Shown in pieces: positions 1 to 64,000 of a DNA stretch of 64,000 nt. The position numbers and the translations under genes were made by a program. The first letter of the stretch is position 1, and every line of letters starts with the position of its first letter. The DNA comes from Isurus oxyrinchus. Its lineage: Eukaryota. The DNA lies in contig JANJGN010000026.1 in assembly GCA_026770705.1 (NCBI GenBank), forward strand, positions 3,224,001 to 3,288,000, read 5' to 3'. The notes under the pieces were generated by a model. The model did not search any database. It was not told the DNA's origin and saw only the letters and a list, made by a program, of their open reading frames with translations.

Positions 1-216
1 GAATCCCTGACCATCAACTGCGTCCTAAAGGATCCTAGCTTTGGTTTGTGCTCTACAGCATGGTGCCACAAAAACCCAAGAACAACAGATTGGGAATGGA
101 TAACCATTGGCGGCCGATATGTTGAATCAGACAACAAGGGAAGCAATTCCTTTTCCCTGCGAATCAATGGCCTGACAGTTGAACACAGTGTCATGTTTCA
201 CTGCAGAGCTCGAGAG
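1..216 (+). CDS. IgNAR: VNAR variable exon, 3' part (5' end lies before the window)
   Basis: Frame 1 reads ESLTINCVLKDPSFGLCSTAWCHKNPRTTDWEWITIGGRYVESDNKGSNSFSLRINGLTVEHSVMFHCRARE. VNAR hallmarks present: ESLTINCVL, GRYVES, SFSLRI.LTVE.S, and the truncated FR2/CDR2. Confidence 0.96.
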
Positions 217-254
217 CACAATAATGAGTTTGAGCTTCCATTCATACAAGAACA
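217..254 (+). other. V 3' recombination signal sequence (22-bp spacer)
   Basis: Heptamer CACAATA 217-223, 22-nt spacer, nonamer ACAAGAACA 246-254. Confidence 0.88.
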
Positions 255-451
255 CCCCCGAATCTTCTGTTGAATGAAATACGAATTGTTTCGCTCTTTT
301 CCCTCAAACTTTCATTTTGCAGGTATTGATTCCCATCTGAGACAGGTGGAGATGTGTAAATAACTGGTGACAGTTTCAGGATCAGAAATCCCCGCATTGA
401 GAAAGTGGCTTTAAAGTGCGGTTGTTCAATTTACAGTCTCGCAAGTGAACC

Positions 452-534
452 TCTTTGTGCACTGGGCTGTACCACTGTGTGCATACTATAACAGCCACAG
501 CAATCGAGAAGACGGTTCCTGTAATACACAAACT
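452..534 (+). other. D1 segment (480-495, TGCATACTATAACAGC) with 5' 12-RSS and 3' 23-RSS
   Basis: TCTTTGTGC-12-CACTGTG(473-479), then D, then CACAGCA(496-502)-23-ACACAAACT(526-534). The 5' nonamer is the weakest element. Confidence 0.88.
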
Positions 535-731
535 ACCAGCAGAGATTCTGTTTTAAAAGTGACAACAAAGTCACCAATTCTCAACGAGGTTAGGAGCAAG
601 TTATTGGTTACCCGGTGATTTGGAGGGGTAACACGTTTCGTTATAAAAGGCTGGAAAAAAACAACATTGTGATGTGTATACAGATTGTGGTTTACGTCAA
701 AACTGAGAGCCTTGTATTACTGCACGTGCGA

Positions 732-809
732 CCTTTTTGCATTGATCCCTATGATTGTGTACCTGGCGGACCACAGTGATGAATCCTGGATACTCATAAT
801 ACATAAACT
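732..809 (+). other. D2 segment (760-771, TACCTGGCGGAC) with 5' 12-RSS and 3' 22-RSS
   Basis: CCTTTTTGC-12-GATTGTG(753-759), then D, then CACAGTG(772-778)-22-ACATAAACT(801-809). Confidence 0.9.
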
Positions 810-1124
810 TCCCCACACCTCTTAAGGCAAAGCGAACAGATGTCACTTTCTGAGTGGCTAAGATATTTCATGGCTAAATATTTATTATCTTCGTCAGACA
901 GTGCTTGGTAAATTAAAGGCTTTTTCTCTAATTATTTAGGTGGTAATTTTATACATTTTATAAATGTCATCTTCATAATAGAACACTTTAGATTCACCAG
1001 GACTTTTCGAGTGGGTGAGAATTATAGGCACCTAAGGGATCCTAACATATAGGCAACGATTTGCTACATTTTTCAATCAATTTCGTGAATATTTGAAGGA
1101 TTTTTGTAAAGTTTTGGACAATGG

Positions 1125-1192
1125 ATTTATTGTGTTGGGGTGAATTGATGTGTACCTGCGATGACACAGTGCCTCGGGCCACAGCACAAACC
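1125..1192 (+). other. D3 segment (1153-1164, TACCTGCGATGA) flanked by two 12-RSS
   Basis: ATTTATTGT-12-TGATGTG(1146-1152), then D, then CACAGTG(1165-1171)-12-GCACAAACC(1184-1192). Confidence 0.9.
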
Positions 1193-1506
1193 TCCCCGAC
1201 AGTTATTTATTTTACTACTCATGAATGTGGCTGAATAATCTACTTTCCTACACTTGATCTCTCGCTGCACAGAGGTTGAAATCAGTTCCTGATCGGCTTT
1301 TGGTTGGAACTATCCGCATTCCCAGTAACATTAAAATACTGGATTGTCTTTTTCAGTGTTACAAAAATTCACATCGCTCATACGAACTATCGGCACGGAC
1401 AGAAACTGACAGAAAATAAAGATTTATTAATGAATAAAAAGTATACAAGATGTCCTTGCATCCGTCTTGCTTTGAAATATTTATTACCAAATTATTCTTC
1501 GTTGAC

Positions 1507-1593
1507 ACTTTTTGAACTGGGCTGACTGGGAGATGACTGACTGTGACTATAACTACTACGATGAGTTTGGCACTGTGCTGACCGTGAACTCAG
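1507..1593 (+). other. IgNAR: J segment (1546-1593) with 5' 23-RSS and splice donor
   Basis: ACTTTTTGA-23-GACTGTG(1539-1545). The coding part reads YNYYDEFGTVLTVNS and is followed by a phase-1 donor G|GTAAGT at 1594. GTVLTVN is the VNAR FR4 signature. Confidence 0.93.
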
Positions 1594-3966
1594 GTAAGTG
1601 ACCTTTCTTTCTACTTTCTCACTACGATTTTGTACATATAGGATAAGAAGAATCAATGTTCTCATTAAAATCGGCTGAAGCAGGTTTGTGATGGTCGCAG
1701 CTCCTTTCCAAGACCTGATTAGATTGACTGTCAGTCAACTTCGAACGGGCTTAGAACTTTGTTATTTCAAAAGATATTTTGTTCGAAAATATAGTGAAAT
1801 TGGTTTTAAGTATATAACTTATTTGTCACATAACACTTAAGATAGTTATTAAGAAAGATGGTGAATGTTTTAATACTTAAAACGGAACCAAATTTGCAAA
1901 GTTCCACCTTAATGATTTGTTCCTTCACAAATTAGAGAGATAACATTTCTAGTGCGAAAAAATTAATACAATTTTTCAGTGAGGAATGGCTTCTGAAAGC
2001 AAGTAATGGATGCATCCTTTTATTTTATAAACCACAGCTTATGATTTATTACTCCCCCTAAAACCTTTATCGTTCTCTATGACAAAGAGTTACGTTAATA
2101 TTGGCACATACCCTGAAAATCTGTTATCCATTCGCACCTGGAGATTTGTGACTTTTGATTTAAGGGCACAAGTCAGTGACCTAGAAAGTGAGTCGCTGGG
2201 CATGACACTGGTCTGTCCCAGTGGCATTAAATGTGCGCTAGAGATTCAGGAACCTATTTTACAAGCGCCAGCTTTCCCCTCCTCGATTGACTTGGACTAC
2301 AATATCATGGTTTTAATTTCTCATCAAAGAAAAACGACAGAGAAACCTATCGAGTTTCCTAAAAGAGATTGAAATGCGCTTCTGTGAACTTCAGTGGAAA
2401 TTAGACCGTATAAGGTGAAACACTGACTCCCAATACGCTATCAGAAGGAGCTGTATTACCAACGACAACCAATTTCACCCCTGGACTGAAATTCTATGGG
2501 AATCATGTTTCCATGGAAACCAGTCTCCTAGACTCGTATTTCAGCTGATAGTGGCGCTCTGTGTGCATGATTAGGATGAGCAGCAGAGAGCTTTGAAGTA
2601 ACAGCGGGTTACAATGTTCTAATTATATTCCCTTTTATATTCTATGCATAGAAATAAAGTAAGAGCTCCCACCCCCGTCCCGTCCCTTTTTTAAAACTTT
2701 ATTGAGAATGTTGAAGCCTTTTCTCACACTTGATCTGTTATACCGTTCATTGGCTTACTTTATTTGAAGAAGAAATTTGTTTATTTGGGATCTGAGGGCT
2801 GGAAATCCGTCCCTGATGGTAGTGCAAAAACGGGCGGTTTTGGCCCAGCTGCCTGTTTGAAGCAGCGTCTGATGTTATGTTTCACTGATTGAAATGTGCA
2901 TTACATCAGGCACTGCGCATAATAGCCACCGATCCGCTTCTGCCCATTTTTCTCCATCAGCAGAGATGAACCTTTAGCTCTTTAACAATGAATAGGAAGG
3001 GCGAGATGCAGACTGGACTAGGAGCATTGCTGAGGTTGAAGGGAATCGCTGCAGAGATGGAGCAGTCATTAATCGAAAAGTGCAACCTTCTATGAAACCA
3101 GAAAAATAAAACACGCGGCGGTAAACTGGTATCCCTTCCATTACCTGGCATGATACAGATTGATCCACCCATAGAATTTGCTCTCGCTGCAACTGATGCT
3201 CCCCAATTTAAACACATTAAAACTGTCACCTTTCCCTTGAGCTGTTATGTCCTGTACCTGTCTGTCTGCGGCATTTAAGCAGGAATTTATTTATTTATAT
3301 TAAAATGTTTTAAACCCTTTGTCGAATAGTGTAACAAGGAAGATCAAACTGAAATTGGAAAAGGAGATTTTGTGGCTTAATATCATTCCTTGCCTTTACT
3401 GACAAATCAGTGGGCAAAACAAATGTTTTAATATATATTTCAATAATATTCACATTCCCAACATCAGAGGGAAATCATTTTGTATAGACTTTTCAGCTTG
3501 GCAAAGGATTGTGAATTTAAGACTTGCATTGAAGATAATTTTGCAGCTGATTAATTTGTTCACTTCCTCATCCCCATTTCAGCACTCCCTCTTTTATTTT
3601 TGTAGACATATATCAATTTTACCCAGTTTTGTAAACTTTCATCAACTGTAATTTGTGATGCATTTTATTTTTCTCCGAATTTTCCACTTTTTTCGGCTGC
3701 CTATCTAATCTCCTAGAAAACCTCTTCCCGACTTTGCCCATGTCATCTTCCCGACATGTCTGAAGAATGTTTGTTTGCACATTTCACTCTAACACATTCA
3801 GGCCCATAAATAGTGGTAATTTCCTTCAGCTTTATAACTCCAGAAGATGAATTAGCACTATTTGCTCCACCCTTATCCTGTGGATTCCTTTACCACTGCT
3901 CAAATAATTAAATTGCATTGCCAACACTCCATGTCTCGGGCACAGGTTCAGTCCAAATATATTTGA

Positions 3967-4056
3967 AGGTTTCTTGATAATCATCTGCTGTTTGTCTGTT
4001 ACGATATTCTAGGTTTTCTTGATAATCATCTGCTGTTTGTCTGTTATCCATATTCT
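3967..4056. repeat. Tandem duplication of a ~45-bp unit in the J-C intron
   Basis: AGGTTT(T)CTTGATAATCATCTGCTGTTTGTCTGTTA..ATATTCT occurs twice head-to-tail. Confidence 0.85.
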
Positions 4057-4539
4057 AGGCTATGTGCCATCAATTATCTCTTGCAGTTTTTTCCCCAATT
4101 TCAACTTAACGTTCTCACATTTAAACTCGTCCACGCCATCCCCTTCTAACATTCAATCTCCATGAAAGCATTTTGTTTACAGCCGACACAAATCCTATGT
4201 TTATCAACGTGTTTTTTTTTTCATCTTCCCGAAGTAAATCTCATTCTTCATCTATTTTCAAATCGTATCTTCCCATTTGTCTTGTGCCGCTGTGTAAGTA
4301 GTTTCTTATTCTTACTGGTTAGCCAAGGAATGTATTGTGGCAACGAATGACACGACAGTAATGTAAAGTTTTCATATCGCAGCGAGAGAGCTCAAACGAT
4401 CCAATATAGAGAGAGGACTGTAGGAATAAAAACCGCCCTTTATTTAATGCTAATTCCTGTAAGCTACTAACATTAAGGCAGAACTGCATGAAACATTCTC
4501 CTAGAAAATGAGAAAGACATATAAGATTATGAAATATTT

Positions 4540-7000
4540 TCAATGACATGTTAATGGGCCTGAGAAAGGTTGATTGGAATCATGAATTGATAGTTAAAAC
4601 CAAAAACTTATAATGGGATATCTTTGAAGAGGAAATGGCTCGGGTACAGTGTAGACATGTTTCCATGAAACGAAAGAAAAGAACATCAAGCTCGAGCTCC
4701 ATGAATGACTAAATGTAAAAATTAGCATGATGCAGAATCGCAAGGCTTAAGGAAAATGTATGATTCATAAGTATAGAAGCAAGCTGAGCACATAAAGAAA
4801 AGGGCGAACGAGAAAAACGGAATAATAGTGGCAATGTGTGTGAATACATTTGTCTTTAAAATTAAAGGCAAACTTAAAGTGTTTTATAATTTGTTTTTTA
4901 TGAGCACCTAAGCAGTAGGATTGTCAAAGGAAGGGTGAGGATAAATAGGGGCCGAAACCAATATTGTTACGGCGGTAGAAGGCACGGCAGAGGCAAAAAT
5001 AAATAGTTTACATGTGCCTTCACTGAAAAAGCGGAATTCTGCCATTACCACAGCAAGCTAGGGGGCACTAACGAAACGGAAGATATTCATTATATAAAAA
5101 CATGTTATTTGCATTGTTGGCAGCGCTTAAAGAAGAAAGAAATCACTTGGACGGATGGAATGCTGTCAGAAGCAAGTGAGGAAACAGTTCAAGCTATCAC
5201 CACAATCTTCCAAACCTCCTCAGATATGAGAGTGGTCCCGGAAGACTGCGTGTTACAAAATGTTGTACTCAGGCACACAAAGCGGAGAATAATAAACTTG
5301 AGAAATACAGCCAGTCAGCCCAGCATTAGAGATGGGGAAAACTGTACAGACAATAATGCGGAGAAGATTAATTGGTACTCTCAACTACAGTTCAGTAGTT
5401 ACCAGCAAATGGAGTTTGTTAAAGGAAAATCATGTTTAACTATCTTGGCTGAGTTTTTGATGGTGTAACAGAGACGGTTGTTGAGCTCAGTACAGGTGAT
5501 GCTGGGAAAATGGACTCCCAAATATTGTTTGCTTAAGCGCCAAAATTGAAGCCCACAGGGTTATAATGGAGGCGACAGGCTGAATACGAGATTTGGGAAG
5601 GGATAGAAGTCAATGAATGATGGTTCTGAATTATTGTTTCTGATGGGAAGCAAGTGCCCGGTGTCAGCCCGGTGCGGTATGAGGAGTGTTGTTCTTTCTG
5701 GTACATATTAATGACGTGGACTCAGGGATACGGGGCAGAATTTCGAAGGATGCAGATGGCATGCAACGTGTAAATATAATAAAGAGCGGCGGGAACATTG
5801 ACTGGTCAACTAGGTTGATGCATAGCAGGTTCTGTTTAATGCAGGGAAGTGTTGTGGTAAACGGTTTTTCATGGATGAATGAGAAAAGTGTAACAAAAAC
5901 TAAATAAGCAGTTCTTAGTCGGTAGAAAAGGGTACTGGTACCGAGTGACCTGGGGCCGCATGCACAGTGATCTTTGAAGGTGGCACACAGTTGCAGTTGT
6001 TTCTTGAAGCATAAAGTAATAAGGTTATACTAAACTTAAAATAATGTCAGGAAGAAATATTAATCTATATAATGTAATTGTATTTTAAATAAGGGTTTAG
6101 TCTGTGTGTGTGTTACTTGGACTAAAAGCGGCTTGCCTGCCTGCTTTAATATATGGTAGTTTTGAGATGTAAACAGTATGCTAGGTTGTATTTGCATTTT
6201 GTTGAATGAAGCATTCGAGAAGTGGAGTGAAAACGTGCATATAGCAAAGAGACACCAAGCAATATTTATATCACTAACAAAATTGGTATTCTGAAAGGCG
6301 TTCAAAAGACCTGGTGATAGAATGAAAAATTGCATTCAAAGGGGAAGGCTCGGTATATGCATAAGGGTTCTGTGTGTTGAAGCCAGAGGCATGTAAGGTC
6401 AAAGGCTGTACGCCTACAACTACCTGCAAAGGAACCAACTTGAAAGGAAACTCATCTTGAATGCATAAGATGGAATTTCTTTTCCTGGTGTCTGGTTAGG
6501 TCTATTGGCTATTTTTGCCTTATTGGAGATTGATTTGGAAATTTGTTATAAGTTATGATAATTTGTAGACACGTTTTAGTGTTTAATGCCTTGTTGTCAA
6601 TTCATAAATGTATCATTTAGTGTGATATGAAAACCATTGAAGAGCTAGGGGGTTCTTTTCTGAATTCAGAGTTGCATCTCAAACGCACCAATTGAAAATA
6701 TACGTAATGACAGTTGTTTAAAGTTTCCCTCTGGGATTTTAAAGGTCAGCCTTTATCAACCACTGTGTCATAACAGTAAAAATAGTGGTTAGGAGCCAGT
6801 TGGAATAATGTGCCTAATTATGTGAACTGCAGTTAAGGGATGATGTTAAACTCTTAGAAAGGGCATGGAGGAAATAAGCTATAATAGTAGATGTGACACG
6901 GGATTTTAATTATGAAGCAACTTAAATGAACTTGGATTGTTATCGTTAGCCGATGTGAACAAACAGATTTGGAGTGAGCTGATGGGCCACTTCCTCTTAC
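4540..7000 (+). mobile_element. Degenerate CR1-type LINE, interrupted at 6045-6775
   Basis: ORF2 remnants: IFQTSSDMRVVPEDC, FVKGKSCLT, HINDVDSGIRGRISK. LINE sequence resumes after 6775. Confidence 0.75.
6045..6775. mobile_element. Putative solo LTR inserted into the CR1
   Basis: Termini TGTCAGGA...TCATAACA (TG...CA, imperfect inverted ends). Flanks ATAA/GTAA resemble a 4-bp TSD, and the two flanks join into continuous CR1 ORF2 sequence. Confidence 0.55.
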
Positions 7001-8357
7001 TCCGCCATTTGATAATATTATGGATGATTTGAGTGTGGCCTCAATTCCATTTTGCTCTCTACCACTATAACCTATGAATCCCATTATTTCAGAAAATGTT
7101 GTTTGAAAATATTTCCAGATAAAGGCACAAAGTCAAATTGCTCCATGAACATGAAAGGTAAAATAGGTTATCAATAGCAGTTAACAAACACAACTTGGAC
7201 TGACATTACTTTCAGTGCAATGAAACGTCCCAGTGCACTTCAGAGGGGTGGAACCGGCTTCAAAGGAATGGAATGTGCAGCTGGTTCTGAAGATCATGAC
7301 TTCTGCATTCCCGATATTTAGTTGGACGAAATTACTGTTAATCTAGGACTGAATGTGGGGAAACAGTCTGACAATTTCATGACATTGGAGGAGTCGATAG
7401 AGGTGGTGGTGGAGTAGAATTCAGCATCGTCAGCATGAAGGTGAAAATTAATGGTGTGGTTTCAGATAACATCGCCGAGGGGCAGGGTTTAAATGGGAAA
7501 TGACAGAGAAAGAATCAATGTATGTTCAATATTTGACAATCACTACTTAGCAGGGCAAAAGTGAAGAAATATTGGACATACGGAACTGACAAAAAATCAG
7601 TCATAAATTAACAAGGGCTGACAATTAGGGTTTGCTGCAGGTCAACCCACAATGCTCAATACACACATTGGGACTCTTAAAGTTCCATGCGCTATAAGAT
7701 TGGCCTTATCTTAAAACCCCTAAATCAAGCCGGAGCCATTTGCTTTCTATGTAAGCTTGATGCTTGTGTATTACATCTCCGCAGCCATGCCCCTACCAAT
7801 CAGAGATACTTTCCAACCAATCAGCAATCTCTTATGAACAAAACAAATAGGAGCAGGAGTAGGCCATTTGGCCCTTCAAGCCTGCCCTGCCATTCAATAA
7901 AATCATGGCTGATCTGCCCCAGGCCTCAACTCCTCCTTTGTGCCAGCTCCTCATAGCTCTCAACTTCCCAATATTTCAAAAACCTATCCATCTCTTCTTT
8001 AAGCACTTTCACTGACCTAGCCTCCACAACACTCTGGGGTAGAGAATTCCAGACATTCACTACCCTCTGAGAGAACAAATTCCTTTGCATCTCAGTTTCA
8101 AATGATTGTCCCTTTATTCTCTAACCATGTCCTCTAGATTGAGATTTCCCCAGTGGTAGAAATATTTTCTCAACACCTACTCTGCCAAGCCCCTTCTGGA
8201 TTTTGTACATTTCAATAAGATAACCCTCATTCTTCAAAACTCAAATGGACAAAGGCCTAAACTGTTTAGCCGTTCTTGATAAGTCAACTCCATCATCCCG
8301 TGAATCAGCCCAGTGAATATCTTTTGAACTGTCTTCAATGCCAGTACTTCCTTTCTT

Positions 8358-10060
8358 AAAAGTGTTGAACGAATACTTCTCATCTGTCTTCATCCAAGAG
8401 AATGAGGATGAGGATATCGAACTCATGGAGAGAGATTGTGAGCTTCTTAAGCAAATTAACATAGGGAGTGACAAGATATTGGAGTTGCTCACAGGCTTAG
8501 AAGTGGACAAACATCCAGGTCCAGATGATTTATGTCCCAAACTTCTGAGGGAGGCAGGTCTCTGACCCAAATCTTTAATTCCTCCCTGGCCACGGGGGAT
8601 GTGCCTGAGGACTGGAGAACAGCGAATATGGTTCTGCTATTGAAGAAGGGGTGTGGAAATAAGCCAGGAAACTGCACACCAGTGAGTCTCACGTCAGTGG
8701 TAGGGAAACTATTGGACAAAATTCTGAAGGAGAGAACCTATCTATACTTGGAGAGGCATGGAATTAACAGCATGGCTTTGTCAGAGGGAAGCCATGCCTA
8801 ACAAATCTGATTGAATTTTTTGAGGAGGTGACCAGGCATGTAGATGACGGTAACGTAGTTGATGTAATTTATGTGGATTTCAGCAAATCCTTTGACAAGT
8901 TCCCACATGGGAGACTTATACAGACAGTAAATGCGCATGGGATACAGGGTAATTTGATAAGGTGGATTCAAAATTGGCTTAGTTGTAGGAGACAGAGTGT
9001 GATGACAGAACGATTCTTTAGTGACTGGAAGCCAGCGTCTAGTGGCGCACCACAGAGATGTGTGCTGGGTCCCCTTTTATTTATCATTCATATAAACGGC
9101 ATATAAGACTATGTGGGGGGTATGATTAGTGAGTTTGCGGATGACACAAAGATTGGCCGGATGGTTAACAGTGAAGTTGAGTGTCTTCGGCTACAGGAAT
9201 ATATAGATGGGAAGGTCAAATGGGCAGATAAGTTCCGGATGGAATTTAACCCTGAAAAGTATGAGGTGATACACTTTGGAAGGAGTAATTTGACAAGGAA
9301 GAATTTAATGAAAAGCATGACACGAGGATGTTCTGAGGAACAAAGGGGCCTTGGCGTGTGTGTTCCTAGATGTCTGAAGGCGGAGGGGCATGTCCGTCAG
9401 GTGGTGAAAAAGGCATATGGACACTTGCCTTTATCAATCGACGCATAGATTACATAAGTAGGGAGGTCATCTTGGAGTTGTACAGAACCTTGGTGAGGCC
9501 ACAGCTGGTGTGATGTGTGCAGTTCTGGTCGCTACATTATAGGGAGGATGTGACTGCACTGGAGGGGGTGCAGAGAAGATGCACCAGGTTGATGGCTGGG
9601 ATGAAACATTTAAGTTATGAAGAGAGGTTGGAGAGATTTGTTTGTGTTCGTTGGAGCAGTGAACACTGAGGGGCAACCTCATCGAGGCGTACAAGATTAT
9701 GAGGGGCATATACAGGGTGGATAGGGAGCAGTTGTTCCCCTTAGTTGAAGGGTCAGTCACGAAGGGACCTAAGTTCATGGTGAGGGGCAGGAGGCTTAGG
9801 GGGGATGTGAGAAAAAACTATTTTACTCAGAGGGTTGTGACAGTCTGGAATGCACTGACTGGGAGAGTGATGGAGGAGGGTTGCCTCACATCCTTTGAAA
9901 GGTATCTGGATGAGCACTTGGCACATCATAACATTTAAGGCAATGGGCCAAGTGCTGGTAAATGGGATTAGATAGGTAGATCAGATGTTTCTCACGTGTC
10001 AGTGCAGACTCGATGGGCCGAAGAGCCTCTTCTGCACTGTGTGATGCAGTGATTCTGTGA
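8358..10060 (+). mobile_element. 5'-truncated CR1-type LINE (frameshifted ORF2)
   Basis: LNEYFSSVF, PGPD, VPEDWRTAN, YVDFSKSFDK, FADDTKIG and FTQRVVTVWNAL motifs; ends in a GATTCTGTG-type tail. Confidence 0.9.
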
Positions 10061-10219
10061 AATTCAGGAACCAAAACTGTAGACAGTGCACCAGGTGCGG
10101 CCTCACCAAAAAGACTTCCCTATTTTTAAGCCACAACCCCTTAGCAATACAGACCAAAATTCCATTTGCCTTCTTAATCACTGGTTGCACCTGTTTGATA
10201 ACTTTGTTTTGGTGCTTCA

Positions 10220-11642
10220 TGCAAAATGTTGTTCCACTGTTTAAGAAGGGTAGCAGGGATAACCCAGAAAATTACAAGCCGGTGAGCCTTACTGGTGAGT
10301 GGTCGGAAAATTATTGGGGAAGATTCTTCATGACTGGATTTACTACCATTTGGAAGCAAACGGATTAATTGTGAGAGGTAGCATGTTTTTTTGAAGGGAA
10401 CGTTGTGTCTCACTAACTTGACCGAGTTTTTCGAGGAAGTGACAAAGATGATCAACGATGGAAGGGCAGTGGATGTTATCTACATGGATTTCAGTAACAG
10501 CTTTGACAAGGTCCCTCATGGGAGATTGGTACAGAAAGTAAAGACACACGGGATCAGAGGTGACCTGGCAAGATGAATACAGAATTGGCTTGGTCATAGA
10601 AGATCGAGGGTAGAAGTGGAAGGGTGCTGTTCTGAATGGAGAGCTGTGATTGGTGGTGTTCCGCAGGGGTCAGTGCTGGGACATTTGCTGTTTGTAGGAT
10701 ACGTACGTTATTTGGAGGAAAGCGTTACTGGGCTAATCAGTAAGTTTGAAGATGACACTAAGGTTGGAGGAGTTGCAGATAGTAAAGAGGATTGTGAAAG
10801 GATGCAACAGGATATAGATCGGTTGGAGATTTGGGTGGAGAAATGACAGAGTTTAATCTGGACAAATGCGAGGTAATGCATTTTGGAAGGTCTAATACAG
10901 ATAGTAATTATACAGTAAATGGCAGAAACTTTGAGTGCATCGACGGGCAGAGGGATCTGGCTGTACAGATCCACAGGCCACTGAAAGAGGCAACACAGTT
11001 GGATAACGTAGCCAGGAAGGCATATGGCATACTTGCCTTCATCGGCAGGGGCATTGAGTTTAAAAGCCTGGAAGTCATGCTGCAGCTGTATAGAACCTTG
11101 GTTAGGCCACACTTGGAATATTGCGTGCAATTCTTGTCGCCACATTACCAGAAGGATATGAAGGCATTGGAGAGGGTGCAGAGGAGGTTTTCCAGGATGC
11201 TGCCTGGTCTGGAGGTTATTAGCTATGAGGAGAGGTTGGAGAAACTCGGATTTTTCTCACTAGAGCGAAAGAGATTGAGGGGCGACTTGATAGAAGTTTA
11301 CAAAATTATGAGTGGCATGGACAGAGTATACAGTCAGAAGCTTTTTCCCAGGGTGGAAGAGTCAATTACTAGGGGACATAGATTTAAGGTGAGAGGAGAA
11401 AACTTTAGAGGAGATGTGTGGGGCAATTTTTTACCCAGAGGGTAGTGAGTGTCTGGAATTTGATGCTGGTACGATAGCGGTGCTTAAGAGGCAGCTTGAC
11501 AAATACATGAATGGTATGGGAATAGAGGGATACGGACTCCAGAAGTGCAAAATGTTTTCGTTTGACAGGCAATATGATCGGCGCAAGCTTGGAGGGCCGA
11601 AGGGCCTGTTCCTGTGCTGTACTTTTCTTTGTTCTTTGTTCT
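10220..11642 (+). mobile_element. 5'-truncated CR1-type LINE
   Basis: NVVPLFKKG, MDFSNSFDKVPH, GVPQGSVLG and LYRTLVRPHLEYC motifs; (TGTTCTT)n-like tail. Confidence 0.9.
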
Positions 11643-13354
11643 ATAATACCCAGATACTGCACGTTTTTGGAGCCTCTCTCAATTTAAATAATAGTCTGAC
11701 TTTTGCTTCTTCCTACCAAAGTGCATAACCTCACACTTTTCTGCAGTAAGCTCTATCTGCAAGTTTTTGCCCATTTACTCAACCCATCTATAACCCCTTG
11801 CCGATTCCTTATGCCTTCATCACAATATGCCCTCCCACCCATTTTGTATAGTCAGAAAATTTGGATGTATCACACACTGCCCCGACTCCAAGTAATTAGT
11901 ATTGATAGTAAATAATTGAGGCCCTAGGACTGAAATTTGTGGTTTTCCAACCTGAAAAAAACACTTTAAATATCGGTTCTTTGTATTCCCAGTGATAGCC
12001 AATCCTTAATTCATGCTAAACGTTACCCACAATACGTGAGCTCCTATCTTGTGCGCCTGTTTTTGTCATACAGTATTAATGTATCCTGATATTAGTATTT
12101 TCTTGCGAACTATCTTGATGAGTGCAAGACGAAAGGCTTCGACAAAAAATGCCTTTATCAGCAATATTTGAAATCCTATTCATGACCTGAGTTCCTTTAG
12201 GACAATATGCCCATTCTCGTGTGCTGCTTATAACAGGCTGAGTGGGACCAGATATGGAGCTGACTGCAGGAATGTTGGGTGGCATCCTGTTTTTCATTCT
12301 GCTGGCCAGTAGGTATAAGGGGGCCATTAACATTTAATTTAACGCTACTGCAGCTACCTCCATACCTGCTTCCAGACAGCTTTGATAAGCAGAAATATAA
12401 AATGCAAGCAATAATGCTGCATCAGTTTCATATCTGCTCCGACATATCCGTTTCTACCAAAATGTTCTTCGGATAAAATGACTTGAGAAAAGTTCCAATT
12501 TTCATAGCTACCTGCAACAGGCACTGGTGATAAATCATTAAAATAAATTTCAAATGCATACTACTGGTGTGTGGATTCCATCCTGAGCAGACTCCACGCC
12601 CGCTAATATCGGCCCTAAATAAATAAATAAACGGCTTGCTAAGTTCCGGGAACTCAGCCAAATTTCCATTATTACAAGGTCGGGTTGGATCGAGGACATG
12701 GACTCTTGCCGAGCCCTTGGAGGCGAAATGCAACTTCCTGATTAGAGCATAAATTGACTCCCATTTGTTGCGGTTCAGTTCCCTCCCGCTAAAGCGGTGA
12801 AATTCTCATATGTACGCCGGTATGACGGAAGGAAATTCCAGGCAATTGTATTGTATTATGTGAACGGGGCGGTGAGGTTTCAATTGTAGTTATTAAAATC
12901 ATAATAATAATAATAATCTCTGTTCTGTCCTCCATTTGTGTTGCACTAGGTGCCGTCAGTCATTCAAATTATCTTAAGAATCTGGCCTGTATTTTTGATA
13001 AGATTTCAGGTGTTGTCAAATTCCATTGCATTGTTACGATAATAATAGAAATGGAATTAACCAAGTGTAAATATTTCAATAAATAATTAATGAAAAATGT
13101 GAATTTCTATTGCGTCTTCCAGGTCCACAGAACACCACATAGCGCCTTACAAGCTATGAGATTATTTTTGAAGCGCAGACACCATTGTGCTGTAAGAAAC
13201 CCGGCAGTTAATTTGCTCACACCAAACTCCTATGATGAGCCTGTGACTGCAATATTTGATTTAGATGTTAGCCGAGAGATGAATACTAGTTGAAAGATGT
13301 TGGAAACGATTTATGGTAATTTTAGAAAAGAACTATTTTTTTTTTTACTTTTAG

Positions 13355-13669
13355 CGCCGTCTCCTCCAATAATCAGTCTCTCCTACCGTGCAACTTCCGA
13401 GCTGACAGCAACGGGTTTTGTGCAGCTGTTATGCCTCATCAGCGACTACAAGCCAGAAAGCATTGGGGTGACCTGGAAGGAGAACGGAAACACCATATGG
13501 TCTGGCTTTACCACTACAGCCCCAGCTAAATCATCGAAAGGAGGCTTCAGCTCCACCAGCCTCCTGAATGTGCCTCTTCAGGAATGGAGCAGCGGTTCCG
13601 TGTACAAATATCAAGTGACCCATTCCGCAATCAACAGTAACAAGCAGAAAGAAATCAGGTCAACGTCAG
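13355..13669 (+). CDS. IgNAR: IgNAR C1 exon (open frame, second canonical Cys changed to Tyr)
   Basis: Polypyrimidine-TTAG acceptor, 315 nt, phase 1-1, G|GTGAGG donor. Reads PSPPIISL...FVQLLCLISDYKPESIGVTW...LLNVPLQEWSSGSVYKYQVTHSA...KEIRSTS. Confidence 0.93.
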
Positions 13670-14089
13670 GTGAGGAAATCTAACCAATTCAAACGGTTGC
13701 AGATGTCAAACATGCTTACTTTATTACTATCAGATTGATTGGGATGTTATTGCAATAATTTATCTTTTCGGATTCAAGGTCCTGGAACAGGCAACACTGT
13801 GTGTGATCAGTGACAGAGCCAGATGCATTGAAACACTACAATAAAAGTTGTTGGAAGAGTTTCAGCAGCATTGACCAATTTATTTGAAGGTGCTCTTTTA
13901 AAGAGCTTGTGAGTGCCATGATGGCCGAATGGTCTTCTGCTACTCTCTAGCAATCTCTATTGCGCCGCAAATGCCTGAAGTTCTGGATGGTGCTCACAGT
14001 TAGGCGAATTTTGCAAAAGGTATTTCCACTGCGCCTCCTGATGAATGTTATGTTCTGGTTAATGTGCACATTGAGCATAACCTTGCATT

Positions 14090-15350
14090 GAGCATTGAGC
14101 ATATTGAGTTCTTTGATGCTGTGACAAGCAAAGTGGGCAATGGTGAGCCTGAAGATGTAATATATCTGGACTTCCAAAAGGTCTTTAATAAGGAGCCACA
14201 CAAAAGATTAATACACAAAATAAGATTACACGGATTTAGGGGTAATATATTAGTTTGGATAGAGGATTGGCTAACCAACAGAAAGCAGAGAGTCAGAAAT
14301 AAATGGGTCTTTTTCTGGATAGCAAGCTGAACTAGTGGGGTGGCATGGGGTGCAGTCATTGGGCCCCAACTATTTAAAATCTATATTAATGACTTGGATT
14401 CAGGGATAGAAGGTACTATTGCTAAATTTGCAGGTGACACCAAAAGACATGGGAAAGTAAGGTGCAATAGAAGTAAGAAATTTACAAATGGATAGGGACA
14501 GGTTAGGTGAATAGGCCGAAATTTGGCAGAGGGTGTTTAATGTGGATAAGTGTGAGGTTATCCATTTTGGTCGAAAGAATAAAAAAGGTGACTTATTATT
14601 TAAATGGAGAGAAACTTCAGAATGCTTCTGTGCAGAAGGATTTGGGCATCCTCATGCATGAATTGCTGAAAGCTAGTATGCAGGTACAGCAGGTAATAAT
14701 GAAGGTGACTGAAATTTTGGCATTTATTGCTAAAAGAATAGAATATAAAAATAGGGAAGTGTTTGTTGCAACTGTACAAGGCATTGGTGAGACTGCACCC
14801 GGTGTACGGTGCACAGTTTCACCATTACTTGAGGAAGGATATAGCTGCACTGGAGGCGGATCAAAGGAGTTTCACTAGATTGATTCCAGAGACTCAGTGC
14901 TTGTCTTATGGGGAGAGATTGAGCAGTTTAGGCCTATACTCGCTAGAGTTTAGAAGGATGACAGGAGATCTAATTCAGGTTTATAAGATGCTAAAGGGGA
15001 TAGGCAAAGTAGACATGGAGTGGATGATTCCCCGTCTGGGGCATTCTAGAACGAGAGGGCATAGTTTTAGTCTAAGGTGTGGTAGTTTAAAATCAGATAT
15101 GAGGAAAAATTACTTTTCTCAAAGGGTCGTGAACCCGTGGAATTCATCACCTCAGAGTGCAGTGGAAGCCAGGACTCTGAATAAATTTAAGAGGAGATAG
15201 ACAGAGTTTTAATTAGTAACGGGTTGAAAGGTGATGGGAAGAGGGCGGGAAATTGGAGTTGAGGCCAAAATGAGATCAGCCATGATCGTAAGGAATGGCA
15301 GAACAGGCTCGAGGGACTGAATTGCCTACTCTTGCTCCTGCTTCTTATAA
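14090..15350 (+). mobile_element. 5'-truncated CR1-type LINE
   Basis: DVIYLDFQKVFNK, WIEDWLTNRKQRV, LQLYKALVRLH and FSQRVVNPWNS motifs, plus the CR1 3' UTR. Confidence 0.88.
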
Positions 15351-16869
15351 CCTACTATGATAATACAAGAAAAAAAATGTTGACACACCCTACCCACTGA
15401 ATTCGCCAAATTTCTGCAGGCAAAATAGAACAGAGAGTTAGAGCAAATTGATATATTTTGAACGAAATCGGTCAAACTGTAAAGCCTGATTGAGATAATC
15501 ATTCTAAACGCCAGAGTGGATTCTATTTGCTGCTGGGTATCGGTACAAAAATGTGCATGTGAGATTAAATGGATGAATGGAGCAGAGCGAAAGCAAAGAC
15601 AGAGAAAGAGACAACGGAATTAACCTGTCACTGGCAGGAAGTTCCGGACCAGGAGACTCTCGCACTGTCAGCTACAGAATCGGGGTGAAGTGTAGTGGTT
15701 GCGTGGGGTTTTGGGGGGTTGGCAGAGTGGGGGTGGTTGGTGATTGGATCGCATCCCCGCCAATCGCAGCAGCCCCTGAATCAGGAGCATTAATTGGCTC
15801 GATCCAGACTTGTTTCTCGAACTCAGGTGGATGTTCCACCTCAGGGAGCTGCTAGCTGATCTGATTGGCTGGCAGCGCTGTTCGCCCAGCAGTACCAGCG
15901 GCAGCAGTGGGCAAGACTGGGAACACAAAAAGTCCACCGAAACTGAATCTCGGATTCCAGGGTCGTGTAAGTGTCGGGTCTTTCACGGCTGGCAGGAGAG
16001 ATGATGACAGGGGTATGAAGAAATGGTTAAGGAGTCCTTATGGTGAGGCTGGAGTGGACGGAGGTGAGCATCCACGGTTGGAAAGCTTTGGGAGGGTATT
16101 CGATGTAGAAAGGGCATGGTGGTGCTAAGATAGTGTGATGGAGGGTAATGTCCTTGGGACGTGTCTTCCAATGTAGAAAAGGGGCGACCCAGGCCATACC
16201 TGAAGAATGGTGGAAGGGATTTTGCCTGTTGGGGGTGACTCACAGCGCGGCACCCCCTTCATGACCCTGGGTCCCTCCACCAGGCACTTAGTGTCTTGAA
16301 GGCGACCTGCCTCCATATAGGGTAAAATGTCCTGCATGCCACATGGTGACAGATCTGCCCACAGTGCCATTCATACCAAACTTCTTAGGTGATTATTAGT
16401 TTCTCATTCAATGGCCCCAATTGGCGGAGGGGAGAGAATGTCGCCCTCAAATAAGGCCGAAGGCGGGGTGTTTGCACACCACCTTCCTGCAGGATTAAGT
16501 GCCCTCCACTCCTCAAAACTCCTCAATCGAGAGGGGGGAAAGTTCTGTCCAAGTGGTCAATAATTGCCACTTAAGAGCCTCAATTTTGGCGAGTGCCACT
16601 CTCCCCAGCAAATTTGTGAACAAATTGTTTGCAGGTGGGAGGGCGGCGGGAAGGCAAGCCGGGGGAATTATTATTCCCTCCTACACTGCCTGCAAACTTG
16701 CCAGCGGGGGTTAAAAATTCTGCTGTACCTCTCCCTTTCTGCCTCCCTTTCCTTTTATCCCTCTTCAAGTTTGTCCAGCTTCTTTATGACCCAGCCATTC
16801 TCTCCCATATTTTAGTCTTTACCTGGCTAAGACTGATTTTTCTCCACCTGCGTTTCTGCTTCCCTTTCT

Positions 16870-16985
16870 TTCGCTCTCTCTCTAAATTCTTTTTCTCTGA
16901 ATTCTCTCGCTCTCTCTCTATCTCTCTATCCCTCTCCCTCTTTCTTTCTCCTTCTCTCTCTCTCTCTCCCTCTCTTTCTCTTTTC
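16870..16985. repeat. Imperfect (CT)n pyrimidine microsatellite
   Basis: Directly visible run of CT/CTT/CCT units. Confidence 0.85.
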
Positions 16986-17243
16986 GTTAAGATTTAAAGT
17001 CTCCCGGTTACTCTGTATTTCTCTCCCATTACAAGTCACTCAGTTTAAATAAACATTTTAAACTGTGATTCATGTCAACATCAGTGTAAACAGCAGAATT
17101 AAATATAAGTTCAACAATAACCAGTGAAAGACCTGATTTGCCAAACGAACGATTGTCACTGATGTTAAAATTCTTGTTAAATAAGTAGAATTTTCAGCAT
17201 TAAAGCCTCCTCGTGATTTTAATCTTTTGTTGCTCAATTATAG

Positions 17244-17549
17244 AGATCAAAGTACATCTCAGAGATCCCTCAGTTGAAGATATTTGGATCAAAAAAACTG
17301 ACACCCTAGTGTGTGAAGTGGTGTCCACAGTTCCCAATGAGGTTGTGATCTCCTGGAGGGTGAATGGAAAGGTGAGGGCTGAAGGTGCTCAAATCGAATC
17401 AGGTACCCAAGATGGTAACCAGTACCTGACCATCAGCCGCTTGAGAAGCAGCGTGGAAGAGTGGGAGAGCGGGGCTGAATACCCATGTTCAGCAAAGGAT
17501 AATCTATCATCGACTCCCGTATCAAAAGGCACACGAAAGAGAAAAGGAG
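17244..17549 (+). CDS. IgNAR: IgNAR C2 exon (apparently intact)
   Basis: TTATAG acceptor, 306 nt, G|GTAAGC donor. Reads EIKVHLRDPSVEDIWIKKTDTLVCEVV...SWRVNGK...NQYLTISRLRSSVEEWESGAEYPCSAK, with both Cys and the Trp present. Confidence 0.94.
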
Positions 17550-17654
17550 GTAAGCTTATATATATATATTTTACATATATATATATATAATATATATATA
17601 CGTTTAGGAATGGCAATGGAGTTATGACTAACAGCGGTTGCACTTTTGTTACAG

Positions 17655-17964
17655 TCGAGCCAGTGAAGCCAAGCCTTCGGCTCTTGCCTCCATCACCAGA
17701 AGAAATTCAAAGTACCAAACCCGCAACACTCACTTGTTTGATAAGAGAATTCTGCCCGGACAAAATAACAATTTCCTAACAGAAGAATGGAGCTGCTTTG
17801 AGATCGAACATCACCAGTTTCCCCACGGCCCTTGAACAGGACCAGACCTTCAGCACAAGGAGCCTCCTCACTTTACCTGAAGTGGAATGGAAGTCAGGAG
17901 CAAGATACACCTGTGCCGCCTCACACCCAATCCACAGAAAATATGACCATCAGCAACAAGAAAG
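17655..17964 (+). pseudogene. IgNAR: IgNAR C3 exon, disabled
   Basis: Reads VEPVKPSLRLLPPSPEEIQST...TLTCLI...ITIS*QKNG...FPTALEQDQTFSTRSLL...EWKSGARYTCAASHP. The conserved Trp codon is TAA (17777-17779). Length is 310 nt, consistent with an 8-nt deletion near 17927. Confidence 0.92.
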
Positions 17965-19317
17965 GTAAAAACAGTTTCTCAGTATGCATTTGCACAATCC
18001 AGGTTTGTGATTAAATCGACAGCAACACCAAAGAACGCATACACTAGCGAGCACATTACTCTAGTTTCCAGGGACTAAAAAACGTATGAGAACCAATTAA
18101 TGTGGCCTGAGCTCCCAGACAGCACAGGGATGGTACAGTGCTCAGCACTAAATATGTCCATCTCCACAAGCAATTTGAGAATCTAGTGATGATAAGGGGC
18201 AGGATAAGAACGTCTGAGACTTAACTTCACAGTATTCTGGTAATGAGCACTTTATTTAGATGGTGCCAAGCACACCTTAAGGGACACTGTTCCACAATGT
18301 GGGGTTAAGACATTGCGCGGTCCACTTCACTCTTTAATTTCTGTTTTAGCAAACTACAACAGTGACTGCTTTTCAGCAGTGAATTCAGAACCAGAAGCAG
18401 CCAGTTACAAGGGAGTTGAAGAATTCAAGCCGTTTTGTACGTTTCTAGTCTTGAAACCCAATGGAACAAATGCATTAGAAGTCACAGGGCTGAACAAAAT
18501 AACGTCTTCATAGATTGAACCTAATGAAGTGACCATTTATTTTCATCAATTTAATCTCCTCTGATAAACTTTTTCATTTCCGGCGGAATAGTTTTTATTT
18601 TTAAGTGAAGGCAAAAAAAACCTGCACAATAATTGCCCAGCGCCTCAGTGATTGGCCAGGAATTTTCAGATTTCCCAGGAGGCTGGATCTCTGCACTTTG
18701 CTGAGTTTGTTGATATTCAACTTTGGTGACTGGGTCCTGATAATTGGCCTCAGTGCCTCTACGTTTGTGCAGTAGGAATAGTCATTGGTTTGATTCCCAA
18801 TTTACGGTAGCTACCCATGTGCCAATTTGGAATGAATGAATGGTAAAATTGGATGTGATGCATTCAGGGAATAATAACCTGCTGGTACTTTCTGCATATA
18901 TGGGTTTATGGGGAATAACCATTGGCTGAGGTTCGAGAGGTGATGAACAGAACTCAATAGTGAGCAATGGCATTAAGAGGGCAAATACTGCGACTGACAC
19001 AGCCCCAGCCTCTTAAAGCTCGAGCTCCATCTGATCTCTGAGCATCTATGCACTGTAATATGAACCGACTCATAATAATGTTCCCTCAGTGAGGCTGTTT
19101 TTCCTCACTGGGTTAACCACACTGAACCGGTGACCCTTGGAAGGTACAGTGGTCCGGTAACAGAGGAGGGACCCTTTCTTTGCTCCATCGTCGGAGGGGC
19201 CATCGTCGGAGTCGACATGTTTGGACATCTGCTGATAGGAAGAGTGGACGTGGCTGTGATGCATTCTCGGTAAAATAGGCTGCTGATGCACTCTCTCCCT
19301 GCTGACCCACTCACAAC

Positions 19318-19715
19318 GGGATGTGGTCTTCGCTGGCTGGGCCAGCACTTATTTCCCATCCCTAGTGGCCCGTGAGAAGGTGGTGGTGAGCTGCATTCTT
19401 GAACAGTTGCAGTCCACGTGGTGTAGGTTTACCCGCAGAGCTGTTAGGAAGGGAGCTTCAGAATTTGATCAGGCGACAGTGAAGGGAAGGCAATATATTT
19501 CAAGACACAATCCTGAGTTGGAAAAATATTTGGTGTTTTCTTCACTGTCGCTGGTCAAAATCCAGGAACACCCTTCCTAACAGTACTGTGGGTGTACCTA
19601 CACCATATAGACTGCAGCGGTTCAAGAAGGCATCTTACCACCATCTTCTCAAGGGCAGTTAGGGATGGGCAGCAAATGCTGGCCTGGCCAGCGAATCCCA
19701 CATTCTGTGCGCGAT
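19318..19715. mobile_element. Two oppositely oriented 3'-end fragments of a second shark LINE/SINE family
   Basis: TTCAAGAAGGCA...CTTCTCAAGGGCAGTTAGGGATGGGCAGCAAATGCTGGCCTGGCCAGCGA at 19620-19715 has its reverse-complement counterpart at 19318-19410. Confidence 0.7.
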
Positions 19716-20049
19716 AAACAATCGACATTTGACAGAGATACTCAAAAAGTGACCTTCCCCATTAGATCTTTACCAGAAAATAATGTTTATGTGATACAGT
19801 TAAATGTCTCATGTTGGTTCAAATAGTTACAAGGAACCCGTTAGAAAATAAGCTGAAACATCCCATTTTCTTTGCTAGAATGATGATCTGAGCTTTGCAA
19901 TGTTGAAATCAGCCCCTTTAAAACACAGGGACTTTTTTTTTGTCAATTGGTTGCAAAATTCCTCTCGTTGCCACGTTTTATCCTGTTTATCATTGAGATT
20001 GCTCCTTTTATTACACAGTCATTATTATTCTTTTTAAATTTCCTCATTC

Positions 20050-20660
20050 CCTCCAAATATTTTCTTTTGCTGCCAAATGAGGAGAGACAATATAAACTAA
20101 AGGCTGCAATTCCGAAGGGTTTGCAGGAAGAGAGAGACTTGACCTTCTATCTGTGAAAATAATTGATGAGCGCGGGGAAGCCGGAGACAATGATTAAACA
20201 ATGAGAACCAGGGCTGTACAAACAGAGGCAGAGAGTTCCAAAACAAGGAGATTATGTTCAAACTTTATTCTAATTTAGGTCAAATCAGTATTTTATAATG
20301 TGTCCATTTCTGGGCACCACAAATTAGGAAGAGTGTGAAGGCTTTCAAGAGAGTGCAGAAAGGGATTGTAAGAATTCTTCCAGGGTTACAGGAATCAATT
20401 ACATAGGTAGATTCTATAGGGAAGGGCTTGGATAAGGAGGTTGAGAGGAGATTTGTTAAGTGATTAAGTCACACAACCCAACAGGCAAGTAAGTGGTCAT
20501 ATCTGACAGTCTGGATAAATGTTGGCCTTTCAGGGAATCAAAGAATATGTGTAGTGGGCGGGGAGCTGGAGATGGAGGCGAAGGTCATGATCGTAATGAA
20601 TGGCCGGTGAGCTTCAGGGATCGTATGGCCTGCTGCTGCTCTGAATCCTTATGTTCTTAT
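20050..20660 (+). mobile_element. Degenerate CR1 3' fragment
   Basis: Decayed C-terminal ORF2 sequence (GTCCATTTCTGGGCACCAC...GAGAGTGCAGAAAGG) and 3' UTR. Confidence 0.6.
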
Positions 20661-21452
20661 TTCCCTGACCAGAAGCAGAATTTTATATTTTTAAAAGCTA
20701 ACCACACCCCCCCCCCCCCCCCCCCCCACCACCACCACGCCCCATTTTTGTTGGTAACCCTGTTTTGCTGTTAATGCACGAATAGTATAGAAGACCTGTC
20801 CATTACCACTTTAATTATTTTAAACTTTGAGTGCCTCTCGGGCAGGTATATCATGGTAAACTGATAGATTTCCTCACTTTATATTCTGCAAAACAATTGT
20901 TTGCTTAAACTCAAAATTCAACCAGCGCTCCTTCCGAAGCTGGGTGGTATTTTTCCCTGTCTCTAAAACATTGCACTCTCTAAGTGAAAGACTGAACTTG
21001 GTGTCAAATAATGCAGAACATCTACAAAGTTTAGTTGAGGGCACGCTTCCGCCCACTGATCAGTCCTGGGAAAATTGGGTCATAAATAGAGGGAACTTTT
21101 AATTACGTCACATGAGTGGGAAAAGAATCCGGCTCCTACAGGCCACTAGAGAGCGTTCGACCTCCAGTATCAGCGCAAATAAAATAAAATATTCAGTTCC
21201 TGTCAGAGTAATCGACGAGCCGTGGAAACAATTGCAGAGAATATTATTCAGGACATGATCTGTGGAAACCATAGGGATGAAAACAATAAGTCTAGGAGAG
21301 CGCAGCATCATGTTATCTCAACCAGCAAAAGGATAATACCAACTCAATCCTATTTCAGTAAGTACTCTTTCACAATTTTTAGCATTCTTCAGTGGTTCTC
21401 ATCCGTGATTTCAACATGACAGCTTGAAACAACCATTCGCTTTTCTTTCTAG

Positions 21453-21774
21453 CTGATTGCCCTGAGCCAGACATTTCTGTCAATATATTGAACCCTCCGT
21501 TTGAAGAGATATGGGTTCAAAAGACAGCGACCATTGCTTGTGAAATCCTTTACAGTGATTTAGAAAACGTCAGCGGGTCCTGGCAAGTGGATGGGAGAAT
21601 GAGAACGGAAGGACTTGAGACCCAGAATCCTGAATGGAGTGGAAGCAATTCGGCCATCGTGAGCAAACTGACGGTCACTGCGGCAGAGTGGGACAGTGGG
21701 GTGGAATATATCAGTCTCGTAGAAGGAAGTGAAATACCAACACCAAAGAGACGCTCAACCCAGGAAATTAATGG
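21453..21774 (+). pseudogene. IgNAR: IgNAR C4 exon, disabled
   Basis: Reads DCPEPDISVNILNPPFEEIWVQKTATIACEILYSDLENV...TQNPEWSGS...EWDSGVEYISLVEGSEIPTP. The second Cys is Ser (AGT). Length to the GTAAGC donor is 322 nt (3n+1), implying a 1-nt insertion near 21758-21761. Confidence 0.9.
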
Positions 21775-22226
21775 GTAAGCACAGATAACACTCGTTCACG
21801 GGCTGATCCAATTGCCAATGGCCCCAAACGGAAATAAAAAGCAGGCCAACCGTTAAATGCTGGTATAATAAATGAAATACAGTCCCTGGTCCTACCAGTC
21901 ACCACGTTGATGAAGACTATGGTAAAGAAAATATAAGAAATGTGAAACTGCTGCTCCCCCCACGCCCTACAATGTCAGCATTTCTTTAAAGTGCTTTCTC
22001 CAACTCTATGGGGGAGGGGGGGGGGAATCGGGCCACAAAGCAAACGATCAAAAGAAAAAATATGAATGACAACAATGTGCAAGGAAAAAGATCTTTAAAC
22101 CTCAGAGATAAGAAATATTCCAAATTTCCAAATATATAGTATTTCTAAGAGAAGAAAATGGATAGTGCGGACCAAACAATAGACAGAGTCAGATTAAAAA
22201 GTATTTGTATATTTCTCTCTTTACAG

Positions 22227-22610
22227 TTGGCACAATGATTAGTCCCAAAGTCTACATTCTGCCTCAGTCAGAGGACGAGATCGACACTGAGAATACGGCA
22301 TCACTGGTGTGTCTCGCCACCGGTTTTTATCCTGTTGAGATCTACATCGCTTGGATGGTCAATGACACCTTTCTGGATTCAGGTCATCCAAGCCAACCGG
22401 AGATCGAGAAGGGAAATGGTTCCAGCTCCACAGCCGGCAGATTTGAGACTTACCGTGGCCGGGTCGAACACTGGCACCACTTACTCCTGTTTAGTGGGCC
22501 ACCCGTCCCTCAAGAGAAATTTAATGCGAAGTATTAATAAATCCCACGGTAAACCTACTTTAGTTAATGTTTCGCTTGTCCTAACCAATAGTGTTAAATC
22601 GTGTACATAA
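22227..22610 (+). pseudogene. IgNAR: IgNAR C5 exon plus secretory tail, +1 frameshift
   Basis: PKVYILPQSEDEIDTENTASLVCLATGFYPVEIYIAWMVNDT... shifts frame at TTT 22442-22444 into LRLTVAGSNTGTTYSCLVGHPSLKRNLMRSINKSH-GKPTLVNVSLVLTNSVKSCT*. Internal TM splice donor G|GTAAAC at 22549; the tail has an NVS sequon and penultimate Cys. Confidence 0.93.
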
Positions 22611-22937
22611 CCCGCCATGATTGACCAGGCCTTTCCTGTAGAAATGTCACCGCTGTGAGGTTCCAAATTATTTCAGCATCGGAATCAGCAAATCTCCCAA
22701 TCATCTGACCTCACAATCACCCTCCAGAGCTGCGAACGATTGTTTCGACATTTTGCTAATACCCAAATCTATATCATTCAACGAGGGAAAACCATGGTTA
22801 GGATTTCATATTCCCAAATAAGTTTAGTAGCATTTTATACTAGTTGTCATATTATCAAAATGGTCATGAAGGGTTTAGTGACGCTATTTGATATACATAA
22901 CATGGTTGGTTTGTCTGTATGTGGCAGAACTGATTGC

Positions 22938-22943
22938 AATAAA
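22938..22943 (+). terminator. Polyadenylation signal of the secretory transcript
   Basis: AATAAA ~330 nt after the stop codon, followed by a GT-rich downstream element (TGGTTTGTGCGTGTG). Confidence 0.75.
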
Positions 22944-23759
22944 AGCAAAATGAAAACTTGTTGCCTTGCCTATGCATGGTTTGTGCGTGTGATATCTTCG
23001 TGGTAATCATTAATATTTTGAAGCAAATGTTTAAGAATTATATGTTCTAATATCCAAAATGTGCAACACGGGTCTGTTCCCCGACCTTTAGAAATACTTG
23101 TGGTGCTTTCAAGCAGATTACACAAAGCATCAGCGTTCTTTCGGATTTCCTGTGATTTATTCTTTGGCAGAGGTATTTACCTAGAGGGCAGATTGAATAA
23201 ATTGGAGGAAGGTACACTCAACCATTATAGTGACCAACATTCACCAAATGAAATTTGAATGGTTTCAAGCTGATAAATCAATTCTAGCCAGTATCTCACC
23301 TACAATTAAGAGTCTTCCAGCTTCTGAGTATTTACTCGTCTTCTATGTTTCAACCCGATGATGCCCCTCAACCACATCATTCGAAATCGCAAATCTTTAT
23401 CCCACTTGGCCGCTGACAATGCGCTACCTCACTGCCCATTCTCTGTATTCTCCACTGCCTCTCACTTTTGCGCTGCATGTCTGACAGTCAATATTAGGTG
23501 AGTACAGGTTGTCTCCTCGAGGATCACAAAACTATCGTCTTTGAAGCCCACCATACACTCCATTCCCACGCCTCCACTTCCAGACAAAAATCATCCAAAA
23601 TTCTTGAGCAGCCCAATTTACAGCATATCCCCATTTAACCATCACTCTTGTGCTGGCTCCAAGTCAAATAACTACACAATTTGAAATTTCTTATCCCTGT
23701 TTTTAAATGCCCACAAGGCTTCTCTCCTCGATCAACTGTTTCTTTTTATAGTAATTATT

Positions 23760-24510
23760 CGGGTAGTTTTCGTGTCACTGGCAAGGTCATGTTTCATCCC
23801 TAATTGTCCCAGGGAAGATGGCGGCGACCTTTTCTCTTGAACCATTGCAATCCACGTGGTGCATGACATGCACAATGCTGTAAGGAATTATAGGATTTTG
23901 ACCCAGAAATAATGATGGAATGGTGATTTAGTGACAAGTAAAGATGGTGTGCAATTTGGAGGGGCATTTTCTGATGGTGGTGTTCCCATGCATCTGTTGT
24001 CCTTTCCTTTCTAGCTTGTAGTGGTTCCGCGTTTGGAAAGTACTGTCAAAGTAGCATTAGCGAGTGGCTGGATGGTCTCTTATAGATGGGTCACACTGTT
24101 GCCACTGTGCATCGGGAGTGAAGAGAAAAATGCTTAAAAAGTTTAATATGTTGCCGACCAAGTGGGAAACATTATCCTAGCTATTGCTCCAGTCAGCCTG
24201 GCCTCCCGGATCTCCACGTGCCTCCAATTCAGATCTCGTGTGCATGCTCAATTTTCTTTCTTTCGACCTAATTATTTCATGGGATGCCGCTGGCAAGACC
24301 AGCACTTGTTGCCGAATTGCCCTTGAGCTGATGTATTTCTAAGCCATGGTGGAGGACAGTTTAAAGTCAACGAAATTGGCGTGGTCCTTGAGTCACATGT
24401 AGGCCACACCATGTAAGGATGACAGATTTCTTTTCGTTATGGGCATTAGTGAACCACATCTGGTTTACAGCAGTCAGTGGTAGTTTCGTGGTCACCATTA
24501 CTATGGCGAT
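23760..24510 (-). mobile_element. Degenerate LINE 3'-end and SINE-like fragments
   Basis: Similar to the family seen at 19318, 36780, 43320 and 55440. Confidence 0.55.
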
Positions 24511-26857
24511 TTCTACTATTACTTGTTCACTGACATCACCATTTTTCCACCAGCTCCCTATATCCACCTATAGAATATGGGACGTCAGCTGCCCAACTAA
24601 GCTCTACAAGTGCATCGTTAAACCTGCGTGCTAATTTATCTAACTCTGTTACCTCAAGAAGCACATTAAAGCAACATTATTTTACCAAGATTTGGTTACT
24701 TGACCTGATTAGATCTTACTTGACTTGGCATCAGGTGCTGTCTGATTTTGCTCCTATAAAGCACCTCGAGGCTTTTCCCCCAGTTTATTGTGCTGCAAAA
24801 CTGCAACTTGATGTTGTGTAATGAATGATCGATATGTATAATTTCCAAAGATCGCATTCTGAGATAAGCATTGACTTTGAAATTATCCCCGTACTTTTAT
24901 TTTTAATTACAGCGGACATCATTAACATTTTCCTGGCTTCTGAATCAGAAGGTTGTAGGTTAATCTCCTTTCCACAATTCTGGCACTTGATCCAGGCTCA
25001 TAATGCAGTCGAACAGTGTGAAGAGTGCTGAAGTCTCAGTGCTGCTGTGTTTCATTTGAGAGGCTTATTCTTGACCAGATCCGACAGTTCAGGTACACGT
25101 TGAAGATTCCATGGAGAATTGCAGGAGCAGTGATATCTTCCAGAGTCTGTTAGCTCCATTATGTCCAGACACAGCATTATTTAGACTGGCTTCCTATTTG
25201 CTCTGTTTGTTTTCTTCAGGCGTGTTATTTTAGTTTAACTTGCTGCGGACTCAAACACTAAAGTATTTAAATTATTGAAAACGTATTATTATTTCCCTAT
25301 GAAGTATTTGGAAAATCCTGAATCAGTGAAAGGTGATCTACGAAGCAGGGTATGACTTTGTTGCCAACATCGTCAATCTTGCTCAACTCACATAATTTAA
25401 CACACAGCACAAAATCTGTCCGTATGTCCAATGTAAAGCGGAGGCACTGCTCAGATGAAACACAGCAGAAAGAAACAAGTGATTCCACAGGATTTAAACC
25501 GGGTAACCTGCATATATACTTACAGCATAATCTGAGCAGCAGCGTTAGTCTTTACCTAACGTCATCAGATTGTGTCGTTATTGATTACATCAGCTTTGCA
25601 GTATCACCATCTTTGCTATGACTATTGCGATTTGTTAGGGTTACAATTCTCTGGTTACTTGGTTACTAAGGTCCTGTCAATTCTGTAATATATTGTATCG
25701 TATTTTTCCCTATGGCAGCTCCACATTATGTCAGAATAACACCATAGGGATGGTTACCCTGTGGGGTAGAACTGTGAGCGCCTGGATTAAAAAGGACATT
25801 AACAATTCTCTCAATCCCCTGAATGTGTCACTACTATTAACTCCCTAACTCTGCATGCTGTCTCATGGTGCTTGTCCTGGCCGATATTTCGATTTGTGTT
25901 GAGCGCAGGTGGCTAAAGTGAATGCAGAAGCATCTTAATTTTATGAGTACCTGCACCACAACAGAATAAACATTGTCATATTGTATCAAATTCACCGTTC
26001 TCATCAAATGCTGGCTTCCCCTCAGTTGAATGAACTGACAGGCCTCGTTTTCTAGACAACCAAACAAGACCTTCCAATTTTACAATTCAAAAGCAAGTGT
26101 CAATCTAGTCTATCTTTAATTCTACCAGGCCATGTGCCCTTCATATATATGAGCTGATGATGCATTGTAGGGCCAGGCAGTCTACAGAAATATCTGTACT
26201 AGAGTAAGACCAGCTGTTTAAGCTGTTCAACTGGACTCGAGTCAACGTAACTGAATAGTACTGAGATAATTCAAAGATTGACATTGTGGAGGACATGGAT
26301 ATAAGTTGTGTTCACTAACCTATGGCATTGAACATGTGCCAAGTAGGGATATTAAGTGTAATATACACAGTGTCACCAAACACTCTGCGGGTAGATGGGC
26401 TGAATGGCCTCCTTCTTTTCCTGGATAACTGCCACTCTATGAGCTTTCAACATAGATAGCTGCCGGACACTTTAGAAGACGCTTCCTTCTCTGAGCCAGA
26501 TGTTTTCCAGCATGGAGAGATCCCACAACACATAAAAGAGCAGCTCGAACTACTGGCGGTTCAGAGACTCAGCAACATTTGCTTATGTCTGGGTCAGTCA
26601 GTCATGGCAGGTACATCAAGACAGTCACCTGGACATATATTCTCTGACATGACCATGCTTACATTTTCCATGACATTTCATGAGATTTCAGATCAATAAT
26701 GGTTGAAGTATTGTACTCCTGCTACGTTTCTCACCTAGCAAACCCAGTATAACAGAAAGTTATGCCAGAATGCACTGTCCAGAAGGTGAACTGTGCAATG
26801 ATCCCTGGTTGACATGCTTTTGTTTTGCCCATCGAAACTTAAATGTGTCTTTTTCAG

Positions 26858-26884
26858 CTTGTGAGCTTGTTTGTGGACTGCCTG
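26858..26884 (+). CDS. Candidate 27-nt pre-transmembrane (hinge-like) exon encoding (A)CELVCGLP
   Basis: Acceptor TGTCTTTTTCAG|, donor CTG|GTAAGG, phase 1-1 like all C exons, downstream of C5 in non-repeat sequence. Confidence 0.55.
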
Positions 26885-27719
26885 GTAAGGCGATCTACCA
26901 TCAAACTCTCCGGTCTGTGCCTTTAATTTTAGTGTGTTTTTCAACAGGGCACAATAAATAGCGGCCTGATGCATGTAAACAAGGGGGAAGAAAAAACAGC
27001 GCAACTATTGGCGACAATAATGCGACCAGTTGATTTACTGCAGACTGAAATTCTCTTTGAAAAATCAGTGATGGCAAATCCCGTGAAGCATTGTGCTTGA
27101 GGTTTCTGAAGTCACGAGAAGTTTTCTCTGAGAGAAAGGGGAATGCACAAGCAAAGCGTTTGCATGTGAACCTGAATCACTGTAAAGAGCTGAAGGAAGT
27201 ATTGATTGGATATTGGTGGGAGATGGATCAATGTGAATAGATGAGTAAATCATTTATTATGATTGCTCGGAGGTGGAATACAGTGCGGGTTGAGGAAAGC
27301 ACTAGCTCACAAGTATGTGAAATTAATCACTGTGAAATAATTAGGAAAGTCTAACCTATGAAATGATGGGAAATGGATCACTGTGGAGGAAAACAGTGAC
27401 AATGGAAGGATAGGAGGTGATGTGGCCATTGGAGAGATGAAAACAAACATTGACTATGGCAGATTACCAAACAGGAACATTGTTAATAGGTGAGAAGGGA
27501 ATTGACTACGGAAGGAATGGAGAAAATGTTAGCTTTTAAATCGATAAGCAAATGATACAAGATGAAGATCGGTGGGCACAAAAATCCACAATCATAGAAA
27601 AATAAACTATAGATGTGAGATTCAATATTAGTAAATGACAACAGTTTAGGTTAGGATTAAACCGAAGTGGAAAGAATATATCAAGAAGAAGACAAAGGGA
27701 AGTTTGACAGTTGGGTGCT

Positions 27720-30700
27720 TACCCTCCTCTGCCATTCATTCATATTGTGGCTGATCTGTGCTTTGGCGAATTAAGCACACCTTGACTTCATGTTTATTAA
27801 TATGCCTAACTAACAAATGTCTGTCAAAAGCAGCTGTAAGCATTTAAATTGGCATCCAACCTCAACATTTGTATTTCCATTTGGGCTGAGGGGAGAATCT
27901 TAGATTGCGTCCAGCCAATGTGTAAAGAAGTGTTGCCTCGAATCATCCCTGAAAAACCTAAATCTACATTTAAGATTTTTTCCACGTTGTTGTCGTATGG
28001 TAGATTTTTGTTTTTAAATTATTACTATATTAACAGCCATATCAAGTAATTATTTAAGCAACTCAATTAGATCACCCTGTAATCTTCAAGGCAACACAAG
28101 CTGAATGTGAAGATCATGCTGACATAATTTTAACCGTTTTATGACCGGTGCTGTTCTGGTGAATCTCTGTTCCATCCCTGCACGCACTTCCTGATGTGGG
28201 CTTCCCAGAACTGAACACAGTAACGAGAGCTTAGTATAACTGAGACAAAACATCTACCCCTTTGTATTCCACCAACTCACGCCCAGGGTTAAAGCCAACT
28301 ATCCATTTGCTTCTTTAATTAATTGTATTCCTTTCCCGCTTACTTTAAGAATGTCCGTAGTTGGAAAGCTAATTATTCGAGATGTTCTATAGTTTTAATC
28401 GTCTCATTGTTAGAAAATAACAATCGTCTATCTTCCTTAATTTCAGACTAGATGACCTCACGTTTCCACAGGGAACTTCACCTATCATTGTGCAGAGCCT
28501 ACCCCAATCCCCCATTGATTTCTTTTCAGGAATACAGTTTGCGACTTTCTACTCTTTGCTGTGCTACTTAAATTAGCATTGTCGGCAAACTGAGGTGCAC
28601 GGCTCTCTATTCCATCTTCTCAAACTGTTGACAAGCATCGCAGAAAATGTACATCCCAATTCAGAGGCTCCCTTTGCAGGGACAATTAGCAGACAATTCT
28701 AACACTGGAAGATCTTTCCATTATTTACTAAAATCTACTCATAATCGTTTCTATTCCAACATTCCAGGTTTTCCAGTGCCTCCACATAACTGAATGTTTT
28801 ATTCCTGGTGCCATTCCAGTAATTCTCATTGCTGCTGTTGCTAAGCCTTTAAATCCTGAAGGGTGGTGCTCAGAACTGGAGGCAATACTGATCTATGGTT
28901 CCTGGAATATTCCCCACGTCTGGCGCGAGGGGAGCTGGCGTGTAGGTCAAAGGCATAATGTTATCCTTTTTTTTGGACAGGGTGCATCATTAATAAGCTT
29001 CCATTCCGCTGTGACTTAACCCCTATCAAAGCAGAACTGGAGCATTGTATCCAGACCATCTGCAATTGTAATCCGTACTTCACTAATTCGTTTCGGTTGC
29101 ATCCCATCCAGCTGGGTGAATTTTTCACTTTGTGCACTGGCAGAACATTCACTTCTTCCCTTGCATCTGTGTTTCTCCTCTCCGTTTTTCTTTCCAGTGC
29201 CACCTCCAGGCTGTGACATTTGCAGCGTTATCTTCTTCCCTGAAGACATATGCAAAGTATTAACTTAGCTCCTAAGTCGCACTCTCTGCCTCCAGAACAG
29301 AGTTAACTTTCGCTTTCTATTCGACTCACCCTTACTTTGGCTACACGTATTCTCTTTACATGTTTAGAACAGAGGTTTAGACTAACCTCTCTGCTACCGG
29401 ATAATCTATTGCCAAATGTTCTTTGCCACTTTTATTTAAGCTCTTAGCTCTCCCTTTGTGTGCTTTGTGTAACCAGACTATCACCACTCAGAGAGCCGTC
29501 TCTTGTTCATTTAGTGTTTTGCTTACAGTCTTTCATTTCAATCCACCTGGAGTACATCACCTTTCCATTCACCGAAATTTACGCCACCTCCATTGAATAT
29601 TTTCACATATGATTAATCCTTCTACGAATCCATACGTACTTTAAACATAATGATATTATCATTAGTTTCCCATATTATCTCCATCTGCTACATGCTTCAC
29701 TTAATTCCTTAGAGCTAGATCCGCCGCTGCTTCCTTCCTTGCTGGGGGGTAAAACACAGTGACCATGAGAACTATCTTATCCACATTGCAGGAGTTTCTC
29801 CATGTCTTTTTGTTTGACACCGTTTCATTCAGCCTCGTATAAGAAATGATGCCCCCTATAGCCACTACGCTGAATTTCTCGCAAATTTCTGTGCAGTTCC
29901 TGTAGTATTGATCCTCCATTTGCTCCCAATTATGTTGTGGTCCATAGTATACACCTAACACCTAATAGTCTTTCTGATATTCATCAGTTCTACTGAAAAA
30001 AATTCTCTGTTTTAATTTTCAAGTTCACCAACACTTTTTTGTGCTTAAAAAGTATATTTGATAAATGTGCCACCCTTCCTCCTTTTTTTCCTTCCTCATC
30101 TTTCCTCAAAACATTGTCGACATGATAACAAAATTGCCATGTCTTCCCTCATTTCATCTAGGTCTCCGTTTTTGCCGTTACAATATAATGTATGTGGCCC
30201 CTAGTGCCTGCAGCCTAATGATGGGGTTAATGAACATTTACTGGGAATTGACACACATGGACACAATGTGATCTTGGATTGTTTTGCAATTCTCCCTGCC
30301 TTAAGCATCCTAACTCTGAGCTGTACTTCAGTCAAATCTAGTTTGTTCCTTTAAGCTCTCTCTGCAAATTTTCTCTGCCCTCTAGTTCTTCGTCTGCTGT
30401 CTGCCTTCTCTGCCATACTCATTTAAAGTCTCCGCCACGACCTGGTTAACATTCCTGCGATGGCATTGATTCCAGTCCTCTTTGTGTGCAAGGCGTTCAC
30501 CTTGTACAGGTCCCAGCAACCCCTCAACTGGCCCCACTGGCCCCGCAATTTGAAGCATCTTCTGAACAGTTTCACCACCTGCTCGTTAACCTGGTTTATG
30601 TTGCTGCTCTTGCACTAACTGTCCTGTAGCACTGGGAATAATCGAGAGATTGCCAACATGAAGTTTCTGCTCTCGGTGCTAAAACTAATTGGGTAGCAAC

Positions 30701-31100
30701 TCAATCCTTTCCCTACCTATTGGTTGAAACGTGGACTGTGACGTTTGGTCGTTCCCCTTCCCTTCCCAAAATCTCCTTCATCCACTCAGTGATGTAACTG
30801 ACTTTTGCACTATTGAGGTAAAGCGAAACTCTTGTTGGTGTTGGCAGAAGCACCGGCCAATTCCCCAGACTATCGAGTTCCCTAAGGAACTGCAATCCTC
30901 CACTTTGTGATTCACCGACGTGTTTCAATCTGGCCCGTAGTGACGTGGATGATTACTAGCCAGCTCTATTCAAAGTCCTGCAAACCGATTTGAATATGTA
31001 ACAATCCTGGAAGATTCCTGCACTGTGAGTATTTCCTTGACCTATCGGATGGCCAACCATTTACTAACCTCCTGAACACTGGATTGGCAGGATGACAACC
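27720..31100 (-). mobile_element. Highly degenerate, near full-length CR1-type LINE
   Basis: ORF1 esterase-like remnant EILGREGERPNVTVHVSTN (30713-30928), endonuclease remnant LGVYYGP (~29950), RT remnants near 28580 and 3' UTR near 27730. Confidence 0.65.
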
Positions 31101-31967
31101 TCCTGGGATTAATGCATTTCAGGAGATTCTCAGGCCCGCAGTAACTCAAGCTGCTTCTCGATTAATATACAGGAGTTGTTTGAATTCCTTTGCACCTTAA
31201 TCATGTTTATTATTTTATTCATGTTGGAAACATGATGTTTATTTATGAATTTTGATCCGGGAAATTTTGGTGTCCTCTACCGTGGGACCGTAAACCAAAG
31301 TTCCTTTTGCTTCCTCAGACAGAAGCAAGCGATCCTATGAAATTATTTCAAGGAAGGGCAGGGAAGTTCTCCCCAATGCTCTGGTAAACACTTGTCACTC
31401 AATCAACATCATGAAAAGGAGATTATCTGGTCATCATCACATTGAGCTTTCTGGTAGATTGCTGTGTAGAAATCGACTGCCATGTTCCGTACATTACAAA
31501 ACTGATTACAGCTCAGAAGGATTTCACTGGTTAGATAGTGCACCGGACATTCTGAGGTGGTGAATAGCACTCCATAAATGCGATTCTTCCTTTTTTATTA
31601 ATATTTCTCTCTCTTATATATAATGACTTTCCAACTGTCTGTCTATCTGCTTATTTATCTATCATTTTGAATAAAGACTTATTCCATAGATTGCACTTGG
31701 TTTTAGACCCCTCTATATAATCCAGTAGGAGAGCGACACATTGATATAGAGTTGGAGACAACGGATATGTTTGAAATTAAACAAGTTGCTAAACATCAAA
31801 CTCTGAAAAATTACACCTTCAAGTGTGAACAATTTTTTTGTTTCTCTCTCACACATGATATGTTTCACTCATCTCTCTAGTTTTCCATCTCCCTTTCCGA
31901 CAAACCATCTCCCAGCCTGTCATCTATCTGTTTATATCTGTATGTACTTAATAATATTCCTCCCATG

Positions 31968-31996
31968 CACACACACACACACACATACACACACAC
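31968..31996. repeat. (CA)n microsatellite
   Basis: Directly visible. Confidence 0.9.
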
Positions 31997-33217
31997 TAGA
32001 AAATCTATGGCATTGCACAGGGAGGATCGGGAGCAAGTACTGTTTTCACATGTAGAAAGCAAAGGATAATTAGAGCAAGGATATTATTCAGTTCACATTC
32101 CAAAGTAATTTCCTCAGTCCTTATTTCCCCCATGGCATTATAAATTCCTAACGGCACATTTGCAATGTAGATTGCGAATATTCGCTTATTAGGTAGTGAT
32201 TACAAACAGAAACTAACAACAATGTTGTTTACAGCATGCCCATCCTCTCTGACAAAGCTGTAGATCGCAATCTATACTTCAACCAACTGCACTGCTCTCC
32301 TCCCAAAACTGCTGTAGGTTTAACCATTTAGCTGCAATATTGTTCATGGAACATCAACGTATTTTCTTATGTCATGATCCATGATATTAAAATGGAGAAT
32401 GCATACATGTACTCACCTTGTGAGATCATACTGCCAAACAATTAACTGGAATTCGAAGGAACAGAGGAGAGTATTTTTACGATCACTGACAATATTAACC
32501 GAGACGGTGCATTAGACTTTGAACAGAACATGGCATTACAATAGAAAGCAGTTTAATTTAGCTTGCAGGTAACTGAATGATAATTTATGTGCACGTAAAA
32601 ACCATGTAAGGACCGGCTTTTTGCGTGTAGGGATCGCCAACAGAAATAATGTGGAAATGGAAAAGTTCTGAACAGATACTCACGAATAAAAAATTGTTGT
32701 CCAGGTCAATATTTGATTGAAAGCTAGCGGGTGATCAAAATACTAATGCAATGGCGTTTTTCTGGTCCAAACATATTGAGTAAGCAGCAATTTAAAAAAA
32801 AAGACCATCGTTCAAATCTCATTTGGAAAGCAATGTTCACATCATATGAACTGCAGATGGATTACGTTAGGTGTGCTAGGATTCAAGCAATCATTCACAA
32901 GTATCATCACATTTGTTTCTGAAAATTGTGTAATTATTGTGGGGTATTTAAAATCAGGTAACAAATAATTCATTTTTCATTTATAAGATCGAAAAGAGAC
33001 ACAACAAGTGAGATTTTCTGTATTAAGGGTTCTGAATGTTGATAGTGGGGGGGGTAATAACCCAAACCCAGAAAACTCCCTATCTATCACGATAGTTATC
33101 CATAGTATTGTTGTTGTTATTATTGTTGTACACTCCGGACTTTTCAGTTGAACTGCACATCGTCTTTCTCATTGCGGTACTTACTGGGTTTTAATGCTAT
33201 GCTTTTTTTCACTGCAG

Positions 33218-33513
33218 GTGAAATAGCAGCTGCTTGACCAGAGGGCAATTCAGCTATATATTCAAAGTTGGTTGGCGAAGTTCTCTTGAGGACGTGTTGT
33301 GTGACTCTATCAGCGTTAGCAGCTGCTTCATTACACCACTTCACTTTGTGATTCCTGCATAGTCTCAACCAAACCATGGCAATTCTGCTTAATTTACTTC
33401 TATTAGCTTATCAATTAACGCATTCTTTCTTAAGCAGCAGCGCTAAATAGAATTGTGCATCATTACAACAACCCTGTATTTTCAGCAAATCCCACAGAAT
33501 CAATTAAAATAAA
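33218..33513 (+). CDS. Candidate TM2 (cytoplasmic tail) exon: Val-Lys-stop plus 3' UTR
   Basis: Strong acceptor GCTTTTTTTCACTGCAG| then GTG AAA TAG (33218-33226), the classic last exon completing the K-V-K tail of membrane Ig. AATAAA at 33508-33513. Confidence 0.5.
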
Positions 33514-34334
33514 TTGAGCAGAAAACATGGAATGCTGCTATGTGTTAGTACTACTTTTGAAATAGTAGGTTTGTTTCCTGTCTCAGTCATTTGTTAAATA
33601 TTTCATGACAATTTGAATTGGAAAATTAACAAGAAAAATGCCCTTACCACATCCGTGGGCTCGCAGACAAGCCACCATGCTTGTTGAACCTGCCCAAGTC
33701 CTAGGATGAGTTAAGGCTCGCCGGCTGTTACAGAAGGTCCAGGCATTCCCTATAGGAAATGAAAACACACATGTGAATGATCCCAAAAACACATCCTTGA
33801 AACAAGATCTGCAGCAACAGTAAGCATTCATTTGGTCACCGCTTATATTAATAATCTCAGTTTGTTAAGGAAATACTTTCTCTACTGGCATTTGTTTCAG
33901 AATTGTTAATAGACCATCTCTATTGTGGAAATGATTTAATTAGTGCTGCGTAACTGAGCAAATTTTCAAAACGTTTTGTACATATCTCACATACAGCCCC
34001 CAGTGGAGCACATCATTGCATCTTTGTTTACCAGCATCATGCGACGAACATAGACATTCATTTCAGGCACAGTCGCACGGGCTTACATCCTTGTAGAGAC
34101 CCAATGGAATCTAAAGGCGGACCTGACTGCTTGTTAGCTACACTGATTCCTGAAACAATAGTTTAAAAACAAAACCCTTGTTTCAACACATGCTTGTGAA
34201 TTCCTCTGGAGGCTTGTTGCTCTGAGATCGCTGATGCCTTCAAATCAATTCCTCTGAAAGATCTATTTCTGGCCAAATTTTTAACATGTTTGAAGAAAAT
34301 CCGTTAAGAGCACATGAAGGGTGAACCTACATAA

Positions 34335-35790
34335 CAGAATCACAAGATCATAATGGCACAGAAGGACAGAATGGCACATCTTGACGGCACTGGCTCCCCA
34401 AATGAGCATAACGACTGGGTGTCATTGTCCTGCCTTTGCCCTGTACCCCTGCATTTTGTTTCTATTCAAATAAATATCCCATGCCCTCTTGAACCTCCAT
34501 TGAACCTGCCTCCTCCATATTTCTAGGCAGCACCTTCCAGGCCCGAACCACTGTTTTGTGAAAGCGTTTTCTCTCATGTCGCATTTGCTTCATTTGCAAA
34601 TCACTTTAAGTCTGTGTCCTCTCGTTCTTTATCCTTTAACGACGGCAATAGCTTCTCCTTATCTAATCTATTCAGGTTCCTCGTGATTTTGAACATCTCT
34701 ATCAAATCCCCTCTTAGCCTTCGTCTCTCCAAGGAGAACAATCCCAATCTCTTCAATCTACCCACATAGCTGAAGATTCTCATCCGTGGAACCATTCTTA
34801 TAAACCTCTTTTGTACTCTCTCCAATCTGTTTACATCTTTCCTATAATGTTGCACCCAGAACTGTACACAATACTCCAGCTGAAGCCTAGTGAGAGTCGT
34901 ATATGAAATCAGCTAGCCTCCGTGCTCTTGTATTTTATGCCCCTATTAACAATACCCAGTATACGATCTGCTTTATTAACTGCTATCTCCACCTGTCCTG
35001 TCAGATTCAATTATCTGTGCACATATACACTACAGGTCTTTCTGCTCCTGCACCCTCTTTAACATTTTATCCCTTATTTTATACTGCCTGTACATGTTCA
35101 TCCTATAAAATATAACATTTCACACTTGTCTGCATTGAACATCATCACTTATCTCCCCAGTCCATCAACTTGGCTATGCCCTCTTGAAGTTCTGCACTGT
35201 CCTCCTCGCTGTTTACAACACTCTCAAGCTAAGTATCATCCACAAGCGTTCAAATTCTCCCCTGCACACCAACATTTAGATCATTAACATATATCAGGAC
35301 AAGCAAGGGTTCCAATGCCGACCCCTGGGGAACTCCATTGCAAACCTCCCTCCAGTCGGCAAAATATCCATTGACCATTAGTCTCTGCCTCCTCTTTTTT
35401 TTCAGATAATTTTGCATCGATGTTGAACTATCCCTTTTATTCCATGAGCAAAACTTTTTTCACAAGTCTGCTGTTTGGCACTGTGTCAAATGCCTTTTGA
35501 AAGTCCATGTGCACTATTTAAACAGCATTGCCCTCATTGATCTTTTCTGTTGCCTCTTCAAATAACTCCAGAAAGTTCGTTAAACACGATTTCCCCCTGA
35601 GAAATCTATGCTGGCTCTTGCTTATCAACCATTATGTTTGCATGTGACTGCTTGTTCTATCCATAATAATTTTATTTTCTAAAATCTTGCCCACCGCTGA
35701 AGTTAAGCTGACTGGTCTGTAATTACTGGGCTTATTCTTACAACCTTTTTTGAACAAGGGCGTAATGCTTGCAATTCCCCAGCCCTTTTC
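34335..35790 (-). mobile_element. 5'-truncated CR1-type LINE
   Basis: LERVQKRFIRMVP...LGLFSLERRRLRGDLIEMFKI, plus GVPQG and DFQKAFD remnants on the - strand. Confidence 0.85.
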
Positions 35791-36779
35791 ATAAAACATC
35801 GTTGTCCAAATCTAGAAAGTTAATTCTCTCCATTATACAATTTCAGATACAAACACTGATATTTGTGTTCTCAACAATTAATATGTAAATTGAGTGACAA
35901 TTATACTATATAAGGATAGGGTTTTTTGCATTCAGTTAGATCATGGCTGATGAGTACCTTAACTTCGTTGTTCCACATTGGCTCAAGATCGTTTGTTAAC
36001 TTTATCTGTAATGGCAATATTTGCAATGATTTGTCTAAATGAAATGTTAGAAACATTGGGAACTTATGTCCATTGCTAGTCATGTGGAGATTCATGTTCT
36101 CAACAATACATTTAATATTCGTCTTTCTTTTAAATGTTGCTACAGTGTTATTATTTAGTCACTATTTTATACTCTGTACACGCAAAGGTTTAGAATATAA
36201 TAAAATGTGCTGTGTGATGCTGAAATTCACCGTTTTAAAAAAAATGAGTGTCCCGCCTTTATTTCTAACGTTTGTTTTGCTTATACACTTTGTTCAAGTT
36301 TCTGTTTGCGCCAATTATTAGGTTAATGAAACTCACCCGTAAATATCATTGATTATAAAACAACAAAAATAGAAATAACAAGAGATGCAATTCAATCGAA
36401 CAATGAGCTTATTAACCTCAATTTATTATTGCAGCTATTTAAATGACTAGAGCAACATAGACTGGGTGGTTGAAGAGAACTTGGGAAATAATCCGGACCA
36501 TTTATTAGGTCTAATTATTCAACAGTATATCAGATGTTTAAACACGGTCCACATATATTCTTAGGTATTGTGTATTCACTCTTAGCAGCTATGATTTGAC
36601 AATTATTTTGTTGAGTTAACAATCATCAATTTACTGAAGTGACGCTTATAATTCAATATAGTCAGATTTATTAACTGCGTTCTGTGGGAACATGGCTTGA
36701 GATGAATAGGCCATTATGCAACAAGGAACGAGAGCTAAGTCCTGAACTTGGAGCAGCTGGGAATTATTGATTTATTCAT

Positions 36780-38930
36780 GGCAAGTTGGCGCCTTTGGTT
36801 ACGCCAGTTATTATTGACCATCCCTAATTGCCCTTGAAAGATGGTGATGCGCCGCCTTAATGAAATGCTGTGACCCACGTAGTTTCTGTGTAAAAACATT
36901 TATGTTAGGAAGGCAGTTAGAGGGCTTTGGGCCAGCAGCATTGATGGAATGGCGACATAATTCCAGGTCAGTGTGGCGTGTGTTTGGAGGGCAACTTGCA
37001 GTCACTGGTGTTCCATTTCATCTACAGCCTTTGTACTTCAAAGTGGCAGAGGCCACACATTTGAATCGTGCTGTCGATGGAGGTTTGGTGAGTTGCTGAA
37101 ATTCATTTTGTGTGGTACATACTGTTGTCACTACCTGTCACTGATGGAGGGAGTAAATGTTTAAGGCGGTGGATAGGGTGCCATTGAAGGGAGCAACAAT
37201 TCCTAGATGTTGCCGAGTTTCCTGCGTGCTGTTGGAGCTGCATTCATCTGGGCAAGTGGACAATATTCCATCACACACCTGACTTGTGCCTTGTAGATCG
37301 TGGACAGCTCTTGGGGTGTGATGAGGTGAGTTTCTCACTGCTGAGTTCCTAGACTGTGAACTGCTCTTTTAGTCAAATTATTCATATGGATGGTACAGTT
37401 CAGTTTCTGTCAAATACTAATCCCCAGAATTCTGACATTGGGGGTTTCAGTAATAGTAATGTCATCGATTGTCAAACGGGGGTGATTAGATTCTCTTATG
37501 TTGGAGTTGCCATTGCCTAATAATGGATAGAACGAATGTTCGTTTCAACTTGTCAGGCCAAGTCTAGATGTTGTCCTGTTCTTGCTGCCCAAAGTCAGGA
37601 GCTGCTTCAGTATCTGTGGTGCAGATATTCATGTTGAACATTGTACAATCATCAGCGAGCATCCTCACTTCTGACCTTATGATGGAAGGAAGGTCATTGA
37701 TGTAGCAGTGGAAGATTTTTTGGCCAAGATCACTACGCTGAGGAATTCCTTCAATAATATCCTGGGACAGAGATGATTGACCTACAAAAATCACGATGAT
37801 CTTCTTTTGTGCTAAGTAAGACTCTCACCAGTTTCCCATTGATTCCAGTTACTTTTGGGCTCCTTGATGCCACACTCGGTCAGATTATGTATTGATGCCA
37901 ACAGCAGTCACTCTCACCTCACCCCTTGAGTTCAATTCCGGTTCATATTTGGATCAAAAATATAATGGGGTTCAGAGCTGAGAAGCGATGATGCAACACA
38001 AACTGAGCGTCAGTTAGCAGATGGTTGTTTATTAAGTACGTCTTTATGACACTGTTGAAAACACCTCCCATCACTTTGTTGATAACCAAGAGTAAACTGA
38101 TGGCGGGGTAATTGGCCGTGTTGGATTGTTCCCTTCTTTTTGTGCACACTCGAAAATTGGGCAACTTTCTACTTTGCAGGGTATATGCCAATGTTCCAAA
38201 TACACAGAAACAGCTTGGCTAGAGATACAGCTAATTCCGGAGGACAAGATTTGGCCAGATTGCTGGAATGTTGTTAAGGCCCCAAACCTTTGCAGTTTCG
38301 AGCACCTTCAGCAGTTTCTTCATGAAGTGGGGTGAATCGAATTGCCTGAAGACTGGCTCTTCTGATGCTGCTGACCTCAAGAGGAGGGCGAGGTCAACCA
38401 TCGACGGGGCATTTCTGGCTGAAGATAGTTGCAAATGAATCGGCTTTGTCTTTTGCACTGCTGTTCTGGGCTCGCCCATTATTGGTGATGAGGATATATA
38501 TGGATTCTCATCATCTTGTTAGTTGCTGACTTATCAAAGCCCTTTTATGACTGGATGTGGCAGGACTGTAGACCTTCAATATGATACATTGGTTGTGGGA
38601 TCACTTAACCCTCTCTCTCTCTCGCATGATGTTTTTGCTCTTTGGTAATCAAGTATCTTGTGTTCTTACTTCGACATGTTGACATTTCAATTTTAGGCCT
38701 GCCTGATCCTGCTTAAGCCATGCCCTCCTCAACTCTTCATTCACCCAGAGTGGATCCACTGATTTGATGGTAGTGGTGCACTGGGCCATTTGCCAGGCCT
38801 CGAGGTTATAGATTGCGGTTGAATAGAATTCCACTGCTGCTGATGGTCCACATTTCCTCATGAATGGCCAGTTTAAAGTTGCAAGATGTGTTGAAAATCA
38901 ATCCCAAATACAGTGGTAGGTGCCATACAA
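36780..38930 (-). mobile_element. Degenerate LINE of the second family
   Basis: GIPQRSDLG..F..YINDLPSIIRSEVRMLADDCT and ANYPAISLL motifs; family 3' end at ~36800. Confidence 0.8.
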
Positions 38931-39099
38931 CAGGAATCTCTCTGGTAAGTGTTTCACAAGATTGAATTTAGATTAGCAGTCACACTCTGATATGAAACCT
39001 AGGCGTTCTAGTTAAGAAGCCTAGTTAACAGAACCACCTATGTCACTTTCAGTTATCAGTCAGCCAATTGGAAGTTGCTACCTGTTATTTACTATAGCA

Positions 39100-42000
39100 G
39101 AAAGCTGACTTAGCATTTGCATCTTGGTTTGAGCCATCTGCTCTCGAGAAAGAAGTGTTCAGAGTGAGACGACAAAGTGAGATGACAAGTCTTGCCTGCA
39201 ACGAGGAACAAATGTCAATTTGGGAATTTGGTGTAAGTGGGAAATCGGTGCAAAGGGAGAAGGAGGTTTCCTTTTTGTACCATTCTGGGGCCTTCAGTAG
39301 CTGGTAGGTTTTTTTCTGCCAAAAAGTTATGGGGCATAATTTGCTATTAGTTTAGCTGTATCAATTAGTATCTATTTGATTTGTTAATTAAATAAGATTA
39401 TTCAGACATGACAGCGATGCTGGCGTGCCATAACTCACAAACATCAGAATCTGTGGAAAGATTGCAATCCCAAAAAACTAAATCTGTGGCAAGTGACTTC
39501 GCCTCTATTTTGTTGAGCAATGTTATGGTTTCTGCGGTGCACAGATACCTCAACCAAGAAGATTGGTAACACAATTATGTGGGTTCTTTGATTTCAAGAG
39601 GTGAAACCACGTGCACCAATCTCTCAAAGTCCCTTGACAAGTCCTGTCTCTCGAGCTGCTCATATCTTCAGCGTGATGATTAATTGAGCATATACATTAC
39701 AATCTCTCTGATTGTGTATAGTAGTTTTAGATATGCTTCTTAAAGGCATTCCAAAGCAAGCAGCAGCCAGCGTCACAGACGTTGTGTCGCATCATGGAGG
39801 GGGGATTGCTTCCTAGACATTGTGTTCCAGCAGGCACTCTCACCCCTTTAGGTCAGGTAGAAAGTTAGAGTCTTTCGATGACCAGGGACAGCGGGTTATG
39901 ACTGTGAGATAGGCAGGGTTCAGGATGTTGTGAATACTGATGGGGGGTTCTGAGCCCATGACTTTGCCCAAGAGACCGAGGTGCTTGCAACCTATTTGAA
40001 TGAGCAGAAATACTGCAGTTTGTAGAACAAACTGAGGATAGCACCACAGTGCAGGATAGCATTCAATGGGTGTGGGGGTGGTAAGGGGCAGCGGAGTGGG
40101 AGGTGGAAAGAAATATAGAACTGCCAGAGCAAAGTACGGTTAGTTGTAGATGCTGTTACTTGCAGTTGCAGCTTGAAGCCCAGTAGGTTGTGCTTAATCA
40201 TTGAGGGAGTAACATTTGCTGTTGATGTAGGGGAACTGGTGAATTTCCTGTACTTAGATTTGCAGAAGGCATTTGATAAAGTGCCAGATCAGATGTTATT
40301 GTATAAAATAAAAGCTCTCATGGTATAAGGGATAACATATTGGCATGGGTAGAAAATTGGCTAATTGGAAGCAGAGAGGAGGCATAAATCGGCCTTTTCA
40401 GCTTGTCAGAATGTAACAAGTGTTGTGCCACAGGGGTCAGTGCTGTGACTTCAACTGTATATATTGTATATAAATGACTTCGATGAAGTGTGTGTGGGAA
40501 TGTTGCCAAATTTGCTGATGCTGCAAAGTTAGGTCAGAAACACAATTGTGAAGAGGACATAAGGAGGCTAGAAATTACAAATAGGTTAAGTGAGTGGGAA
40601 AAGATCTGGAAAATGTAGTATAATGTGGGAAAATGTGAAATTTTCCATTTTGTCAAGAGGAATAAAAGAGAAGCACATTATCTAAATGTTGAGAAACTGT
40701 AGAACTTTGAAGTGCAGAGTGATCTGGGTGACTTAGTGCCTGAATCATAAAAGGCTTGTATGTAGCACATCAAGTAATTAGGAAAACTAATAGAATGTTG
40801 TCATTAATTGGGAGGGAATTGATCACATAAGTGTGGAGGTTAAGCTTCAGTTATACAGGACACTAGTGACACCACGCCAGGACTGCTGTACACAGTGTTC
40901 ATCGCAATTTTTGAGGTGGGATGTAAAAGTGTTGGAAGCAGTTCAGAGAAGGCTTACCAGGCTAATACATGGAATGGGCAGGTTGTCTCAGGAGGATATG
41001 TTGGAAAGGCTACGCTTGTATCTGCTGAAGTTTAGAAGAGTAAGAGGTGACTTGGCTGAAACATAGAAGGTCCTGAGGGGTCTTGACAGGGTGAACGTGG
41101 AGAGGATTTTTCCTCTTGTAGGAGAATCTATAAATCAAGGTAACTATTAAGAAAAAAGAGTCGCCCATTTCACATGGAGATGAAGCAATTATTAATTTTT
41201 TCCAGAGGGTCATGCGTCTTTGGTACTCTCTTCTGGAAAAGGCATTAGAAGCAGAGTATTTGAATATTTTAAAGGGTAAAGTGGATAGATTCGTGGTAAG
41301 CATGGGGGTGGTAGGCAATTTCCGGTAGGCAGGATGCAGTTTTGAGGTTACTATCAGATTAGTCATGGTCTTATTGATTGATGGAGCAATTTCGAGAGGC
41401 CGAATAACCTTCTCCCGCTCCTTGTTCTTATGTTCGTATAAGTGCTCATTTTCAGGGTGATGGACAGCACCTCGCAGCTTCGGGCAAAGGTGAAGTGGTG
41501 GGGATGAGGGGTGGGGAAAGGGGGAGATCCAGTTACTGTGGTAGAATTTGGAATCAAATTCTTCTAAGAGAGTAGTTAGAATCGAAATTAAAATGCAGAA
41601 GATCAAAGCCAATCTGACCGATATGATATTAGCATAGATTCAAAAAGAATAGAGAATTCATCTCCTGGCTCAAAGAGTGGTGCGTGAATAAGAGGTCTCA
41701 ATTCATGGGGTAGCGACACAAGCACCCATTAAAGACAGGATTGTTCAATTGTCACAGGCTGTGCTGAAATAGGACTGGGGGCAGTGTCATGATGAACTTT
41801 ATAACTAGGGATTCTGGTATAGCATCAATGTCGAGTGGGAGCATGGTCTGTGTGAAGGGAGATTTAGAAATATGAAGATAAAACTCAAGGCAATGGAACA
41901 GACTAAAAACCAGCGGAGTGGATCAGGAAGGTGCAAAGAGTTGAACAGTAATCCTGCATCAGGAAGTGAAAAAATAACATTTAGGCAATAGTAGCCAACA

Positions 42001-43300
42001 TGAAATTAAATTATCCTTATCACAATTCAAAAAACACCCACAATACAATAAGTCGATGAGCTATTGTCACAAATCGAGATAAATGATTAACAGCTATCCT
42101 TCAATACAGAAACATAGCTGCACATTGACCAAGGTTGTGGAATATATATTCCAGGCTATGCAATATTTCTAAAATGCAGACTGAATTGCCAAGGGGGACT
42201 GGTAGTAAATGATGACATAAGGACCTTAGTGAGCAAGAGCCTTGGATCAGAAGATCATGCAGTTGAATCTGGTTAGGTGAATATTTTGGACAAAGAGAGT
42301 CAGTAAACGCTGGTGGGAGTAGCTTAGACACCCACTAGGAAAAGCTAACAGTTGCACAGAGCATTAAAGAAGAAATTGTTGGAACGTGTCACAAAGGCAA
42401 TTTATTAAAACTGAGGAATGTTAATCTTCATAAAAATAGGGCATAACAAAGTGACAAGGATCGTCAAGAAGATGCATATTTCTTGGAACAATGCATTGCG
42501 GAAAATGAGACAAAGTTAACGAGTAATCTCATTGTTAAAGATCCACTGGGAGATCGTGATCGCAATGAATTTAACTTCCACGTTAAGCATGAGAGCGACA
42601 TATTCTATCAAAAAGTAACATTCAGTTTAAACAAAACCAATTCTTTAGGAACGAGGAGAGTGCTGAGTAAGTGTGGTTGGGGAATAGAATTACAGCTATG
42701 GTAGTACATAAACAGTGGGAACCATTTCAATGAACAATTCAGATTTTTCGACAAAATTCATTCTATTGAAAAACCAAAACCTCAGCAAGAAAAATCACAT
42801 CCAAGTATTACTCAGGAAGTTAAGTTAGTATCAGATTAAAAAGAAAAACTTACAATGTTGCAAAGAGCAGGACCAAGGCTGGGGATTGAGATTGTATTAC
42901 AAAACATGAAAGGGTCAGCCAAAAGTTGTTAAAAAGGTGGGAAAGCATTCAATTTCAGAGCAGATTAGATAGGAGCATAAAATTGATTGTAAAAACTTTC
43001 ACAAGTTAAAAAAATGAAAGTAGCTGAAGTAAACACTTACTAGCATCAGGGGAAATTGTTACAGGGAATGATATAATGGCAGAGACACTGAACAGATAGG
43101 TTGTGTGCAGCTTCAAAATGGAAATCACAAGATGCTCAACAGAAATATTGGTTAACATAAGTGCATATAAGAGTGAATAAATTAAGGTAATTTATATCAA
43201 CAGAAAAATTACTGAAGAAGAAAAAAAATGGAAGTCCGACAAGTTCCAATAACCTGATGGCTTATAACCTGGGTCCCTAAAAGTGCCAGATATAGAGACA
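39100..43300 (+). mobile_element. Two adjacent degenerate CR1-type LINE segments
   Basis: YLDLQKAFDKV (~40250), LQLYRTLV (40840), 3' UTR at ~41400, then an endonuclease-region remnant ending at PDG (~43255). Confidence 0.7.
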
Positions 43301-44889
43301 GTGGATGTCCTGGCATTTAATTTTCATTCACAGAATGTAGGTTTCGCTGGTTGGGCCAGCATTTATTGCCCATTCCTAATTGCCCTTGAGCTGGTGAGCG
43401 ACCATCTGGAACCTCTGCATTCCATGTGGTGTAGGTGCACCCACAGTGCTATTAGGGAAGAAGTTCCAGGAATTTCACCCAGCGACAGTGAAGGAAGGGC
43501 GATATATTTCCAAGTCAGGATGGTGCGTGTCCTGGAAGGGAAATTCCAGGTGGTGGAGTTCCCCTATATCTGGAGCCCTTGTCTTTCTAGATGGTAGTGC
43601 TTCTGTGCTTGGAAGGTGCTGTCGAATGAGCCTTGTTGAATTCCTGCAGTACATCTAGTAGATGGTGCCCACTGCTGCTACTGTGCTGTAGGGGGTAATT
43701 GTTCGTAGATGTGATGCCAATCAAGTGGGCGGTTTGCCTGGATGGTCTCCAGCTTCTTGAGTACTGTGAGAGCTGCACTCATTCAGGCATATGGGGAGAA
43801 TCCAATTATACTCCTGATTTGTGCTTTGTACATTGATGGACAGGCTTTGGGGAGTCAGGAAGTGAGTTTCTCGCCCCAGATTCCTAGCCTGTGGCCTGAT
43901 CTTGTAGTCTATGCATTTATATGCCTATTCTAGTTAAATTCCTGGTCAATGTTACCCCCCAGGATGTTGATACCTGGGGGATTCTGCGATGATAATGCCA
44001 TTGCACCTCAAGAGGCGGTGGCTAGATTCTCCCTTGCTGCTGATGGACATTGTGTGTCATTTGAGTGGCGCACTTGTTACTTGTTACTTGTCAGTCCCAG
44101 CCAGGTTATTGTCCAGGACTTGCTGCATTTGGACACGAACTGCTTCAGCATCAGAGGAGTCGCAAATTGTGTATTAACATTGTGGAATCATCAGCAAACA
44201 CCCCCAACTCGTAACTTATGATGAAAGGAAGGTCTTTGATGAAGCAGCTGAATATGGTTGGGCCAAGAATAGTACACTGAGGAACCCAGTGTTGTAGATG
44301 TACTGGAACAGCTTGGCTAGTGGTGTGGCAAGTTTTGGAGTACGAGTCTTCGGTTCTATTGACAGAATATTTTCAGGGACCATCGCCTTTGTACAATCCA
44401 GCGCCTTCAGCCTTTTCTTCAGATCACATGGCGTGAATGGAATTGGCTGAATACTGGCATGTGTGATTCTGGGGATGTCCAGACGAGGCCGAGATGGGTC
44501 ATCCACTGTGCACATCTGGCTGAAGATTGTAGCAAATGCTTCAGCCTTATCTATTGCACTGATGTGCTGGGCTCCTCCATCATTGAGGATGGGAATGCTT
44601 GTGCAGCCTCCTCCTACAGTGAATTGTTTAATTGTCCACCACGATTCACGACTGGATGTGGCAGGACTGCAGTGCTTAGATCTGATCCATTGGTTGCGGG
44701 ATCGCTTAGCTCTACCTATCACTTGCTGATTATGCTGTTTGGCACGCAAGTAGTCCTGTGTTATAGCTCCACCAAGTTGACACCTCTTTTTTAGGTTCTG
44801 GTACTGACATGCTCTCCTGAATTCTTCATTGAACTAGGGTTGATCCCCTGGCTTGATGGTAATGATACAGTGGGTGATATAGGGTCGTG

Positions 44890-45500
44890 GACTCATAGAA
44901 GTCGACAGCACAAAAGGAGGCCATTTAGCCCATCGTGTCTGCACCAGTCGGCAAAGATCTGACAACACTAATCCCATTTTCCAAAGCTTGGCCCATGGCC
45001 CCGGAGAACATGGCAATGCAAGTGAATATTTAAATACTTCTTAAATGTTATGAGATTTTCTGACTCAATCACCGCTTCAGGCAGTGAATTCCAGACTCCC
45101 ACCACCCCCGGGTGAAAGAATTTCTCCTCAACTCTCGTCTCAGCCTTCTACCTCTTACATTAAATCTATGCCCCCTGTTTTTGACCCCTCTACTGATGGA
45201 AAAAGTGCCTTCCTGTCCACCCTATCTATGCCCCTCATTCTTATATTCATCTGTCAGGTCCCCTCTCAACCTTTGCTGATCCGAGTAAAACAAACCCAGC
45301 CCATGCAATCTTTCCTCAAAGCTCAGACCCTGCAGCCCAGTGGATCCTCTCTAGTGCAATCACATCTTTCTATAATTTGACCAGCACTGTACACAGTATT
45401 CCAGTTGTGGTCTAACCAGCATCTTATACAATTCCAGAATAAAGTCCCTGCTGTCGTATTCTATGCTTCAGCTAATAAAATTAGTGTCCTACATGCCTTT
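44890..45500 (-). mobile_element. CR1 3'-end fragment inserted in the LINE
   Basis: CATAGAAGTCGACAGCACAAAAGGAGGCCATTTAGCCCATCG terminus, similar to 47950-48000. Confidence 0.7.
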
Positions 45501-45652
45501 ATTATGCTGGGCCATGAGGTTACATATTGCACTCGGGTACAATTCTGCTGCTGCTAATGAGCCACAGCACCGCATGGATACCCAGGCTTGACTTGCTAGA
45601 TCTGTTTGAAATCTACCACATTTAGGTAGTGCCACAAAACACGATTGGGGGG

Positions 45653-46228
45653 TGTTAGGGGAGAATATGGGGGACATTAAGAACTTATTGAAAGGGGATG
45701 GACTACTTAAAATATCCAAGCAGCTCGTGCCTGCAAGTATAGTAAAAGGCCAGGCTGGACAGAGAGGAATCTGAACCTTGCACACTCTCAGAGCCTGTGA
45801 CCATCAGCAAGGCCAGGCCGAACAGAGAGGAATGCACATGTGATAGATTGGGTGTTGGAGGGGTAAGACCGGAGCCTTAGGTTAAAAAACAACCAAGATT
45901 GGGTCTGTTTAGAGCAGATAGGGAAATAACAGATCGTACTAGTTGGGTTGGGAGGGAAGGTCTCCGCCGGGGGTGCAAGTAGGGACAGCTGAAGCCTGTA
46001 CTTTGGTACCTTTGTTACTAGAGAGATATATGTTTAATGTAAACAAATATGTCAGAATCTGGCAACTCTTCTTGTACATGATCAATAATGTATAAATATG
46101 GTGAACACTTGTAGTTTAGCAGAGTGCTATCTCAAACCGCATTGGTGGTCTCCTTTCAATTGCTCAAATAAAGGATTGTGACCTGTACCTAAGACTCCTG
46201 TGGTCTGTTTGTCAAAGTAACCACAACA
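45653..46228 (+). repeat. 5' LTR
   Basis: TGTTAG...ACAACA termini, TATAAATA 46091-46098, AATAAA 46167-46172; direct repeat of 54137-54722. Confidence 0.92.
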
Positions 46229-46231
46229 GTT

Positions 46232-46249
46232 TGGTGTAGTCAGCAGGAT
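46232..46249 (+). promoter_or_regulatory. Primer-binding site, tRNA-Ser type
   Basis: TGGTGTAGTCAGCAGGAT versus the complement of the vertebrate tRNA-Ser 3' end, TGGCGTAGTCGGCAGGAT (two CpG-type transitions). Lies 3 nt after the LTR. Confidence 0.85.
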
Positions 46250-46659
46250 ACTTGGATCGGATCCTCAGGGCAGCTCTGCAAAGTGGGTGAGTATATTTAT
46301 TTACCACCCTGGTTAGTGCAGTAAGCCTACCTGAGAACAGTCGGTCAAGTATCAAAGAATCGATAGGGCGACTCAGGACAGGAGATAGGAGGCGCCAGGT
46401 TAGGAGGCGGAGCCGAGCAGGCAGGCTAGCGGTGCCAAAGCTGCACAGGAAGGCCAGACCGCTACCAAAGGAGGCAGAGCTGTGCTGGCAGGTTACCGCT
46501 TGAAATATAACCATAACCAGAGCCGCGCAGGGAGGCCAGACCCCAGTTAAGTGGAGACGGAGCCGTGCTGGCGGGTAACGGTTTTAAATAAGCCTGAGCC
46601 AAAGCCACACAGGGATGCCAGACCCCAGTGAAATACCACAAGTAAGTAAGTTGTTGGGG

Positions 46660-47780
46660 CTGTGCAAATGCACCGTGCAGAGATAGACGGGAATAAGAAC
46701 AGAGTTCCGTCGGAGAAACAGAACAGTGCTATGGAACTCAACTGGGGAACCGTGGACTCCATTACAAGGTTTATAGCAGAACAGCAGTCCAAACTAAACA
46801 CAAAATTGCAGAACGAGAGGTGGAATCCACAGGGAACAAAAACAATGTTGTATAGAGCAGAAAAAGGACAAGGAAAAGAAAGGGGTGATTGTCATTATTA
46901 TCTTGTACCTGCAATTGTGCAGACGGTTTAATACTAAGTTCCAGTCGATTAGAGAAAGAGAGACAAAGTCAGATTCGGGACAGATCAGAGCAGTGGCGAC
47001 AACTTGTGGTGACACTGGTCAAGAGAAAGAGAGCTCCAATGGAGAAATCCATGATGGAGTAGGGACAAAACCGCCCTCATAACAACCAACCGCACCACTT
47101 TGCCTGATGAATCCCAAGGCCGCTGTGGCAGTAACTGTTAGGAAAAGTAAAGCCAGGAAAGGCTAATAAAAAACCGAAGGGAGAAAGGGGGCTGAGGAAT
47201 GGAGAGAGGACGAGGAGATGGAGAGTGTTACGAAGAAAGTTAAGCACGTACAATTCGGCCCGGGGGAGAAGCAGGTTTTGCTTCAAGCACTGCCAAGACT
47301 TAAAACTTGGCATAACAACCCAGACTTTTGAACCAAACTGGGGGAAATGCAAGATTTCCATGCAATGTACCCCCTTGATACCCAAATACTGATGAAGGCG
47401 AAGTGCCAGCGGATATTTGGGGAAGATTGCTCATACAGTTTAGAAGTGGTGACTGGGCAAAACCTGGGGGCAACCCAGATTGGGAGAAGGCGACAGCCCT
47501 GCACAGGGACTTTGAGGAGGCAGTTAAGGAAGCCTTGGGGGAGGAAGAGAGGAATTGGAGGGTGTATAATGTCCAGAGCGGTATGGCGAGATTTTCCTGC
47601 AAATGAGGAAGGATGATTGGGACCCGAAAGCTCCGGTACTGAATTTTCTGTAACTTAAAAATGAATTGATCTAAGTTAGAAGAGCTGGCTGTGCTGAAGA
47701 GAGAGAGAGAGAGAGGAAAGGGGGGTACCCCTAGGGGGTTAATAAGCACTGACAGGCAGTAGGAGGGGAAATGCGAGCTT
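46660..47780 (+). pseudogene. Putative decayed gag region
   Basis: Position after the PBS and leader, with fragmented purine-rich ORFs (e.g. WEKATALHRDFEEAVKEALGEEERNW). No diagnostic motif recognised. Confidence 0.45.
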
Positions 47781-47943
47781 TCGTGAGTTTCATGGACCCT
47801 ATAGGCTTCGAGATCCCTTTATTTCCCGAATTGCTATCTGAAGTTTCATTTAGAATATAACAGTTTTAAGCCAAGTTAGGGATACAGAAATATAAATACA
47901 TACTTCTAAATGTGTGTTTGTTTGTGTGCAAGGAAGCATTTGT

Positions 47944-50440
47944 ATAGAATCATAGAACCATATGAAGTTGACAGCACAGAAGGAGACCATTCGGCCCATC
48001 TTGTCCATGCCAGCCCGAGGACACTCAGGTGCCCTTTCTAATCCCACCTTCCTGCACCCGGCCCATAGCCCTGCAGCTTACAACACTTTATGTGCAGATC
48101 CAGGTACTTTGTAAAAGAATTTAAAGTTTCTGCCTCCACCACCAACTTGGGCAGTGAATTCCAGACACCCACTACCCTCTGCGTAAAAACGTTCTTCCCC
48201 ATGTCCCCCCGACACCTTCTGCCACTTATGCGCCCTGGATCTAGAATTCTCCATCAAGGGAAACAATTTTATCCTGTCCACTCTATCTATTCCCCTCATA
48301 ATTTTGTACACCTCAATCAAGTCACCTCTCAGCTTTCTTTGTTCTAAGGAAAATAACCCCAGCCTATCCAATCTCTCTCCTAGCTACAGTTTTCTAACCC
48401 CGGCAACATTCTTGTAAACCTCCTTTGCACTGTCTCTAGACCTATTACGTCCTTCCTGGAATGTGGTGACCTGAACTGCACACAATACTCCAGTTGTGGC
48501 TTCACCAGCGTTTTATACAATTCCAACATTATATCCTTACTTTTAGATTCTGTACCTCTGCCAATGAAGGAGAGCATTCCATATGCCTTCTTTACAACCT
48601 TGTCTACTTGAACTGCTGCCTTCAGGGACCTGTGTATTTGTACGCCAATATCTCTCACTTCATCTACCTCTCTTAGTATATTCACATTTATTCTGTGATC
48701 CCTGTAATTGTTTGATCTCCCTAAATGTACGACCTCACACTCCTCTATGTTAAAATCCATCTGCCACTTGATTGCCCACTCCACCAACCCATCTATATCG
48801 TTTTAGAGCTGATGGCTATCCTCTATGCTATCCAGTACTTGGCCAATCTTTGTGTCATCTGCAAATTTCCCAATCGTGCCCCGCATGTTCACATCCAAAT
48901 CTTTAATATATAACACAAACAGCAAGAGACCCAACACCAAGTCCTGTGAAACACCACTTGAGACAAATTTCCATTCACAAGGGCATCCATCGACCATTAC
49001 TCTTTGTTTCCCGTTAAAAAGCCAACATTTTGTCCAGTTTGCCACATTACCCTGAATCCCATGGGCTTTTACTTTCCTGACCAATCTGCCATGTGGGACC
49101 TTGTCAAATGCCTTGCTAAAATCCATGTATACAACATCCGCTGCATTACTTCATCAACCCTTCTTGTCACTTTCTCAAAGATTTCAATCAAATTTGTGAG
49201 GCAAGACCTTCCTTTGACAAATCCATGCTGACCATCCTTGAGTAGCCTATGCCTTTCCACATGATGGTTAATCCTATCTCTCAGGATTGATTCTACTAAT
49301 TTGCTCACCACCAATGTAAGACTAACTGGCCTATAATTGTTCGGCATTTCCTTTGATCCCTTTTTAAACAATGGAACTACGTTTGCATTTCTCCAGTCCT
49401 CCGGTACCTCCCCTGTATATGGTAAAGATTGGAAAATCATCCTCAGAGCATCTGCTATCTTCTCCCTGACTTCCTTCAGCAGCCTCAGAAACAATCCATC
49501 CGGCCCTGGCGACTTATAAACTTTCAAGGATTTCAACCGTTCCAGTACTTCCTCTTTCTTTATGAATATCCCGTCCAGTATCTCGCAGTGTTCCTCCTGG
49601 ACTACTGTATCTATGTCCTCCCTTTCCTTTGTAAACACGGAGATGAAATATTCATTCAAAACCCTTACCATCGCCTCTGCATCTGCACAGAAGTTTCCAT
49701 CTTCATCTCTGATAGGTCCCACTTTTTCCTTAACTAATAATGTATTGGTAAAACATCTCGGGTTATCTTTAACTTTACTGGCTAATCTTTTTTCATGCCC
49801 TCTCTTTGATTTCCTTATTTCCTATTTTACTTTGTCCCTGCACTTCCTATATTCGTGTGGGCTATCTGCAGTGCTTAGTTCTTTGTGCCTATTGTACGCT
49901 TTCTTTTTATGTTTGCTCTTCCCCTGTATTCCTCTAGACAACCAGGGAGGTCTATATTTAGCAATACCACTCTTATTTTTGACGGGGACATATCTACTTT
50001 GTACAATTAGGATCTCGCTTTTTAGTGATTCCCACTGGTTTTCCACTGTTTTATCCTCCAGCTTTGCTGTCCAGTCCACCTCAGACAAGTCCCTTCTCAT
50101 TTCTGCAAAATTTGCTGTCCCCCAGTTCAAACCTTTTCTCTGTCCTTTTCCATGGTAATGCTAAATCTAACTGAATTGTGATCACTGTCCCCGATATTGT
50201 CGCCAACTGTCACATCACCAACTTGCCCGTCTTCGTTCCCCAAGACAAGGTCTAGAATTGCATCTCCTCTCATTGGGTTTGTCACTGATTGGTTGAAAAT
50301 CTTTCCTGGACACACTGCATGAATATTGCTCGCTCAGTGCACCATATGTTGTTTGAATCCCAGTTGATATTAGGATAGGTGAAGTCTGCTACTATAATTG
50401 CCCTCTTGTTCTTACAAGGAGAAATTTGCCTCCATGTTTG
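47944..50440 (-). mobile_element. Relatively well-preserved CR1-type LINE inserted inside the LTR element
   Basis: Long ORF2 pieces: PMRGDAILDLVLGN, LNEYFISVFT, VPEDWRNANVVPLFKKG, MDFSKAFDKVPH, FADDTKIG, LYKTLVKPQLEYC. Tail reads as CATAGAA repeats at ~47945. Confidence 0.93.
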
Positions 50441-52109
50441 TGCCTCTCACATATGTGAGCTTTAATGTGTTTTCTTCTGCAAATTGTCATTTGTATGTGT
50501 AGCTCAGCACTTTAGGGCTGAAATGCCCATGTTAGATTAAAGGAAAAGTACACTAAAATATCCAAAGTTTTGAGTATAAGGATTGAGTTGAGATTTCTGG
50601 CAAAAAGGATCGCAATTTGACGGTATCATGAAGCTAGGCAGGGTTTGATGACCCAAAATCTTTGTACCTAAAACCCCCTTGCAGACTAGCATTACCAGCT
50701 TCCAAGTTGACTGGGATTGATACAGACGAGTTGCATTAACTGATAAGAATTCGCATTCTAAAATTATGAAGGAAAAAAGGTTACCTGAAGTTTAAGGAAT
50801 TCTAGGAAAACAAAAATGCATAAACACACGGTCTAAAGTGGTTCCAATGGATAAAAAGGGGTTTCCTTTGTAGAGATGAATTCAATATGAAAGGAAATCT
50901 GCATGCAAACAGCACTGTTCTTTGAAGTTGGGAAATGGCTTGAGATGCAAACTGCAGTGTAATTTAACAGGTTACTTCGAATAACGAGGATGCTATCCAA
51001 AGGTAAAGAATGTGTCAATAAACATACGAGAATTATAACTTGGATGCAAACCAATACACAGAAGAAAGAGGTAGTTTTAATTTTGATAGCGTAAATTACA
51101 TTTCTTACAAAGTTTAAAATGTTGAGGTTTGGTTCCTGATAATTTCTGAAAAGGGAATTTTCATTTTAAAAGGTTTGACTACAATTGTCACTAATTCAAA
51201 TGCTGCAAGCGTTTGTATTTGTAAGTCTGTTCCCAACATATGAATCTAAGCTCAAGACCTTTACAAAGTTTGGCAGAAATCCAATTTTTGGCTGAGTTAA
51301 TGAATCTTGGATAATTCTAAGAAGCGAGTCAGACACAATTTAGTGGAATACATTTGAGACAAGAAAATGTTGTTTGAGAAGAAGATAAGGAACATGTCAA
51401 TGTCTGATTTCTGTTTTTAAAACTGTTATATTTTATTTATTTTAAAGTCTCTCCAGGCAACATGAACAAGATAAGATGGTAGCTGTTGCATGTGTGAAAT
51501 GGCATGAGGCAAATAGGAGAAATAGTTAGAGAAAGACAACACTATATACAAACTGTTTTAAGGGAACTGAATTTGATAATCTGGCCATCAGCTGAAACAT
51601 TGGAAACGCACAGGGGGAGAGAAGCAAAGATCTAGAGACAGAGATGATCCTTGGTGACATAGAATAGTTAATACAGCCTAAAGAGCAAGGAAACATTATA
51701 AAAGATCAAGAAAATAGAGAAACTGACATCAAGAGAACCTTAGGATGATCATGGTCAGGGGAAAAAAACGTAGAGGTAAAACTATGTGGAATCTGTAGTT
51801 CAGGAATTGAAATGTAAGGAGAAATAATAATTAACATCAATATACCACAAGGATATAAGTAAAGGGAAAGCTGTAAAAAGGCGAAATAGATGTATTACTG
51901 ATTGTATTATTGTGCCTGTGAACTACAAAAAGTAAGACCACAGGATTAACACTATGGTGACAGGCAGTTAAGCGGCTCACAGAGAGAACAGTCACTGGAA
52001 GTGAAGAAACTGAGCCATTGAAAGATAGGATAAGAAGGTGAACTGTAGAGTTGTATAGGCAGTTTAATGAATTTAGGTCCGACGAGGGACAGCAGCAGGA
52101 GACAGTAGA

Positions 52110-52375
52110 TTAGTTGGAGTGGAGGGTGTTTATCCAGATGGATTCAGATCAGGGAACTCATTTCACAGGAAGAGTTATTAAAGAAATGTATATATTTAAA
52201 TATAAACAGAGATTTCACATTCCCTACCAGCCAAAGAGCTCGAGGATGGTGGAAAGGGTGAACTGAGCTTTAAAAAAAATCAATCACAAAAGCAATTCAA
52301 GAGACAGAGAACAGCCCAATATTCTAATGCGCCTTAGGGCTACCACATGCAGTACCACCGGGTTCACCCACATCT
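52110..52375 (+). pseudogene. Integrase catalytic-core remnant
   Basis: Reads QMDSDQGTHFTGRVIKE...QRFHIPYQPKSSRMVERVN...ILMRLRATTCSTTGFTP, the second D and the E of a DD35E integrase. Confidence 0.88.
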
Positions 52376-52385
52376 ACTTTCACAG

Positions 52386-53954
52386 TCTGAGTAGAGATAA
52401 TTGAAACCTCTAAAACCGCACCAACTGACCCACCTTGTCCGACTATGCATCCAGGACCAACGAATGGTTTGGCGTTGGTTTATCAGAAGTTTTGTATGAC
52501 AATGTACACCACGAGCTGGTACCTATAGTCTTGAACATATCCAGGATTTCCCCACCCCTGTGGTGCTCAACCCATATTCGAGGACCATATCTGGCTCCAG
52601 TGGGCCCCCTGATGACCGAAGCATCTCAGTTCAATGGCGGGATGCTATCAGGCTTGGGAAAGAACCGCGTTAAGTGTAGCCTGATAAATGATGCCCCTAC
52701 GATATTCAATATAGGGGCATCAGTGGTTGATTCAGAACCAAGCAACTGTTGACCAGAAGGATGGACCCTGAGCTTTAAGCTGAAGGAGATTCAAGAGTGG
52801 GGACAGGAATTCATAACACCCAATTAAACACAGACCAGGACATGACATGGTTATTCCGCAGCCTGGCTGCCATGCTCGAAAGTCATGCGGGGACTATCAA
52901 CAATCTGATGGAAATAAGGAAAAATATTTCAGACAAAGTGAGCAGAAATGATGTTTTGATCTTGGGCACTGGAACAAGTCCGAGAAAATTTAAGACAGAT
53001 TAATGAAAGAGTAGTTCCCTTATGGGTAACTAATGAACATTTATGTAATCTTTCATGACACAAGGAGCATGACTTGACCGGTTGCCAGCTCAGACTTTTA
53101 ACATGCATATATAGAATGAATGTTGAATATATAATGAACAGTAATATGCTAATAGGCATTGTATCAGTAATGCCTGCCACACCTATGTCAACACCTGGCA
53201 GGACATTATATAAAATAGAAAATATTGGGATTATACAGGAGGATTATTATAGTAGGTATCCTGACATTCCACCATATGCCGTAGACATAGAAAGGACTAT
53301 ATTTAGCACCACTTTAGAAGAGTGTAGGATAGAGGCTACCGCAGTAGTATGCACACTCAATATATGAGCATGTGAAGCGAAGTGGATTTAAAGCAGCAGC
53401 AAACTGTACAATGGAAAACATATGGGCTGCAATAGAACTGACCCATGTTGCATACACGGGGAATAGGAGATATTCTACCACCATGTGGCAGCAAAAGATT
53501 CAAAACGGGAACAACCAGATATGCCCCATCCAATATCATTCAGTGTGCCTACACCCACAGGCGCCAGCAAGGATAGGGAAGGTGGAACTGGTCGAAATAT
53601 ACAACAGAGGAACGACTACAATTCAGGTCAAGGAAAGCCTTAAGGACAACCTGAGAGTATTTCAACCAATTATCCTATGAAATTCCCTTATTACCCGAGC
53701 ACCTAACCATGATTCGGAGACAGGCTCAGCAGATACACCGAACTTACAATGCACTGCAGCAGCAGGTTCGAGCCTTAAAAGAGGATATCGAGCAAATAGG
53801 TTTCTTGACATAGTGATGGTGCAACTGGGGCTCCAACATACAGATAAGCCCCTGGATTCGTATTATCTCCCATACCCTACTGATACTTCAACTGATATTT
53901 TTTATCTATCTAACATACTTGATTCGTTGCACCTGGAAGTCAAAAAAAATGTGA
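52386..53954 (+). pseudogene. env: Decayed env with class-I fusion-protein architecture
   Basis: Short N-terminal part; furin-like RVK(C, likely from R) at 52666-52677; hydrophobic SLINDAPTIFNIGASVVDS; helical segment; Cys-containing middle; heptad IRRQAQQIHRTYNALQQQVRALKEDIEQI; Trp-rich WCNWG; TM IISHTLLILQLIFFIYLTYLI; short tail. Several stops and frameshifts. Confidence 0.8.
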
Positions 53955-54124
53955 CACTGGGGGAGTTTTAACAGGAGAAGGAATTTGACAAGTCAGAGTT
54001 TTAAATTAAAGGACCAGATGGTCTGACCAGTACTTTTAACGCACCAAAGCTGGCTAACTGGCCAGTATTGATGGGTGGCGGTACCTAAAGGGACAGGCAG
54101 TACCACGGTAGTTGGCCAAGGGCC

Positions 54125-54136
54125 AAAAGGGAGAAG
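54125..54136 (+). promoter_or_regulatory. Polypurine tract
   Basis: AAAAGGGAGAAG immediately before the TG of the 3' LTR. Confidence 0.85.
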
Positions 54137-54722
54137 TGTAAGTGTGGAATATAGGGGTACATTAAGAACTTATTGAAAGGGAGTCGACTACTTAAAATAT
54201 CCAAGCAGCTCGTGCCTGCATGTATAGTTAAAGGCCAGGCTGGACAGAGAGGAATCTGAACCTTGCACACCCTCAGAGCACACCATCAGCAAGGCCAGGC
54301 CGAACAGAGAGTAATGCAACTATGTTACATTGGGTGTCTTAGGAGTCAGACCGGAGCCTTAGGTTGAAAAACAAAAAAGATTGGGTCTGATTATAGCAGA
54401 TAGGGAATGAACAGTTGGTCCTAGTAGAGATGGGAGGGAAGGGCTCCGCTGGGGGTGAAAGTAGGGACAGATGATGCCTATAATTTGGTACCTTTGTTAC
54501 TAGAGAGAAGTCTGTTTAATGTAAACCTATCTGTGAACGAGATTAGAATCTGGAAACTTTTCTTGTACGTGGTCAATGATGTATAAATATGGTGAACACT
54601 TGAAGTTTAGCAGAGTTCTATCTCAAGCTGCATTAGGATGGTTCTCTCCTGGCAATTGCTCGAAAAAATGATCGTGACCTGTACCTGAGACTCCTGTGGT
54701 CCGTTTGTCAGAGACGACAACA
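54137..54722 (+). repeat. 3' LTR
   Basis: TGTAAG...ACAACA termini, colinear with the 5' LTR, followed by GGGG and resumption of the host LINE. Confidence 0.92.
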
Positions 54723-55759
54723 GGGGCTATCCTCAATGTGAAAGAGGGGCTTTGGCTCCACAACGACTGTGGTGGTTGCTCCTACAGACACCGCATCTGT
54801 GGCAGGCAGGTTGGAGAGGATGAGGTCAATTATATTTTTCCCTCTTGTTGGTTCCCGCATCACCTGTCGCACTGCCAGTCTAGCAGTTATGTATTTTAAG
54901 ACCCGGCTAGCTCGGTCAATAGTGGTGCTACTTCCACACTCTTGGTCATAGACATTAAAGCCCACCTCCCAGACAACAGTTCGCGCCCTTGCAACCCTCA
55001 GCTTTTCCTCCAAGTTGTGCTCAACATGGGGGAAGTACTAATTCATCAGCATGACATTTCCTTGCTCATGTTTGACCTGATGCCATGAGATCTCATGGGG
55101 TCTGAAGTCAATGTTGCGGACCCCCAGACAGCTCCCTCCTGATTGCATACCACTGAGCCACCAACTCTGCTGGGCCTGTCCTGCGGTGGGACATGACATA
55201 TCCAGGGATGGTGATGATGGTGTTAGGACATTATCTGTAAGACATGATTCTGTGAGATTGATTATGTCAGGCTGCTGCTTAACTAGTCTCTGAGACAACT
55301 CTCCCAATTTAGGCTCCAGCCCCAAGATATTAGTAAGGAGGACTTTGCAGGGTCGACACGGCTGAGTTTGCCATTGTTGTTTCCGGTGCCGAGCCGAGAT
55401 CGAGGCCAAGTGATCCGTTCGGTTTTATTTCTGTTTGGTCTTTATAGCTGTTTGATACAACTGGGTGGCCTGCTCTTTCAGTGGGAAGTTAAAAGTCAAT
55501 CATATTGCTGTGGATCTGGAGTCACCTGTAGGACAGCAAACGTTCTTCTCATGAGGACATTAATAAACAAGATGGGTTTTTGCAATAATCCGGTTCATTA
55601 AGGTTTCATTAGCCTTCTAATTCCAGGTTTTGCTTTGAATTCAAATCCCACCATCTGTCGTGCCAGGACTCAAGCTCGGGTGCCCAGACCAATGTCCTAA
55701 ATCTCGGAATTAACGGTGCAGTAACTATACTACTACGCCATTGCCTCCCCTTGAACTAT

Positions 55760-57110
55760 GAGTTTTCATACCTCCAGGATCCAGGAGCGGTTCCAACATA
55801 TTGGAATGTAGCAAATGCAGCAGTGATTTTCAAAAAACGATGTAGTGAGAAAATGGGACGACAGGCAAATTAGTATAAAGTAATAATACACCGGCGAAAT
55901 GCTGAAATCTAGTAACAAGGAAATATAAATAAAGGAGAGCCAATAAGCCTAGCATACCAGGAATTTCAAAAGAACTTATATAACGTGACGCACAAAAGAA
56001 TAATTTGCACGAGAAGCACACTTGGAGTTTGCTCTAATATTTTACAATGGATAGAAGATTTGTTAATGGCAAGTAAGCAGTGAGTAGGCATAAATGGAGC
56101 AATTACAATTGGGCAGGTTATGCCTCGTGGACTGCTGCAAGGATCATTGCTGATGTCTCAGCTTTTTACAACCTATTTTAATAATGTGGGCGAAGAGACA
56201 GTAAATAATGCATCTACGTTTGCTTACCATACAAACCTAGGTGGAAATGTAAGCTCCAAGGAGGTCACGGAGAGACTGTAAAGAGATTTAAACAGAGTAA
56301 TTGAGTGCACAACAAGATAGCAGATGGAGAATAACGTGTTGGGTGCGGTGGTTGTAAGGTATTAAAGCAGATTTTTTTAAAAACGGCGTGAACCCTGTAC
56401 ATTTTGAGGTGCAGAAATAATTGGGTGTGCTCCCACAAGGATCACAGGAAGTTCTAATATAGCTGTATCAAGCAATTAGGAAGACAAATGGCACGTTTAT
56501 CCTGCAAGAGGATTGAGATACATGAAAAAAGAAGTCTTGCTACAACTGCACGGCATGTTCTTGACACCATACCTGGAATACTGTGTGCATTTTTCTTCTC
56601 CATATTTAAGGAAGGATATCCATGCATTGGAGGCAGTACAACAAATGTTAACTAAAATGGGCCACTGGAATGCCAGGGTTGTCCTCTGAAAAGAGTCCCA
56701 GTAAATTGAGCCTTTGTTCTCTGAGTTTTGAAAGAGCATAGGGTGATCTCATTTAAACGTAGGATATACTAAAATTGTTTAACACTGAGAGGTTGTTTCA
56801 ACTAATTGGAGAATCGAAATCATGTTGGCATAGTCACTGGATAAGGAGTGATCATTTAATATGTAAATGAAGAGAACTTTCTCCATTCAAATGTTTCTCA
56901 ATCTTGGGAACTGTCCACATAAGAGTTTCGTTAATTTTCCATAGTTGCACATATTTATGGCTAGTATATAAAAATTGTTGGTCTCTCTGGAGATTGAGGG
57001 ATCTAGGCAATGGGCAGGAAGGTGGAGTTGAATCAAAATATCTTACTGAATTGTGGAGCAGGGTCGACGGGAGGTATGGTCTACCCCTCTTCCTATCTCC
57101 TGCGTTCATG
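55760..57110 (+). mobile_element. Degenerate CR1-type LINE
   Basis: Remnants such as CCATACCTGGAATACTGTGTGCATTTT (PYLEYCVHF) and the CR1 3' UTR. Confidence 0.7.
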
Positions 57111-57369
57111 ATCGCTGTCGTAGGCAGAACAACAGATTGGGAGCTACTGTTTGTGATATTCTACTGCAACGGTTTAGCCCTTTTGTGTGAGGCTCCTTTG
57201 TCCTCTCATTTCAACCCTTAAGTCATTTCATGTAAACAGGTTTGTGTCTCCCTTGGAACAACATTCAAAGGATCTCACACCAAACTATTGCTGCACTGAT
57301 ATCACAGTTCACAACTTCCAATGACACACACCTGACATAAGCGGAATGAATAAAGATGTTAAATAAATT

Positions 57370-58900
57370 CATGGTATCACAGAACGTTTACTACACAGAA
57401 AGGGGCCCTTCGGCCTCTTGCCCACACAGGCCCTCTGTATGATCAATTGAGCGAGTACAGCTCCTCTTCCTTTCATCCGAGTGCATGTATGTTTCCCGCG
57501 ACATAACGTGATCCAATTCTCATTTGAAATCCAGAATTATTATTGCATCTATCTCGCTCTCAGACAGGATATTACAGACTCTAAGGCCATACTTCGTGAA
57601 AAAAAAACTTCCTTATGACGCCATTGCTTTGTTAGCCAATTATCTTCATTAAGTGCCCTCAGTTTCTCGATCCCGTCAACAATGGGAGCTGCTCCTCCCT
57701 GTCTGCTCTATCTCGAACACTCATGATGCTGTAAACCTCTTTAAAATCACCGCAAAACCTTCTCTTCATGAACAATAATAGCACCACTTTCTGAGGTCTC
57801 CCTACGTAAATGACATTTCTTTATGATTGGCTACATTCTGAAAAGGTTTTCTGAATCCTCTCCAATGCCTTTACATTGTTCATTAATTGTGGTGCCCATA
57901 ACGGGATGTAGTACTGCAGCTGAGGCCAAACCAAAGTTTTACACAGGATACACTAAGTTCCATGTTGTTTTCCATTTTGTCCCTATTGATGATGTTCAGG
58001 ATCCTGTATACTTTATTAAACACACTCTCAAACTGTCCTGTCTGCGTCAAAGATTATAGCACATGTACTGCAAGGATCTTCTGCTCCTTAATTTGTATGG
58101 CCTTTCCCGGTTCTTCCAACCAAAATTCGTCATTCCAAAATTCTCTGCATTCTCTTGCATCTGCCACTTGTCTGGACATTGCACGAACCTGTGTATGCCC
58201 TTTGAAGTTTAATACAAATCACCTCATAATTTAGAATGCTTCCAGGTTTTGTATCATCCGCAAATTTTGGAAGTCTGTTGGCCAATTTTTAGGCAATTAG
58301 TATACATTGGAGAGAGTAGGGGCACTAACGCAGACTGCTGGGAGCCCCATTCTAAATCCTTTTCCTGTCACGCAGCCAATTTCATATCCATGTTGTTAAT
58401 TTTACTCCATCAGCTCTAATTTTGCTCACTTGTCTGCTGTGTGGCACTTTATCAAAAGCATTTTGGAGGGCCATGTCCACCACATCAATCATATTATCCT
58501 CATATACCCTCTCTGCTACCTCATGAAAAAGACTCAAATAAGTTAATTAAACAAATTCATACTGGCTCTGCTTAATAAAACACATTTGTCTAAATGACTG
58601 TTAAATTTCTCCTGAATCGAAGTATCTAAAATCCTCCCGTCATTTAAGTTAAATTGACTGGCCTGTTATTGCTAGGTTTGTCCTTATTCCAAATAAGGTT
58701 ATGCTTTTTACAATTCTCAAGTAATCTGGCACGACCCCTGCAACGAAGGGTGGTTAAAGAATTATGACAAGTGCCTCTGCAATTTCCAACTTTGTTTCTT
58801 TCAATGTTCTTAGACACATCGCATCAGGTGCTGTTCACTTAAAATTCTTAAATAAGCTTATCTATTGCCTGTTCATTATCAATTTTAAACAATCAAGTGT
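57370..58900 (-). mobile_element. Degenerate CR1-type LINE
   Basis: Reverse-strand FADDTK (TTTTGTATCATCCGCAAA ~58250) and KAFDKVPH-like (TGTGGCACTTTATCAAAAGC ~58445) remnants. Confidence 0.7.
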
Positions 58901-59507
58901 TCCTTCCCTCCTCTTCTTACTCGGTAAAAACAAATGGAAAGAACTCAGACACTCCCTCAAACATGCTGATTTATGACGTAGTGATGATATAACACTGACA
59001 TTAGTCAGTCATGTGTTAGGCTTTCTCAAGAAAGATTTAAAAAATATCGAGGAGATTCGTATCTAATCTGTAACCTGTTTAGAAGTGGTACCAATGATCA
59101 AGTATTAAGCAGACACCAGAAAGTGTCCACAGTATGTCTAAGAACCAAGTCCCACCCGAGGAATCCAAGACAGCAGGACCCGATCTCGGAACAGGGGCTT
59201 GCTTGGAGCTACTCCTGGTTTTCTAACTTTGACCGAACGTCTGAAGTTACGCCTGTCGGGCCAGAGCATGTTGCAATGAAATTCCCTGCATGCAGTGGCT
59301 TCACTGTTTTGGAGGAATTATGCTTGAGAGTTATTTTGGTGCAAGCACGGCCCAGTTGACAATTATTCGGCTCACATGTCATCTCAATTTGCATTTCTAA
59401 ACGTGCTGAGAAAACACCGGTGGGTTAGTACCCTATGGAGTAAATAAAGTTCGAGAAAACAATTAAAGGTCTAAAGTCAAGCCTAAAATCTGAAAGCGAT
59501 GCAATTA

Positions 59508-60208
59508 CAGGGCATAGACATCTAAAGCGGGTAAATGCAGGTGAAATACAGACCATTCATGACCTGTATTGAATGGAGAAAAAGGGCTATGCAATCTGAA
59601 TAGCTTTTTCCCGTTCCCATGCTCCTATATTATTGCAGATATGATAGCGGGATAGAATCCACTGAAAGATGTTGTTGATTTATTTCATCCTCAGAATACA
59701 TTAGCCTGTTTCTTTTCACTCACCTGTTCTATAACGGTAAGCTTACCTGAAATACCACCAAAGAAACTTCCAAAGCTTAATACCTGAGCAAGTTTAAAGC
59801 ACACGTTTCAAATGGAAAGGTTAACACAACAACAAAATACCAATGAAATGTAATTTGGGAGAACGTCTTAAGCTATTATTCTCCAACTGATTTTTGATGT
59901 ATGGCATTTAAAAAGAAAAATAAACCAAATCAAATTGACCGGAAGGGGAACAGAAGGGATCATGTGTCCTGTGTCGCCAGAACTGTATTTGTGATCTACC
60001 ATTCTTGATGCACTTGTGTCAAGAAGCTTCATTTGATATAACAGAGTTAGGAGCCATCTAATGACCAATTACCGCTATTGCAATAATATAGGAGCATGGG
60101 AACGGGAAAAAGCTATTCAAATTGCATAGCCCTTTTTCTCCATTCAATACAGGTCATGAATGGTCTGTATTTCACCTGCATCTACCTGCTTTAGATGTCT
60201 ATGCCCTG
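59508..60208. repeat. 130-bp inverted repeat (arms 59508-59637 and 60079-60208) around a 441-bp spacer
   Basis: The arms are reverse complements with 3 mismatches by manual comparison. Confidence 0.93.
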
Positions 60209-62227
60209 ATAACGTAAGCAAATAATTATCTAGACACATTTTTTCAATTTATTGCTGAATGGCCTAACTCCATATGTATGACGGTGCCGCCGTGTTGTGG
60301 CTTCACCTAGGCGGACAAATAGTTTCAGCATACCTATTCTATCAAATCCTTTATCATTTCGTCACTTCGATTAGACCACGGTCCATCTTTCTGAAATTGG
60401 CGAAATACAGCCAAAGCATTTTCAACTTTCTCTCATAATATAACTCTCGAAGCTCTGGTGACTATTTTTTGCCAATCCTGTATACAATCCTGTATGGTAT
60501 ATTTCCCACGCCAATGGAGATGCTCTGACCAGAAATCAACGCGCTAGTCCATGTGGGTCTGAGGAAAGGTCTATAGAATGAAAGCAATTTCCTCTCGTTT
60601 GCATTTCAAACAAACTGAACTAAAGACAAACGTCCATTTTAGCTGATTGATCGCCTACTGGGACTGCCCCTTTCTTTTATTGATTTGTGTTCATGATCAC
60701 CTCCATTACTTTCCCCTTCTATGGTTCCTAGTCTGTCAGTTTTAAGAAATGTTCGATTCAGTCCACAATGGATACTATCACACTTCCTGATATATAACTA
60801 CAGCTGCCACACTTTCTCAATCCGTCTCAATCGCCTTTTAACCGCGTGATTCAATATACACAATTTGCTGAGCCTCCTCCCGAGCACAGGAAGTGACCCA
60901 TTAAATTATGCGGCTGCAATACAATTTGTTTATTATTCGCCTGGCCACATGGTGGCGCGCCAGAGCTTTTCATCGACCATGCAGTGTCCTTGCCCTGCCG
61001 CGTCTGTGCCTTTGTCTTTCAATCATGAAACATCATCTTATTCCTGGGTTTTCCACATTGTTCTATATATGGGTGACTTCGGTCTTCACATCAGTCCTGC
61101 CTCTTCTGTGGTTATCATTGCCCAATCTCTTCGGTTGCATTTTTTTCTCTTCATTCTAGATGCCTAGCACGAAACTAATTACTCACTACGCTCATCAAAT
61201 TTACACAAAATTGAATTTATATCACGTATTGTCATTGTCTGCCGCAAACCCAGGACCCTCACTATGTTCCCACATCCCTTTGAGGCATATAGCCGAACCT
61301 GATGACAGGCAAAAACAATGGATTATTTCTCTATTCCCTGGAGGGCGCCAAGGATCGTTCGGTGAAGACTAATTTAAGGATTGACATAAAATAACATCAC
61401 TCCGCTGATCAAGGACGCACACCCCAGTCCAAGAAAAATGCAGCAGCAAAATAGATGAAAAGCTTCCTCACCTTCGAACTCACGCATCCAATTTTTATTT
61501 CTCAACGGACTGTGGAAAAAGCTGCTGCAGCGCAGTCGGAGAAGCAAGTCTGTGCGAGTTAATGTTGCCTGTGCGTGAATCCGTTTCCTGATTGTTACCA
61601 TTATGTGTACAGATTACCATGGTGATATTTCTGCAGCCTCAGCTCTCTACTATGTTACTCTGTGTCCTTGGAATAGAACACACAAATCAAAGCCAATCAA
61701 AGGCAATTTGACCCTTCGCAGGTCATCACTTCCGCTCTCAGTGAACCAGAACTTATGATAATTACCTTCAGCATCTTTCTGCCTTGAGGATATATTACTG
61801 AAGATTAAATATTATTATGTCACTGATTTGTCTGTTAATCCTGGACATCAAACTTCACTTGGCCATGTGCAGATTGGAAATCAATCTTGCAAGATGGAAC
61901 TTCCGCCATTGTTTCCGCCCATCTCAAGTTCATATGAACTAATGAGCCAAAAATTACTCCGATTTTTTTTTCCAAAGGGCAAATGTCATCGCCGGATTTT
62001 CCTTCCTGCTGTAATTGACGATGATGCTGTTGAGCCGAAAATCTCTCCAAGATATTCCCATAGGCATCGCAATGTAGTCATGCATTAGTTGAGGCTCATA
62101 GCTTAAAGTACTTGAACGTTATCTGCGCACTAACACAGAGGAGACAATTATCCTTGATTCCAATAGCTTGATCTATTGCTCATGGTGACGACAGATGAAT
62201 TGGAGCTGCGTCCCGTTGACATTCCAC

Positions 62228-62311
62228 CGCGCATGCGTTTGAAAGAGGCTGTGGCCAATTTCCTCTGATCACCTATTGGTTTCATTTAACATTTTAGAGG
62301 GCGGGACGTCA
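62228..62311. promoter_or_regulatory. Cluster of housekeeping-promoter motifs
   Basis: NRF1-like CGCGCATGCG 62228-62237, CCAAT 62255, ATTGG 62275, GC box GGGCGG 62299 and CRE-like GACGTCA 62305, all within 85 bp. Confidence 0.5.
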
Positions 62312-62853
62312 TTCAAGTGTTTTAAGCCTTTCTTTTCCATGATTGTGAATTTATGATCCATAAAAGAGTCATTCATCTAAAGCTAAATTGGTGATTTCGA
62401 CTTCATATGAATGCCACATAACATCAGTGTGTAATTGTTCCTTGCCATAACTGCGAGAACCGGTTTCCAATTTTGCACGTACCATTTCAGAACCTGCATT
62501 CATCATCTTCAGTGTGAACGTTTACTTGTCTTGAAGTAATTTGTTGAGCTTAGCATTTTTCAGTAATAATTAATGTTAAATTGCTTAATGGCTAAATTAC
62601 AGTTTACTTTTCTTTCCGTTGGCCATTCTGCTGAACGTTCGTGTTAATTGAAACTCTTTCAATTTCTATGCATTTAAAGCCTTTTTTAACGATCAACACT
62701 ACGTTCCAAACTTCAAAAGAATTGAAGAATGAATTCTAAAACCTCATCAGACAGTCTGTTTACATCCACGAAGAGGGAGAGTGTGAGGGAGCGAGACAGA
62801 GTATTTAGTTATTGGTTGAGACAGGACTACTAAGGTGATACAAAGTCTGTGGG

Positions 62854-62957
62854 AAACAAAAACAGAATTACCTGGAAAAACTCAGCAGGTCTGGCAGCAT
62901 CGGCGGAGAAGAAAAGAGTTGACATTTCGAGTCCTCATGACCCTTCGTCAAGTTCTG
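62854..62957 (-). mobile_element. Short Penelope-like/SINE terminal fragment with hammerhead-like core
   Basis: Minus strand reads TTGACGAAGGGTCATGAGGACTCGAAATGTCAAC...GATGCTGCCAGACCTGCTGAGTTTTTCCAG, a motif typical of shark repeats. Confidence 0.6.
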
Positions 62958-63099
62958 CTAAAATGACGCAGCATTATGAGGAAAGGCCAGGACAGCAGGA
63001 GGGGGTTGATATATAAACGGCGCTAAGGGGTAATGGAGGCTGGAGAGATTAGTCTGGTATTCATGGGGATTTTGTAAAAGTTGGGCAGTGCAATTGAAG

Positions 63100-63935
63100 C
63101 CATGGTGATAAATTCCTCCGGGTTGTGTCCTAGGACCAACCATCTTCAGCTACTTCATCAATAACCTTCCTTTCATCCTAAGAAGTGGCGATGGTCGCTG
63201 ATGGCTGCACAATCTTCAGCACCATTCGTGACTACTTAGACACTGAAGTAGTCCATGTCAAAATGCAATAAGATTTGGGCAATATCCAGGCTGGCGCTGA
63301 CAAGTGGTAAGTAACACTCACACAATTCAAGGGCCAGGCAATAACCATCTCCAACAAGAGAGAATATATCCATCACCCCTTGCCATTTCAATAGCATTAA
63401 CATCACTGAATCCCCCTCTATCAACATCCCATGGTTTACCATTGACCAGAAACTGAACTGGACTAGCCATATAAACACAGTGGCTACAAGAGCAAGCCAG
63501 AGGCTAGGAACATGTGGCGAGTAACTCATCTCCTGACTCCCGAAAGCCTGTGCACTATCTATAAGGGACAAGTTAGGAGTGTGGTAGAAGACTCTGCACT
63601 TGCCTGGATGAGCAGAGTTCCCACAACATTCAGGAAGTTTGACAACATCCAGGGCAAAGCAACCCCATCATCAAACAGTCAACTCTCCCACCACCGATGC
63701 AAAGTGGCAGCAGCGTGTACCATCTACAAGGTTCACTGTAGGCTCACGCCAAGGCTCATTAGGCAGCACCTTCCAAACCCAAACTCCTGGAATTCCCTCC
63801 CTGACAGCAGTATGGATGTACCTATACCACAGGGACTGCAGCAGTTTAAGCAGGAGGCTCACTTCCACCTTATCAAAGGCAATTAGGGATGGGAAATAAA
63901 TGCTGGCCTAGCCAGTGACAACCATACCCCATGAT
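63100..63935 (+). mobile_element. 3' part of a second-family LINE
   Basis: INNLPFILRS...ADGCT and TPESLCTIYKGQVRSVVEDSALAW motifs; family 3' end GGCAATTAGGGATGGGAAATAAATGCTGGCC. Confidence 0.85.
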
Positions 63936-64000
63936 TTAATTTTAGAATTTCAATGTTCTGAGATAAGAGAGGGTAAGTAGACGAAATTTTGGATTGATAT

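Follow-up and report, generated by a model that had tools for sequence, protein, structure and literature searches.

The window, a 64,000-nucleotide stretch of Isurus oxyrinchus DNA (contig JANJGN010000026.1, positions 3,224,001 to 3,288,000), contains a dead, partly deleted provirus, a decayed fossil in which the order LTR-PBS-gag-IN-env-PPT-LTR can be followed through a later LINE insertion and a deletion between integrase (IN) and env. Its features are the following:

45649..45652, + strand: left candidate copy of the target-site duplication (TSD), GGGG; weak, within a G6 run
45653..46228, + strand: 5′ LTR, from comparison of the LTR pair; TG...CA
46232..46249, + strand: primer-binding site (PBS), presumably of tRNA-Ser type, 3 nt past the LTR
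46731..47600, + strand: broken gag remnant with a matrix-like start and a capsid-like part, from two colinear matches to the gag of the fish retrovirus L003
47943..50452, − strand: inserted 5′-truncated LINE, from an RVT_1 match and from element copies that do not carry the insert
50453..52110, + strand: AT-rich internal part of the element, in which protease, reverse transcriptase (RT) and RNase H are undetectable
52120..52368, + strand: integrase catalytic-core fragment, C-terminal part absent, from matches to solved integrases and to L003
52415..53948, + strand: broken env, from alignment to an intact shark Env
54125..54136, + strand: polypurine tract (PPT) of 12 purines, from the sequence
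54137..54722, + strand: 3′ LTR, from comparison of the LTR pair
54723..54726, + strand: right candidate TSD copy, GGGG, from the sequence

The paired LTRs and the PPT reported in a first-pass annotation are both confirmed. The LTRs end in TG...CA, are 87.7% identical across 569 sites and differ by 46 transversions and 24 transitions; a firm date was rejected, given that the K2P distance of 0.134 translates into ~30 My at a rate of 2.2e-9 and ~305 My at 2.2e-10. With 2 mismatches allowed, the PBS motif matches nowhere else in the window and in none of 100 shuffles; its tRNA-Ser label is presumptive. The TSD claimed earlier is present as GGGG on both sides, but the left copy lies inside a G6 run and is weak evidence. 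Rfam and tRNA searches returned no matches.

An antisense LINE of ~2.5 kb, which we take to be of CR1/L2 type and which had gone unmentioned in the first-pass annotation, interrupts the element and carries the sole RT in the span (RVT_1, E 3e-12). Other copies of the element join position 47942 directly to 50452/50453 in three DNA runs (10, 13 and 9 contigs), and tens of contigs per position cover 50453-52110 in other DNA runs; the window copy belongs to a multi-copy retrovirus family. Within 50453-52110, neither six-frame Pfam searches nor comparison with L003 pol detected a protease, RT or RNase H of the element, and a possible, decayed zinc-finger remnant near 51885-51923 does not exceed shuffles. 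Copies devoid of pol would spread in trans through the enzymes of an intact helper.

The env remnant aligns to an intact shark Env with 29.7% identity over 502 residues, interrupted by 5 frameshifts and 4 stops. It retains a Pro/Thr linker, an F2-like module, a cleavage site near 52670 and a long transmembrane (TM) subunit with a Cys cluster, heptad, Trp-rich segment and membrane helix. About 92 codons precede the cleavage position and about 425 follow it, in agreement with the ~95 and ~425 noted previously; the furin-like site proposed there holds as to position, the polybasic motif being degenerate in the window copy. Word-indexed searches with single pieces of the window env found nothing, and 4 of the 7 matches of another window-env search, being repeat proteins, were dropped.

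Intact relatives of ~700 aa define the native protein. All 13 matches are shark proteins from four genera, Chiloscyllium punctatum among the carriers (two of the 13 are the queries themselves), which agrees with the shark host proposed at the outset. Annotated Env proteins in the assemblies of Mustelus, Heterodontus, Chiloscyllium and Pristiophorus include XP_078074422 and XP_078084570. Their order is signal peptide, ~115-aa Cys-rich domain, Pro/Thr linker, 86-aa F2-like module, RxKR and a 462-aa TM subunit. With 237-239 residues before the cut, of which ~130 are extra compared with a signal peptide directly followed by a short F2, they do not support the idea that a short F2 and a long F1 form the native layout. 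The caveat that the 5′ end of env might be deleted was well placed: the window env has lost the signal peptide and N-terminal domain (the domain of an intact relative finds no match in the window, 27 of 60 shuffles scoring as high), and its N-terminal part is short because a deletion joined integrase to env. Between shark genera the N-terminal domain is 41-42% identical, against 59-69% for the core. Neither an immunosuppressive domain (ISD) nor CX6CC occurs in any of the seven shark Envs scanned, although the same patterns do find gamma and delta Envs; the absence of both motifs had been correctly noted. Together with a TM subunit far from the ~200 aa of gamma-type Envs, this supports the earlier proposal that the Env is not of gamma type and has a TM subunit of F1 size. 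An HMM of the shark Envs has no match among 296 viral ORFs, Pfam has none for the window pieces, the intact shark Envs or the Envs of walleye dermal sarcoma virus (WDSV) and snakehead retrovirus (SnRV), and no DNA locus of the family was found among the viral or metagenome contigs searched.

The nearest backbone found is that of L003, an intact fish endogenous retrovirus that encodes RNase H and whose IN tail is of MLV type. L003 gag aligns colinearly with the window gag in two regions picked after inspection (z 4.3 and 4.4; none of 200 shuffles as high in either), and it is not top-ranked among the 296 ORFs for the gag remnant. The IN core (52120-52368) matches solved integrases at E ~1e-5 and L003 with 41.6% identity (E 3e-12); among the 296 ORFs it scores best with L003 (155), followed by WDSV and WEHV (118-119) and SnRV (72). 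In the tree it forms a long branch that groups with L003 at 82/68 and with L003 plus WDSV at 83/81, with no well-supported placement. The RT of L003 joins that of SnRV at 90/87, a grouping flagged as long branches meeting. SnRV itself (L004, 10,688 nt, with the same RT as the SnRV row in Wang and Han) has an Env resembling the shark protein in its N-terminal extension, CP-x4-GP motif, F2-sized module, polybasic site, weakly hydrophobic fusion segment, long TM subunit and lack of ISD and CX6CC. It differs in carrying ~510 aa ahead of the F2-like module, against ~150 in the shark Env, in its distant IN and in an additional ORF downstream of env. Alignment of the shark profile with SnRV Env covers 277 columns (E 0.063); for the shark-only profile, 2 of 25 shuffles score as high. 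Lineage I of the elephant-shark CmiERV elements, SnRV-like by Pol (Han 2015, PMC4422223), is likewise chondrichthyan and has the PBS type and 3-nt spacer of the window, but differs in its gamma-type Env with ISD and CX6CC (supplement of PMC4422223, by eye), a gag with a long coiled coil and another IN tail. Gag, IN and PBS tentatively point to snakehead-like canonical retroviruses, and the lokiretrovirus label is unsupported. The element is, on balance, probably a member of a multi-copy shark family of snakehead-like canonical retroviruses (clade Huo) that bears a class Ib (F-type) Env extended by an N-terminal domain; no RT of the element survives, and the RT of L003 serves as a proxy.

A different backbone under the same F-like fusogen, that of an epsilon-like (clade Mu) shark retrovirus with a WDSV-type Env, is unlikely in our judgement. 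A 12,708-nt genome that we take to be WDSV (L065) gives the best full-length Env alignment, colinear over 435 columns at 24% identity (E 0.0016, 0 of 25 shuffles), in which the cleavage site, Cys positions, Trp-rich segment and membrane helix match. The window IN is second closest to WDSV and WEHV, groups with L003 and WDSV together, and the IN core of L003 is itself nearest WEHV and WDSV. Against this, IN and gag are nearer to L003, whose RT joins SnRV and not the separate RT clade of WDSV; the PBS is held in common with the SnRV-like CmiERV lineage I; and the 3′ LTR starts ~190 bp past the env match, too close to leave room for accessory ORFs of the kind WDSV carries there. WDSV Env differs further in its length (1225 aa), a second RKKR site and ~350 aa past the membrane helix.

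The first-pass annotation had proposed a chondrichthyan lokiretrovirus, which in the light of the intact relatives would have to have gained an N-terminal Env domain; we consider this quite improbable. Lokiretrovirus rows were compared by eye. Read in this way, the Env landmarks follow the same order as in lokiretrovirus Env, RxKR included, and the IN core is about as similar to one lokiretrovirus row (roughly 38%) as to L003 (41.6%). The SDQGTHFT-type integrase reported earlier is real as a core, but the motif does not discriminate because lokiretroviruses, L003 and WDSV (Epsilonretrovirus; DSDQGTHFT) all have it. Lokiretrovirus Envs are ~550 aa long, and in the seven with a visible N-terminus the F2-like module directly follows the signal peptide, with no N-terminal domain and with a classic, strongly hydrophobic fusion peptide, unlike the shark Envs. 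The one lokiretrovirus PBS read is of another type. The IN tail of one shark relative best matches gammaretroviral tails and is unlike that of lokiretroviruses, a soft marker given that the tail of CmiERV lineage I looks loki-like by eye. The earlier remark that no lokiretrovirus had been reported from sharks is also supported: the RT screen of Wang and Han was positive in none of six chondrichthyan genomes, C. punctatum included (PMC7947760, supplement Fig. S1). Rather than a lokiretrovirus, the element is probably a relative of the fish retroviruses of snakehead and walleye.

The shark Env is likely a fusogen of the paramyxovirus and pneumovirus F type with an added N-terminal domain. It has an F2-sized module, a furin motif and an F1-sized subunit that contains two heptads and, in its centre, a Cys-rich region, and the distance from cut to membrane is 404-408 aa, compared with 385-389 in three paramyxovirus F proteins, 390 in foamy Env, 385 in WDSV (second site, 472 to 857), 355 in SnRV and 145 in MLV. 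The ESM Atlas places it next to clusters of Baculo_F, Fusion_gly and Gypsy Env (0.91-0.94; one of two runs rated weak by the tool). A profile of shark, WDSV and SnRV Envs matches paramyxovirus F (E 7.8e-4; none of 25 block shuffles as high), the Cys clusters falling in register; the foamy match in the shuffle test is out of register, and gamma-type Env likewise exceeds shuffles along short stretches, heptad or membrane-proximal, both in this test (a control of 9 shuffles) and in that of the shark-only profile. The shark-only profile, run on 6 targets with 25 shuffles, does not exceed shuffles for F or foamy Env (15 and 10 of 25 as high; E 0.05), and with a crude PSSM the WDSV, SnRV and F proteins all fall within the shuffle range; an excess among 16 related foamy Envs was left uncounted, as these proteins are not independent. 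PDB sequence searches with env and gag were empty or gave chance matches, with no F match for Env, and AlphaFold2 models were unusable (pLDDT 31 and 37), four fold searches yielding no significant match. Support for the putative homology to F comes from the layout, from features of the language model and from alignments in the twilight zone, at the noise limit.

An unrelated class I fusogen with a convergent layout would account for the computed F comparisons being all weak or negative and for the weak hydrophobicity of the post-cut segment (0.4-0.5, against 1.4-1.7 in F), but language-model neighbours in the F/Baculo_F clan, a Cys cluster in register with F and matched subunit size make convergence very unlikely. 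Highly unlikely is a Ty3/Gypsy errantivirus-like element, as the Baculo_F and Gypsy Env clusters among the top Atlas neighbours and the F-type env reported in parts of bioRxiv 2023.10.26.564294 to be widespread in metazoan Ty3/Gypsy might suggest, since IN and gag are nearest to the retrovirus L003, with its RNase H and its IN tail of MLV type (among computed comparators without a Gypsy integrase), and those parts of the preprint do not mention sharks.

Foamy Env and the F proteins share an F1-sized TM subunit with the shark protein, their sequence similarity to it lying at the noise limit. F is described as a minimal scaffold that takes receptor-binding modules N-terminally or between subunits (Fernandez et al. 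2024, PMC11468914); F itself has no added domain, and foamy Env has its receptor domain between the subunits, plus a leader peptide. The foamy traits given in part of PMC5210030 (two furin sites in a long SU, accessory genes downstream of env, GGGTG where PPT and LTR meet and usually a tRNA-Lys PBS) contrast with a single furin motif, a lack of space for accessory genes and another border and PBS here, and PF03408 has no match with shark Env, though foamy Env gives one. In the intact shark Env, furin would cut at the polybasic site, receptor binding would fall to the variable N-terminal domain, which stands ahead of the fusion core as in coronavirus spike, and membrane fusion would follow from refolding of the F1-like subunit by way of its two heptads.

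The value of the locus lies in the family that the window copy indicates, not in the decayed copy itself. Wang and Han (2021, PMC7947760), who linked lokiretrovirus Env to PF00523, left open four scenarios for the origin of retroviral Env, partly because a similarity between lokiretrovirus and canonical Envs had gone unseen, and sections of Hogan and Johnson (PMC9967133) treat WDSV Env as a distinct, more recent development. We put forward tentatively, as a possibility, that one F-type fusogen family with differing receptor modules runs through all deep aquatic retrovirus lineages as the ancestral retroviral Env, with the shark Env as a bridge from the as yet unexplained Envs of WDSV and SnRV to lokiretroviruses, foamy viruses and paramyxovirus F; gamma-type Env would then have been swapped in later, as the contrast between CmiERV lineage I and the shark family suggests. 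A shark family with an open env that aligns to both WDSV and SnRV Env and has F-like features would place F-type fusogens inside the canonical fish retroviruses, and the scenarios for Env origin would become testable by structure and phylogeny. If this is true, the F-type entry protein is more widespread among fish retroviruses than published.

The element is a real but dead shark endogenous retrovirus (ERV). The paired LTRs, primer-binding site (PBS) and polypurine tract named in the first-pass annotation were all located, as was the core of the integrase (IN) it had claimed.

Features of the provirus (window positions)
45653-46228, 5′ LTR, from paired LTR comparison
47943-50452, minus strand, inserted LINE carrying the sole reverse transcriptase (RT) signal of the span
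52120-52368, integrase core
52415-53948, broken env, from alignment to an intact 701-aa Mustelus protein
directly before the 3′ LTR, polypurine tract of 12 purines
54137-54722, 3′ LTR, from paired LTR comparison

The PBS, which we take to be of tRNA-Ser type, lies 3 nt downstream of the 5′ LTR, is the sole match in the window and was recovered in 0/100 shuffles. The target-site duplication, GGGG on either flank, stood only as a weak candidate: its left copy falls within a run of G, and comparison with a single paralogous flank left it no more than that. The LTRs share 87.7% identity (569 sites), with 46 transversions versus 24 transitions distributed unevenly along the LTR (94%, then 85%), which suggests recombination of LTR variants or sequence errors. 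Each LTR contains a 25-bp direct repeat (45746-45770 and 45809-45833 in the 5′ LTR), possibly an enhancer duplication, and the leader ahead of gag (46435-46632) contains an imperfect tandem repeat of ~82 bp.

The sole RT signal in the span is antisense and forms part of the LINE. Contigs of three organisms (10, 13 and 9 contigs) join position 47942 to 50452/50453, which marks the LINE as a later insertion and the element as multi-copy; without the LINE the element measures ~6.56 kb. The LINE matches four further stretches in the window at 64-72% identity, and related copies there include 8592-11460, 34679-34882 and 44878-45479. Outside the LINE, the internal DNA yielded no detectable protease, RT or RNase H, and this stretch is covered by other copies at tens of contigs per position, from which we infer a pol-defective subfamily that would have spread in trans.

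Searched without a profile, a single env frame returned seven matches, of which three were real and four were rejected as repeat proteins. A second search recovered 13 proteins among 6,973 candidates, two of them queries, exclusively from sharks (Heterodontus 1, Pristiophorus 2, Mustelus 3 and Chiloscyllium 7, queries included). The window env aligns to the 701-aa Mustelus protein at 29.7% over 502 residues, with five frameshifts and four stops; residues 1-135 of that protein have no match in the window, indicating a deleted env 5′ end, as the first-pass annotation had cautioned. Intact Envs begin with a signal peptide and a Cys-rich domain; after a Pro/Thr linker come an 86-aa module opening with CP-x4-GP, an RxKR site at 237-239 and a TM subunit of 462 aa. 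Between genera the N-domain is 41-42% identical versus 59-69% for the core, which would fit a receptor-binding role for the N-domain. Neither an ISD nor a CX6CC motif, both earlier reported absent, occurs in any of seven shark Envs scanned with patterns that do detect gamma and delta Envs. Open env genes ~99% identical in Mustelus asterias and two 9-kb contigs (P0008, P0019, P0021, P0022) point to a family that is young in the M. asterias lineage.

The element probably works like an F-type enveloped retrovirus. The distance from cleavage site to membrane helix in shark Envs (404-408 aa) is near that of paramyxovirus F (385-389), foamy virus (390), walleye dermal sarcoma virus (WDSV, 385) and snakehead retrovirus (SnRV, 355), in contrast to 145 in MLV. 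The structural check proposed in the first-pass annotation gave no usable fold: both AlphaFold2 models of Env were poor (pLDDT 31 and 37), making fold searches uninformative. In the ESM Atlas the shark Env neighbours clusters of Baculo_F, Fusion_gly and Gypsy Env, and its landmarks follow those of lokiretrovirus Env (compared by eye with 8 of 23 lokiretrovirus rows). A combined shark, WDSV and SnRV profile matched 22 paramyxovirus F proteins in register at the Cys cluster (E 7.8e-4; block shuffles 0/25); gamma Env likewise exceeds shuffles, over short stretches. A shark-only profile did not rise above shuffles against F or foamy Env (E 0.05), a crude PSSM separated only the related foamy group, and Pfam and PDB sequence searches with the shark Env gave no match. 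Several weak lines, taken together, make homology of the shark Env to F very probable.

Smith-Waterman comparison over 296 ORFs placed foamy Env, WDSV Env, paramyxovirus F and SnRV Env as the top four, with low scores throughout. The RT of the SnRV locus (L004) is identical to the SnRV row of Wang and Han; the remaining viral loci, including the one that is presumably WDSV, were named with the help of layout, and one foamy Env was identified by Pfam. WDSV Env provides the longest colinear alignment to shark Env (435 columns, 24%, E 0.0016; block shuffles 0/25), confined to its residues 395-880, and SnRV Env aligns over 277 columns (28%, E 0.063; 2/25 shuffles reach its score). Shark, WDSV and SnRV Envs share an N-terminal extension and a CP..P motif 76-107 aa upstream of the cut, and these three and foamy Env all lack a classic hydrophobic fusion peptide (for WDSV, the value at its first site). 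Two RKKR sites (223, 472) occur in the WDSV Env (L065, 5962-9648), whose membrane helix near 857 is followed by ~350 further residues with additional hydrophobic segments.

The nearest backbone found is L003, an intact fish-type retrovirus on a metagenome contig. Its IN is 41.6% identical to the window IN, the best of 296 ORFs, and the gag remnant gives two colinear matches to it (z 4.3 and 4.4, regions picked post hoc) that are not top-ranked among ORFs. L003 (664-6009), like L001, carries an intact SnRV-like gag-pol, in frame across one TAG; no env is present on either contig. The L003 RT groups with SnRV (support 90/87, with a long-branch warning), and we lean towards an SnRV-like element. 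An epsilon-like backbone is the main rival, the L003 IN core being nearest WDSV and the walleye epsilonretrovirus WEHV. In the tree, no position of the window IN is well supported. The lokiretrovirus-like label was not supported, the element having come out negative in the lokiretrovirus Env test; Wang and Han (PMC7947760) record lokiretroviruses in 0/6 chondrichthyan genomes, in keeping with the first-pass statement that the lineage was reported from lampreys, bony fish and tetrapods rather than sharks. A Chiloscyllium gene model (P0011) with an integrase tail fused to env (residues 1-78) offers the sole view of the shark family's IN C-terminus. This tail matches gammaretroviral tails and is unlike lokiretroviral ones (compared by eye from published text), a marker that CmiERV lineage I of the elephant shark shows to be soft. 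That lineage, SnRV-like in Han 2015 (PMC4422223), has the same PBS and spacer as our element but an Env that is gamma-type by eye (CmiERV scaffold 2), a hint that shark ERVs may have exchanged their env genes.

A literature search that reached few subscription papers or bioRxiv supplements showed no published description of F-type Envs for shark ERVs, WDSV or SnRV, and Viro3D tables may already hold such links. The shark family is a possible bridge between the Envs of WDSV and SnRV and the class Ib fusogens.
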